A stretch of 64,000 nt of DNA, from contig OY760427.1 of NCBI GenBank assembly GCA_963663495.1, forward strand, positions 273,130-337,129. The letters run 5' to 3'. The translations under genes were made by a program, and so were the position numbers. Below, piece after piece: positions 1 to 64,000 of this stretch. Below the pieces are notes generated by a model, which was given only the letters and a program-made list of their open reading frames with translations, did not search any database and was not told the DNA's origin. Origin of the DNA: Rhodothermales bacterium. GTDB taxonomy: Bacteria > Bacteroidota > Rhodothermia > Rhodothermales > Bin80. Position 1 is the first letter of the stretch, and every line of letters begins with the position of its first letter.

Positions 1-2
1 TG

Positions 3-2714
3 CTTATCCAAGGCACGTTTACGGGTACGGCAACAGCGGAGGATGGTACGTATCAGATAATGCTGGGGGCCGGCAATGACGTAATAGAGTTTTCCTTTGT
101 CGGGTTTTCCACCCAGCGGATTCAAGTGCCTCCGGGGCAAACAACCTTGGATGTTCAGTTGGTTGAGACGATCTCGGGACTGGAAGATGTTGTTGTGGTA
201 GGGACGCGGAGGCTCCCCCGTCTTGTTACTGACTCGGCAGTACCTGTTGATGTGATCGGTCCGAGAGATTTGGAATATTCTGCGAGCGCGGACCTGGATG
301 ATGTGTTGCGGTCAACCCTTCCTTCTTACAACGTTCAGCGGAGCGAGATTGACGGATCAACAACCTTCGTGCGTCCGCCGACGATCCGGGGGTTATCGCC
401 CGATAACACCATTCTATTGGTAAACGGCAAAAGACGTCATCGGACTGCTTCAATCGCGCTTTTCGGGAGTGCGCTTATCTTGGGTGCACAGGGCCAAGAC
501 ATGAATATGGTTCCTTCAATTGCGATTAAGCAGTTTGAAGTGCTGCGGGATGGAGCGTCCGCGCAGTACGGTGCGGACGCGGTTGCCGGCGTGTTTAATT
601 TGCAGTTGCGGGATGCCCCTCACGGTGTTCACATTCGCACGCAAATGGGGCAATACGACCAGGGTGATGGTCGGTATATCCGTATCGGGACCAATGCAGG
701 GATGAGCCTGCTGGGAGACGGGTTTTTGAACGCCAGCTTGGAGTACAGCAATTCTGAACCTACCGATCGCTCAGCGCAGCGGGTGGATGCGCAGTTACTG
801 GAGGACCGTGGCTATCCCGTAGCCCAGCCCGCACAAATCTGGGGCAACCCGGATATAGATCACAGTATCGTAGGTTTTATAAATGCCGGAAAAAATTTTT
901 CGCCGTTCACGCAGGCTTATTTGTTTGGAGGTTACGGCCAGCGATCTGGTAACGGCAGTTATTTCTTTAGGGCCCCGGGGACTTCTGGAGCTCGCCGAAA
1001 CGTCTTCCGGTTCGGTTCTGGAGATACGGCGACTCGTGCCGTTGTTGATCTCAATTTGAACGATAGTATTGACTGCCGAAACCTGCCTGATTTGCCAGGG
1101 CTTGATTCGGATTTCGCTGCTCTTGAAGCCTTTATCTCGCAGTATCAGGGCCAGTGCTACCTCTTTAATGAAGACTATCCGGGTGGCTTTACGCCGAGAT
1201 TTGGCGCGGATATTTCTGACATAAGCGCGGTGACGGGTGTGCGGGGGTTTCTGCAAAGTGGATTGCGCTGGGACTTAAGTGCCAGTTATGGCCGTAGCCT
1301 AATGGACTACTTCATTCGCAACACGGTGAACGGGTCCTACGGCCCCGAGAGTCCTTCAGAGTTTCGCCAGCGAGATTTTCTTCAGGTAGAGACTAGCCTT
1401 AATGTTGACATGTCCTATCCCGTGGATGTCAACTTCCTGTATTCACCTCTGAATATTGCTTGGGGAGGGCAGTGGCGCAATGAGACCTTTGAAGCCCGCC
1501 ATGGAGATGTGTTTTCCTACAACCGTGGCCCGTATGCGGTACAGGGGTTTAGTGTGGGATCCAATGGCGACCAAGGTATTCCTCCTGACTTTGCTGACCG
1601 GTGGAGCCGCCCCAATGTCGCCCTTTATGCAGATCTTGAAGCAGATGTAGTACCATCCGTGCAGTTTGGGGTAGCGACGCGGATGGAGAACTTTTACAAT
1701 GACTTTGGCACAACGCTCACGGGGAAAGCCGCCGTGCTATGGCGTGCCTCTCCGCGCGTGAGTCTGAGAGGATCTGTCAGTACGGGGTATCGTGCCCCGA
1801 CACCGGGGCAGGCAAACCTGCAGAATATTGCCACCAACTTCTCTGGAGACGGCGGGCTTATTGATGCGGCGCAGCTGCCGTCAACGCACCCTATCGCCGT
1901 CGCCTTGGGAGGTTCGGAGTTGTCAGAAGAAACGGCAGTGAGCCAGGCTGCCGGGGTTATAGTTCGTGCATCCAAGTCTGTTGTTCTAACCGTAGACTTC
2001 TTCAACGTAGTGGTGAACGACCGAATCGCACTTACCGGCGGGATTCCGCTGTCGGATGAACTCGTAGATATTCTTGCGCGACAGGATGCTCTGCGCGGGT
2101 TTGAGACGTTGCGGGAGATTAAGTTCTTCACGAACGACTACAGTACCCGCCAGCGAGGACTTGATGTCCTTCTTTCATGGGACCAGGAGTGGGATAACGG
2201 GCGCGCTACAATTGCCAGCGTAGCATATAACTGGACCCAGCCGAAGCTGTTGGAATCTTCTGACCCGACGTTGATCAGTGAATTCCTTGGTGTGCAGTTG
2301 CGTGACCCGGTATCGGTAAGCGTCCTTTCTCCGCGCAGACTGATTGAGATAGAGGATGTTAATCCCCATCACAGGGCTATTGCCACCTGGCGTCAAGTAT
2401 GGAATAGTCTCAATACAGCTGTCCGCTTCCAGTACTTTAGTGGCTGGAAGGCGTGTCTGTACTTCAGTTTCTCCTGCACTGTCGGCGGCGAGAGCGGGCT
2501 GCGCGAATACGATGGAGGATGGGTTGTAGATGTCGAAGCGGGCTATCGGATTGGACAGAATTATTCTGTAGCCCTAGGTGTCAACAATGCGTTTGCCAAT
2601 GCTCCCGACGCTGATCAGATAGAGACGAGAGGTCAAGGAAACCTGCATCCACCAAGCACTCCGTGGGACTACAATGGGGCAGCCATATACCTAAGGCTAG
2701 CGGCTGATTTCTAG
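3..2714 (+). CDS. TonB-dependent receptor (5' end outside window)
   Basis: Frame is open from position 3 (LIQGTFTGTAT..GTYQI, carboxypeptidase-regulatory-like N-domain). It has EDVVVVGTRR, plug motifs IRGLSPDNTILLVNGKRRH and FEVLRDGASAQYGADAVAGV, and a C-terminal Phe. Confidence 0.93.
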   Translation, partial: LIQGTFTGTATAEDGTYQIMLGAGNDVIEFSFVGFSTQRIQVPPGQTTLDVQLVETISGLEDVVVVGTRRLPRLVTDSAVPVDVIGPRDLEYSASADLDDVLRSTLPSYNVQRSEIDGSTTFVRPPTIRGLSPDNTILLVNGKRRHRTASIALFGSALILGAQGQDMNMVPSIAIKQFEVLRDGASAQYGADAVAGVFNLQLRDAPHGVHIRTQMGQYDQGDGRYIRIGTNAGMSLLGDGFLNASLEYSNSEPTDRSAQRVDAQLLEDRGYPVAQPAQIWGNPDIDHSIVGFINAGKNFSPFTQAYLFGGYGQRSGNGSYFFRAPGTSGARRNVFRFGSGDTATRAVVDLNLNDSIDCRNLPDLPGLDSDFAALEAFISQYQGQCYLFNEDYPGGFTPRFGADISDISAVTGVRGFLQSGLRWDLSASYGRSLMDYFIRNTVNGSYGPESPSEFRQRDFLQVETSLNVDMSYPVDVNFLYSPLNIAWGGQWRNETFEARHGDVFSYNRGPYAVQGFSVGSNGDQGIPPDFADRWSRPNVALYADLEADVVPSVQFGVATRMENFYNDFGTTLTGKAAVLWRASPRVSLRGSVSTGYRAPTPGQANLQNIATNFSGDGGLIDAAQLPSTHPIAVALGGSELSEETAVSQAAGVIVRASKSVVLTVDFFNVVVNDRIALTGGIPLSDELVDILARQDALRGFETLREIKFFTNDYSTRQRGLDVLLSWDQEWDNGRATIASVAYNWTQPKLLESSDPTLISEFLGVQLRDPVSVSVLSPRRLIEIEDVNPHHRAIATWRQVWNSLNTAVRFQYFSGWKACLYFSFSCTVGGESGLREYDGGWVVDVEAGYRIGQNYSVALGVNNAFANAPDADQIETRGQGNLHPPSTPWDYNGAAIYLRLAADF

Positions 2715-3254
2715 GCTGTGCCGCCATGCCCTGAATTACTGCCGAGGTGATTGTGGAGGTGTAGACTGCGTGAGCGGCGTGTAGGTGTGGCTATGGACAA
2801 TCGGGTAGGCTCCTTGCTTACGTGCGTGACCGCGGCGTTCTTGGTGCATGTTCGGCTGCGGGAACGGCGAATCCTCGGACAGGTGGGGCAGGCCATTGGG
2901 GATACCGGGGCTGCAGTAGTCGGATATCATAGGTAGAAGCTTTTTGGACATTAGTCGCGACCGATCCGAATGTCCAAAGTCTCTAACACTAACAATAGCC
3001 ATCCATTATCCTCCCGATCCTTTTCAACATTTTCGAATCGGGGTGTTGTAGTCTGAAGGTGTGATTTTGTAAGTAGTTGGCCGGTCGGGTAGATTTGACT
3101 ACTCGGCGGCTGCAGATGGGGAATTCTGCTGGTCATGGGAATGTGTGCTGGCAGGCACAATAGTGGGACTGGAACCGTATCCGTACGGTGAAGCACATAT
3201 CAATATCCCCGGATTGATATACACGGCAGGCACTTCAAGACCCAGGTTAACGAA

Positions 3255-3425
3255 GGGAGTTATATGGCTGAGTGCCACACGTTTTCGCAGGAATTACTTT
3301 TTGTGCTTTGGTGGTGCAGACAGGATGGCTTTCGCCAGTATTTCATAATTGGCTCCCGCTTTTCACGAAAAACTGCAATTATTTCAAATAACTCAACACG
3401 TGGGTACTCATGCTATATAAGTTCC
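3255..3425 (+). mobile_element. MITE-like derivative of an IS1595-family end (171 bp)
   Basis: Starts GGGAGTTATATGGC and ends GCTATATAAGTTCC (imperfect TIR). Near-identical to 20775-20946 (minus) and to the first ~85 bp of 21416-21500. Confidence 0.7.
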
Positions 3426-3630
3426 ATATATTAATGACTCTGAAATCAGTAAATTTTCAGAGCGAAATGTGAACTTGGGAAGAGACTCTTAGGTTAGGCC
3501 CAGATAGGCGACGACATCAATATTGTGAATATTGCAGGTCAACCCTTCGACTCGTAGTTTTCGGGGCTGCGTGGCGAGCGGGATGTGGATGCTTGGAAGT
3601 TGGCAGTGTTGGTGTTGGTTTTGCTAAGGA

Positions 3631-6600
3631 ATGATAAACGAAGCTGCGTTTGATTGTTGGACCACGCATGTTGTATTGAGATGTGTGGTGATCCTATTGG
3701 GTCTGCTGAATGCTCTCGGAATAATTCAGTCCGTGCAGGGCCAGAATGCGGCGGAGTCGCGATTTGCCGCTCCGGCTGCTGAGATTGAGATGAGTACCGG
3801 ATCTGAGCCGGAAGAAGTAGCTCCACGCTCCCTGTCGACCCGGATGGAAAGCATTGAAGCAGCGCCAGAGAACGGTTGGTGCCCGTTGGGACCAGGTAGG
3901 ATTTGGAGAGAATTACGAGAAGGAATTTCCTGTAGCTCCCTCTTTCATTGCGGGACGTGGGGTCGGCCAGGGCCGTACGTATACCTTCATCACACCAACG
4001 GTGTGATTGGTAGAAGAGCTGAGAATGGAACCGATGTGATTGTGACTGGACCCGACAGTGTTTTGATTCAGAATGACGTGGATTGGGTTCAGGTTGAGGC
4101 AGAGTACAGAGCCATCTCGGATGGTATACCTGAAGGAGATGAGGAAATTAATTGCTACTGCAGCAGCTACCGATACCCACCTACGCTAAGCGGAGGTGCC
4201 CGCATTCGAATAGTGGATGGTGACGGGTGGACTGTAAGCGATGCGACTGCCAATGAGAGTCATGGAAATATGACATTCCTGTTGGAGTTCCCGCAACCGG
4301 TAGCGCGGGACCTGACTGTTAAATACTCCACGAAGGATGGTACAGCAAAAGGTGGAACGGATTACACACGTACGATTGGAGCGGTCACCGTCAGGAAGGG
4401 TCAGATGAGTGCTTACATCGGGGTGCCATTGGTCAAGGATCAGATTCCAGAAGGCACTGAAACGTTTGAACTGTTTACAATCTCGGATCAGTTTTCTGGC
4501 ATCCCGGAGCAAAAGGCCACGGGCACTATTGTTGAAGGATCTCATCTCATAATTGAGCCATCTCCACTGTTTGTAGATGAAGGAGGGCAGAACACATACA
4601 CCATAGCTTTGGGAGAGCAACCCGGCGGTGATGTTACGGTGGCGATAACGGGGCATACCGGGACGGACTTGGCCCTTAACAATACGAGTCTGACGTTCAC
4701 GCCCACGAATTGGGATCAACGGCAAACAGTGACCGTGACGGCAGGAGAAGATGCCGACGCGATTGACGACAGGGAGACGCTCATGCACACGGCAACCGCA
4801 CCAGGAGGAGTTTTTGACGGGGTATCGGAAAGTCTGTGGGTGACGATAACAGATAAGTATGCGATAAGGCTTATAGTTACACCAAACCATCTGGATCTGG
4901 TGGAAGAGGATTCTGGACAAGCCTTTAGGGTAAAGCTGGGCTCGTCACCGCCAGTAGGGAAAGATGTGACAGTAGCGGTAAATGTTGGACCTCGGCTGGA
5001 TGGAAAGGTATCATTGTCCGAGCCACAATTGACCTTCACATCTTCCAACTGGAGCACTGATCAATCAGTAACGGTGACAGCGGAGAGCGATGCGGATGCA
5101 GATGACGAAGCAGGGACATTGGATTTGTCGGCAAGTGGGGGCGGGTATAGTGGCCAGAGCCAGACGGGTTATGTGTCTGTCATCGTTGATGACGATGACA
5201 GAGTGCAATTGGTAGTGGCTCCCAGATCACTAAGTTTAGTGGAAGGAGGTTCGGGAAAGGGGTTTACGGTGAGACTGGGTTCTGAACCTGTGGGGAATGA
5301 CGTGACGGTGGCGGTGAGCGTTCCATCGGCGCTGGATGGAAAGGTGTCGTTGTCTGACGACAACTTGACCTTCACATCTTCCAATTGGAGCACCGATCAA
5401 TCAGTAACCGTGTCGGCGGAGGACGATGGGGATGCAGATGACGAAGCAGGGACATTGGATCTGTCGGCAAGTGGAGGCGGGTATGATGGCCAGACGGGTG
5501 CTGTATCGGTCACCGTTGATGACGACGATACAGCGCAATTGGTAGTGACTCCGACAACGTTAAGCTTGGTGGAAGGGGGTTCGGGAAAGGGGTTTACGGT
5601 CAGATTGGGTTCGGCTCCTGTGGGGAATGACGTGACGGTGGCGGTGAGCATTCCACCAGAACTGGCCGGAAAGGTATCGTTGACCGTGCCACACTTGACC
5701 TTCACAGCTTCCAATTGGAGCACTGATCAATCGGTAACAGTAACGGCTGAGAACGATGGGGATGCGGACAACGAAGCAGGGACACTGGATCTGTCGGCAA
5801 GCGGAGGCGGGTATAATGGCCAGACGGGTGCTGTATCGGTCACCGTTGATGACGACGATACAGCGCAATTGGTAGTGACTCCGACAACGTTAAGCTTGGT
5901 GGAAGGGGGTTCGGGAAAGGGGTTTACGGTCAGATTGGGTTCGGCTCCTGTGGGGAATGACGTGACGGTGCAGGTCAACATTCCACCAGAACTGGCCGGA
6001 AAGGTATCGTTGACCGTGCCACACTTGACCTTCACATCTTCCAATTGGAGCACTGATCAATCTGTAACCGTGATGGCAGACGACGATGGGGATGCAGACG
6101 ACGAAGCAGGAACATTGGATCTGTCGGCAAGCGGAGGCGGGTATAATGGCCAGACGGGTGATGTATCGGTCACCGTTGATGACGATGACACAGTGCAATT
6201 GGTAGTGGCTCCGTTGACGGTGAGCTTGGTGGAAGGGGGTTCCGGAAAGGATTTTATTGTAAAGCTGGGCTCATCTCCTCCAGTGGGGGAAGATGTGAAG
6301 GTGGCGGTGAGTGTTCCATCGGAGCTGGATGGAGAGGTGTCGTTGTCCGTGCCACACTTGATCTTCGCATCTTCCAATTGGAGCACCGATCAATCAGTAA
6401 CCGTAATGGCCCAAGACGATAGGGATGCAGGCGACGAAGCCGGGACTTTAGAACTTGCGGCAAGTGGAGGCGGGTATGATGGCATAAATGGGAGAGTGTC
6501 GGTGGATGTAACAGACGACGACACACCGGGCTTGGTGTTGAGCAAGGCAAGCCTGACGATTCAAGAGGGGAGTTCGCGTGATTACACGGTGAGGCTTGTC

Positions 6601-9600
6601 ACGCAGCCGACGGAAGTAGTAACGGTTTCTATCACGGGTACGGGCGTAACTATGAGTCCCGCGAGCCTGACCTTTACGGGTGCAACTTGGGAAACAGAAC
6701 AGACGGTGACGGTGGCGGCACCCCACGATGACGATGCGTCCAACGAGCGGATGGTACTAACCCACGCGGCTTCTGGTGGGGACTACAGATCGGTTAGCAA
6801 GGATTTGCCTGTGATGGTGACAGACGACGATACGCCGGGGTTACGTATTGCGCCGATGGCCTTAACCGTGCCTGAAGGGGCATCGGGCGTGTACCGAGTA
6901 GCACTGGAGACAGAGCCGACCGGTACGGTGACGGTGACTATTGAAAGCGACAATAGCGACGTAACGATGGTCGCTACTCCGCTGACATTCACTTCTGGTG
7001 ATTGGGATACGGAACAGACGGTAATGGTGCGTGCGGTGGAAGACGCTGACACGGACGACGACAGTGCCACGCTCACGCACACTGCATCGGGAGGGGACTA
7101 TGATTCCGTGAGAGGGCCTGCTGTCACGGTGACGGTGAAGGACGATGATCCGGTGGCAGGGTTGGTGGTATCGCCCACTTACCTTTCGGTGACAGAGGGG
7201 GCGGAAGAGCATTTTACGGTACAGTTACTCGCGGAGCCCACGCAGGCAGTGGATGTTCGGATCACGGGCGATGCGGGAACAGGATTAAGGGTAGGCCGGA
7301 CGATGCTGCGGTTTATATCGGAGGACTGGAGCACGCCTGTTACGGTGACAGTCCATGCGGAAGAGGACGACGATGTGATGGACGCAAGTGTACAGCTTAC
7401 CCTTACAGCATCCGGGGGTGTGTATACCGGCGAGACAGAAAAGGTTGTCGTTGCCGTACAGGACAACGACGTAGCAGAGATTGTGCTATCCGCTACAGAG
7501 CTTGAGATTGTTGAATTGGACGCAGAGTCTTATACAGTGCGGCTAGTGGCGCAGCCATCGGGCACGGTAATCGTGACAATCGCGAGTGATAATCCCGAGG
7601 TTACGGTCAGTGATGCGTCGCTGACGTTCACGGCCGATGATTGGTATACCCCGCAGGCGGTAACGGTGCTGGCGCATGAGGACGACGATCAGGACAATGA
7701 CGATGCTACGCTTGTGCACCGGGCGTCGGGCTCAGATTACGATGGTGTGGAGGAGGAATTAACGGTGACGGTGCTGGACGACGACGAGGCGGGGCTGGTA
7801 GTAAGGCCGGCAGCAGTGGCACTGGTTGAGGGGGAAGCAGGCAAGACCTTTACGGTATCGCTTGCGACTCCACCTTCGGGCCAGGTCACCGTAACCCTCA
7901 GTCAAGAGTTCGCCCTGGATGGCAAGGTATCGGTCGTTCCTCTTGGCTTGACTTTCACGCCTGCGGACTGGGATACGGACCAGACGGTCATGGTGACAGC
8001 ACTGGACGATGCGGATGGTACCGACGAAGCTGGATTGGTACAGTTGTCGGCGAGCGGTGGTGGCTACGGAGGAAAATCAGGAGCTGTAAAGGTGAAGGTT
8101 ACAGATGCTGATGCACCACACCGCATTGATGTAGAAACTTTGTCGGTTGCGGTGTCTGAAGGTGCAGGGCCGGCGCGATTCAAGGTGAGGCTTAACAGGC
8201 AGAGTGAAACGGCAGTCGCGGTGCGTTACACAACGCACGATGAGTCGGCCCATGCCGGGCTTGACTATCTGGTGCCGGTAACAAACGTGCTCACCTTTGA
8301 GACAGGCGGTAACCTGGATAAGTGGATAGATGTACAGATTCTTGATGACGCATTGCACGAGGAAGAGGAGACTTTTACGCTGGAACTGACGGACGCGCAG
8401 GGAGCGGAGCTGGGTAACGCGACGGGCCGTGCCACGATTGTGGACAACGATGCTGCGCCGACCGTCAGTATTGTGCCTGCGGTATATGTGCGGGAAGGGG
8501 GTATAGCAAATGGTTACGTCAGTCTAAGTAACGCCAGCGCGACTCCTATCAGGGTCTTGTACAGCACAAGTGATGTGACGGCGACAGCGGGAGAGGACTA
8601 CGAGGCGGTGAGCGCCGGGTCGGTGACGATTGAGCATGGTGAGATGGGAGCGGTAATACAAGTTCCAACCGAAGACGACGCACTGCACGAGGGCAGGGAG
8701 GCGTTTCTGGTGCAACTTGATGGCGGCGGCCAGACCACAGTGACGATACTGGACGATGATCGTTTGCCGGGCCTATCCATAGGCGATGTGACGGTATCAG
8801 AGGATGGAGGGAGTGCGCAGCTTGCGGTGTCGCTAAATGGTATGAGCGCGGTACGTGTAGGGGTTGCATATGCCACGCAGGACGGTACGGCAAAAGCGGG
8901 GGTGGACTACACGCGCACGATGGGCGCACTGGTCTTTGCACCGGGCGAGACGGTGAGGCATATATGGGTACCGGTAGCGCGTGATGATGTGGTGGAGGAA
9001 GACGAGGGATTGGCAGTAAAGCTGAGCGCTCCAGAGCATGCTATGCTATTGGACGCGGAGGGGGATGTGACGATTAAGGATGATCCTATAGAGGTCAGCA
9101 TCTATGACGGTACAGGGACAGAGAATTCGGAGGAGCTGGTGATGGCCGTGCGGCTGAATTACGGTAGTACCAAGGTGGTATCGGTGCGGTTTGCTGTGAC
9201 AGGAGGCGCGGCGACATCGGATGTGGACTACGAGGCGACGGAGGGGCTGGTGGTATTTGAGACGGGCAGTACGGAGGCGCAAGTGAGGATACCTTTGATA
9301 GACGACGACTTGCAGGAAGGAAACGAAACGATAGAGGTGACGCTGTCAAGTCCGACCAATGCGCAAATCGGGCAGGCGATGGCAACGGGCACAATCTTGG
9401 ATGACGAGACTGCGCCGGGCGTGCAGGTGCGAGCCATTGCGGTGTCGCAGACCGAGGCGGTGTTTGTGGTGGGACTACTGGCACCTGTGGCAGAACGGCT
9501 GACGGGCCGTTACCGTACGATAGACGGCACGGCATGGGCGGGAGAGGACTACGAGCGCATGGAGGGGGTGCTGGAATTTGGGCCTGGGGAGACAAGAAAA

Positions 9601-10842
9601 GAGGTACGCGTGCCCTTACTGCGCGCGCAAGGTAACGGGGAGGCGTTTGCGCTGATGGTGGAGTTAGGGGATGAGATGGTCCGCGAGGAGGTGGTGTTGG
9701 GCTCGGAGGATACGGGAACCCGTGCGCGATTGGGCCGGAGTGTGGCGGTGCATATAGTGGAGGCGGTATCGGAGCGTATGGAGGGATCATTGGTGGGTTG
9801 TATGCCGAGGCCGTTTCCCGGTCAGCGGGTACGGGTGTCGCATCTATTGTCGGGCTGTGGCATGCAGGCAAGCGGAGAGCGGATAAGTGTATGGGGTCGT
9901 GGTGCGTACAGCAGGTTGCAGAGCGGCGGGGTATCGGGAGCGGATGTGGTGACAGCGTCCTTGGGGGCGGACTACCGTGCGGGAGGTCGCTGGCTGATGG
10001 GGATGGTGGTATCGCGCAGCGAGGCATTGGAGGAGGAGGAAGGGACGCTATTACAGATGACGGGCTGGTATCCGTATATGCGCTATGGAGGGATGCGGCA
10101 CAGTGTGTGGGGGTTGGCAGGAGCAGGACAGGGAGTGGCTGAAGCAGCGGACACGGGAATGCGCATGATGGCAGCGGGCGTAGGCGGCACGTTGGTACGC
10201 CGGGCGGGCGCGCGGCTGGGGTACGGGGCGGACGGGTTCTGGCTGGGGATGAATGGAGGGATAGGGGTGAGCCGTGTTCGCGCAGGACTGGAGGGATCGG
10301 TGACGTTGCAGGATATCTTGGAGCCGTATGTGGAGGCGGCGGTTTTGCACAGTGGTGGGGATGCGGAGAGAGGAATGGGAATGGAGGCAGGAGGAGGGTT
10401 ACGGGTGCGGCTGGGGATGTTGCATGTGGAGGTAATGTCAAGGCGTTTGGTGTTGCATCAGGAGGATGGCTACGGGGAGTGGGGATATTCGGGCACGGTT
10501 CGCTATGGAGGACTGGAGGGATTGGGAGCGCAGGTGCGACCGACCTGGGGTCGTACGCATGTGGGGACGCTGTGGCAGGCGGAGCGTCCGTGGGAGGTGT
10601 ATCCGTCGGATCGTCGGATGGAGTTGGAGGTGGGGTACGGTTCGCGTGTTCACAGGCGCAGTGTGCTGCGGCCGCATGTGGGTATGGGGCTGCGTGACAG
10701 AGGCAGGGACTACCGCATAGGAGCGGGCGTGCAGGGGCGCACGGGGTTAGGATTTAGCGTGAGCGGATTGGCGATGGAGCACATGGCACCATACCGACCG
10801 GTGAGCTACGGCGTGATTGCGAGTGGCTACATGCGCTGGTGA
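3631..10842 (+). CDS. Giant Calx-beta repeat adhesin with C-terminal autotransporter-like beta-barrel
   Basis: 2403-aa ORF with hydrophobic N-terminal segment, Calx-beta motifs (YSTKDGTAKGGTDY, YATQDGTAKAGVDY, DDALHEEEETF), ~11 acidic ~105-110-aa repeats (LTFTxxNWxTxQxVTVxAxDDxD), and an amphipathic beta-rich C-terminus ending YMRW. Start codon uncertain. Confidence 0.8.
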   Translation: MINEAAFDCWTTHVVLRCVVILLGLLNALGIIQSVQGQNAAESRFAAPAAEIEMSTGSEPEEVAPRSLSTRMESIEAAPENGWCPLGPGRIWRELREGISCSSLFHCGTWGRPGPYVYLHHTNGVIGRRAENGTDVIVTGPDSVLIQNDVDWVQVEAEYRAISDGIPEGDEEINCYCSSYRYPPTLSGGARIRIVDGDGWTVSDATANESHGNMTFLLEFPQPVARDLTVKYSTKDGTAKGGTDYTRTIGAVTVRKGQMSAYIGVPLVKDQIPEGTETFELFTISDQFSGIPEQKATGTIVEGSHLIIEPSPLFVDEGGQNTYTIALGEQPGGDVTVAITGHTGTDLALNNTSLTFTPTNWDQRQTVTVTAGEDADAIDDRETLMHTATAPGGVFDGVSESLWVTITDKYAIRLIVTPNHLDLVEEDSGQAFRVKLGSSPPVGKDVTVAVNVGPRLDGKVSLSEPQLTFTSSNWSTDQSVTVTAESDADADDEAGTLDLSASGGGYSGQSQTGYVSVIVDDDDRVQLVVAPRSLSLVEGGSGKGFTVRLGSEPVGNDVTVAVSVPSALDGKVSLSDDNLTFTSSNWSTDQSVTVSAEDDGDADDEAGTLDLSASGGGYDGQTGAVSVTVDDDDTAQLVVTPTTLSLVEGGSGKGFTVRLGSAPVGNDVTVAVSIPPELAGKVSLTVPHLTFTASNWSTDQSVTVTAENDGDADNEAGTLDLSASGGGYNGQTGAVSVTVDDDDTAQLVVTPTTLSLVEGGSGKGFTVRLGSAPVGNDVTVQVNIPPELAGKVSLTVPHLTFTSSNWSTDQSVTVMADDDGDADDEAGTLDLSASGGGYNGQTGDVSVTVDDDDTVQLVVAPLTVSLVEGGSGKDFIVKLGSSPPVGEDVKVAVSVPSELDGEVSLSVPHLIFASSNWSTDQSVTVMAQDDRDAGDEAGTLELAASGGGYDGINGRVSVDVTDDDTPGLVLSKASLTIQEGSSRDYTVRLVTQPTEVVTVSITGTGVTMSPASLTFTGATWETEQTVTVAAPHDDDASNERMVLTHAASGGDYRSVSKDLPVMVTDDDTPGLRIAPMALTVPEGASGVYRVALETEPTGTVTVTIESDNSDVTMVATPLTFTSGDWDTEQTVMVRAVEDADTDDDSATLTHTASGGDYDSVRGPAVTVTVKDDDPVAGLVVSPTYLSVTEGAEEHFTVQLLAEPTQAVDVRITGDAGTGLRVGRTMLRFISEDWSTPVTVTVHAEEDDDVMDASVQLTLTASGGVYTGETEKVVVAVQDNDVAEIVLSATELEIVELDAESYTVRLVAQPSGTVIVTIASDNPEVTVSDASLTFTADDWYTPQAVTVLAHEDDDQDNDDATLVHRASGSDYDGVEEELTVTVLDDDEAGLVVRPAAVALVEGEAGKTFTVSLATPPSGQVTVTLSQEFALDGKVSVVPLGLTFTPADWDTDQTVMVTALDDADGTDEAGLVQLSASGGGYGGKSGAVKVKVTDADAPHRIDVETLSVAVSEGAGPARFKVRLNRQSETAVAVRYTTHDESAHAGLDYLVPVTNVLTFETGGNLDKWIDVQILDDALHEEEETFTLELTDAQGAELGNATGRATIVDNDAAPTVSIVPAVYVREGGIANGYVSLSNASATPIRVLYSTSDVTATAGEDYEAVSAGSVTIEHGEMGAVIQVPTEDDALHEGREAFLVQLDGGGQTTVTILDDDRLPGLSIGDVTVSEDGGSAQLAVSLNGMSAVRVGVAYATQDGTAKAGVDYTRTMGALVFAPGETVRHIWVPVARDDVVEEDEGLAVKLSAPEHAMLLDAEGDVTIKDDPIEVSIYDGTGTENSEELVMAVRLNYGSTKVVSVRFAVTGGAATSDVDYEATEGLVVFETGSTEAQVRIPLIDDDLQEGNETIEVTLSSPTNAQIGQAMATGTILDDETAPGVQVRAIAVSQTEAVFVVGLLAPVAERLTGRYRTIDGTAWAGEDYERMEGVLEFGPGETRKEVRVPLLRAQGNGEAFALMVELGDEMVREEVVLGSEDTGTRARLGRSVAVHIVEAVSERMEGSLVGCMPRPFPGQRVRVSHLLSGCGMQASGERISVWGRGAYSRLQSGGVSGADVVTASLGADYRAGGRWLMGMVVSRSEALEEEEGTLLQMTGWYPYMRYGGMRHSVWGLAGAGQGVAEAADTGMRMMAAGVGGTLVRRAGARLGYGADGFWLGMNGGIGVSRVRAGLEGSVTLQDILEPYVEAAVLHSGGDAERGMGMEAGGGLRVRLGMLHVEVMSRRLVLHQEDGYGEWGYSGTVRYGGLEGLGAQVRPTWGRTHVGTLWQAERPWEVYPSDRRMELEVGYGSRVHRRSVLRPHVGMGLRDRGRDYRIGAGVQGRTGLGFSVSGLAMEHMAPYRPVSYGVIASGYMRW
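4860..6510 (+). repeat. Intragenic tandem repeat, ~330-bp period, ~5 units
   Basis: Units near 5530-5860 and 5860-6190 are almost identical at DNA level. Shadow ORFs 5397..5723, 5727..6053 and 6057..6386 repeat every 330 bp. Confidence 0.9.
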
Positions 10843-11027
10843 GTACTGGGCGTGTGCCAAGAAGACAAAAGGAGTGCGCCAGGCTAACTGGCAAGGTATA
10901 GCGGGTGGAAGTCCCGTAATATGAAGCAAGAACCAAGCACATATTTCCGCGAGCCGTGCGCGGTCACTCGTGAGGGTGGACGTGAAGTGTCGGTAGCGGC
11001 GCATATGGCCAGGGATATTGAGCAACG

Positions 11028-11578
11028 AAAGATGTGTCGTTCGGGTCGCCGAGATTATCGGTGCGGTCGAAGGCAATATGTTCGTCATCGTTATGGTGAG
11101 AGGGCGGACAGGCCCGCGGTGTCTAAGACCCCATGGACGTATGTACATATCCTGCCGGGACCTGGGAGATCTTTTCAACGCCCAGCGCCAAGGGCGGGGC
11201 CGCCGAAGCGTAGGCGAAATGCTGATCGGAGGATGTACGTTGAAGAGAAGTCCGATGCGATGATAGTAGTGATGAAGCTGGCGAACAAAGCATGGAAGAC
11301 CATGTGGCGGAGTTGGTGGAGCGAAGCGTCGCACCCGAGGGGAAACCGTAGTTCCCGGCATGCACTGGACGCAGAACCAGGTTCGTATGCAACATGGCAC
11401 GCACTGGACACAGAGCCAGGTTCGTGTGCCAGGGGAAGGTGCGGTTACGGCAACGGACCGGTTTGCTGGTCTGTTAACGTCATGCGCGGTGGCGCGACCC
11501 AAGGGAAGAGCCGGATGCGTTAGCGCGCACGTCCGGATCTGTGCGGGGCCTCCGGGGAAACCCGGGGGCTACCGCGAG
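11028..11578 (+). ncRNA. ORF-less group II intron copy (distal DI to DVI) nested in domain I of the outer intron
   Basis: 11028-11175 is homologous to 11579-11725. It has its own DV GAGCCGGATGCG..CGCACGTCCGGATC and DVI ending CTACCGCGAG. DIV keeps only remnants of the RT start and RT end. Confidence 0.8.
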
Positions 11579-11783
11579 AAAGACTTCTTGTTCGGGTTGC
11601 CGAGGCTCTTCCTTTGGTCGAAGGCAACATGTCCGTCATCGTTATGGTAAGATGGCGGACAGGCCCGCGGTGTCCGAGACCCCATGGACGCACGTACATA
11701 CCTTGTCGGGACCTGGGAGGTCTTCATACTGTCCTGCAGTCGTGCGGGACCGCGAAGGAAAGGTGGAGACACCGTAACCGGAG

Positions 11784-13292
11784 ATGCACGGTATGAAGAA
11801 GTCAGACGACAGCATAGTAGCGATGAATGCTGCGAACAAAGGGGACGATACCCTGGCGGAGCAGCGGGAGCGAAGGCTGTCGCCCGAGGGGAAATCGCGA
11901 GATCCTACCACGCACCAGGCGCAGAAATGGGCTCGCGTGTCACAGGGGAAGGAGCGGTTACGGGAGTTCGTGAAGCGAAACCCAGCGGAGCGTCTCACGA
12001 CGTTACTGCACCATGTCAGCATGGAAGCGCTTAGGACTGCCTTCCACGCGCAGAAGTGTGAAGCGGCACCGGGAGTGGATGGTATGACATGGGAGAGGTA
12101 CGCGGAGGATTTGGAGGACCGTATGACGGACCTTCACCGACGTGTACATACAGGAGCGTACCGGGCGACCCCGTCCAAGCGGGTAGAGATACCCAAGCCG
12201 GACGGAGGTACACGACCGCTTGGCATGGCTGCACTGGAGGACAAGATCGTCCAGAGGGCTGTGGTGGAACGTATACTGACTCCGATTTTCGAGGAGGAGT
12301 TTGTGGGTTTCAGCTATGGGTTCCGGCCGAAGCGCAGCGCGCACGACGTGTTGGATGCTTTGGCATACGTGATAGAGCGTCGCAAGGTCAACTACATTGT
12401 GGACGCCGACATTCGCAAGTTCTTTGACACGGTAAACCAGGAGTGGCTTATCCGCTTCTTGGAGCATCGTATTGCGGATAAGCGGGTGATTCGGTTGATC
12501 ATCAAGTGGTTGAAGGCGGGCGTGATGGTAGATGGGATGTGGCGGGATAGTGAGGAGGGTACACCGCAGGGTGCGGTGATTTCCCCTATACTGGCCAACA
12601 TTTATCTTCATTACGTGTTGGATCTTTGGACCGATGCATGGCGCAAGTCACAGCGGAGTGCGGGGGAGGTCTACATCATTCGTTATGCGGATGATTTCGT
12701 GGTGTGTTTCCAGTACGAGGGGACAGCGCAACGTTATCTGCGTGCACTGCGGGATCGGCTTGATACGTTCGGGTTGAGACTGCATCCGGGGAAGACTCGT
12801 CTGATTGAATTCGGGCGACATGCCGAGGAAGATCGCAGGAAGCGTGGTGAGGGTCGACCGGAGACATTCGACTTTCTGGGATTTACGCATTACTGTCGTA
12901 GAGATCGGAGGGGGCGATTTAGTCTTGGTCGTAAGCCGATAGCCAAGCGTATGGCTCGTTTTCTGAAGCGCGTGAAGGGGCAGCTGATTCGCCGCATGCA
13001 CCGCCCGGTGCATGAGACGGGGAAATGGTTGGGGCGGGTGCTCAACGGATGGTTGAATTACTATGCCGTACCGACGAGTTACCGGTACCTTGCGAGCTGC
13101 TACATCCGGCTGTACTGGATATGGATGCGTGTGTTACGACGACGTTCCCAGCGGGATCGTACGACGTGGGACACGATGGACAAGCTCACTGCGATACACT
13201 GGCCGAAGTTGGAGATCCGGCACCCATGGCCTTCCACACGATTCACCGTTAAGCGCGCTGGCGCGACCCAAGGGAGGAGCAGGATGCGTTAA
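11784..13292 (+). CDS. ltrA: Group II intron reverse transcriptase/maturase, no endonuclease domain
   Basis: Motifs APGVDG, IPKPDGGTRPLG, SYGFRPKRS, DADIRKFFD, GTPQGAVISPILANIYL, RYADDF, FDFLGF and the X domain GWLNYY. No HNH at the C-terminus. True start may be ~11938. Confidence 0.95.
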   Translation: MHGMKKSDDSIVAMNAANKGDDTLAEQRERRLSPEGKSRDPTTHQAQKWARVSQGKERLREFVKRNPAERLTTLLHHVSMEALRTAFHAQKCEAAPGVDGMTWERYAEDLEDRMTDLHRRVHTGAYRATPSKRVEIPKPDGGTRPLGMAALEDKIVQRAVVERILTPIFEEEFVGFSYGFRPKRSAHDVLDALAYVIERRKVNYIVDADIRKFFDTVNQEWLIRFLEHRIADKRVIRLIIKWLKAGVMVDGMWRDSEEGTPQGAVISPILANIYLHYVLDLWTDAWRKSQRSAGEVYIIRYADDFVVCFQYEGTAQRYLRALRDRLDTFGLRLHPGKTRLIEFGRHAEEDRRKRGEGRPETFDFLGFTHYCRRDRRGRFSLGRKPIAKRMARFLKRVKGQLIRRMHRPVHETGKWLGRVLNGWLNYYAVPTSYRYLASCYIRLYWIWMRVLRRRSQRDRTTWDTMDKLTAIHWPKLEIRHPWPSTRFTVKRAGATQGRSRMR

Positions 13293-13348
13293 CGCGCACG
13301 TCCGGATCTGTGCGGGGGGCCCGGGGCGACTCGGGTCCCTACCGGTAT

Positions 13349-14144
13349 GAAGGAAGGGAGGAAAAACGAAGGAAAGACGCATCGCGGCTATCTTTGGGTA
13401 TACCTGGCACCGCGGGCGAAGGTGGTGATGATGGATTACTGCCCGAGCCGTGCGCGCGCTGGACCGTGGGAATTCTTGCGCGGATATAAAGGGGCGATGC
13501 AAACCGACGGGTATGTGGTGTACGATGCGTTTGGTACGCGGGGCGGGATAACGCTGTTTGGATGTATGGCGCATGCGCGTCGCAAGTTTTATGACTGCAG
13601 GAAAAAGGAGCCCAAGAAGGTGCGCCATGTAATGGAGGAAATCCGGCAGTTGTATGCGATAGAGCGTGGGTTGCGTAAGGAGGGAGCTGGTCCGGCTCGG
13701 CGTGTGAAGGTACGACAGGAGGAGGCACGACCGGTGCTGGAGAAGTTGAAGCCATGGCTTGAGGAGAGTCGTGAGCACCGGCCGAGTGCGGGATGGGATG
13801 AAGCCGTGGGGTACATGCTCAACAGGTGGGAGAAGCTGGCTTGTTACCTGGAAGACGGCAAGGTTGAGATTGATAACAATCTGGTCGAGAACCAGATGCG
13901 GGCGATTGCGCTTGGTCGGAAAAACCATCTGTTTGCGGGATCGCATGCGGCAGCGCAGCGGTCCGCAGTACTGTACGCTCTTTTTGCCACATGCAAGTTG
14001 CAATCGACAAACCCGATTGAATGGCTTACCGACGTACTACGCCGTCTTCCGACACATCCTGCCGACCGCATGGCTGAACTCTTGCCCCATCATTGGAAAG
14101 CTAGTCGGGACTTGCAGCAAGCTACCGTCAAGAAAGCGGCATAG
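13349..14144 (+). pseudogene. IS66-family transposase TnpC, 3' half
   Basis: GKTHRGYLWVY, MQTDGYVVY, GCMAHARRKF, EIDNNLVENQMRAIALGRKNHLFAGS and ELLPHHWK. The N-terminal half is absent. Confidence 0.9.
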
Positions 14145-14315
14145 GAGCCCCTAAACAGGCGCGCCCGGGTCATCCGATAGATCCGTGTACGGGTCTGGGT
14201 CTGCGAATACGCTGTTAGGTACTTGACTCCTGCACACCCAACCGACGCTAGCCCATAAACCTTCGAACCGCGCTCTAACTTACTCTAATTGAGAGAGTAA
14301 ATACCCTCGGTTATA

Positions 14316-14337
14316 ATGTACTTCACCGGACGGATAC
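14316..14337 (-). repeat. IS66 right terminal inverted repeat
   Basis: Reverse complement GTATCCGTCCGGTGAAGTACAT matches the IS66 left end at 22405 (GTAAGCGTGCGGTGAACTACAT) at 18/22 positions. Confidence 0.8.
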
Positions 14338-15012
14338 CCACTGACGGTGCGTACGCACCCGGTTGAAGGCCTTCTTCAAGGTACGACTCCAGTACACAGC
14401 CTTGCGCCAGCCCGCAAGGCTGTGCGCCTCACATGCGCAATGCAACTCCCGAATCAGGCACCGCATCGATTCCCACAACAAACGAACATCCGTAGGCCAT
14501 TCCACATTCGCTTTGGCCACCGACGAATCAACCCGGCAAAGAAGCGGTTCCTCTGGCTCCTGTTCTACCAATTGGTGACCGCAAGCCACCACCGCATCGT
14601 TGATCTGCTTCAGGATGTCCTCTGTAAGCAAGCTTACGTTATCAATAACGGTCTGCAGCTGATAAACGGGCTCGTCCCAGAAATTCGTATGCCCCAGCAT
14701 CTGGCGCACCTCCAAATGATTGGCGGCCAGGCTCCTCAAACGATCAAAGTCGCAGTTGAGGGCCTGCTTCAATACCCCCAAGACAAAGACGCGCCAAAGT
14801 GCCATCCCCGGACGACCACGCTGCAAATCAATATTCGGAAGCAACTGCTTCTCCAGGATCTCAAAGACCTTCTGCTGATCCGTTGCGTCGCAATACAGGT
14901 GTTGCAGTCCTTTTAGCGCTGCTGGTATATCGTCCCGGTCTTTGGGGTGGAAGGTCATCTCTTCAATGGGGACCTGCCCGAGCTTAAACTGAGTATCCTC
15001 TACAATCCGCAT
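14338..15012 (-). pseudogene. ISNCY/IS5-like transposase, N-terminal fragment cut at the IS66 end
   Basis: RDDIPAALKGLQHLY, GRPGMALWRVFVLGVLKQALNCDFDRL and CRVDSSVAKANVEWPTDVRLL. The frame runs into the IS66 right end. Confidence 0.75.
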
Positions 15013-15955
15013 GGTATTAATCGTATGAATAATCGGCCCCAAGGGGCCTTATATCGATGAAAACGCCCGAAACAGAAGGATTTGGCCAAACATTCGTTAG
15101 AGACACGCTGGCTGAATAATCTGCAATGTGCAAAATACGGTATGGCTCATAACCATCTGTAAACGTACCGCTTACAGATTGTTATAATGAATATCAAACG
15201 GCCTTGTTTCGCCGTTTTTCAGCCCGCATAACTTTTTCTGGCAATCACTTGTTAGCGGCGGTGCTGTTGGTGGCTATAATGGGCGATTATGCGCCGCGGA
15301 AGAATCGTCAACCAGGTCACACTGCGCTGTGGCGCGGATACAGCAGTCTGCAAATCCGGGCAAGTCATCATGAGGATTTGACCACAACAGGTCAACTGGT
15401 GGTGCCTCCTCCTCCATAGGATAGGTCTGTGCTTACCTCCTGATTTTCTCTGCCTAAGGCTCGTGCTATCAGCACGAGGGGCCATGTCATTGATTTTACG
15501 GCGATCAGCAAATCGCGGTATCCGCATTGTTATGTCCGCCCGAGGAACGCGGCACATTGACACCGCTCTATGTGCCGATCCGCACAAGGAATTGCGCTCA
15601 GCCACCGATCTGTACCTTACCTTGTTACCCGGATCTGGTGCTGTTGCCCCACAAAACCACATAACAACATGCTAACCGACCCAGTTGACACCCCCTCTTG
15701 TCAAGCTAGCTAATGTGGGCGGTAGGCAGGCCAAGGTTGGTCTGCCTACCGATCCAGCAATTCGTGCCGGGTGACGCCCGTGCGCGGTGGGCGATGTACA
15801 CACATTATTGAGCTGGTGCAAGAATAGACACGACGCTTGGCGTTCACGAATGTTAATGCCCGGGCGGACCCTCATCCCCTTCATGATTGCACGGCGGAAA
15901 TGTTAGGCTACAGACTGTCCACTCCATGAGCATGGAGCATGTCTCTCCCTCCAAT

Positions 15956-17119
15956 TCAGGCGGCTTTCTTGACAAAGCCGTGTACACACTCGGTTCGCAT
16001 CCGCTTACCGAGACTTCCCCCGGGGCGGACCGGTAAGTACCGATAGCGTTCTGGCAGCACACGTTCTGAAGAATGTATCGGCTTAAGCCCCACCATCATA
16101 GCTGCTTCAACCAATCCGTCAGAATTTTGGACATACGTGTTCCTGATGCAGTTGTTGCCAATGACAAACGTAGCCTCGCCACCAGTTCGCAACACTCTGG
16201 CGACCTCCACCATCATATGGTACAGGTCTGCAGCATAGCGGTCAACGATACGCTGAAAGCGTCGCGGCAACTGTTCGATCTGCCCCATTGCATCTTTGAT
16301 ACGTGCAAATTGGCTGGCGCTATTACGGTCACGAGGCGCCCTCTCCGCGCCAATGTTGCTTGACCGGATACGTCGGAGCGTCTTCAGATCGTACCCAAGC
16401 CACACCAGGGCCATTCTGTGACCGCGCAGGTAGTCTATCGCATTAAGGTAAGGCGGGGAGGTTAGCACCGCATCCATGGTACCGTCACCGATCCTAGTCA
16501 GTTGCCGTGCATCACCCTGCGCCACTGTTGCTGTCCCCACGGGTGGGTTCTCCGACAGGCGGCGGCACAGCAAACGAATTGCTTTCTTGTAGCCGGGCAC
16601 CACATTGTAGTCCGATTCCAGGCAAACCCGATGCGGACGACTGTGCGATGTGTCTTGAGCTAGGGAAGCACATGGCTCCTTGGTAACAACAATCCTGCTG
16701 AGGGCCAATCGCAGCACATCCAGTGTCGCAGGATCAACATTCTCCTGCCCAGAACCATACTGATCAAGAACAAATGCTAGTCGTCGCAAGTCGGCACGCT
16801 GAGTATCACCAAACCAGAACCGTGAAAACTCCGCTGTCTCCCTATCCCGGTCCATCCAAGGAAGAAACACGGCCTTGGAGTCCGTTACTCTTGCATCCTC
16901 CAACACGCGTTTAGCCAAGTTCCACACACTACGCTCGTCTATAGGCGTTGTCCATACGCGCGCCATCAGAATGGCCAACGGATCCGTATCAAAGCCTGCC
17001 GCAGTATGCCCCAATGACATTGCCTGACGAAGGACAACTCCAGATCCCGCCATTGGGTCAAGAACGCGACTCCCCTGGTCCAGTCCAGATAGGCGCTCCA
17101 GTGCCAAGTCGGGAGCCAT
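15956..17119 (-). CDS. DNA amino-methyltransferase (N4-C/N6-A, SPPY type), possibly 5'-damaged
   Basis: SAM motif VLDPMAGSG and catalytic LTSPPYLNAIDY. The HPFPARM motif lies upstream of the called start, behind an in-frame TAA at 17156-17158. Confidence 0.85.
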   Translation of the reverse strand: MAPDLALERLSGLDQGSRVLDPMAGSGVVLRQAMSLGHTAAGFDTDPLAILMARVWTTPIDERSVWNLAKRVLEDARVTDSKAVFLPWMDRDRETAEFSRFWFGDTQRADLRRLAFVLDQYGSGQENVDPATLDVLRLALSRIVVTKEPCASLAQDTSHSRPHRVCLESDYNVVPGYKKAIRLLCRRLSENPPVGTATVAQGDARQLTRIGDGTMDAVLTSPPYLNAIDYLRGHRMALVWLGYDLKTLRRIRSSNIGAERAPRDRNSASQFARIKDAMGQIEQLPRRFQRIVDRYAADLYHMMVEVARVLRTGGEATFVIGNNCIRNTYVQNSDGLVEAAMMVGLKPIHSSERVLPERYRYLPVRPGGSLGKRMRTECVHGFVKKAA

Positions 17120-17168
17120 TCTGGCTGGGAATGGATGGATGGGTTGAATTCTGGCTTAGCTCATCCTC

Positions 17169-19488
17169 CTATTTAGCGTTGGCGTATTCACGATTTTCCA
17201 GCTGGGACATCACGGTCTCCCTCAATCGTACTGCAGTGGTATTCAACTCAATTTGACCATTCTTGTATGCAATCAGATCGGGAGCAATACCTTCAAGTCC
17301 TTTGGCGAGGGTCCTGACATCATCTGACTTGACTTTGTGACGACCCACAATCCTGTTACATTCCATGCCAATCAATGCAGGCGGTAGCTCATCGGTAACA
17401 TCCTCCTTGAGCTTTACCAATGCCTTAAGGAACACATCTATCGTAAGTCTCCGATTCGATCTCAAGTACTCGTCCAGTCCAGCTACCCAGTAGCTGACCT
17501 CACATGGGTCATAGAGCTCAAACATTTCTTGAAGCTTTCCCAAGGATACAGCACCGTACCGTACTGTATGCTGCAGTAGAGTCCCCAAGTCTCTGGTTTT
17601 CAGAGGTGTCACACGCTGGGCCTCAAAGCGATGGATGGAGGAACCACTGGCAAAGTCTGGTGCAATCACAAGAGCGTAGTCAGCCTTGTACATATCGCGA
17701 TGCTGAACAATCGCATCCAGCCGGACATTGTTTGTCTTGACTTTACTCTTGCCTGTAGCCTTGGTATCATAAGTAAAACTGTAGTTTGGCGTAGGCGCGG
17801 AGCCGCCTACGGAACCCGTTTTCGGCGGCAACAAGTGCGCCCTTGCTAAGCCATCCGGTTCTCCAGACTTTCCCATTCTGGTAACCTCAAACCCCAAGTA
17901 GCGTAATGCTTCCGCAGACGCAGCTTCCAATAGTTGGAAGTTTTCATTGTCGTGATGGCTCCGCAAGAGTAAACTCCAGACGAGGTCACCGGAACGGCGG
18001 TCTTTCACGGCAGAATATCGCATTAGACTATCCCGGTATCCCCTCATGGTATCCATCATCCGTGGATCAATCCCAATATTGATTCCTTGAACATCGGACA
18101 AAACAGTAATCATTGCGAGATTGCGCAACAGAATCTTCCCGGCTTTACCCCTTGCGTGCTCCTGGACAAACGGATGTTTTTTATTCACCACGATTGAACG
18201 ATCGCTCACTTTGTACTTCACAAAGCTAGCGTCCGCATACTCCCCGAATCTCACTTCACCGAGTGCACTACCAATGTCTTCTGTCGTGCTTTTCAGCCAC
18301 TCTTCGCGGTGGGCTTCGCGATCCGTGATATCCGATTCATCAAACAGGTCTGGGAATGGTGGCTCCATCCTCAATGATTCGGATACAACACTTTGAAGTG
18401 GCTTAAGGGAAACAAAACCGAGATTCCTGACAAGATAGTCTCCTCCGTCTGGCATCACTGCGGACTTATCATCGTCAAACAAGCCTCGGGCTTTGTTAAA
18501 CGCCTTTCTCAAGAATGCACGGAAGACGGACACCTCGCGCCGATCCTGAAACTGCTCACGATTGGTCGTGATAAAGTCGTCTAAGCCATCGGCCCGAACC
18601 GTCATTCGGAACCGGGCCCATGCTGCGTGGCTCAGATTCTTCTCCCCAAAGCTAGGATCTCCCTGATTGACTAAACGTCCCCGAACGTTGATAAGAAAGC
18701 CGTTTGAAGCTCCGTGTTTCTCGCTCTTGCCCCCGCTAATCTTGTCCCGATAGAGCCTGACTCTGCCCGTAATTCTTCCAATTCCGGGAATCTTGGCATA
18801 CGGGACATCCTCGTTTCCGTATTCGATGGAAACGATAGACTGAGCTGGCATAGCCTCGGTCTCAACTGCATTGCTCAGCTGACCGGAATGCCTAGTGTCA
18901 GGCGCGGTGTCTTCGTGGCTTGCAACCGTTAAGGTTTCGAATTCAAGTTCTGGACCTATTACCCATTCGCATGTTACCGGAAAATTCACTTTGGGTGACA
19001 TGAGCCGCTCACCATTGAGGTAGATCGCCATATCCGTTCCGAGAGGAAGCGCCGACGCTAACATTCGCCGAAGTATTCCTGCCTTCAGGTTTTGTCCGGT
19101 GGGCTTCAAATCAGAAAGGATTACCAGGGTCCAAGTCTTCCCATTCGGCTGCGGATGCGCAGACGAACTGGTCCCATACTCGCAGCCGCTGGGGTCTGGC
19201 TGCACCTCAGGCGCTGTATTTGTGCGTGACTGAAAGCCCTTATGAATTCGTTGACGAATCTCTTCTCCACCGCAGGTCTTCGCAAGAACAGCTTCCACCT
19301 CCGGCCATGTAACCTCATAAACAGGCAATTCCAATTCGCTGATTAGTCTGCCTTCATGTCGGCCGTCCAGGTTCTCAATCTCCCCATAATCCATCGTAAC
19401 CATACGGATGACAGCGTCGTCTCCACAGCTAATGTATGTGAGTTTCTTCGCCAGCACATACGTGGCAAGTTTTCCGATGCCAAACTTA
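17169..19488 (-). pseudogene. GHKL/MORC-like ATPase with C-terminal PD-(D/E)xK-like nuclease domain, 5'-truncated
   Basis: The frame extends upstream to KFGIGKLATY (GHKL G2 box) and stops at the TnpB element end. It also has WTLVILSDLK, NGFLINVRGRLVN, and C-terminal GEPDGLA..YDTKAT. Confidence 0.75.
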
Positions 19489-20766
19489 GGGAATTATATA
19501 CGTGAGTGACCAACTGTACACAGTGAGGCACTAGTATCAATTTCACGGGTCATAGGGGTCGGTAACCCGAACGCCCCTCGCCGTGCAGAAGCCCCAATCC
19601 CGGAGGCCAGTATGTTTGCAGCCGCATTCAGGTCTGCATGATCCGCATGTCCACAGGACATACACGTGAATGTGCTCTGCGTCTTACGGTTACTCGCTTC
19701 TGTGTGCCCACACACAGAACACCGCTGACTGGTATAGGCAGCGGTAACCTTTATCACCTTGCGGCACTTATAGCCCAGCATCTGATCCAGCTGGCCCCAA
19801 CCTGTTCGCAGTATTCCACGGTTGAGGCCAGACTTCTGTCTGACGTTTGTGCCAAAGCTCTCCATCGTCCCCTTAGCTGAACGTGTCATCGCTTTGATCT
19901 TTAGGTCCTCCAGTATCACCGTTGAGGAGCATTTGGCAATACTGCGACTTACCTGGTGGTTCGCATTCTTGAGGACGTTAGCACGCTTGCGCTGTATGCG
20001 GGCGATTCTATGCTTCCGCCTGTTACGACGGTTGGAGCCTTTCTTCTGTCTCGCCAGTCTTCGCTGATGCCGCTTCAACTTGGCATCAAGACGCTTGGTA
20101 TCCGGTTGTCTGATAATGCTTGTATCGCCCTCTGTGGAGACCATAGCGATCTGCCCGCAATTACGGTCAATGCCTACAGCACTGCCGGTATCCTCTATTA
20201 CAGGTGCCTCAATCTTGTAGCAGATGACAGCATACCCTTTGCCGGCGTTCTTCTTTACAGTGGCTTTGATGGGTATACCATCAGGGTACGGGTTGCCTCC
20301 CCGCCTGCGGAGCGCCATATATCCCACTTTCGGGATATACAGCTTGCCATCCCGAACCCTTACGTTATCCGGGATCGTGAACGAAGGCGTACTACCACGT
20401 CTGGAATGGAATCTCGGTCTTCTCTTACCTTCCTTGAAGAATGCCTTCCATGCATCCGCCTGATATTTCAATGTGTATCTAACGACACCAAAGGAGTATT
20501 CAGGTAGCCACTCGACCGTACGGCGCAGTGCCGTGAACCGCTTCCCCAGCGAGAAGAAGCTTACCGAGGGCGGCTTCTCTCCAGCCTCTTTCGCTTTCTT
20601 GTACGCCTCGCTCTGCTCTGCGAGGATGGCATTCCACACAAACCTACACGCACCCGCTAATCCAGCAAGTTGCTTGGCGTTACTTCGACTTCCGGGCAAC
20701 AGCCTGTATGTGATATTGCGGTATGCACTAACCGTTTCGGGCATGGCACTGTGATATATAACTCCC
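19489..20766 (-). mobile_element. Non-autonomous TnpB element bounded by IS1595-like TIRs (1278 bp)
   Basis: Ends are GGGAGTTATATA (20766, minus) and TATATAATTCCC (19489), 11/12 identical as inverted repeats. The 3' boundary is confirmed by the second copy ending at 51040. Confidence 0.8.
19494..20744 (-). CDS. tnpB: RNA-guided endonuclease TnpB family protein
   Basis: N-terminal YRL..GACRFVWN, RuvC-I VGIDRN, RuvC-II VILEDL, zinc finger CSVC..CMSC and RuvC-III HADLNAAANIL. 416 aa. Confidence 0.95.
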   Translation of the reverse strand: MPETVSAYRNITYRLLPGSRSNAKQLAGLAGACRFVWNAILAEQSEAYKKAKEAGEKPPSVSFFSLGKRFTALRRTVEWLPEYSFGVVRYTLKYQADAWKAFFKEGKRRPRFHSRRGSTPSFTIPDNVRVRDGKLYIPKVGYMALRRRGGNPYPDGIPIKATVKKNAGKGYAVICYKIEAPVIEDTGSAVGIDRNCGQIAMVSTEGDTSIIRQPDTKRLDAKLKRHQRRLARQKKGSNRRNRRKHRIARIQRKRANVLKNANHQVSRSIAKCSSTVILEDLKIKAMTRSAKGTMESFGTNVRQKSGLNRGILRTGWGQLDQMLGYKCRKVIKVTAAYTSQRCSVCGHTEASNRKTQSTFTCMSCGHADHADLNAAANILASGIGASARRGAFGLPTPMTREIDTSASLCTVGHSRI

Positions 20767-20774
20767 TAATATAT

Positions 20775-20946
20775 GATAATTATATTCCATGCGTACCCAC
20801 GTGTTGAGTTATTTGAAATAATTGCAGTCTTTTCGTGAAAAGCGGGAACCGATTATGAACAACTGGCGAAAGCCATCCTGTCTGCACCACCAAAGCACAA
20901 TAAGTAACTCCTGCGAAAACGCGTGGCATTCAGCCATATAACTCCC
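20775..20946 (-). mobile_element. MITE-like IS1595-end derivative, second copy
   Basis: Reverse complement aligns along its length with 3255-3425. Confidence 0.72.
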
Positions 20947-21415
20947 ATATCTTTCTCCGCTTGCAGAGAGGATTGACGCTATCCGCAATAAGATCATTGG
21001 TAACGCGGAGGACAAGGGCCGGGCATACAATACGGATCAGCTTGACGATCAGCACATTATCCGTCGCATGGTGCTCAAGCGGTGCGTCTACGGTGTTGAT
21101 AAGATCCCAATGGCGGTAGAGCTGGCCAAGGTGTCGCTTTGGCTCCACACCTTCACCGTCGGCGCTCCGCTAAGCTTTCTTGATCATCATCTCCGATGCG
21201 GCGACAGCCTGTTCGGCGAGTGGGTGGCTCGCGCTGTGCAGAGGACAAACGAACATAGTAGCCTTTTCCTAAGGGACCCGCTTGACCGGGCGATGCGTGC
21301 TGCCGCACCGATGCAGATCATTGAGGGATTGACGGACGCCGAGATCGCCGAGGCGCACCGGTCTTCTGATATTTTCTCCGAAGTATCGGAAATGACTGCT
21401 CCTCTGCATGCATTT
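20947..21415 (+). pseudogene. Internal fragment of an Eco57I-like (type IIG) restriction-modification methyltransferase
   Basis: IIRRMVLKRCVYGVDKIPMAVELAKVSLWLHTFTVGAPLSFLDHHLRCGDSL. It is cut on both sides by GGGAGTTATAT ends. Confidence 0.85.
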
Positions 21416-21454
21416 GGGAGTTATATGGCTGAGTGTCACGCGTTTTCGCGGGCG

Positions 21455-21619
21455 TTACTTTTTGTGCTTTGGTGGTGCGGACAGGATGGCTTTCGCCAGT
21501 TCTTCCGGTATGGTAGGGATGGATTGTTGGATATTGAGAATGTCGTTTGTTACGGGGCGGCCGGGGCGTTTCGTTTCCTGAATCTTGTTACCAGGCTTCG
21601 GGGATTTATCTATGCTCAT
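21455..21619 (-). CDS. Small basic protein (54 aa) at the IS1595 right end
   Basis: Hand translation: MSIDKSPKPGNKIQETKRPGRPVTNDILNIQQSIPTIPEELAKAILSAPPKHKK*. It is below the ORF-track cut-off. Its last codons are kept in the MITE copies. Confidence 0.5.
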   Translation of the reverse strand: MSIDKSPKPGNKIQETKRPGRPVTNDILNIQQSIPTIPEELAKAILSAPPKHKK

Positions 21620-21859
21620 GGTGTTATAGGCTATAGAGTAGCACTAATCCATTGGGGCAGAATACCGAAATGATTTCATGGCGGACATCTGCTTAGAGTA
21701 GGAGGCTGCATACATTGCGATCCAGTTTTCACGACAGTCGATCAACTTCAGGACCGATTCCTTGGCTTATATCGGGACGCTCTTGACAATGCGGAAGTAC
21801 TGGGCGGACCCCGGTACGGGCCACGAAGCGCACCGGACGAACCCATGAGACGCGGGCCA

Positions 21860-22108
21860 TCAAGCACAGACATGGAAAAGCTGGCGCATAACGGCCCTGA
21901 CCACCGGAATGGGTACGGCGTTGCCAGTAAGCCGTCTGACGGTCGTTATCGGACTGTCAATCTCGTAGCTGTCGGGGAAGCCTTGCAGGCGCAGTATTGC
22001 GCGGCCCGTTAGTCTCCGTTCTTCGTCCACGAGCAAGTAGTGGTAGCCGGCCGATGCCCGGAGTGCGCATGAGTACGGATGGCTTGATACGCTACCGCTT
22101 ACGTTTAG
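21860..22108 (-). pseudogene. DNA (cytosine-5)-methyltransferase C-terminal fragment
   Basis: Hand translation: SSHPYSCALRASAGYHYLLVDEERRLTGRAILRLQGFPDSY..RRLTGNAVPIPVV (motifs IX and X). No start codon. Confidence 0.85.
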
Positions 22109-22404
22109 CTATGAAATAAGGGATTTGTACATGAGCCGTTTACCGACCAGTCCTTGAGCAATTATTGTCATTTGCTCCGCTGTGTCGTAGTCGCGTGCAT
22201 TGTGTCGCCCTGCAAATTCGTTCACGTACCGCTGTAGGTGTTTCTTGCTCATGTGGTGGTACGTTCCGTAGTACCCACGCTTCAGCAAAGACCAGAAGCT
22301 CTCTACGCCATTGGTATGGACCTGCTCACGAACGTATTCGCCAACAGAGTGACGTACGTAGGCGTGGTTGTTGCCGCCCCGGTATGCTGACGTGCCATCC
22401 GTAT
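22109..22404 (-). pseudogene. IS1595-family (ISXO2-like DDE) transposase C-terminal fragment
   Basis: Hand translation: TDGTSAY..VRHSVGEYV..HTNGVESFWSLLKRGYYGTYHHMSKKHLQRYVNEFAGRHN..GKRLMYKSLIS*. Confidence 0.9.
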
Positions 22405-22517
22405 GTAAGCGTGCGGTGAACTACATCTTGATTGGGTGATGGGTTCTGGGGAGCTTACCCCTAGACGTGAGAACCCAGACCCCAGATCGCATGGTACAGC
22501 CCAAACGTACGGCGGAT

Positions 22518-24285
22518 CCTCCCTTATTCTTAAGGGAGTTAAGTGGCGGGGAATCGTCGTTTAATATTATGGCGTAATATGTTGACTATACACGGTTTGA
22601 ATGGGATCCTGTGCGACGCTCAAACGTTCAGAAACCCCAATACCCATTCACCCTGTAAAACACCCGATGCAAGATCCCAAGTCCAACCTTCTGTTCGCTT
22701 GCCAATTCAATAAATCCGTTAAAGTTGTACGCTCCAAGACCGATAATCTAACATCGGATGCCGGCGTCATTCCTATGCGCCTGCTCATGGTGATCAGCAC
22801 CTTGGCATGCCGACTCGCTTCCGTGCTTAAGGACAATCGGTCCCAAGCTCGGATTACGCATAGCCTTGAGGAGTTAGTGCGGCAGTTACTGCTGCAACAT
22901 GTGCAGGGGTGGGGACGTCAGCCAGATGCGGACAAGCTTCGCAGGGACCCTGCCATGCGCGTGGCCACTTCTTCCAAAAGGGGTATGAGGGCATTACAGG
23001 ACGATAGGTCCCTGGCATCCCAGCCAACCATGTCTCGCTTCGTGCACATGTTGGCCGGGAAAAAGAATTTCAAGAAGTTGCGCCTTTTTGCAGAGACATT
23101 CGCCATGGAGCACCTGCTGCAGCGTGGTGGCGGGAAGCGCCGCCCCGAGGTGGTCTTTGATGTGGACGGTGTACCGGTAGATACGCATGGCAAGCAGCAG
23201 GGCAGCAAGTGGAACGGATATTACAAGCGCACCATCTTTCTGCCCCTTATCGCCATATGCGGTGAGTCGGGCGACATGTTGGGGGCGGAATTGCGAGGGG
23301 GCACGCAGAATGTGGTGAAGGACTGCTACGGTTTCATTCGACGCATTGGGCTGGCATTGCGTGAACATGTGGCCGACAAGGTCATTGTCCGATTGGACGC
23401 AGGCTTCAACAGTGCAGAGTTATGTGATAAGCTGGAGAACGACCGTATCGGCTACGTGATGCGTCTGGTCCGTAGAGCGTCGTGTGGTGCTCGTGGTTGA
23501 TCCGGTGCCGGGAGAGCTTTTTCCGCGGCATTTCTATCTGATCACCGATCTGGATGTAGAAGCCTATCCGGCAGAGCAGCTTGTGAATCTGTACCGGAAG
23601 AGAGGAAAGGCGGAAAAGCACTTCGGGAGCTGAATGCGGCTTGCTCCATGGCGCTGTCGTCGGTTCTCCGTCCGAAGACACACTATAAGGGCCGGCCTGT
23701 AGTGCGGGTGCCTGATGAGTCGGAGCAGGATGGGTCGGAACAGGATGCCGAGATCCGAGCCGAGAACGAGGTCCTGCTACAGGTATACCTTCTAACGTAT
23801 CAGCTCATGCATGTGGGGCGCTGCCTTATGCGGGAGCCTGACGAATCCCAGATAAGTCTGAGCACCTATCGCGAGCGTGTACTCAAGGTGGGGGCCCGCT
23901 TCGCACAACACGCGCGCAACATCGTTATCCACATTGCCGCCAGCGCAGATGCTGCATGGGAGCAATTTTGGCGACGTTATTGTCAACTCACATGGATCAC
24001 GCTTCCCATGAAGAGCTAGCCAAGTCAAATTTGTGCCTGCGCTCCAACACCGCAGGCGCCCAACGCGGAAAGCGGAAAGAGAAGGTAGGCAGAGGTGTGT
24101 CTACCCGACAGACGTCTTCCCAAAATCTCGGTAATGTGATCGCTGTCGTGTCGGGAAAAGGGCCTAAACTGGTGTTTTCAGCCCCTCTCATGGACGTCCC
24201 TACGCGTGAACAACGCACAATCGGTCCTGCAGGTACCGAAACAGCACTTCTAGACCCGAACAGGGTACGACATGAATATTGCAGG
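22518..24285 (+). mobile_element. IS1380-family element inserted in IS66 tnpA
   Basis: Imperfect TIRs CCTCCCTTATTCTT / CCTGCAATATTCAT and flanking repeat CGGAT / CGGAA. The empty site CGTACGGCGGAAGAGATG is seen at ~38240. Confidence 0.85.
22667..24019 (+). pseudogene. IS1380-family transposase, frameshifted and internally deleted
   Basis: LTSDAG, LASQPTMSRF, FDVDG..THGKQQG..WNGYY and VRLDAGF. It continues in other frames (HFYLITDL..YRKRGKAE; ENEVLLQ..RERVLKVGARF). Confidence 0.88.
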
Positions 24286-24563
24286 CGGAAGAGATGTTTC
24301 CGCTGGTAGAGCAGTATAACGAAAGGACCCAGTCCGCAGCGGCGTTTTGTGCAAAGCACGGCATCTCGTATGGGCAGTTGAATTATTGGAGGCGGAAGGT
24401 TCGCCAGGAGACTGCAGCCGAGGACAGCCGAGGCTTCGTGGAAATAGGCAGTGTAGCACCAAGGGAAGCGGCACAGGTAGAGATCGCATATCCGGGTGGG
24501 ATACGGGTGCGGTTCTTTGCACCGGTCTCTGCTTCGTACCTGGCCAGGCTGACGCAGTCATGA
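24286..24563 (+). pseudogene. IS66 accessory protein TnpA (orf1), 3' part
   Basis: QSAAAFCAKHGISYGQLNYWRRK..GFVEI..VEIAYPGGIRV. The 5' codons MVQPKRT are at 22491. Confidence 0.82.
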
Positions 24564-24898
24564 TCGGACTGGCACCTTCGCACCGGTACTTCTTTTACCG
24601 ACCGCCGGTGGACATGCGCACAAGCTTTGACGGCTTGTGCGCTTTGGTAAAGAGCGGCATGAAGCGGAATCCGATGTCGGGAGACATCTTTGTATTCATC
24701 AACAGGAGGCGAAACCATTTGAAGGCGCTCACATGGGATCGGAACGGCTTTGCGATCTTCTACAAGCGCTTGGAGACGGGTACGTTTGCGTTGCCAGAGG
24801 AGGATGTGCCGACATGGGCACAGATGGTGATGATGCTGGAGGGGGTGTCGTTGAAGACGGTGAAATATCGGCCCCGATATGCGGTAAAAAGCCGATAA
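24560..24898 (+). CDS. IS66 accessory protein (orf2, the IS66 'TnpB'; not the RNA-guided nuclease)
   Basis: PVDMRTSFDGL, DIFVFINRRRNHLKALTWDRNGFAIFYKRLETGTF. ATGA overlap with tnpA. Confidence 0.92.
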   Translation: MIGLAPSHRYFFYRPPVDMRTSFDGLCALVKSGMKRNPMSGDIFVFINRRRNHLKALTWDRNGFAIFYKRLETGTFALPEEDVPTWAQMVMMLEGVSLKTVKYRPRYAVKSR

Positions 24899-25202
24899 TC
24901 GGGCCAAATGTAATGTGTGATTCGGGAACAAGCAATATGCTGGTGTTGCTGGCTCACCATGCAGCCCGAAGCACATTCTATCCTCTCCCCCGCGCAGGTT
25001 GCGTTGCTTGCACAGCACCCCGAATTGGCCAGTGCCTTTGATCAATACAGCCGGGATAATGCAGAATTGGAGAGAAAGAATAGCCAGCTGCATGATCGAT
25101 GCAGGGCGGCGTGCCATTCCTTGTTGGCTGAAAAAGTGATTATTGGTTTGGTGTTGGCTTGGGTTTCCTAAGCCTTTTCACCATACGGATCCATGATCAC
25201 TT

Positions 25203-26264
25203 ATGAGTTTATCAGATGATTTATCGCAGCTCATTCAGGGGCTGCGTCATGCCGGCGCGTCCGGTCGGCAGCTGCAATTTGACTTGTTGCGGCACCTCAC
25301 CCAGTGTGTACAGCAGTTAACGTCTAGTCTGGAAGAGGATGTTATGCTTCCGTCGGATAATGCGGCTCCAGACGGCACTGGGGAGCAGTTGGCAGAAGCA
25401 CCTTCCGAGGAGGAAAATAGCGTCCGTGCTCCGGAGTCTCTGGAGTCTCCGGGAGGCTTGGCATTGGGGTACGATGATGATGCTGCGGCGTGCGAGCAGG
25501 CGCGGCAGGTGTTTGATACGCGCCCGTTGTGTGAAGAAGAGCACGTAATCCTTTGGCTTGATGCCATGGAAGTGTGGGGGCGACCCATAGTCGTGTGCAT
25601 GGCCGCTACCATTGAGGGTTATCGGCGCATTCTGGGCTTTGTGGAGGTTCCGTTGCACGATGCGGAGCGCGTGCAACACTTGTTACAAGGCTTGTTGGAG
25701 CTCGGTTTGTGCGCAGATCGGGGGCTCTTCTGCATCACTCCTGATGTGACCTCGCTGACCGGCGTACTGCAAGAGTGCTTGGGTACCGGTATGCAGCAGC
25801 AACACTGCCAGATGCACAAGCGCACGCGTGTAGTGAGTTATCTGTCCGAGCAGGACGGGCGGCGCATTCGGGGGGCGATCACGCGTGCTTTCGCCGTGCC
25901 GGATCCGAAGGTGGCGCATGCAGCGTTGATGCAGATCCATACGGACCTTTTGGTGTGTAACCGGTCTGCGGCCCGGTGGCTCTTGCGGGGTCTGGATAGG
26001 ACGCTGACACTGCACCGGACAGGACTGTATGAACAGTTGAGTCCGAGCCTTCGAAGTACTCGTTGTGTGGCCCATGTCTCCAAGAAGCTGGTGCGGCGGC
26101 TACGCGATGTTCGCTTATGGATGCCGCCAGACAAGCGCCGTGCTTGTCTGGCGTTGTTGCTTCTTGAGATCGAGTCACATATGCGAAGATTGCCCCGCGC
26201 TGCGCAAGATCCAGCTATGCGATCAGCATTGTTTCCTTCCATCAATCAGACAAACGATAACTGA
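25203..26264 (+). CDS. Divergent IS256-transposase-like protein, catalytic residues degenerate
   Basis: Colinear with the next ORF: ILWLDAM..GYRRILG, QHCQMHKRTRVVSYL, LTLHRTG..SLRSTRCV. The TNxxE glutamate is missing. Confidence 0.65.
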   Translation: MSLSDDLSQLIQGLRHAGASGRQLQFDLLRHLTQCVQQLTSSLEEDVMLPSDNAAPDGTGEQLAEAPSEEENSVRAPESLESPGGLALGYDDDAAACEQARQVFDTRPLCEEEHVILWLDAMEVWGRPIVVCMAATIEGYRRILGFVEVPLHDAERVQHLLQGLLELGLCADRGLFCITPDVTSLTGVLQECLGTGMQQQHCQMHKRTRVVSYLSEQDGRRIRGAITRAFAVPDPKVAHAALMQIHTDLLVCNRSAARWLLRGLDRTLTLHRTGLYEQLSPSLRSTRCVAHVSKKLVRRLRDVRLWMPPDKRRACLALLLLEIESHMRRLPRAAQDPAMRSALFPSINQTNDN

Positions 26265-26267
26265 CCT

Positions 26268-27452
26268 ATGTCCAAAGATGTCATGCAGATAGAAAACCCC
26301 GGCACACTACCGGAGGGTCTCCAGAAGATACTAGACACGGGGATCGATTCCCTGAAGCTGTTAGTAGAGCATCTTAGCACGATGCAACTGGCGTTTTTTC
26401 TTGCGGTCATGGAAGCCGAGGTAAAGTCTCTCTGCGGTGTGCGCAGAAAGCGCGACAACAATAAGCAGCACAAGGGGCGGTACGAGCGGTGGGGGAGCAA
26501 ACCGGGCTCTATCATGATTGGAGATGAGCGGGTAAAGGTGAGTGTGCCGCGTGTACAGGACCGGGTGAAGGGTAAAGCGCGTCCTCTGGAGACCTACAAA
26601 TTGTTGCACAAGCCGAATCCGAATATGGTGGAGCGTATCGCCCGGAAAATTGTGTATGGTATTAGCCAGCGGAACTACAAGAAGGTGGCAACGGAGTTTG
26701 TTGGCAGTTTTGGATTGAGCGCTTCCTCAATCAGTCGCAAGTACAAGAGTTACAGTGCACAGGTATTGAAGGAGCAGGAGGAGCGTAATCTGGCGGAGAA
26801 CACGTTTGTAGCGTTGCTGCTGGACGGCAAGTACTTTCAGGGGGTGCAGGTATTGATTTGTGTAGGGATTACGGAGACGGGCGAGAAGATAGTAGTAGGG
26901 ATGGTGGAGACGGCGACAGAGAACGCCGAGGCGGTACAAGGGCTGCTGCAGGATTTGATTGATCGCGGGCTGCGGTATGATAAGGGGCTTTTGGTCATCT
27001 TAGATGGTTCCAAAGGGCTTCAGAAGGCGGTGAAAGCGGTATTTGGTGATAAGGCACAGGTACAGCGGTGTACCTGGCACAAGCGAGAGAATGTGGTGAG
27101 TTACATTGAGAAAGAGGACGAAAAGGTGCGGGTTCGGGGGGAGTTGCAGCAGGCGTACGACGAGCCGAATTACGACAAGGCAAAGGATGCGCTTCTGAGC
27201 ATAAAAAAGGGGTTGAAGGAGTCCCATCCCAAGGCAGCGAACAGCTTGTCTGAGGGGTTGGAAGAGACTTTGACGCTCCATAGACTGGGGGTGGCGGAGG
27301 AACTGGGACGCAGTTTGCAGACCAATAACATCATGGAGAACCTGAACAGTTTGATTGCTCAACGATGCCGGAATGTCGCGCGTTGGATGAATTCGAGTCA
27401 ACGTCAACGATGGGCAGCCATGGTGTGCATGCGTGCAAAAGGGCTCATATAG
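26268..27452 (+). CDS. IS256-family transposase (C-terminus possibly clipped)
   Basis: VSVPRVQD, GISQRNY, LSASSISR, LLLDG, VILDGSKGL, QRCTWHKRENV and QTNNIMENLN. The last codons come from a ~90-bp repeat. Confidence 0.9.
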   Translation: MSKDVMQIENPGTLPEGLQKILDTGIDSLKLLVEHLSTMQLAFFLAVMEAEVKSLCGVRRKRDNNKQHKGRYERWGSKPGSIMIGDERVKVSVPRVQDRVKGKARPLETYKLLHKPNPNMVERIARKIVYGISQRNYKKVATEFVGSFGLSASSISRKYKSYSAQVLKEQEERNLAENTFVALLLDGKYFQGVQVLICVGITETGEKIVVGMVETATENAEAVQGLLQDLIDRGLRYDKGLLVILDGSKGLQKAVKAVFGDKAQVQRCTWHKRENVVSYIEKEDEKVRVRGELQQAYDEPNYDKAKDALLSIKKGLKESHPKAANSLSEGLEETLTLHRLGVAEELGRSLQTNNIMENLNSLIAQRCRNVARWMNSSQRQRWAAMVCMRAKGLI

Positions 27453-28183
27453 GCTGTTCAGTAAGGAAAAACGTGCCTGAATCTGCCTGCAACACGCCAA
27501 CGAGGCCGTAAATCATGCGTGCAGGTCAATTAGTGAGGTGGAGTCGTTAAGCAGGACAATATTATCCTGGACAAACCACCGAAGCTGTAAGCAGCTCTAC
27601 TGTAGAAACGCGTACAGCTCCGCAGCGATAGTATATGCTGAAAGATGGATACGGTCGTGCAATGCCACGGTGCGTGCGATAATGGGTGCTGGATCGTGCT
27701 ATGTGACAGGTTCGGCCGCCAATTAGGGGGTAATAGCGCTATAGAGGCGCGGTGTAAGGCCTCTGTAGACGATGTAACGCGTCACTCGCCATGAGCGGAG
27801 GACACGCATGCCCCAGCCAAAGCCGTATCGGAGCGCCCAAAAGGGCTGTTCTCAGACGTTCACCGGACTGAATAGCACCCAAAACCGCCGAAAACGCGCC
27901 AACGAGGCCGTAAATCACGCGTACCGTGATCAGTCCTGCCAATAAGACTGCCTACTGCCGGAACAGGAGTTCGATCGTGGTACGATGCGTGCGGTATTGG
28001 ATGATAGGATTGGCGCGTTTAGGTCGTTACCCCCGCGTGGAAGGTTAGCATACCTGCAGATGGTGTGCTTGAATCCGCTACCGCGGTGTCAGCGCGTGCA
28101 AAAAGGGCTCATATAGGCTGTTCAGTAAGGAGAAACGCGCCTGAATCTGCCTGCAACACGGCAACGACACCGTAAATCACGCG
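27431..28183 (+). repeat. Dispersed ~90-bp direct repeat (27431-27520, 28094-28183; partial copy ~27893-27921)
   Basis: GCGTGCAAAAGGGCTCATATAGGCTGTTCAGTAAGGA..CCTGAATCTGCCTGCAACACG..CGTAAATCA occurs twice, 663 bp apart. Confidence 0.85.
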
Positions 28184-28511
28184 GCAGATACTTGCGGGCT
28201 TGATAACCGCTGCGAAAGTTCATAATTCTTTGATCAGAACTACAATCAGGGGTGTCAGGATGAGCGCAGAATCTGTACATTATAGCCGTTCCAGCCGGCA
28301 CCGACCGGATTTTCAGCCAACAAGGAATGGCACGCCGCCATCTGCCCCTTGCACAACGCTCCGGTATCTGTACCTGCCACTTCTACCGCCTATCCGGCGT
28401 GGGCCGCAAACAGCGTGGCACCCGAAGTGTGCTCCAAGTTGAGAAGCCACAAACGGTGCCATGGCCGCGGAACCTCGAACCCGACGATCTGCCCGTTGCC
28501 CAAGCGGATCG

Positions 28512-29801
28512 CTACAGGTGTTTGAACACGCGAGAGAACCCCTCAATGCTGCGCGAAACGGCGGCAGACGAATGTGCGAGCGACATAAAGCATGCCTCGA
28601 ATTGTGATGGCGGTATCAGCACGCCCTGTCCCAAGAGTCCCTGAAATACGTGCGCGAAGCGCCCGGTATCACATCGTGCTACCGCTTCCCAGTCGGTCAC
28701 CTCCTCTTCCTCTGTAAAAAAGACCGAAAACATCGTACCAATCTGTACTACTTTCGCGGGAATCCCATGGAGCAACGCCTCTTCACGAATACCATCCGCC
28801 AGCGACTTCGTCCTAGCCTCAATCCCATCCCACTTGCCGGGTTGGGACAGCACCGATAGCGTGGCAAGACCTGCCGCCATCGTCACCGGGTTACCGGACT
28901 GCGTACCTGCCTGGTAGATTGGTCCCGATGGTGCAATCATCTGCATAATATCACGCCGCCCGCCGTACGCTCCCACGGGCAAACCGCCCCCAATCACTTT
29001 TCCCAGTGTCACGAGATCCGCATGCACTCCGTACAGCGCTTGCGCTCCAGAATTGTGCACACGATAGCCTGTCATCACTTCGTCAAAGATGAGAAGGGCG
29101 CCGGCCTCCCTCGTGACCCTTCGCAGCCCTTGCAGGAAACCTTTTACAGGGCATACCACCCCCATATTGCCCGCTACAGGCTCAACGATTATGGCAGCCA
29201 CGGATTCGCCATACACGGCCATAATCTCCTCCACTGCCTCCAGATCATTGTAACGTACCACCAACGTGTCCGCCACTGCGGCAGCGGGAATGCCCGGCGA
29301 ATCGGGTAATCCGAGTGTCATTACACCCGACCCTGCACGAGCAAGCAGCGCGTCGGCATGCCCATGGTAATTGCCCCCAAACTTGATGATCTTATCACGA
29401 CCCGTGAAGCCCCTGGCGAGACGAATTGCACTCATGGTTGCCTCGGTACCTGAGTTTACAAAGCGGATCATTTCCATGCTGGGGACACCCGATACTATTA
29501 GCTGGGCAAGCTCAATCTCATACCGGCATGTGGCTCCGAAGCCAATGCCATTTCCGGTTGCAATAGCAATCGCATCCATTGCATTTCGGTCACGATGACC
29601 GAGGATGAGCGGACCATAAGACAGGATGTGGTCTACATACCGATTGCCGTCCACATCTATGAGGAACGGGCCGCTACCGGATTCCATAATAATGGGGCGC
29701 CTACCTACAGCAGAAAAGGCGCGCACGGGCGAATTTACGCCCCCCGGCAGCAGCCGCTCCGCTTTCTTGTGGAGATCAATAGAGCGATTCAATTTGAGCA
29801 T
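28512..29801 (-). CDS. hemL: Glutamate-1-semialdehyde 2,1-aminomutase
   Basis: PGGVNSPVRAF, RFVNSGTEATMSAIRLARG, FDEVMTG, TLGKVIGGGLPVGAYGG and YQAGT. Confidence 0.97.
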   Translation of the reverse strand: MLKLNRSIDLHKKAERLLPGGVNSPVRAFSAVGRRPIIMESGSGPFLIDVDGNRYVDHILSYGPLILGHRDRNAMDAIAIATGNGIGFGATCRYEIELAQLIVSGVPSMEMIRFVNSGTEATMSAIRLARGFTGRDKIIKFGGNYHGHADALLARAGSGVMTLGLPDSPGIPAAAVADTLVVRYNDLEAVEEIMAVYGESVAAIIVEPVAGNMGVVCPVKGFLQGLRRVTREAGALLIFDEVMTGYRVHNSGAQALYGVHADLVTLGKVIGGGLPVGAYGGRRDIMQMIAPSGPIYQAGTQSGNPVTMAAGLATLSVLSQPGKWDGIEARTKSLADGIREEALLHGIPAKVVQIGTMFSVFFTEEEEVTDWEAVARCDTGRFAHVFQGLLGQGVLIPPSQFEACFMSLAHSSAAVSRSIEGFSRVFKHL

Positions 29802-29919
29802 AGAATATGGAGATCAATAGATTGAAGCAACGTGTGCTGCGCACCGACTGATAGAAGACCATACTGGCCAGGGCGTTCCTGATTCTGTGGCAGACACCAT
29901 CCTATGAGCGGGCGCGGCA

Positions 29920-31284
29920 TTACCTTGGAAGGCTGCTACGCAACCAGGCGTCTGCTGAACGATATCCAGCCATGATCCGATCTGGAAGACCTGCACCTCC
30001 AAGAAAAGCGCCGCAAATCTCCAATCCCGGAGCGTGTTTTAGTCGCTCTTCAAGTCGGGCTACAACTTCAAGGTGGCCCAGCCTGCAGCGCGGTAGCGCC
30101 CGATGCCAGATCCTGCAACGTTGCAGAACAGGGTCCGCCGAGATGCCGAGCGTTTCCCGAAGCTCTGTCTTAGCCAACCCTTGCAGCCTGTCTGCTGCCG
30201 CTTCTCCTTCTAATCCTGACCGTAAAAACAGCCGAAACAAAACAAAGCCGTCGGGTGCACGGCCTGCAAGCTTTGCGGAGGACCATGTACAGGCAACCAC
30301 GGGCCTGCTCTCCTTTGAAGGTACGATGTAGCCATAGCTGTCTAACAGCATTGGAACATCACATGTACGGAACGCAAGATGTACTACGCCCACAGATCCG
30401 TAATGAATCTGATTCAACTCCGTTGAAAGCACCTGGTCCAAGCCCTTTAGGATCGCCCCCGCCGCATAGGCCGGCAGTGTAACCACCACCATCCGGGCCT
30501 CCACGGCGTCACGACCGCGTATGTCAACCTTATATCTGTACTTCCCGAAGCGGGTTACGGTGGCAGCTTCAGCACCAAGCCGGACATCTCCAAGCTTTGC
30601 TGCCAAAGCCCGTGGCAGCGACTGCATCCCCCCCTGTATACCGTGCAAAGCCGGTCCCTTGGATGGCTGTCTGGCCATCATACGAAGCAGCCCCCCGTAC
30701 CTGATTTCGGCGGCTCTCAGGTGGCCAAACCCTGCCAACAGGCTCAGATCCTCCGGGGCGCCGCCCGTAATTCCACTAATCAAGGGCTCCACCAACACCT
30801 CAAATGCCTCGTTCCCAAGGCGTCGACGATAGAATGACGATATTGATTCGTCCGCTCCCCCGCGCCGCGCGGGGATCACAAAGTCCATTAGCAGCCGCAC
30901 CTTGCCGCGAACCGTAAGAAGGCGTGTTCGAAGCAGGGGAACAAGACTGGTAGGCACGAGCCCACTGAAGCCGCCGGGAAGTGCGCGCAGCGCGCCACCA
31001 TCAAGAATGTAGGCACGCCGTGGCTGCGGCAACGTATCCTGTACCACTAGGCCCAACTCTCGGCATAACGCAGCGGCGGCTGGCTTACGTGCGATGAAGA
31101 CATCAGGGCCCTCCTCCATCACAAACCCATCCACATTCACTGTCCGAATGCATCCGCCGACACGTTCATTCTTCTCCAGCAGCGTCACGGTTGCACCCAC
31201 CTGCTGCAAACGGTAAGCGGCGACCAATCCCGTAATACCTCCGCCGATTACAACCGCCGATGACTCCACCATCAGGCAAGCCAC
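29920..31284 (-). CDS. hemY: Coproporphyrinogen/protoporphyrinogen oxidase (HemY/CgoX)
   Basis: VIGGGITGL FAD motif, RVGG..EEGPDVF, DESISSFYRRRLG and CTWSSAK. Confidence 0.92.
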   Translation of the reverse strand: MACLMVESSAVVIGGGITGLVAAYRLQQVGATVTLLEKNERVGGCIRTVNVDGFVMEEGPDVFIARKPAAAALCRELGLVVQDTLPQPRRAYILDGGALRALPGGFSGLVPTSLVPLLRTRLLTVRGKVRLLMDFVIPARRGGADESISSFYRRRLGNEAFEVLVEPLISGITGGAPEDLSLLAGFGHLRAAEIRYGGLLRMMARQPSKGPALHGIQGGMQSLPRALAAKLGDVRLGAEAATVTRFGKYRYKVDIRGRDAVEARMVVVTLPAYAAGAILKGLDQVLSTELNQIHYGSVGVVHLAFRTCDVPMLLDSYGYIVPSKESRPVVACTWSSAKLAGRAPDGFVLFRLFLRSGLEGEAAADRLQGLAKTELRETLGISADPVLQRCRIWHRALPRCRLGHLEVVARLEERLKHAPGLEICGAFLGGAGLPDRIMAGYRSADAWLRSSLPR

Positions 31285-32222
31285 CTGGCTTGCCTTGCGC
31301 GATCTGCTACCAGCTCCGCCAATTGCCCGGTGAACAGGGGATCAGCATTCAGCGATGGCGGGCGCTCCAGGCGCATACCGTATCGTTCGGCTACGGCACG
31401 CGCCTCAATATCTATGTCGTACAGGACCTCCACATGGTCCGACACAAAACCTACCGGGATGCTAAGAATGTTGCGTATCCCCTTTTCTGCGAGCGTAACC
31501 AGATAATCTTCCAGTTGCGGTCCCAGCCACGGCTCGTGGCTTCGTCCTGCAGACTGGTAGCTCCAGGACCACTGTTGCTCTGCCAAGCCAGCCGCGGCGG
31601 CTACCAGCCGGGCCGTCTCTCTAAGCTGGCTGTCGTATGGATCTCCAATCTTCATGATGCGCACGGGCAGGCTATGAGCACTGAATATGACATGAACACG
31701 GTGGCGCTCCGCTGCGTCCCATCTCCGCATACCGGCCGAAACCCGCGCAGCTAACGCCTGGATGAGCCCGGGCGCGTCGTGGTAACTGTCAATGTGCTCA
31801 AAATCTATCTTCCCGCGGTAGAGCCGCAGTCCAGCAGCGATTTTTTTCTGGTACTTTGCAATACTTAACGCGCTGTAATGCGGGGCGAAGACAATGCTTA
31901 CCGCACGTTGTACCCCGTCCGCAATCATCCCGCCAACGGCTTCTTCGATCCATGGGGCCCAGTGGCGCATTCCAATGTACCCCCGAAATCGCTCCGCAAT
32001 ACTCCCACGATTCAGCTCTGCTATCACAGCATGCGCGGCCTCCTCGGTTAAATGCAGTAGGGGGGAAGAGCCGCCAATGCGTCGATAGTTGCGGCTGATT
32101 TCCTCCAGAAGATCCTTGGATGTCGGTCTTCCAGAACGGATATCCGCGAGATAGCCGCCAATCTCATCCAGTGAGGCGGGCCCACCGTAAGCCATGAACA
32201 ATACGCCTGTGGGATGGAGCAT
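31272..32222 (-). CDS. hemH: Ferrochelatase (likely coproporphyrin ferrochelatase CpfC)
   Basis: MAYGGP, YRRIGGSSPL, FSAHSLP, YQSAG..PWLGP and GFVSDHVEVLYDID. Confidence 0.96.
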   Translation of the reverse strand: MLHPTGVLFMAYGGPASLDEIGGYLADIRSGRPTSKDLLEEISRNYRRIGGSSPLLHLTEEAAHAVIAELNRGSIAERFRGYIGMRHWAPWIEEAVGGMIADGVQRAVSIVFAPHYSALSIAKYQKKIAAGLRLYRGKIDFEHIDSYHDAPGLIQALAARVSAGMRRWDAAERHRVHVIFSAHSLPVRIMKIGDPYDSQLRETARLVAAAAGLAEQQWSWSYQSAGRSHEPWLGPQLEDYLVTLAEKGIRNILSIPVGFVSDHVEVLYDIDIEARAVAERYGMRLERPPSLNADPLFTGQLAELVADRARQARWLA

Positions 32223-32226
32223 GGCC

Positions 32227-33258
32227 TTAGTCCTGACGTCCTACCGAATGCACATATTCCACCATTCTGCTTACGGCATCTATCGGCGTTTCGGGGAGGA
32301 TACCATGCCCGAGATTAAAGATATGGTCTTCGGGCGCGCGCCGGAGAACATCATCAATGCGTGGTCTCAGCTCCCTCCACGGTCCGAATAGTGCGGCCGG
32401 ATCCAGGTTTCCCATCACAGGACGACCTGCCACCCTTGCCGCCGCATCCAGTGGCACGCGCCAGTCCACCCCTATTACGTCTCCTCCAGCTGCCGCTATA
32501 GCATCCAGATAGCCGCTAGTCCCTGTCGAAAAATTAATAACAGGAACACTGAGTGCCTGGAGGCGCTCAAACAACCGGCGGCTGTACGGCTGCACGAACA
32601 GTTGGTAATCCATCTTTGATAGCGCGCCGACCCATGAGTCAAATACTTGCACGCAGTTCACGCCCGCCGCTACCTGCGACTCAAGTAGATCCGCTGCCAC
32701 CGTCACCAGTTTGGTCATCAGGCGATCCCACGCGGCGGGCTCGTTGTACATCAAGGTTTTGGTCTTGGAGTACGTCTTGGACGCGCCCCCTTCAATACCG
32801 TAGCTTGCGAGCGTAAAGGGTGCACCCGCAAAGCCGATAAGCGGCACCTTGAGCTCCGGCTGCACCAGACGAATAGCGGCCAGCGTAGCAGCCATGCTCT
32901 CCGCAGCGGGCGGTACGCGCAGAGTATCAATGTCATAGGTAGAGGCTATGGAACGACGAAGCACGGGGCCACGTCCTGGCACGAACTCCAGATCCAGTCC
33001 CATCCCAATGAGCGGCGGCAGGATATCGGAGAAGATTATTGCCGCATCAAGGTCAAACCGTTCAAGAGGCTGCAAGGTGATTGTGGCGGCCACCTCGGGA
33101 TGTGTCAGGGCCTCCATCATGGTGTACTTGCGGCGCAATGCCCTATACTCCGGCAGATAACGGCCCGCCTGCCGCATGATCCACACCGGGGTAGTGTCAA
33201 CCGCTTCCCCCCGACAAGCCTTGAGGAACCTGTGCTTCACGGCATTGCGGACTGCCAC
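32227..33258 (-). CDS. hemE: Uroporphyrinogen decarboxylase
   Basis: PVWIMRQAGRYLPEY, DAAIIFSDIL, LIGFAGAPFTLASY and HIFNLGHGI. Confidence 0.97.
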   Translation of the reverse strand: MAVRNAVKHRFLKACRGEAVDTTPVWIMRQAGRYLPEYRALRRKYTMMEALTHPEVAATITLQPLERFDLDAAIIFSDILPPLIGMGLDLEFVPGRGPVLRRSIASTYDIDTLRVPPAAESMAATLAAIRLVQPELKVPLIGFAGAPFTLASYGIEGGASKTYSKTKTLMYNEPAAWDRLMTKLVTVAADLLESQVAAGVNCVQVFDSWVGALSKMDYQLFVQPYSRRLFERLQALSVPVINFSTGTSGYLDAIAAAGGDVIGVDWRVPLDAAARVAGRPVMGNLDPAALFGPWRELRPRIDDVLRRAPEDHIFNLGHGILPETPIDAVSRMVEYVHSVGRQD

Positions 33259-33971
33259 AATGCTTTACCGATAAAGAAGGGCCCCATCTGACCCAAGTAC
33301 TGTGCCGTTTGCCGCGTCTTGCGCATCCGCTCAATGGTAGCACTTAGCGGATGCAATTCCCTTCCGAGAAGACCAACCACAAAGTCATTGTCATTGCGAT
33401 CCAATCCAAAACATGCGAGCCGGACATCATGCGCATGATCGGCCCTCCCGTATGCCTGTCCAATACCCCCGTGCTCCATCAACACTTTTCGGCGCTCGGT
33501 GTTACTTAAGAACTCAAACTCGCCCGTGCGGCGCAGTGGATACCAGATCGCCCAAGACCAGTCAGGATTGCAGACATGGCGATGGGGCCGTGCGATCAGC
33601 ACCTCTTCCAAATCATTTTCATAGCCAATGCTGTAAGTGCGCCCAAACATGGTGTACGCCCGTCGGGGACTGTACCCGTTGAACGGATGCTGCTGCAGTA
33701 ATGCTCTCAGCTCCGTGACGAAGTAGTCTGCGCTCTGGTTCAAAACTACGATTCCGATGCCGTTCGGATCGTTCAGGTCGGCATACAGCGCACCTTCTAT
33801 CCCAGCTTCGGCCAATGCCTGCGCGGCAGCGCGTGCATCCTGGCACCCGGTATATACTAGCACCTGAATGAATAGGCGCGCATCCAGCGTGATCGCCTGT
33901 CCACCCTCGGAGCGTCCATGCTCGCTAAGGTCAATCCCTGCGGGCCTCCTTTCCTGAATATCCAGCGCCAT
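33237..33971 (-). CDS. hemQ: Chlorite dismutase-family protein, probable coproheme decarboxylase (HemQ/ChdC)
   Basis: WYPLRR, LMEHGGIG, CFGLDRNDNDFVVGL, MRKTRQT and GPFFIG. Start reassigned to ATG 33971, just downstream of the hemB stop. Operon context supports the call. Confidence 0.8.
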   Translation of the reverse strand: MALDIQERRPAGIDLSEHGRSEGGQAITLDARLFIQVLVYTGCQDARAAAQALAEAGIEGALYADLNDPNGIGIVVLNQSADYFVTELRALLQQHPFNGYSPRRAYTMFGRTYSIGYENDLEEVLIARPHRHVCNPDWSWAIWYPLRRTGEFEFLSNTERRKVLMEHGGIGQAYGRADHAHDVRLACFGLDRNDNDFVVGLLGRELHPLSATIERMRKTRQTAQYLGQMGPFFIGKALWQSAMP

Positions 33972-33979
33972 TTTGCCAG

Positions 33980-34978
33980 TCAGCCTCCGCTGTCCTTTAG
34001 CCACTGTGCGACATCCGGCGCATGGTAGGTTATGATGAGATCTGCTCCTGCGCGGCGGATTCCTGTAAGAATTTCTTGTACCGCCGCCTTTTCTTCCCAC
34101 ACTCCTGCTGCAGCCGCTGCCTTAACCATGGCGTATTCACCGCTCACATTGTAGGCCGCCAGTGGTAGCCCAGGACATGCCTGCTTTACCCGACGGATCA
34201 CGTCAAGGTAAGGCAGTGCAGGTTTTACCATGAGAAAATCGGCTCCTTCCGCCGCATCCAAGGCCGCTTCGCGTTCTGCCTCGCTGCCGTTGGTCGGATC
34301 CATTTGGTACGTCTTGCGATCTCCGCGCTTTGGAGCACCATCGGCCGCATCCCTGAACGGGCCGTAGAATGCCGACGCAAACTTGACACTGTACGACATG
34401 ATGCTCGTACGCGCGTGCCCTGCATCGTCAAGCGCATGCCGGATTGCCAAGACCATCCCGTCCAGCATGCCACTTGGAGCGACTATGTCCGCCCCCGCGT
34501 CTGCGTGCGACCGGGCAATGCGGCCTAGGATCGGCAGGGTAGCATCATTGCGTACGTAGTCCGATGTATGGGAAAGCAACCCGCAGTGGCCGTGATCAGT
34601 GTAGGAGCAGAGGCAAACATCGGTTATAACAACGAGGGATGGCAATTCCTTCTTGATTGCGCGCACCGAGCTCTGCACGGCCCCTTCCGCGAAACTCGCC
34701 TGCACACCTTTCGGATCCTTTGTTCTCGGTATGCCGAACAGCAGCACGGCGGGTATGCCCAGCTCGTATGCACGCGCTGCCTCCCGCACCGCATCCTCAG
34801 TTCCGAGTCGTGCAATTCCCGGCAGGGAGGCAATGGCCTCCCTGCCGGGAGCATTCTTTGTGACGAACAGGGGGTAGATCAGATCGGCGGCCAAGACCCG
34901 CGTTTCACGCACCATGCTACGTATTCCTAGCGACGCACGCCGCCGACGCATTCGGATCAGCAAATGGGTGTTAGACAT
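33980..34978 (-). CDS. hemB: Porphobilinogen synthase (delta-aminolevulinate dehydratase)
   Basis: DVCLCSYTDHGHCG, APSGMLDG, FYGPFRDA, MVKPAL and AYNVSGEYAMVK. Confidence 0.97.
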   Translation of the reverse strand: MSNTHLLIRMRRRRASLGIRSMVRETRVLAADLIYPLFVTKNAPGREAIASLPGIARLGTEDAVREAARAYELGIPAVLLFGIPRTKDPKGVQASFAEGAVQSSVRAIKKELPSLVVITDVCLCSYTDHGHCGLLSHTSDYVRNDATLPILGRIARSHADAGADIVAPSGMLDGMVLAIRHALDDAGHARTSIMSYSVKFASAFYGPFRDAADGAPKRGDRKTYQMDPTNGSEAEREAALDAAEGADFLMVKPALPYLDVIRRVKQACPGLPLAAYNVSGEYAMVKAAAAAGVWEEKAAVQEILTGIRRAGADLIITYHAPDVAQWLKDSGG

Positions 34979-35720
34979 CAGGAATAGTCGCTCTAAAATA
35001 ATCTGTCACAGCATCCATAAGCCCCGGGGCCGTATACCGCTGAGCTACGGAGGCTACATCGAATCCCAAGCTCTGTGCAGCTTTTGCGGTTACGGGCCCA
35101 ATACAAATCACGGGACCCAGATATTGCGTACGCACCATTGTTGCGAGACTTCTCGCGGACGACGGGCTGCTTAGGGTCACAGCGTCCACTCCCTTTTTCA
35201 GTTCTGAAAAGGCGTTGCTGTCCGGATGATCGTGCACAGTCCGGTAAGCGGCTATCTCTTTTACGATTGCACCTTTCTCACGCAGCATATCTACAAGAAT
35301 CCTCCGCGCGCCTTGTGCGCGCGGCAGGAGTACGCGCTGCCCCGCCTTAATGTCCACCCCATCTGCCAAGCATTCCGCCCGGTATTCATGGGGAACGAAG
35401 CTGACCGGAATCCCCTGCTGTGCGAGTGCGTGCGCGGTAGCAGGCCCGATCGCTGCTGCGCGCGTGTCCGTCGGAAACGGTCCTTCCTGATGTTTGCAGG
35501 CGTGCACCACCCCGTTCACGCTCGTGAAGATAACCCACTGAAATTGCGCCAGACGCGTCATGGACTCGCGTAGGGATTGGTCATCCGGCACCGGCTCAAC
35601 TTGGATTACAGGAAAACGCACCGGCACAGCACCCTCGGCTTCAAGCGCTACGCACAGGCTCTCTGCCTGTGCCCTGGGGCGCGTCACAAGGATGCGCCGG
35701 CCTTGTAGTGGCCTATGCAT
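34971..35720 (-). CDS. hemD: Uroporphyrinogen-III synthase
   Basis: RILVTRP, WVIFTSVNGV, AIGPATA, SSPSS and CIGPVTA. Confidence 0.94.
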   Translation of the reverse strand: MHRPLQGRRILVTRPRAQAESLCVALEAEGAVPVRFPVIQVEPVPDDQSLRESMTRLAQFQWVIFTSVNGVVHACKHQEGPFPTDTRAAAIGPATAHALAQQGIPVSFVPHEYRAECLADGVDIKAGQRVLLPRAQGARRILVDMLREKGAIVKEIAAYRTVHDHPDSNAFSELKKGVDAVTLSSPSSARSLATMVRTQYLGPVICIGPVTAKAAQSLGFDVASVAQRYTAPGLMDAVTDYFRATIPDV

Positions 35721-36630
35721 TCTCTATAAGATCTCCAGCGCCACGCGCCACCGATTCTTCTGCCAGTCGTCGCCCCAGATCAATCGGATTTCTTCCGGTG
35801 TCTGTTACCCGTATCATCTGCGTTCCTTCAACATCGCAAACCAAGCCTTGAAGCTCTATACTCCCACCCGCAAAAGCGGTACCCAATGCGGCCATAGGGG
35901 CTGCGCATCCGCCACCCAATGCGCGCATAAATGACCGTTCCGCCATGACCTCTGCACATGTAGCAGCGCAATTGATTGGCGACAACAGCTTACGCATACG
36001 GTGATCGTCCACCCGACACTGTATCGCCAGAGCTCCTTGCCCGGGAGCGGGCAGCATCACGTTCGAAGGCAGGGCTGCCGCTCCAGCGTGCTTGACACCT
36101 AGTCGCTCCAAGCCCGCTGCGGCAAGGACCACTGCATCCACCTCGCCCCGCTCCATCATCGAGATGCGGGTACCTACGTTTCCCCGTACCGGCTGGATCA
36201 CCAGATCCCTGCGTGCATGCTTGAGCTGCGCAGCGCGGCGCGGGCTAGATGTACCGACAGCAGCGCCTGCCGGCAGCGCATCTAATGCCGACGCCTTATG
36301 CCCAATAAGCACATCGCCTGCGCTGGTGCGCTTATGTACTGCACCGATCATGAGGCCGGGAGAAGAGTCTGTTGGCAAATCCTTGAGGGAATGCACGGCG
36401 AGATCAATCTCTCCACCAAGTAATGCATCTTCCAATGCCGCTGTGAACAGCCCTTTGCCGCCCGGTGGCGGCACCAGTGCGCCCAGCGTCCTGTCACCTA
36501 GCGTGTTAAAGCGTGTTAGTACTATGTCCAGGCGACCCCACGCAGCCTGCAGTGCATCGCGGATGAGTTGCGTCTGCTTTACTGCCAGGGGGGAACGCCG
36601 TGTGCCGGCCCGCACATCAGGTTTACGCAC
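35713..36630 (-). CDS. hemC: Hydroxymethylbilane synthase (porphobilinogen deaminase)
   Basis: GTRRSPLA, GKGLFT, AVHSLKDLP, VGTSSPRR, RGNVGTR, LPAPGQGALA and GGC. Confidence 0.97.
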   Translation of the reverse strand: MRKPDVRAGTRRSPLAVKQTQLIRDALQAAWGRLDIVLTRFNTLGDRTLGALVPPPGGKGLFTAALEDALLGGEIDLAVHSLKDLPTDSSPGLMIGAVHKRTSAGDVLIGHKASALDALPAGAAVGTSSPRRAAQLKHARRDLVIQPVRGNVGTRISMMERGEVDAVVLAAAGLERLGVKHAGAAALPSNVMLPAPGQGALAIQCRVDDHRMRKLLSPINCAATCAEVMAERSFMRALGGGCAAPMAALGTAFAGGSIELQGLVCDVEGTQMIRVTDTGRNPIDLGRRLAEESVARGAGDLIENA

Positions 36631-36639
36631 GTACAGCGC

Positions 36640-37887
36640 CTACAACCCGAACAGGAACCGTACTACCGCCGTGTCGCCATCTGCTTCCGCTTCTGCTGCG
36701 CGTTCCCGCAAATGCCGTGTCGGGTCGTGCAGCAGCTTGTTTACGAGGGAGCGGGAGAACACACTGATTTGCTCGCGCGCTTTCGGGTTCAGGGCGTCTA
36801 GGTCGCCAAATGTTCGCTGAAGTTCTTCCTGACGGATTGCCTCCGCCTTACGGCGCAGGCCTACAATGACTGGTTCCACCACCTGCTGTCGCCTGCCGAT
36901 GGTGAATTGTTCGAGTTCCTCTTGGAGGATAGTCTCTACGGCCGGGATTGCGCGTCGGCGCATTTCTAGAGATGAGTCTACTGTTTCATGCATACGATCA
37001 ATATCAAACAGTCGCACGCCGGGCATTTCGTCCACTACGGGGTTTACGTCTCGTGGCACGGCCAGGTCTATCAACGTTAAGGGCTTGCTGCGCTCGCGCA
37101 AGTATTCGGGCTCAATTATCGTGTGCGGGGCGCGGGTGGCACAGATTACCACATCTGTTTCTGAAAGCATGCGGGGCAGCGCGTGCACATCCACACCCAC
37201 TGCCGTATACCCGCAGCGCCGCGCCAGCGCCGCGCCGCGTTCTTCCGTACGATTGATGACCGTAGCATGCTGCACTCCCCTGGAGCGTAGCAGCTTGGCG
37301 ACCAACCCGGCCATGTCACCTGCTCCAAAGACTGTTACATGCTGCTCTGCGAGCGGGCCGCTCTCCCGAGCTGCCATATCAACGGCTACGGAGGCAATAC
37401 TTACCGGATTACGACTGAGGCCTGTTTCAGAGCGCGCCCGCTTGCCCGCTTTCACAGCGGCTTGGAATAATGCCTTTAGCGGGCGGCTTGCCATATTGGA
37501 ACGCTCGGCTTGGCGGAGCGCCTCCCCCACCTGCCCCAGAATTTGGGGTTCGCCCAGCACCATCGAATCCAATCCTGCTGCTACGCGAAACAGGTGTCGC
37601 GCCACATCCATGTCTTCAGCGCGCATCAAGTAGTCCAAGAATGTATTGCCTGTTACCGAGCGCAGCAGGTCTTCAAGCATACCCGTTGGCTGCGTCGGCG
37701 CGCTGGAGTAGAGCTCAATGCGGTTGCATGTTGAAAGCATCACACACCCTTCTAGGGCTCCATTACGCGGTTGCCGCGCAGCCGCTGCTCGCATGCGGGG
37801 CAGCGCTTCTGCAAGCAACTCACGGACCTCAACGGGTGCCGACAAATAGCTTAATCCTACACAACCTAGGCGCGCGGGCTCAGGCAT
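36640..37887 (-). CDS. hemA: Glutamyl-tRNA reductase
   Basis: LSTCNRIELY, HLFRVAAGLDSMVLGEPQILGQV, GAGDM, DLAVPRD and KLLHDP. Confidence 0.97.
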   Translation of the reverse strand: MPEPARLGCVGLSYLSAPVEVRELLAEALPRMRAAAARQPRNGALEGCVMLSTCNRIELYSSAPTQPTGMLEDLLRSVTGNTFLDYLMRAEDMDVARHLFRVAAGLDSMVLGEPQILGQVGEALRQAERSNMASRPLKALFQAAVKAGKRARSETGLSRNPVSIASVAVDMAARESGPLAEQHVTVFGAGDMAGLVAKLLRSRGVQHATVINRTEERGAALARRCGYTAVGVDVHALPRMLSETDVVICATRAPHTIIEPEYLRERSKPLTLIDLAVPRDVNPVVDEMPGVRLFDIDRMHETVDSSLEMRRRAIPAVETILQEELEQFTIGRRQQVVEPVIVGLRRKAEAIRQEELQRTFGDLDALNPKAREQISVFSRSLVNKLLHDPTRHLRERAAEAEADGDTAVVRFLFGL

Positions 37888-38012
37888 TCCGGCTCAGATT
37901 CAATGGGACATGCAATAAAGCAATAACGGCTGACACATTCTTATGCAGTCGCGAAAATTAGGGAATTCTGCAAGAACGAGACCGAGTGATTGTTAAATAT
38001 TAGATGTATTCG

Positions 38013-38145
38013 CCTTCAATATTCATGTCGTCGCCTGTTTCGGCCTAAAAGCGCTGTTTCGGTACCTGCAGGATCGATTGTGCGTTGTTCATGCGTAGGA
38101 ACAACTAGGAGATGGGCTGGAAACACCAGTTTAGGCCCTTTCCCC
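38013..38145 (-). mobile_element. IS1380 right-end remnant
   Basis: Reverse complement of ~24155-24285 (CCTTCAATATTCATGTCG..CACCAGTTTAGGCCCTTT). It is cut by the IS66 end at 38146. Confidence 0.8.
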
Positions 38146-38624
38146 GTAGGCCTGCGGTGAACTACATCTTGATTAGGTGAAGGGTTCTGGGGAACTTACC
38201 CGTAGACGTGAGAACCCAGATCGCATGGTACAGCCCAAACGTACGGCGGAAGAGATGTTTCCGCTGGCAGAGCGGTATAACGAAAGGACCCAGTCCGCAG
38301 CGGCGTTTTGTGCAGAGCATGGCATCTCATACGGACAGTTGAATTACTGGAGGCGGAAGTATCGCCAGGAGACTCCAGCCGAGGACAGCCAAGGCTTCGT
38401 GGAGGTAGGCAACACAGCGCCAGCGGCGCGGGTAGAGATCGCGTATCCGCACGAGAGGATGGCATTATTCACCTCAAGTCAAACACCATACCTGCCAGGC
38501 CGAAATTCCCGAGATATTCCGACAGCCATGCCAGCGAAAGTTGACCAGAACTGACGCAAGATTGAACCGCTATGATGATTTATGGGCAAAGGGCAGCGCT
38601 AGGCATTGCTCATCCGACGCTCAC
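38146..38624 (+). mobile_element. IS66-derived miniature element (left end, tnpA, internal deletion, right end)
   Basis: GTAGGCCTGCGGTGAACTACATC start, tnpA MVQPKRTAEEMF.., deletion junction GCGTATCCGCACGAGAGG, and end GCTCATCCGACGCTCAC. Confidence 0.78.
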
Positions 38625-38625
38625 C

Positions 38626-41600
38626 TTATCGTGGCATGTACTCGTTCCAAGCGTCAGAGTCCGGGATACCATTACTGATGAGTACGCGTTGATCAGCGCT
38701 TCCGGCATTCTTGCTAATTGCATTCATTGCGGATATCGTGCCACCATCTGAAGGAGCGTAGTTGTCAATGAAGCCCGTAATCTGTCCTGACGTTTCGTCA
38801 ATCACGATTGCCATAGGAGTATCGTGTTCCCCGTCAAGTGTGAATGATCCGCTTGGCCCCGACAGCGTAACCGATACCAGCAAGTCATCCCACTCGGACT
38901 GAGCTGGTACAGCGAAAGCGAAGGAGGAACTACCATCGCCGTCAGCCACCACCGGCATGGAAAAATTCAGGGAAAAGAGCTCGTTGCCATTCTCTGCATG
39001 CCCGGCAAGCTTCCAAGGTCCTGGAGCCTGCGGCAATGAGCGCGCCTCGTCAATTACAAAGATCGGATTCAGGTATGGCTTCAAGGCAGAGTCCATGCCT
39101 CCCCAAAGAAGAAGAGAGGTTTTCGATGACATTGATACCAATGGCTTTTCCCCGCTAATGGGGTCCGCACTGGACGTCCGACGATCAAAGACCTTGTTGT
39201 AGTTGTAATCACTAATCCATTTGTAAGAACAGTATGTCATCAAGTCATGAGACCCTCTCGGGTCTACCATATAATTTGGCGTGCTAAAATTGTATCCCCA
39301 ATTCCCGATGAGGCCCCCGTTATATGGATAATATGGATCCAGCCATGCGGAGGCGCCGCATGGTGCATGGAGAAGGCCGAAATTGTGGCCAAATTCGTGA
39401 GCCATTACCGTAGTACCAGGAGATGCCATTGAAGCATATCCACCTAGTTCCCCAAGGCCGCCAGCGCCTTCAGGCTCGGTAAGTATCCCCATCCAATGGC
39501 CTGTGCCACTTGCCGCTGCTCGCATTGCTTTAACGCGGCCATAAACGTACAATGCATCCTTGGTATCAATAGTCACAGGATTTAGGACGGTCACTGTTAT
39601 ATCCTTTATAGGAAACAAATATCTCGTAGCGAAAAGGCCTATATGGCCGTAAGGATCGGCAGCAATAGCTTCAGGTATGCTAACCGCATACATATCAGGG
39701 TCCCCTATGGTTAAGAATGGGACATACGTTATATCGAAAGATGGCACCGTAACAACATTTACAGATTGCCGTCCCGTTTCTGGAATCCGCTTGGCCACCC
39801 CCAATGAGGTCGGTACCGTGTCGTCTGGATCTACTTCAATGACTATTTCAAGTCCCGGCTGAACGACACTTGCCGGAACCACGGCATTCAGGGAAAGCGG
39901 AAGCCCCTGTTCCCACACTCGGTTTGGGATAAAGCGAGTCCTTTGGGGGATCTGAATCGTGTGCGCCAACTGATTATTCAAGTAGAACTTCGCAATGGCC
40001 CTTGGTAGCCGTACAGACGAGGACAAAGGCCCATTTATCGTAGGCAACACTCGTAAAAGCGCCTTTTCTCCCGCGACGAGTGGGGTTGGGTTCGTGAAGG
40101 ACTGGACCGCCTGAAACATAATGGCGATATTTCCCTCGGGTGGACACTTGGCCAACTCTGAGACAGTTAATCCTTTTTCCCACCTCAATAACGATGATGT
40201 GGCTGCCGGCAAACACACACTTGTTCCGGTTGCCTGAAAATGGGTCAACTTGGTGAGACGTACGAAGCTGGCAGGTATTTCGCCGGTCAACCCCGAATTA
40301 TTTGTAACTGAGAACTTAACCAAGTTCGAAAGGCTGCCAAGCTCCGAGGGAAGCTCCCCGGTTAGTTTATTGCCGTTTAGGTTCAGTTCACTCAGACTAC
40401 TTAGGCTGCCAAGCTCCGAGGGAATTGGCCCCGTCAAGTCATTCCCTGCCAACATCATTGTCTCTATACTTGTCAGGTCACCCAGATCTTTAGGAAGGTT
40501 GCCGGAAAGAGACGCACTATCGATACTAAGGCTCTCTAAGTCACCCAGCGTGCCCAATTCCTCCGGAATCGGGCCCTGTAAGGTGTTGTCATCAAGGTTC
40601 AAATCGGTCAGAAGTGCTAAGTCCGCTATTTCCGCCGGCAGCGCGCCATCCAAACCATTACCGCTCAGATCCAACGCTGTTACCTGCCCGTCAGCATTGG
40701 CAGTAACACCATACCATTCGTCAATCGGTGCATCGGTCAGCCACTTGCCTTTATTCGTCCAATCTGCTCCGCTCAAGGCGCTGTACAGGCTTTCCAAGGC
40801 GGGACGATCAGAGTTATCGGGGCACTCAACCCCTGTTCCACTGTGCGTCGTCAAGGCCGCCAGCCAATCTGCTACAGCCTGCACGCTCGGTACGCACAGC
40901 CCGGTCCCGACATAACTGAAGTCGTCCAAAGCATCCAGACTTGTCAGGGCTTCCGGGATAGCGCCCGTCAGACCAGCGTTCGTGCTCAGGTCCAACTCAA
41001 CCAAGCTGGCAAAATTACCCACGCTTGCCGGTAACTCCCCTGCGAGACTATTACCGCTCAGATCCAACGCTGTTACCTGCCCGTCAGCATTGGCAGTGAC
41101 GCCATACCATTCGTTAATCGGTGCATCGGTCAGCCACTTGCCCCTGTTCGTCCAACTGGCTCCGCTCAAAGCGCTGTACAGGCTTTCCAAGGCGGGGCGA
41201 TCAGAGTTATCGGGGCACTCAACCCCTGTTCCACTGTGCGTCGTCAAGGCCGCCAGCCAATCTGCTACGGCCTGCACGCTCGGTACGCACAGCCCGGTCC
41301 CGACATAACTGAAGTCGTCCAAAGCATCCAGACTTGTCAGGGCTTCCGGGATAGCGCCCGTCAGACCAGCGTTCGTGCTCAGGTCCAACGCAACCAAGTT
41401 GGCCAAATTACCCATGCTTACCGGTAACTCCCCTGCGAGGCCGTTATCGGACAGCTCAATCGCTCTCACACGGCCCAGCCCATCGGTCGTGATGCCAAAC
41501 CAAGTGGCAACCACTGCAGTCTGGCCCCAGTTTCCCCGGTCCGTCCAGCCAGCGCCTCCAACGGCGGCGTAGAATGCCTCCAAAACCTCGCGGTCGTCCT

Positions 41601-51410: not shown

Positions 51411-54299
51411 GTGGAAGTTCATCGCAGGTCCTCAAAGCACAGTAAGCTTGCTCCCGGCGCCCGCGTGTCCACACGGGACGAACAATTCGTAGTCCGTCGG
51501 CTGGAGCGAACATTAAACAATAGGTTCGTGGTTACCCTGACGGGCCTCTCACGATTGGTCCGCGATAAGGACTACTATGTTCTTGACACGGTCGAAGATT
51601 ACACCGTAGTCAATCCGCACGACACGAAAATTGTTCACGACGAATCTCCCCGCTACCGCGCTTCTCGGCTACACATTGAGTCGGTCCTCCGCCAGACCCC
51701 CCCTACTGACACGTTTATACGTCTCGGGCATCGTGGGGCCATGGATTCGGTACCCTACCAGCTTGTGCCTGCTCTAATGGCACTACAGCAGCCCAAGCCT
51801 CGCATCCTGATCGCGGATGCTGTCGGCATTGGTAAGACTCTGGAGGCGGGCATCCTGATGACGGAGCTTATTCGGCGCGGGCGCGGCAGACGCATCCTTG
51901 TCGTAACACTCAAGAGCATGCTAACGCAGTTTCAGAAGGAACTGTGGTCGCGCTTCACGATCCCTCTCGTACGTCTGGATTCCGTAGGTATCCAGCGTGT
52001 AAGGGCTAGGCTTCCTACCAATCACAACCCGTTCTATTATTACGACCGAGCGATTATTTCCATTGATACGTTGAAGGCCGCACGCCAGTACCGTTCCTTC
52101 ATTGAGAATGCCTATTGGGATATTATCGTCCTCGATGAGGCGCAGCATGTTGCAGAGCGCCCCGGGCGCTCCTTGCGCAACAAGTTGGCCAAGCTCCTGG
52201 CTGATCGGTCTGACGCACTAATCATGCTCTCGGCTACGCCCCACGATGGGCGCGCCAAGAGCTTCGCCAGCTTGGTCAATATGCTGGATCCCACAGCTAT
52301 TGCCGACCCGAATTCGTATACCAAAGAGGATCTGGACGGAAAGAACCTGTTCATACGGCGGTTTAAGAAGGATATCTGGCATCAGGTTTCCGGGGCATTT
52401 CAAGAACGTTCTGTCACGCTTCGCAGGGCGCAGGCATCGGTACAGGAGGAGGAAGCCTTCCGGCACCTTACCGACATGTCCGGCACCATCTTTACGGCGC
52501 GACGCGGTGGCCAGTGGTTGATTCGCACGGTACTTGAGAAAGCCGTCTTTTCGTCGCCCGCAGCGTGCAGGGAGACGATCAGCAATCGCATTGATCGCCT
52601 TCGTAAGGCAGCTACCGCCCGGGATGATGAGATCTATGCGTTACAGCAGCTTGATAGCGCCCTCGGACAAGTGACCGTGGAGCATTTTTCCAAGTACCGG
52701 TTGCTCTTAAACACCATTAAGGAGATGGGCTGGACCGGGAAGAATGAGGAGGATCGGCTTGTCATATTCACCGAGCGTATTGATACCCTGCAATTCCTCT
52801 CCGAAAACCTGGAAAAGGATCTCGGTCTGAAGCCCAAGGCTATCGTAATGCTTCACGGAGCATTAAGTGATCTTGATCAGCAGGCCATCGTAGAGTCGTT
52901 CGGGCAGACTGACAAACCCGTGCGACTCCTTATCGCATCGGACGTAGGTTCCGAAGGAATCAACCTGCATTTTCTGAGCCACAGATTGATTCATTTTGAC
53001 ATACCATGGTCGCTCATGATACTCCAGCAGCGCAACGGCCGTGTTGACCGGTATGGACAGGAGAAAAAGCCGCAGATCTACTACCTAATCACTGAGTCGG
53101 AGAACAGGAGGATACGCGGTGACATGCGGATCCTGGAGCTTCTGATTGAGAAAGAAGAGGAGGCGGTACGCAACATTGGTGACCCGGCGTCCATAATCGG
53201 GGTCTACAATGCCGAGCAGGAAGAGATCATTGTAAAGGATGTCATCGAGCAGGGGATGACCACCGACCAGGCTGAAAGACATTTTCGAACGCAGCGTGCC
53301 GATCCGTCTGTCGCTGCCGGGATTGATCCGATACAGGCACTGTTCGGGGAACTTGACCCCATGGACGATGCTGCGAACAGTAAACGGGAGCTGCATTCCG
53401 TGTTCGACTCTGACTACGCGTACCTGAAGACTGCGCTGGAGCATATCCAGGCAGAGACGCAACCGGGCGACGAGGAAAAGCTGCAGGTGTCTTACTACGA
53501 CGATGAAATGCGGCTCCAGCTTACGGCGCCGACGGGCCTGAAGGATCGCTTTAAATATCTCCCCAAGGCCGCCCGACCACGGAAGGACATCCTTGATGTC
53601 TGCGCGGATCGGCAGACCATCAAGGATGAGATTCGTCGGTGCAGGTCGGATGATGACGCCTGGCCCGCAATACACTACCTCTGGCCGTTACACCCGGCGA
53701 TGCGTTGGGCGACCGACAAAGTGACCTCCTCCATCAAGGAGCAGGAGGCGTTCATTCTGGCGCTCCCGGATGTGCTGCACAAAACCGAGGCGTCGTATGT
53801 GATTTCGGTTCTCTACTCCAACAGAAGAGGGCAAACCGTGCTACAGAAGCTCATCTGTATTCGTACAGGCCATGGTAAGCACCTGAGCACCAAGCTCTTT
53901 GCCAAGTCCAAGGAATTCCATGCTCTGCGACGGACCGGGCTTTCCAACGCGGGAATCCCGGACATCCTTGAGCATGCACAGGGCCTGTTGCCTGCCGTCC
54001 TCAACTGGGCAGCGGAATATGGAAAAGATGCGCGCGCGGAACACGAAGCAATTGTCGGTCCGAAACTACAGGAACACCTAGACGACCTCAAGACACTCCG
54101 GGAACGTCATAACGCAGTGGTGAGGCAACAGTTTGAGGGACGGGAGGACAGGTTAGCAACGGGCACCATAGCGAAGCGGTCCAAGGAAATCGACAAGCTG
54201 TTTACGAACTACGAGGGCTGGATCACGGACACGATGGAGCTGGAGGACGATCCCTATTTGCAGGTTTTGGCGGTGCTCACTGGTCTCGGGACCGACTAA
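51411..54299 (+). CDS. SNF2-family helicase (DISARM DrmD-like)
   Basis: RILIADAVGIGKTLEAG, LDEAQH, LSATPHDG, ASDVGSEGINL and QQRNGRVDRYGQ. Confidence 0.9.
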   Translation: MEVHRRSSKHSKLAPGARVSTRDEQFVVRRLERTLNNRFVVTLTGLSRLVRDKDYYVLDTVEDYTVVNPHDTKIVHDESPRYRASRLHIESVLRQTPPTDTFIRLGHRGAMDSVPYQLVPALMALQQPKPRILIADAVGIGKTLEAGILMTELIRRGRGRRILVVTLKSMLTQFQKELWSRFTIPLVRLDSVGIQRVRARLPTNHNPFYYYDRAIISIDTLKAARQYRSFIENAYWDIIVLDEAQHVAERPGRSLRNKLAKLLADRSDALIMLSATPHDGRAKSFASLVNMLDPTAIADPNSYTKEDLDGKNLFIRRFKKDIWHQVSGAFQERSVTLRRAQASVQEEEAFRHLTDMSGTIFTARRGGQWLIRTVLEKAVFSSPAACRETISNRIDRLRKAATARDDEIYALQQLDSALGQVTVEHFSKYRLLLNTIKEMGWTGKNEEDRLVIFTERIDTLQFLSENLEKDLGLKPKAIVMLHGALSDLDQQAIVESFGQTDKPVRLLIASDVGSEGINLHFLSHRLIHFDIPWSLMILQQRNGRVDRYGQEKKPQIYYLITESENRRIRGDMRILELLIEKEEEAVRNIGDPASIIGVYNAEQEEIIVKDVIEQGMTTDQAERHFRTQRADPSVAAGIDPIQALFGELDPMDDAANSKRELHSVFDSDYAYLKTALEHIQAETQPGDEEKLQVSYYDDEMRLQLTAPTGLKDRFKYLPKAARPRKDILDVCADRQTIKDEIRRCRSDDDAWPAIHYLWPLHPAMRWATDKVTSSIKEQEAFILALPDVLHKTEASYVISVLYSNRRGQTVLQKLICIRTGHGKHLSTKLFAKSKEFHALRRTGLSNAGIPDILEHAQGLLPAVLNWAAEYGKDARAEHEAIVGPKLQEHLDDLKTLRERHNAVVRQQFEGREDRLATGTIAKRSKEIDKLFTNYEGWITDTMELEDDPYLQVLAVLTGLGTD

Positions 54300-54303
54300 G
54301 CGC

Positions 54304-57300
54304 ATGCCTCTTGATCTGTCGGGTATCACGAACGAGAACGAGTTCTACGCCAGCCATTATCTGGAGGCGGTGCTGGAGCGGGATCTGCGCGGGCTCCTCA
54401 AGGTCTGGGGTAGGAAACAGAACCCTCCATGGGACAGGCTGCGCCGCCTGAAGCAGCCCTTCTTCCAGGCCTGCCTCGACAGTGAGCAGGCCGCCTCTCC
54501 CGAAGAGCGCCTTGGCGTGCAGCGCCGCTTCCTGGAGCAGCTCCTGGCTGCTCTGGACTACGGCATGAACCCCGGCCTGCTGGATACCAGCGTCGCACCC
54601 GTACCCCTGCTCTCTTCCGTACGTGCTGCGCCGCGCGGCCCGGCACGCCTCCTCGTCGTGGAAGCCTTCGGAGACCGGAAACCCGACATGGTGCAGATGC
54701 CTGTGGATGCACGGCAGGACCCGAACGCCCACAAAGAGCTGACGCTCGGCAAGCTGATCAACAACGCCCTCTTCTTTGATGATGACCCGCCCCGGTGGGT
54801 GCTGGTAGCATCCCTCTTCTCCCTCACCCTGTTTGACCGCTCCAAGTGGTCAGGGCGCCGCGCCCTGCACTTCGACTGGAGTGAGATACTCGGCAGAAAC
54901 GATTTGCCCACCCTCAAGACCACGGCCGCCCTCCTGCACCGCAGCAGCCTCTGCCCGGACTGCGGCGTTTCGCTCCTTGATGCGCTCAGCGAACAGTCCC
55001 ACAAACACGCCCATGCCGTATCCCAGGACCTCAAGTATGCCCTGCGCGAGGCTATTGAGCTTCTGGGCAACGAGACCGTGCGCCACCTGCGCACCATCTC
55101 CCGGGAAGGCGTCTACGGCAAAGACCTCGCAGACACCCTCACGGGAGAGTGCCTGCGCTACATGTACCGGCTGCTGTTCCTGTTCTACATTGAGGCCCGA
55201 CCGGAACTCGGATACCTCCCCCTCAAATCCAAGATTTACCGCAAAGGCTACAGCCTGGAGAAGCTGCGGGAACTGGAGCTGGTAGACCTCAGCACCGACA
55301 AAGCACGCAACGGCCTGTTCTTCGATATTTCCATCCGCCACCTGTTCCGGATGCTGTACCGCGGCTTTGACGGCGGAAGGCAGGGAGATGTTGAAGTGAA
55401 GCACGACAACACCTTCAAGATTGCTCCCCTGAAGAGTCACCTTTTTGACCCGGACCAGACCCCGATGCTGGACAGGGTGCGGGTACGCAACCATATCTGG
55501 CAGCGCATCATACGGATGATGTCTTTATCTACCGGGCACGGACGCCAGACCGGACGTATCTCGTACGCCCAACTGGGTATCAACCAGCTGGGGGCGGTCT
55601 ATGAAGGCCTGCTGTCCTACCGGGGCTTCTTTGCCGAACGCGATCTGTACGAGGTGAAGAAGGCTAAAAGCGACCACGATGTACTGTCGCAGGCCTACTT
55701 CGTGTCTGACGAACAGATTGAGGACTATGATGACAATGAGCGGGTCTACAATGAGGACGGCACTTCCAAGGTCTATGTTCGGGGCAGCTTTGTCTACCGG
55801 CTGGCAGGGCGGGACCGCGAGATGTCGGCCTCGTACTACACCCCGGAGGTACTCACACGGTGTGTGGTGCGGTATGCATTGAGGGAGGTACTACCGGACA
55901 AGACCGCAGATGCGCTGCTGGGGCTTACGATCTGCGAGCCGGCGCTGGGCTCTGCCGCCTTCCTGAACGAGGCGCTGTCGCAGCTGGCAGACGCCTACCT
56001 GCGGAGGAAGCAGAAGGAAAAGGGGGAGACGCTGCTGCCCGATATGTACGCGGAGGAGAAGCAGAAGGTGAAGATGCTTCTTGCCGACAACAATGTATAC
56101 GGGGTGGATCTGAACCCGGTGGCGGTGGAGCTGGCCGAGGTGTCGCTGTGGTTGGGTACGCTGGTGCCGGGAGGGTTTGTGCCGTGGTTCGGTAACCAGC
56201 TGAAGTGCGGTAACTCGCTCGTCGGGGCATGGCGCAGGGTGTACCCCGCTGCCGCGCTGCGCAAGCGGAGCTGGTGGAAAGAAGCGCCGGCTGCCGTGCC
56301 GTTTTCGGAGGCGCGCCCTGCTGCGGGGATATACCATTTTCTGGTGGGCGATAGCGGTATGGCGACCTATACCGACCGGGTGATAAAGCAGCTGGCACCG
56401 GACGAGCTGCGGCAGATTGCTGTGTGGAGGAAGGCGTTTACGCGTCCGCACACGGCGGCGGAGACCCTCCGTCTGGAGCGGTTATCGGCGGGTGTGGATC
56501 TGTTGTGGCAGCGGCATGCGGCGGATCTGCGGCGGCTGGAGCGGCAGACCACCGACGGGTTTGATGTGTACGGGCAGCCTCCTGCCACGAAGCAGCAGAC
56601 CACGACCAGGGAGAAGGACCGGATCCTGGAGGAAGCGTTGCGGCTGGGCGCAGGCAATGCGGGCGCCTACCGGAGGCTGAAGCTGGTGATGGACTACTGG
56701 TGTGCGCTGTGGTTCTGGCCGATAGAAGAGGCGCACCTTTTGCCTGCGCGCGGGCAGTACCTGTCGGACATGGAGCTATTGCTGACAGGCAAGGAAGCAC
56801 TTCCGGGGCCGGTGGACCGGGAGCAGCTGCCGCTGTTTGCGGAGGGGGCGTTTGTGGATCTTCGCGATGAGCTGGGGTTTGTGGATCTGGACCGCCTGAC
56901 ACGGGAGCTGCCGCGGCTGGTGGTGGTGCAGAAGCTCGTCCGGCGGTACCGGTTTCATCACTGGCAGCTGGAGTATGCGGACCTGTTTGCGGACCGGGGC
57001 GGGTTTGATGTGGTGTTGGGCAACCCTCCGTGGGTCAAGGTGGCATGGAAGGAAGGAGGGGTGATGGGAGACCTGGAGCCGGAGCTGGTGCTGCGGAAGG
57101 TCAGCGCATCGGACCTTGTACACCGTCGGGCATCGTTTTTGGAGAACCGGTACTACCGGGAGCGCTACATGGGTGCCTACGAAGCGGCAAGCGGCACCAA
57201 GGCCTATTTGAATGCACCGCAGAACTATCCGCTGCTAAGAGGTACGCAGACCAATCTGTACAAGTGTTTTGTGACGTTGGCGTGGGAGTTGTCAACGGAG

Positions 57301-58932
57301 GCGGCGGGGCTATTGCATCCGGAGGGGGTGTACGACGATGCGAAGGGGCAGCGTCTGCGGAGGGTGCTGTACCGCAGGGTGCGGGGGCATTATCAGTTTG
57401 TGAATCAGCTGATGCTGTTTCCGGAGATAGGGCATAGAGTAACATTCAGTGTCAACATATACGGGAAGGAGCGGCGAGGAGTGGGGTTTAACACGATGGC
57501 GAACCTGTTTCATCCGGAGACGGTGGAGGCGGCGTATGAGCACGATGGCTACGGGCCGGTGCCGGGGATAAAGACGGACGCCAACAAGTGGGACCTGTCC
57601 GGTCACCGGGAGCGCATTGTACCGGTAGGAGGAGAAGAGCTGGCGCTGTTTGCGCGGCTGTACGGGGGCGTGCAGGAAGAGGCCAAGCTGCCTGCGGTGC
57701 ACTCCCGATCATCGCTGGGAGTGATGGAGAAGCTGGCATCCTATCCACGGAAGGTGCGGGACCTGGAGTACATGTCGCACGCGATGTGGCACGAAACCAA
57801 TGCGCAGAAGGACGGCACCATCCAGAGAGCAACATGCTTTCCGGCTTCGGGAGACGAGATGATCTACTCCGGCCCCCACTTCTTTGTGGGAAACCCGTTC
57901 TACAAGACCCCTAACCCCGGCTGCCGTACAAAGGCCGACTACTCCGTGCTGGACCTTACCACGCTACCTGCAGACTACCGGCCACGATGCAACTACGTAC
58001 CGGCATGCTCCAAAGAAGAATACACCCGCCGCATCCCACGGCTGGCATGGGACAACAACACCCCCATCACTGATAAGTATCGAGTGGTGTTTAGAGGGAT
58101 GCTTAGCATTGCAGGCAAGCGGACGCTGATACCTGCTATCGTGCCACCGGGGGCGGCATATATTCATACCATAACCGCAGGAGTCTTCGGTACCAAGAAA
58201 GATCTCGTAGCAGCAGTTGGCGGGTTGCTTGCCTTACCTTGTGACTTTGCTACTAAGATCTATGGAAAAGCAGCCCTGCTAGGCGCTTGGACGGACCTTC
58301 CCGTACCCGACTTCCATCCCGACACGGCCAGTCGGGTGCTGGGGCTGGTGTGCCTGACAGAGGACTATGCGGCGCTGTGGAATGCGTTCTGCGACATGGA
58401 AGACCCGCACCCATGGTCCAAAAAGGATCCTCGACTGGATCCTGCCTGGTTTACACACCAGACAGCACCCTGGTCAGCAGCAAGCCCGCTGCGCAGCGAC
58501 TATGCCCGCCGCCAGGCACTGGTAGAACTGGATGTGCTCTTCGCCAAAGCCTGCGGCATCACCCTGGAAGGACTGCAAGTCGTCTACCGCACACAATTCC
58601 CCGTCATGCGGTATTGCGAACATGACACCTGGTACGACCGCAAAGGACGGATCGTCTTTACCAGCAACAAAGGACTGAGCGGTGTCGGACTGCCACGCAC
58701 CCGGAAACGGGAAGACCGCTGCTACAACATCCACTCCCCCACGAAGACAGCAACAGGCATCCCCCTCGGATGGGAAGATGTCCAGGAGATGCAGGAAGGA
58801 GTCGTGACAAAAACATTCCTTGACACCTCGCTCACCGACGAGCCGCAAGAACGCACCATCGCATACCACGCCCCGTTCGATCAGTGCAACCCCGAAGAAG
58901 ATTACAACATGGCGTGGGAACACCTGGAATAA
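54304..58932 (+). CDS. Large type IIG/Eco57I-like N6-adenine DNA methyltransferase (DrmMI-like)
   Basis: QLGAVYEGLL, SYYTPEVL, CEPALGSAAFL, YGVDLNPVAVELA, GFDVVLGNPPW and TNLYKCF. C-terminal TRD region. Confidence 0.9.
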   Translation: MPLDLSGITNENEFYASHYLEAVLERDLRGLLKVWGRKQNPPWDRLRRLKQPFFQACLDSEQAASPEERLGVQRRFLEQLLAALDYGMNPGLLDTSVAPVPLLSSVRAAPRGPARLLVVEAFGDRKPDMVQMPVDARQDPNAHKELTLGKLINNALFFDDDPPRWVLVASLFSLTLFDRSKWSGRRALHFDWSEILGRNDLPTLKTTAALLHRSSLCPDCGVSLLDALSEQSHKHAHAVSQDLKYALREAIELLGNETVRHLRTISREGVYGKDLADTLTGECLRYMYRLLFLFYIEARPELGYLPLKSKIYRKGYSLEKLRELELVDLSTDKARNGLFFDISIRHLFRMLYRGFDGGRQGDVEVKHDNTFKIAPLKSHLFDPDQTPMLDRVRVRNHIWQRIIRMMSLSTGHGRQTGRISYAQLGINQLGAVYEGLLSYRGFFAERDLYEVKKAKSDHDVLSQAYFVSDEQIEDYDDNERVYNEDGTSKVYVRGSFVYRLAGRDREMSASYYTPEVLTRCVVRYALREVLPDKTADALLGLTICEPALGSAAFLNEALSQLADAYLRRKQKEKGETLLPDMYAEEKQKVKMLLADNNVYGVDLNPVAVELAEVSLWLGTLVPGGFVPWFGNQLKCGNSLVGAWRRVYPAAALRKRSWWKEAPAAVPFSEARPAAGIYHFLVGDSGMATYTDRVIKQLAPDELRQIAVWRKAFTRPHTAAETLRLERLSAGVDLLWQRHAADLRRLERQTTDGFDVYGQPPATKQQTTTREKDRILEEALRLGAGNAGAYRRLKLVMDYWCALWFWPIEEAHLLPARGQYLSDMELLLTGKEALPGPVDREQLPLFAEGAFVDLRDELGFVDLDRLTRELPRLVVVQKLVRRYRFHHWQLEYADLFADRGGFDVVLGNPPWVKVAWKEGGVMGDLEPELVLRKVSASDLVHRRASFLENRYYRERYMGAYEAASGTKAYLNAPQNYPLLRGTQTNLYKCFVTLAWELSTEAAGLLHPEGVYDDAKGQRLRRVLYRRVRGHYQFVNQLMLFPEIGHRVTFSVNIYGKERRGVGFNTMANLFHPETVEAAYEHDGYGPVPGIKTDANKWDLSGHRERIVPVGGEELALFARLYGGVQEEAKLPAVHSRSSLGVMEKLASYPRKVRDLEYMSHAMWHETNAQKDGTIQRATCFPASGDEMIYSGPHFFVGNPFYKTPNPGCRTKADYSVLDLTTLPADYRPRCNYVPACSKEEYTRRIPRLAWDNNTPITDKYRVVFRGMLSIAGKRTLIPAIVPPGAAYIHTITAGVFGTKKDLVAAVGGLLALPCDFATKIYGKAALLGAWTDLPVPDFHPDTASRVLGLVCLTEDYAALWNAFCDMEDPHPWSKKDPRLDPAWFTHQTAPWSAASPLRSDYARRQALVELDVLFAKACGITLEGLQVVYRTQFPVMRYCEHDTWYDRKGRIVFTSNKGLSGVGLPRTRKREDRCYNIHSPTKTATGIPLGWEDVQEMQEGVVTKTFLDTSLTDEPQERTIAYHAPFDQCNPEEDYNMAWEHLE

Positions 58933-58997
58933 ATGCCGTGAACATGTCAAGACCAAACAACAGCATGCCGCAGCAACATGGACAGCGCAGCGAGCTG

Positions 58998-61900
58998 ATG
59001 ATTCCTTCCGTATTGGCCGCGGAAACAAAAAAAGCGCTCGGAGACTACCTTCGCACGACATTTCTCTGCACAACACCCACCTTCAAAGACACTCTTAACC
59101 AACTCCTTGCCAGTGATAGGCTGTTCAAGGGGCCGTTCCTGACCCTGCACCTACCGTTTGTGATGGGCACCAGGACTACTGATTGGTTCCCTGCAATACC
59201 CTTTCCGTTCCGTCCATACAAACACCAGGAGCTGGCATTCGAAAGACTAACCGGTGATACCCCGCAACCCACCATCATAGCAACCGGAACCGGATCAGGC
59301 AAAACTGAGGCCTTCCTGCTGCCAATCCTGGAACACTGCCGAAAGCATGCGGGCCAGAAAGGGATTAAGGCTATCCTGATCTACCCGATGAATGCACTGG
59401 CAACCGACCAATCGCGGCGCATTGCCAGGCTGATTCACAAAACGAACAGCTTAAAAGGCAAAGTACGGGCCGGCCTGTTCATCGGCAGCAGGGACAAAGA
59501 GCCGCAGGGGATCATGTCGGAGGACAGCATTATCACGTCTCGGGACATGATGCGCCACCACCCTCCAGATATCCTGCTGACCAACTACAAGATGCTGGAT
59601 CTCCTGATGGTGCGGGCACGGGACGCATCAATCTGGTCCGGTAACCGCCCTGGCACGCTGCGCTTCCTGGTTGTGGATGAACTTCACACGTTCGATGGCG
59701 CTCAAGGCACCGATCTCGCATGCCTCCTGCGCAGGCTCAAAGCACGGCTGCAAGCACCCGATGTATGCCCGATCGGCACTTCCGCTACTCTTGGGGTGAG
59801 CGATGAAGCCACGGACGACTTGCACACCTACGCCAGATCCATTTTCGATCGTGAGTTTGGTCCGGGATCCATTATCAGGGAGCAACGCGTCACCGCAGGT
59901 CAGTTCCTGCAGGATGAATTGATCGGTTCAACCGACGTACCGGCAGACCTGGCACCCGGCGGCCACCTGGACCCGGATCAGTACACATCTCCCAGTGCTT
60001 TCGTAGCAGCACAATTTGCCCAGTGGTTCCCGAATGAGGCTAAACCGACAACGGACCGGGTGATGGAGCCGCAGTGGCGGTCTCAATTGGGACAACACCT
60101 GATGAAGCATCTCGCATTCAGGAACCTACTCACGATCCTGAAAGGCAAGACACTGTCCGTGGAGGAAGTCGCCCGGCGCCTCGCGGCTACAAGCAGAGAA
60201 ACGGCCGACGCGCAAGAGGATGACAAAACGAGAGTCCTTGATAGCCTGCTGGCACTCACCAGTGTCGCACGCCGCCCGGACCGCGATGGAAGCGAACCGC
60301 TCGTGGATATCCGTTTGGATGTATGGATACGTGAAATGCGGCGGATGGTAGCCTCAGTCGGACCAGAAGCAGACTTAACATGGGCGGATGACGTTGTGGA
60401 CCAGCGAGACGAGGATTCCACCACCCATCTGCCTATGGTTTTGTGCCGCAACTGCGGAACGGCAGCCTGGGGAGGCCTCAAGCGCCAAAACGACCACAAG
60501 ATCCATGCCGACACGCACCGTTTCTATAATACCTATTTCAACGGCTTACCCGACCTATGCCTGCTGTTTCCGGGCCCGCAGGAATCATGGGCGGACCATA
60601 AACGCGGAAAGGTGCAGTATCTGTGCAGCCTATGCCTTTCACTGCACCGCAAGCAGAGATCGTGCTCCTGCGGTAACGAGGACGACCTGATATGCGTGTA
60701 TGTCCCTGACCTGATCCAAACTACCAATGGCCGAGCGAAAGCCCGTCCTGAATGCCCGACATGCGATTCACGGTACGGAATAAGTATTGTCGGGGCGCAG
60801 GCGTCAAGCGTCTCCGCGGTGATCGCCAGCCAAATGTTCGCGTCGCAGTACAACGGCGACAAGAAACTCCTGGCATTTTCTGATTCCGTCCAGGATGCTT
60901 CGCATAGAGCAGGATTCTTCCAAGGTCGCACCTTCCAGTTCACTGTTCGCAGTGCCTTGGCGCAATACCTCAACCGTTCCGCGAACAGAACGCCAACATT
61001 GGAAGCAACCGCCGATGGGTTCCGGCAGTCACTCCGCGGCACATATCCGGATGAAGCTTTCGTTGGAACCTTCATCGCTCCAGACCTGCTTGCCCATCAT
61101 GACTATGACTCGCTGGAGGAAGATGGTCAACTTTCACCCGGCTCAGAGCTTCCAGGCCTCGTAGCTGACCGGCTGCACTGGGAAGTCTACAAGGCATTTG
61201 GGCACTGGGCGCGAATAGGTCGCAGCCTGGAAAAGGTGCTCGTGGCTGCTGCTGCGCCCTGCCCGGCACTCCTCCGCAAGGCAAGGGAGGCAATCCTGGA
61301 ACCGCTTCGCAATGAGACTGGCGGTCTGTCATCGCTCACAGAGCGCGCTGTTGACCAGTTTCTCGCAGGGTTTTTATACCACTTGCGCGTGGGCGGAGGT
61401 ATCTACCATCCTGCCCTCAAAGGCTACATCCAGAGCATGGGTGATGCGCGCCGGATGTCATCGCCAAAGGTGGCCTACATGCCTCGCGCGGGAAGGAGAA
61501 CTCCAGCGTTCGCCACGGACGGCAAAAGCGAACGCTTCCGCAGACTGCTGCGAGGCAAGCAGCGTACATGGCTTGGCGCTTGGGCAACAAAGAGCCTGGC
61601 AGGCGACTGCACCGTGACAGCCCTGGGCCACGCGGAAATGCAATTTATCGTCAACCAGCTGGTGGATGAACGTATGCTTGAATGCCATGATGTCAAAGGA
61701 AAACATGTGTGGTCCATTCCCGGCAACGCACTCCTCGTCTCCACGGATGTGTACCGCTACCACTGCATCACATGCGGCCATGAAATCACCTCCGTCCATT
61801 GGGAACGCACCCTTTGGGACAACGCACCCTGTATGGCCTTCACATGCTCCGGCGCGTACGAGCGCGCGAAGGTCCACACCACGGATTACTACAAGGGCTT

Positions 61901-64000
61901 CTACCAGACCGCTGACGTAACGCGTATCGTAGCCAGAGAACACACGGGAATCCTAACCCGCCAGGCCCGGGAGGAACTGGAGAAACGGTTCATGGGCGGG
62001 AAGGCGGAATGGGACCCCAACATCATTTCGTGCACGCCGACACTAGAGCTGGGAATAGATATTGGCGACTTATCCTCCCTCATCCTGTGCTTCGTCCCTC
62101 CAACCTCGTCCAATTATTTTCAGCGTACCGGCCGCGCCGGCAGACGCGATGGCAATGCGGTCACGTATACCCTCGCCAACGCTCGCCCGCATGACCTGTA
62201 CTTCTTCGAAGACCCCCAGGAAATGATCGCAGGCGGCGTGGTGCCACCCGGGACATTCCTGGATGCGCCCGCCGTGCTGGAACGGCAACTTGCCGCATAC
62301 TCAATGGATCGCTGGGTGGGAACCGGTATCGAAGCCAAGGCAGTCCCCGCGCGGCTCAAGAACATCCTGCGTAAGAGTGCCTTCCCCGACAATTGGGTTG
62401 CGTATGTGAGGCTTCACAGGCAATCCATTCTGGACGGCTTCCTCGCCTTGTTCCAAGACGACTTATCGGAGGAATCTCGCGATCATCTGACGGAATTCCT
62501 TACAGAAAAAGGACTCCCTCACAGGCTTCAGACTGCTCTTGAGCGAGTGAAGGCAGAAATCAGCGCGCTGATAAAACGGAGAGCGGCAGTCAGGCGAAGA
62601 AGAAAGCATATCGATTCAAAACCCAAGGACTTGAACTATGACAGGGAAACATTCGACCTCAACGAGGAGAAGCATTGCATCGGAAGCCGAATACGAGACA
62701 TTAAGAACACGTACGTGCACAATTTTCTCACCAACGAAGGGCTGCTGCCGAACTACGCCTTCCCGGAAGCAGGTGTCACCCTCCAGTCAGAAGTATACAG
62801 TCGCAGCAAGGATAAGAACTCAAAGATTAATCCTTATCAGCACCCCGCAGCCGCAGCAATAAAGGAGCTGGCACCCGGGAACTTCTTCTATACCGAGGGC
62901 CGCAAGATTGAGATCAGTCGACTGGACTTGAACTCTTCGGAGCACGAACCCTGGCGCTTCTGCGACCAGTGCGCCTACGCGGAACAGGCCGCAGTCACTG
63001 ATAGCACCTCGTGCCCCAAGTGCAATAGTCCGGGATGGTCAGACGTGGGGCAGCAGGTTTCAATGCGCAAGCTGCAACAAGTATGCTCCACCTCAGATGA
63101 TCGCCAAAGCCGTTCTTTTGATGAGACTGAGCTGCGCCGTAAGAGCTTCTACGTTGATCGAATGCTTGTAAGCTTCGAACCAAGGGAGGTCCTAAAGGCT
63201 TTTGGCCTTGAAGATGAAGTCGTGCCGTTCGGCTGCGAATACATCTCCAGCGCGACCTTCCGCCACATAAACTTTGGCATGCCCCAAGGTGCGGAGCAGT
63301 CTCTTATCATTGCCGGACACGAGGTCAACGGCTCCGGGTTCCTATACTGCCCGACCTGCGGGGCCACGAAGAATCGAAAAGGATCCATACTCCACACGTA
63401 TTCCTGTACGAACCGGGTTTCGAATGCTAAACCGTTGTCCTCCACCTACCTCTACCGCGAGCTGCAGACCGAGACCATCCGCATGCTCCTTCCCTTTACA
63501 TCGGAGGGCGGCAGCGGGAAAGAACTGGCCTCTTTCGTGGCTGGCCTCCAGTTAGGCATCCGAAAATACTTCGGCGGAGCAGTCGATCACCTAAAGGTTA
63601 CGGAACAGGACGAGCCCATTGAGGGCATATCGTTGCGCCGTCACTATGTGTTTCTTTACGACACGGTGCCGGGAGGAACAGGCTACCTAAAGGATCTCAT
63701 GAAGGCCCCCAGGGCCTTCATTGAAATCTTGAAGCGGGCATCACAGGCCATGGTGGGGTGCCGATGCACCGTACCCAGGGAAGAAGCAGGCCTTAACGGA
63801 GATCTTGTTGACACCGGGTCGGATGACAGTGAACACGTCCAGGTGGGCAGCGAGAGAGATGGCTGCTACAGGTGCCTTCTCGCCTACCGCAACAGCTGGA
63901 GCCACCAGCGTATCTCGCGCGAAACCGCTCTCTCCCTGTTCTCCAAAATCATTGATCGCGAGCATAGCCTGCGAAAAATCAGGGGATTGGATGAGGTTAA
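58998..64000 (+). CDS. DEAD/DEAH-box helicase with zinc fingers and DUF1998 (DrmA+DrmB-like fusion), 3' end outside window
   Basis: Not in the ORF track. Hand-checked in-frame motifs: MIPSVLA start, ATGTGSGKTE, IYPMNALATDQ, VDELH, TPTLELGIDIG, QRTGRAGR, LYDTVPGGTGY and DGCYRC. Confidence 0.9.
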   Translation, partial: MIPSVLAAETKKALGDYLRTTFLCTTPTFKDTLNQLLASDRLFKGPFLTLHLPFVMGTRTTDWFPAIPFPFRPYKHQELAFERLTGDTPQPTIIATGTGSGKTEAFLLPILEHCRKHAGQKGIKAILIYPMNALATDQSRRIARLIHKTNSLKGKVRAGLFIGSRDKEPQGIMSEDSIITSRDMMRHHPPDILLTNYKMLDLLMVRARDASIWSGNRPGTLRFLVVDELHTFDGAQGTDLACLLRRLKARLQAPDVCPIGTSATLGVSDEATDDLHTYARSIFDREFGPGSIIREQRVTAGQFLQDELIGSTDVPADLAPGGHLDPDQYTSPSAFVAAQFAQWFPNEAKPTTDRVMEPQWRSQLGQHLMKHLAFRNLLTILKGKTLSVEEVARRLAATSRETADAQEDDKTRVLDSLLALTSVARRPDRDGSEPLVDIRLDVWIREMRRMVASVGPEADLTWADDVVDQRDEDSTTHLPMVLCRNCGTAAWGGLKRQNDHKIHADTHRFYNTYFNGLPDLCLLFPGPQESWADHKRGKVQYLCSLCLSLHRKQRSCSCGNEDDLICVYVPDLIQTTNGRAKARPECPTCDSRYGISIVGAQASSVSAVIASQMFASQYNGDKKLLAFSDSVQDASHRAGFFQGRTFQFTVRSALAQYLNRSANRTPTLEATADGFRQSLRGTYPDEAFVGTFIAPDLLAHHDYDSLEEDGQLSPGSELPGLVADRLHWEVYKAFGHWARIGRSLEKVLVAAAAPCPALLRKAREAILEPLRNETGGLSSLTERAVDQFLAGFLYHLRVGGGIYHPALKGYIQSMGDARRMSSPKVAYMPRAGRRTPAFATDGKSERFRRLLRGKQRTWLGAWATKSLAGDCTVTALGHAEMQFIVNQLVDERMLECHDVKGKHVWSIPGNALLVSTDVYRYHCITCGHEITSVHWERTLWDNAPCMAFTCSGAYERAKVHTTDYYKGFYQTADVTRIVAREHTGILTRQAREELEKRFMGGKAEWDPNIISCTPTLELGIDIGDLSSLILCFVPPTSSNYFQRTGRAGRRDGNAVTYTLANARPHDLYFFEDPQEMIAGGVVPPGTFLDAPAVLERQLAAYSMDRWVGTGIEAKAVPARLKNILRKSAFPDNWVAYVRLHRQSILDGFLALFQDDLSEESRDHLTEFLTEKGLPHRLQTALERVKAEISALIKRRAAVRRRRKHIDSKPKDLNYDRETFDLNEEKHCIGSRIRDIKNTYVHNFLTNEGLLPNYAFPEAGVTLQSEVYSRSKDKNSKINPYQHPAAAAIKELAPGNFFYTEGRKIEISRLDLNSSEHEPWRFCDQCAYAEQAAVTDSTSCPKCNSPGWSDVGQQVSMRKLQQVCSTSDDRQSRSFDETELRRKSFYVDRMLVSFEPREVLKAFGLEDEVVPFGCEYISSATFRHINFGMPQGAEQSLIIAGHEVNGSGFLYCPTCGATKNRKGSILHTYSCTNRVSNAKPLSSTYLYRELQTETIRMLLPFTSEGGSGKELASFVAGLQLGIRKYFGGAVDHLKVTEQDEPIEGISLRRHYVFLYDTVPGGTGYLKDLMKAPRAFIEILKRASQAMVGCRCTVPREEAGLNGDLVDTGSDDSEHVQVGSERDGCYRCLLAYRNSWSHQRISRETALSLFSKIIDREHSLRKIRGLDEV

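Follow-up and report, generated by a model that had tools for sequence, protein, structure and literature searches.

In a Rhodothermales genome, the gene of a TnpB-family RNA-guided nuclease is carried as cargo by a non-autonomous IS1595-type transposon, an architecture of which we are nearly certain, and insertions of this transposon carry a pronounced G bias directly 5' of the left target duplication that is absent from tnpB-less elements with the same ends. The explanation that we favor as a whole, to which we assign a probability of about one half, is that an IS1595 transposase moves tnpB and its omegaRNA in trans, that the G acts as the TAM of the nuclease, and that homing or retention keeps the element in place. 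The element was found in a 64,000-nucleotide stretch of contig OY760427.1 (positions 273,130 to 337,129), referred to here as the window, in which all coordinates are given unless they are marked as genome positions.

Structure and copies of the tnpB-bearing element

The repeat unit, here designated A, is present in about 250 copies in the genome (BLAST coverage of 243 to 265 across the unit), 178 of which are full length. It is composed of a 172-bp MITE-like module, 8 bp, and a 1278-bp unit that contains tnpB. The window features belonging to A and to the associated autonomous IS1595 element, ISB, are the following.

3255 to 3448, plus strand: isolated copy of the MITE-like 5' module of A, also located at genome position 276384
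19489 to 20946, minus strand: full repeat unit A, 1458 bp, non-autonomous IS1595-type element with tnpB
19489 to 19500, minus strand: right-end inverted repeat on the tnpB 3' side, reading ...ACGTATATAATTCCC in the tnpB sense and containing the stop codon
19489 to 19607, minus strand: candidate omegaRNA scaffold, structure-supported part, overlapping the last tnpB codons and running through the right inverted repeat
19494 to 20744, minus strand: tnpB coding sequence, 416 aa, with RuvC residues D193/E279/D371 and zinc finger intact
20755 to 20766, minus strand: internal left inverted repeat of the 1278-bp unit, GGGAGTTATATA in the tnpB sense, 22 nt upstream of the ATG
20767 to 20774, minus strand: 8-bp spacer joining the MITE-like module to the 1278-bp unit, ATATATTA in the tnpB sense
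20775 to 20946, minus strand: MITE-like 5' module, whose outer 90 bp match the left end of the autonomous IS1595 element at about 93% identity
20947 to 21415, no strand assigned: captured host fragment of 469 bp, joining A to IS1595 in a 3.7-kb composite, about 22 copies by coverage
21416 to 22404, plus strand: truncated autonomous IS1595 element ISB, positions 1-989 of 1774, 99.1% identical
21863 to 22036, minus strand: C-5 methylase fragment (Pfam) in ISB
about 22109 to 22404, minus strand: C-terminal transposase remnant in ISB
50392 to 51040, plus strand: second copy of A, 5'-truncated, comprising the last 649 nt, with its right end at 51040

A preliminary description of this DNA had taken the 1278-bp unit between the inverted repeats GGGAATTATATA (19489-19500) and TATATAACTCCC (20755-20766) as the mobile unit. 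These repeats are real, with 11 of 12 positions complementary; as described, the ATG (20744) is 22 nt in from one end, and the other end contains the stop codon (19494-19496). The repeated unit, however, extends beyond 20766: of the 369 BLAST matches obtained with the 5' region of tnpB, 217 continue past this position, and copies of A end at 20946 (133 matches) or at most 4 nt away. Boundaries beyond the repeats, which that description had listed among the observations that would count against its reading, were thus seen, with A ending at 20946; mobilization in trans by IS1595 is nevertheless upheld.

In this genome the active unit is the 1458-bp A, with the 1278-bp unit as its older core. Alone and with a true 8-bp duplication (TTACCAAA), the core occurs only once in the genome, and a 1273-bp element in a related genome (locus L001) matches it in layout. 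The spacer at 20767 to 20774 is probably a relic target duplication; this junction recurs as ATMTATTA in further copies of A. In the MITE-like module the inner inverted repeat is degenerate. Free MITEs of about 170 to 180 bp with 8-bp duplications are present in the genome, among them one at genome position 4566461 that is 91% identical over 179 nt and is flanked on both sides by ATATCTTT.

The end of the second copy, proposed earlier to lie at 51040, was confirmed: the 649 nt at 50392-51040 are 98% complementary to 19489-20137, and sequence identity stops exactly at the repeat. The truncation point of this copy adjoins a member of the same IS family that interrupts ISB in the window at 22404/22405. 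The captured host fragment gave a weak Eco57I-like methylase match under the Pfam cut-off, and 11 composites of about 3701 bp carry 8-bp duplications. No duplication belongs to the window copy of A by itself, as this copy lies within a larger composite truncated at 22404, and the predicted outer junction of that composite is absent from the window.

Probable mobilization in trans by an IS1595 transposase

No transposase is encoded within A itself. Full-length ISB comprises 1774 bp and encodes a 318-aa DDE transposase matching DDE_Tnp_IS1595 (4.6e-37), with a Zn_ribbon_IS1595 match of 23.6 bits, slightly below the cut-off of 25.4. ISB and A have their first 90 bp in common (about 93% identity), and about 700 bp of ISB is additional DNA of passenger-like character. 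The motif GGGAGTTATAT at 21416 had been attributed to an IS1595 remnant, rightly so, as it is the start of the truncated element that matches ISB positions 1-989 at 99.1% identity. Throughout the genome, 55 DDE_Tnp_IS1595 matches were detected, 19 with a 318-aa open frame, and the terminal 11-mer GGGARTTATAT, with which all ends begin, occurs 791 times versus about 3.4 expected. The ends of A also fit what we take to be the ISNwi1-group consensus, ggnnatTAT. A search for Y1/HUH transposases that was positive in 6 of 14 genomes yielded zero Y1_Tnp matches in this one.

The putative mobilization of the tnpB element in trans by an IS1595 DDE transposase is well supported at the sequence level. 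The proposal that tnpB lies between IS1595-type terminal repeats and is moved in trans agrees with the 8-bp duplications described below, with the same ends on the 1774-bp IS1595 element, and with the lack of Y1/HUH transposase matches in the genome; an IS1595 transposase with these ends, whose absence the preliminary description had named as counting against its reading, is encoded by this 1774-bp element. In other genomes, IS1595 transposase homologues were present in 4 of 5 that hold tnpB elements, within 3 kb at only 1 of 80 tnpB loci, and matching ends were found for locus L089 and for three loci of G002. Full elements with duplications were recovered at only 2 of 15 loci elsewhere, and trans-mobilization in these genomes is therefore only partly shown.

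Target duplications and an empty site

Duplications of 8 bp, which the preliminary description had suggested looking for together with empty sites, flank 114 of the 160 testable copies, that is, the full-length copies outside composites; 89 are perfect and 25 have one mismatch. A shuffled control gave 0 perfect duplications and 1 with one mismatch among 160, and the same comparison at flank lengths of 6, 7, 9, and 10 nt gave 0 perfect and at most 3 one-mismatch matches. The duplicated target is AT-rich, with the pattern HWWNNWWD, and the duplication sequences are variable. In run X4, one contig connects the two flanks of a single copy directly and skips 1465 bp, the length of a 1457-bp element plus one 8-bp duplication, and therefore represents an empty-site allele.

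The tnpB gene and a candidate omegaRNA

In Pfam searches, the TnpB protein matched OrfB_IS605 (5.1e-18), Cas12f1-like_TNB (2.7e-19), and HTH_OrfB_IS605 (4.9e-8), and it aligns over nearly its full length with ISDra2 TnpB (8h1j/8exa, E of about 1e-23). This alignment bears out the claim that the catalytic residues are kept, placing D193 (GIDRN), E279 (ILEDL), and D371 (HADLNAA) on those of ISDra2 TnpB; two CxxC pairs are also present. An open reading frame of at least 405 aa is retained in 93 of the 178 full-length copies, with all three RuvC motifs in 86 of the 93, and tnpB is broken in the other 85. The distance from stop codon to element end is 5 nt in the window copy and in 83 of the 93 intact copies. 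Across codons 1-300, third positions diverge 2 to 3 times as much as positions 1 and 2. Codon-position divergence and the intact RuvC triad together indicate that tnpB is under constraint. A second tnpB family, with about 61% amino acid identity, has the same ends and the same G bias.

Over codons 301-417, the third-position excess of change vanishes. The candidate omegaRNA scaffold in this region showed covariation over 19 diverse sequences, with 97.6% of cells paired and 13 of 18 pairs compensatory; none of 500 shuffles reached the observed value, and slid controls scored at most 0.107 versus 0.471. Its terminal stem uses positions 10-14 of the inverted repeat, counted from the end, and shows AT/CG and CG/GC swaps in a set of 28 distinct sequences, in line with the earlier suggestion that an omegaRNA runs through the terminal repeat. 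These data argue for a structured omegaRNA that overlaps the tnpB 3' end and is predicted to reach the right end of the element. An outer GAA/UUC mini-stem at the RNA 3' end was considered and rejected, with one position pairing in 27 of 28 sequences and the other two in 17 of 28. Positions 19300-21000 gave zero Rfam family matches at E values up to 1, and a search of sequencing runs for this sequence returned no RNA run.

A G 5' of the left target duplication

With all elements oriented in the tnpB sense and counted only if they had validated duplications, a G occupied position -1, directly 5' of the left duplication, in 136 of 146 tnpB-bearing elements. In tnpB-less elements that share these ends, it was present at 14 of 54 ends (odds ratio, 39; Fisher p, 6.5e-21; genome G frequency, 0.277); this control set is small, with 27 elements made up of MITEs, solo ISB, and a few others. 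Beside this strong G, a weak R at -3 and a weak S at -2 were seen. The G tracks the orientation of tnpB even where another type of end lies on the left, as in 11 of 11 composites that have the right inverted repeat of ISB there. It was likewise found in 11 of 13 elements of the 1300-bp class of the second tnpB family and in 41 of 42 related elements elsewhere (Rhodothermales, Paracoccaceae, Arenicellales, and Gammaproteobacteria MAGs), with the other side unbiased; several of these 42 have near-symmetric 24-bp inverted repeats.

The count is confined to elements with validated duplications because ends shared over 90 bp in about 300 copies allow recombination to scramble the flanks. The 30 "solo" ISB left ends comprised 5 with their own duplication (C, C, G, T, and T), 4 paired with a tnpB right end, 1 paired otherwise, and 20 without a matching partner. 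A larger control built from such single ends, with G at 24 of 30, was dropped for its mixed provenance. A second composite type, consisting of ISB, about 120 bp, and A, measures about 3.35 kb.

Ordered from the youngest to the oldest copies, the G fraction was 13/14, 26/28, 39/42, and 29/30 and therefore trendless. Slow differential loss is thus insufficient as the whole cause, and the filter acts at or soon after insertion. A bias built into the transpososome could account for such a filter as well.

A model of homing or retention and its alternatives

If the guide consists of the duplication plus the flank, G(-1) is where the TAM would lie. According to the model that we propose, the 318-aa ISB transposase would cut and paste A in trans, each insertion duplicating 8 bp of AT-rich HWWNNWWD target. 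The omegaRNA would be transcribed in the tnpB sense, fold from the last 120 nt or so, if not more, including the right inverted repeat, and extend into the flank, so that its guide would be the 8-bp duplication followed by downstream host DNA. This guide would match the uninterrupted empty site, where it would be preceded by the base found 5' of the duplication, and TnpB would need a G at this -1 position as a minimal TAM. Empty alleles, either on other chromosome copies or arising by precise loss of the element, would be cut by TnpB, and repair templated by a filled copy would bring the element back or spread it; persistence would be limited to insertions 3' of a G and in the right orientation. 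The occupied site would be protected because the last base of the element, the C of ...TTCCC, holds the TAM position. RNA expression and cleavage by TnpB are presumed in this model.

In our judgment, the odds that the G is a TAM and that the element homes in this manner are about even, and the G bias itself may or may not, with equal weight on either side, be the footprint of guide-RNA-directed homing or retention. Slightly short of even, we place the broader proposition that these proteins form a TnpB clade adapted to IS1595 transposons, with the 8-bp duplication as the first guide nucleotides, a single-G TAM, and a homing or retention drive. Among the considerations against the model, a TAM with one strong base would be unusual for a TnpB, and homing would confer a strong advantage only where cells have several chromosome copies or recombine frequently.

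The same architecture might instead carry TnpB and its RNA as passive or decaying cargo, the G reflecting an asymmetric transpososome that prefers the phosphodiester 3' of a G. In the usual geometry of DDE transposition, the right end, here the tnpB 3' end, attacks the bond that links G(-1) to the first duplicated base, T1, and a right-end-specific effect on target choice may follow from this geometry. The absence of an age trend in the G fraction is what a bias set at insertion would give, and the broken tnpB genes in 85 of 178 full-length copies are consistent with decay. However, MITEs and solo ISB share the transposase and the terminal nucleotides and are unbiased (14 of 54 ends), and so are MITEs with GGGAATT-type ends like that of the tnpB right end. 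Moreover, elements elsewhere have near-identical 24-bp repeats, yet the G is found on the tnpB 5' side only, in 41 of 42. The signature of purifying selection on tnpB also speaks against passive carriage, as does an RNA structure that covaries across taxa, which passive cargo would not keep. We consider this explanation possible but rather unlikely.

It is improbable that TnpB and its omegaRNA serve a role other than homing, such as regulation of the transposase, action as a repressor or activator at the left duplication, or aid in target capture. Exapted TnpB-related regulators are reportedly nuclease-dead, whereas 86 of the 93 full-length open reading frames here have the complete RuvC triad, and the G is positioned exactly as predicted for a cleavage TAM on the empty site. 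What lends such a role some appeal is that the left junction of every G-site copy presents a G plus an 8-nt guide match, and that exapted relatives of TnpB reportedly act as RNA-guided transcription factors (Wiegand et al. 2024). An ordinary IS200/IS605 (IS1341-type) or IS607 tnpB element with TIR-like ends, a reading that the family-typical TnpB protein might suggest, can practically be dismissed in view of the variable 8-bp duplications at 114 of 160 copies, the inverted repeats in common with the DDE element IS1595, an empty site differing by exactly the element plus 8 bp, the 0 Y1_Tnp matches in the genome, and a length of 1458 bp that, with tnpB as its sole long open reading frame, leaves no room for tnpA. 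Elements of IS200/IS605 have neither inverted repeats nor duplications, insert 3' of a fixed 4-5-nt motif, and use an HUH transposase; those of IS607, with a serine recombinase as tnpA, likewise lack both repeats and duplications.

Implications for cut-and-paste transposons

The selfish role of TnpB, in which the nuclease restores the transposon after scarless excision, has been worked out for IS605 and IS607. Here, a tnpB-bearing DDE-type element is at least about five times as abundant as its tnpB-less relatives, a strand-specific one-base signature sits exactly where the TAM must lie, and the benefit of TnpB to cut-and-paste transposons becomes directly testable. If the proposed homing or retention drive holds true, G-adjacent insertions would be about 35 to 40 times likelier to persist, which would explain why A has reached about 250 copies, or about 6% of the genome, and its tnpB-less siblings stand at tens; this would be the first proof at the genome level that DDE transposons benefit from carrying OMEGA nucleases. 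A true single-G TAM would make the 416-aa protein a nearly TAM-free miniature nuclease with an unusually wide targeting range. The element would also provide a bacterial parallel to the Fanzors in eukaryotic TIR transposons.

Comparison with known systems

Members of the ISNwi1 group of IS1595 encode a DDE transposase whose N terminus bears a zinc ribbon, produce 8-bp duplications, and have ends that begin GGnnaTTAT; some carry passenger genes. The lineage described here resembles this group in its DDE transposase, 8-bp duplications, GGnnaTTAT ends, and passenger-like DNA; it differs in that the cargo of A is an RNA-guided nuclease with a candidate guide scaffold, without a transposase. To our knowledge, none of the listed IS1595 members carries tnpB. 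In comparison with ISDra2 (TnpB structures PDB 8H1J and 8EXA), the TnpB of A is homologous over its full length, and in both elements the scaffold overlaps the tnpB 3' end and stops at the right boundary, with the guide taken from the flank, as is predicted for A. Unlike ISDra2, A is without an HUH transposase, subterminal hairpin ends, and a fixed 5-nt target/TAM at the left end, and has inverted repeats, a variable 8-bp duplication as the putative first 8 guide nucleotides, and an apparent single-G TAM.

The premise that TnpB is confined to IS200/IS605 and IS607 elements, in which it normally travels according to the preliminary description, is outdated, and TnpB inside DDE transposons was already published in 2023. 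Six TnpB branches associated with DDE transposases (DDE-1 to DDE-6) and having inverted terminal repeats are reported by Altae-Tran et al. 2023 (PMC10691335), as are solo TnpBs flanked by ends of this kind; IS630 (DDE-6) is the only family named in the main text, which contains 0 occurrences of "IS1595," although the supplements may list it. Going by that main text, A is like these branches in having a prokaryotic TnpB within inverted terminal repeats and a TnpB 3' end near the transposon end, and like the solo TnpBs in having ends near-identical to those of transposase-bearing copies. The pertinent passages of a 2026 review (PMC13565253) list ISL2, IS630, and IS1031 for DDE-associated TnpB and hold that DDE transposons should profit little from it. 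In the pertinent passages of the two sources, neither a target-site bias such as that of A nor a TAM across a variable duplication is described. In the literature searched, TnpB in IS1595 and a TAM footprint across a duplication were not found, although the supplements of PMC10691335 may list this branch.

Parallels to the proposed use of the transposon end come from the account of ISXfa1 and Fanzors by Yoon et al. 2023 (PMC10711439). The TnpB of the IS607 element ISXfa1 depletes a GGG motif, so G-type TAMs exist. Fanzor and Fanzor2* are, like the protein encoded by A, TnpB-family nucleases in cut-and-paste and often non-autonomous transposons, and in these systems and ISXfa1, as predicted for A, the inverted repeat is part of the RNA scaffold. 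According to the same account, the duplication in Fanzor and ISXfa1 elements is short or fixed and absorbed into the scaffold, whereas that of A is 8 bp long and variable and would therefore have to act as guide. The host of A is bacterial, whereas the hosts of Fanzors are eukaryotic.

Structure and copy number of the tnpB element

The preliminary description had placed a catalytically intact tnpB between inverted repeats, with the ATG 22 nt inside one repeat and the stop codon within the other, and had recognized the same end motif in a second tnpB copy and an IS1595 remnant. All of these features are found in the window:

19494..20744, minus strand: tnpB open reading frame, 416-aa product
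19489-19500: inverted repeat GGGAATTATATA, with the tnpB stop codon inside
20755-20766: partner repeat TATATAACTCCC, with the tnpB ATG 22 nt inward
50392-51040: second copy of the tnpB element, 5'-truncated, ending exactly at the repeat
21416: start of a truncated IS1595 with the same repeat motif, cut at 22404

The predicted protein retains the RuvC residues D193, E279, and D371 and two CxxC pairs, matches three TnpB domains in Pfam (OrfB_IS605, 5.1e-18; Cas12f1-like_TNB, 2.7e-19; HTH_OrfB_IS605, 4.9e-8), and aligns over nearly its full length with the ISDra2 TnpB structures 8h1j and 8exa (E about 1e-23). In the single-contig genome (5.92 Mb), 791 occurrences of the 11-mer GGGARTTATAT were counted, versus about 3.4 expected.

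According to BLAST of the tnpB region against the window's own genome, the tnpB segment is present about 250 times (coverage 243-265). The 1278-bp unit delimited by the two repeats, first taken as the complete element, stands alone with a true 8-bp target duplication in one instance in the genome. However, position 20766 is not the main copy end: it is spanned by 217 of the 369 matches to the tnpB 5' region, and most copies extend to 20946. This larger, 1458-bp element (element A; 19489-20946, minus strand) is present in 178 full-length copies. Read in the tnpB sense, it consists of a 172-bp module resembling a MITE (a small tnpB-less element with the same ends), 8 bp (ATATATTA), and the 1278-bp unit. 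The outer 90 bp of the module match the left end of the autonomous IS1595 at about 93% identity, while its inner repeat has decayed; free MITEs flanked by 8-bp duplications are also present, one of them sharing 91% identity with the module. In other genomes, the nearest relative is L001 (78% amino acid identity), a simple 1273-bp element like the 1278-bp unit. Thus, considering this form and the solitary instance, the 1278-bp core is ancestral, and it is the fused 1458-bp form that has amplified in this genome.

Probable mobilization by an IS1595 transposase

Among 160 full-length copies outside composites, the 8-bp flanks were identical in 89 and differed by one mismatch in 25. Pairing the left flank with the right flank of a different copy yielded 0 identical and 1 one-mismatch pair, and flank lengths of 6, 7, 9, and 10 nt gave 0 perfect and at most 3 one-mismatch matches. 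The duplication consensus is roughly HWWNNWWD. An autonomous 1774-bp IS1595 (e.g., L082; ends GGGAGTTATATGGCTGAGTGCC... and ...GCAGTCAGCTATATAACTCCC) encodes a 318-aa product with a DDE_Tnp_IS1595 domain (4.6e-37) and a near-threshold IS1595 zinc ribbon; 19 of the 55 DDE_Tnp_IS1595 matches in the genome have this 318-aa open frame. At one young copy (L083, 7817/9283; genome positions about 4943817-4945283), contigs of the public sequencing run X4 join the flanks and skip 1465 bp. This length equals the 1457-bp element plus one duplication, and the X4 contig is therefore an empty-site allele. A contig of run X5 extends into the element at this site, so the insertion is polymorphic between the runs.

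Together, the duplications, the transposase of an element with shared ends, and the empty site fit DDE cut-and-paste mobilization in trans, as originally proposed. IS605 and IS607 readings are excluded by these three observations and by the absence of an HUH Y1 transposase in a domain search of this genome, a control search being positive in 6 of 14 genomes.

About 700 bp of the autonomous IS1595 are nontransposase DNA. In the IS1595 of the window, this DNA includes, at 21863-22036 (minus strand), the codons for 58 C-terminal residues of a C-5 cytosine DNA methylase (Pfam 2.4e-12), which look like a passenger remnant.

In the window, A is linked to an IS1595 copy via 469 bp of captured DNA. 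This 3.7-kb composite has itself transposed (11 copies with 8-bp duplications), and its fixed flank is found at 18 of the 178 A copies. In the window composite, a different insertion sequence interrupts the IS1595 part at 22404, and what would follow beyond this point is absent. This insertion sequence (22405-24494 and 50280-50402) has about 75 to 110 genome copies; a fragment of its transposase, with a DDE_Tnp_1_4 match in Pfam (5.5e-49), lies at 22601-23497. The second tnpB copy borders, at 50392, on an end related to this insertion sequence. A composite of a second type, about 3.35 kb long (458489-461838 and similar places in the genome), comprises IS1595, about 120 bp, and a tnpB element in the same orientation, surrounded by the 8-bp duplication TTTCCATA with G at the preceding base. 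This arrangement effectively amounts to an autonomous tnpA+tnpB transposon.

A G precedes most tnpB-bearing insertions

Of 146 tnpB-bearing elements whose duplications were validated, 136 have G as the base 5' of the left duplication, read in the tnpB sense (position -1), and no base bias was detected on the opposite side. Where the ends are shared but tnpB is lacking (MITEs, solo IS1595, and a small number of other elements), G is found at 14 of 54 ends, a proportion equal to that of G in the genome as a whole (odds ratio for the comparison 39; Fisher p 6.5e-21). G tracks tnpB rather than end type, because the 3.7-kb composites have the IS1595 right repeat as their left end, yet show G in 11/11 cases. 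Like ends, duplications, and G are seen in a second tnpB family of this genome, which has about 20 copies and about 61% amino acid identity. Among 77 related loci from metagenome-assembled genomes labelled Rhodothermales, Paracoccaceae, Arenicellales, Gammaproteobacteria, and Candidatus Rariloculaceae, 44 have inverted repeats and 8-bp duplications (at most two mismatches), and G occupies position -1 in 41 of the 42 whose duplication has at most one mismatch.

A candidate guide RNA scaffold

The final 200 nt were aligned for 19 diverse elements, i.e., A, the second family, and 17 elements from other taxa. In their common structure 97.6% of cells pair, with compensatory changes in 13 of 18 pairs; 0 of 500 shuffles matched the observed values. 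The covariation score of 0.471 dropped to at most 0.107 when partners were slid by 1 to 3 columns. In a further stem, nucleotides 9-13 past a conserved GUGAA pair with positions 10-14 from the element end, inside the repeat, and among 28 distinct sequences this stem swaps AT/CG (10/13) and CG/GC (10/15). In codons 1-300 of tnpB, third positions diverge two to three times as much as positions 1+2; this excess is absent from codons 301-417, as expected if the gene tail doubles as RNA. An Rfam search of the element region returned no family match. The covarying stem thus takes the putative scaffold through the right repeat, and the guide would have to come from the flank, as had been suspected.

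Proposed role of TnpB

If the guide comprises the duplication and the downstream flank, its target would be the empty site, on which position -1 would be exactly the TAM position; at an occupied site, this position would be held by the last C of the element. TnpB and its RNA might thus cut G-bearing empty alleles, and repair from a filled copy would restore or spread the element, so that G-adjacent insertions would be those that persist. Such cutting is the simplest explanation of the G bias that the sequences offer.

The main competing explanation places the bias in the transpososome itself. In standard DDE geometry, the right end is joined at the bond 3' of the -1 base, and the G fraction is constant across copy age classes, which fits a bias fixed at insertion. 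However, tnpB-less elements with the same ends are unbiased, and related elements of other taxa have symmetric repeats, the 24-bp repeats at both ends being almost identical in several of them.

Relatives and neighboring loci

Among 30 related genomes sampled, element DNA matches were found in one other genus only (5/5 genomes), at 64 to 85% identity plus one 23-nt match at 100%, and often covered the RNA-coding part alone. In three genomes of a related genus (G020, G021, and G023; e.g., G020:C1:1378375-1378532), many matches are limited to element positions of about 1255-1413, the RuvC-III region and RNA scaffold; they may represent independent RNA remnants or copies in advanced decay.

Elsewhere in the window, a long array of diverged direct repeats at 40300-49200 (periods of 393, 846, 993, and 1065 bp; families D1-D20) is probably a giant repeat protein gene, and a unit of about 330 bp is repeated five times in tandem at 4951-6541 (73-89% identity to the reference copy). 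At 15959-19457 (minus strand), a 387-aa putative DNA methyltransferase with weak Pfam matches adjoins a 762-aa open reading frame for which Pfam gave no match, and 32 nt separate the start of that frame from the composite transposon. This may be a restriction or defense locus.

Comparison with known systems

Altae-Tran et al. (2023; PMC10691335) described six TnpB branches that are associated with DDE transposases and have inverted terminal repeats, as well as solo TnpBs lying between ends of this kind. The kind of association seen here was thus already known; the main text of that paper names IS630 as the sole family and nowhere mentions IS1595. A 2026 review (PMC13565253) lists ISL2, IS630, and IS1031 and expects DDE transposons to gain little from TnpB. 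As far as literature searches show, covering the main text of the 2023 paper, the IS1595 partnership, its scale (A occupies an estimated 6% or so of the genome), the G footprint, and a variable 8-bp duplication as putative guide are unpublished. Yoon et al. (2023; PMC10711439) reported a GGG motif for an IS607 TnpB and a Fanzor RNA scaffold that takes in the inverted repeat and the duplication. Whereas in Fanzor the duplication is absorbed into the scaffold, in the IS1595-borne elements the variable 8-bp duplication would serve as guide.
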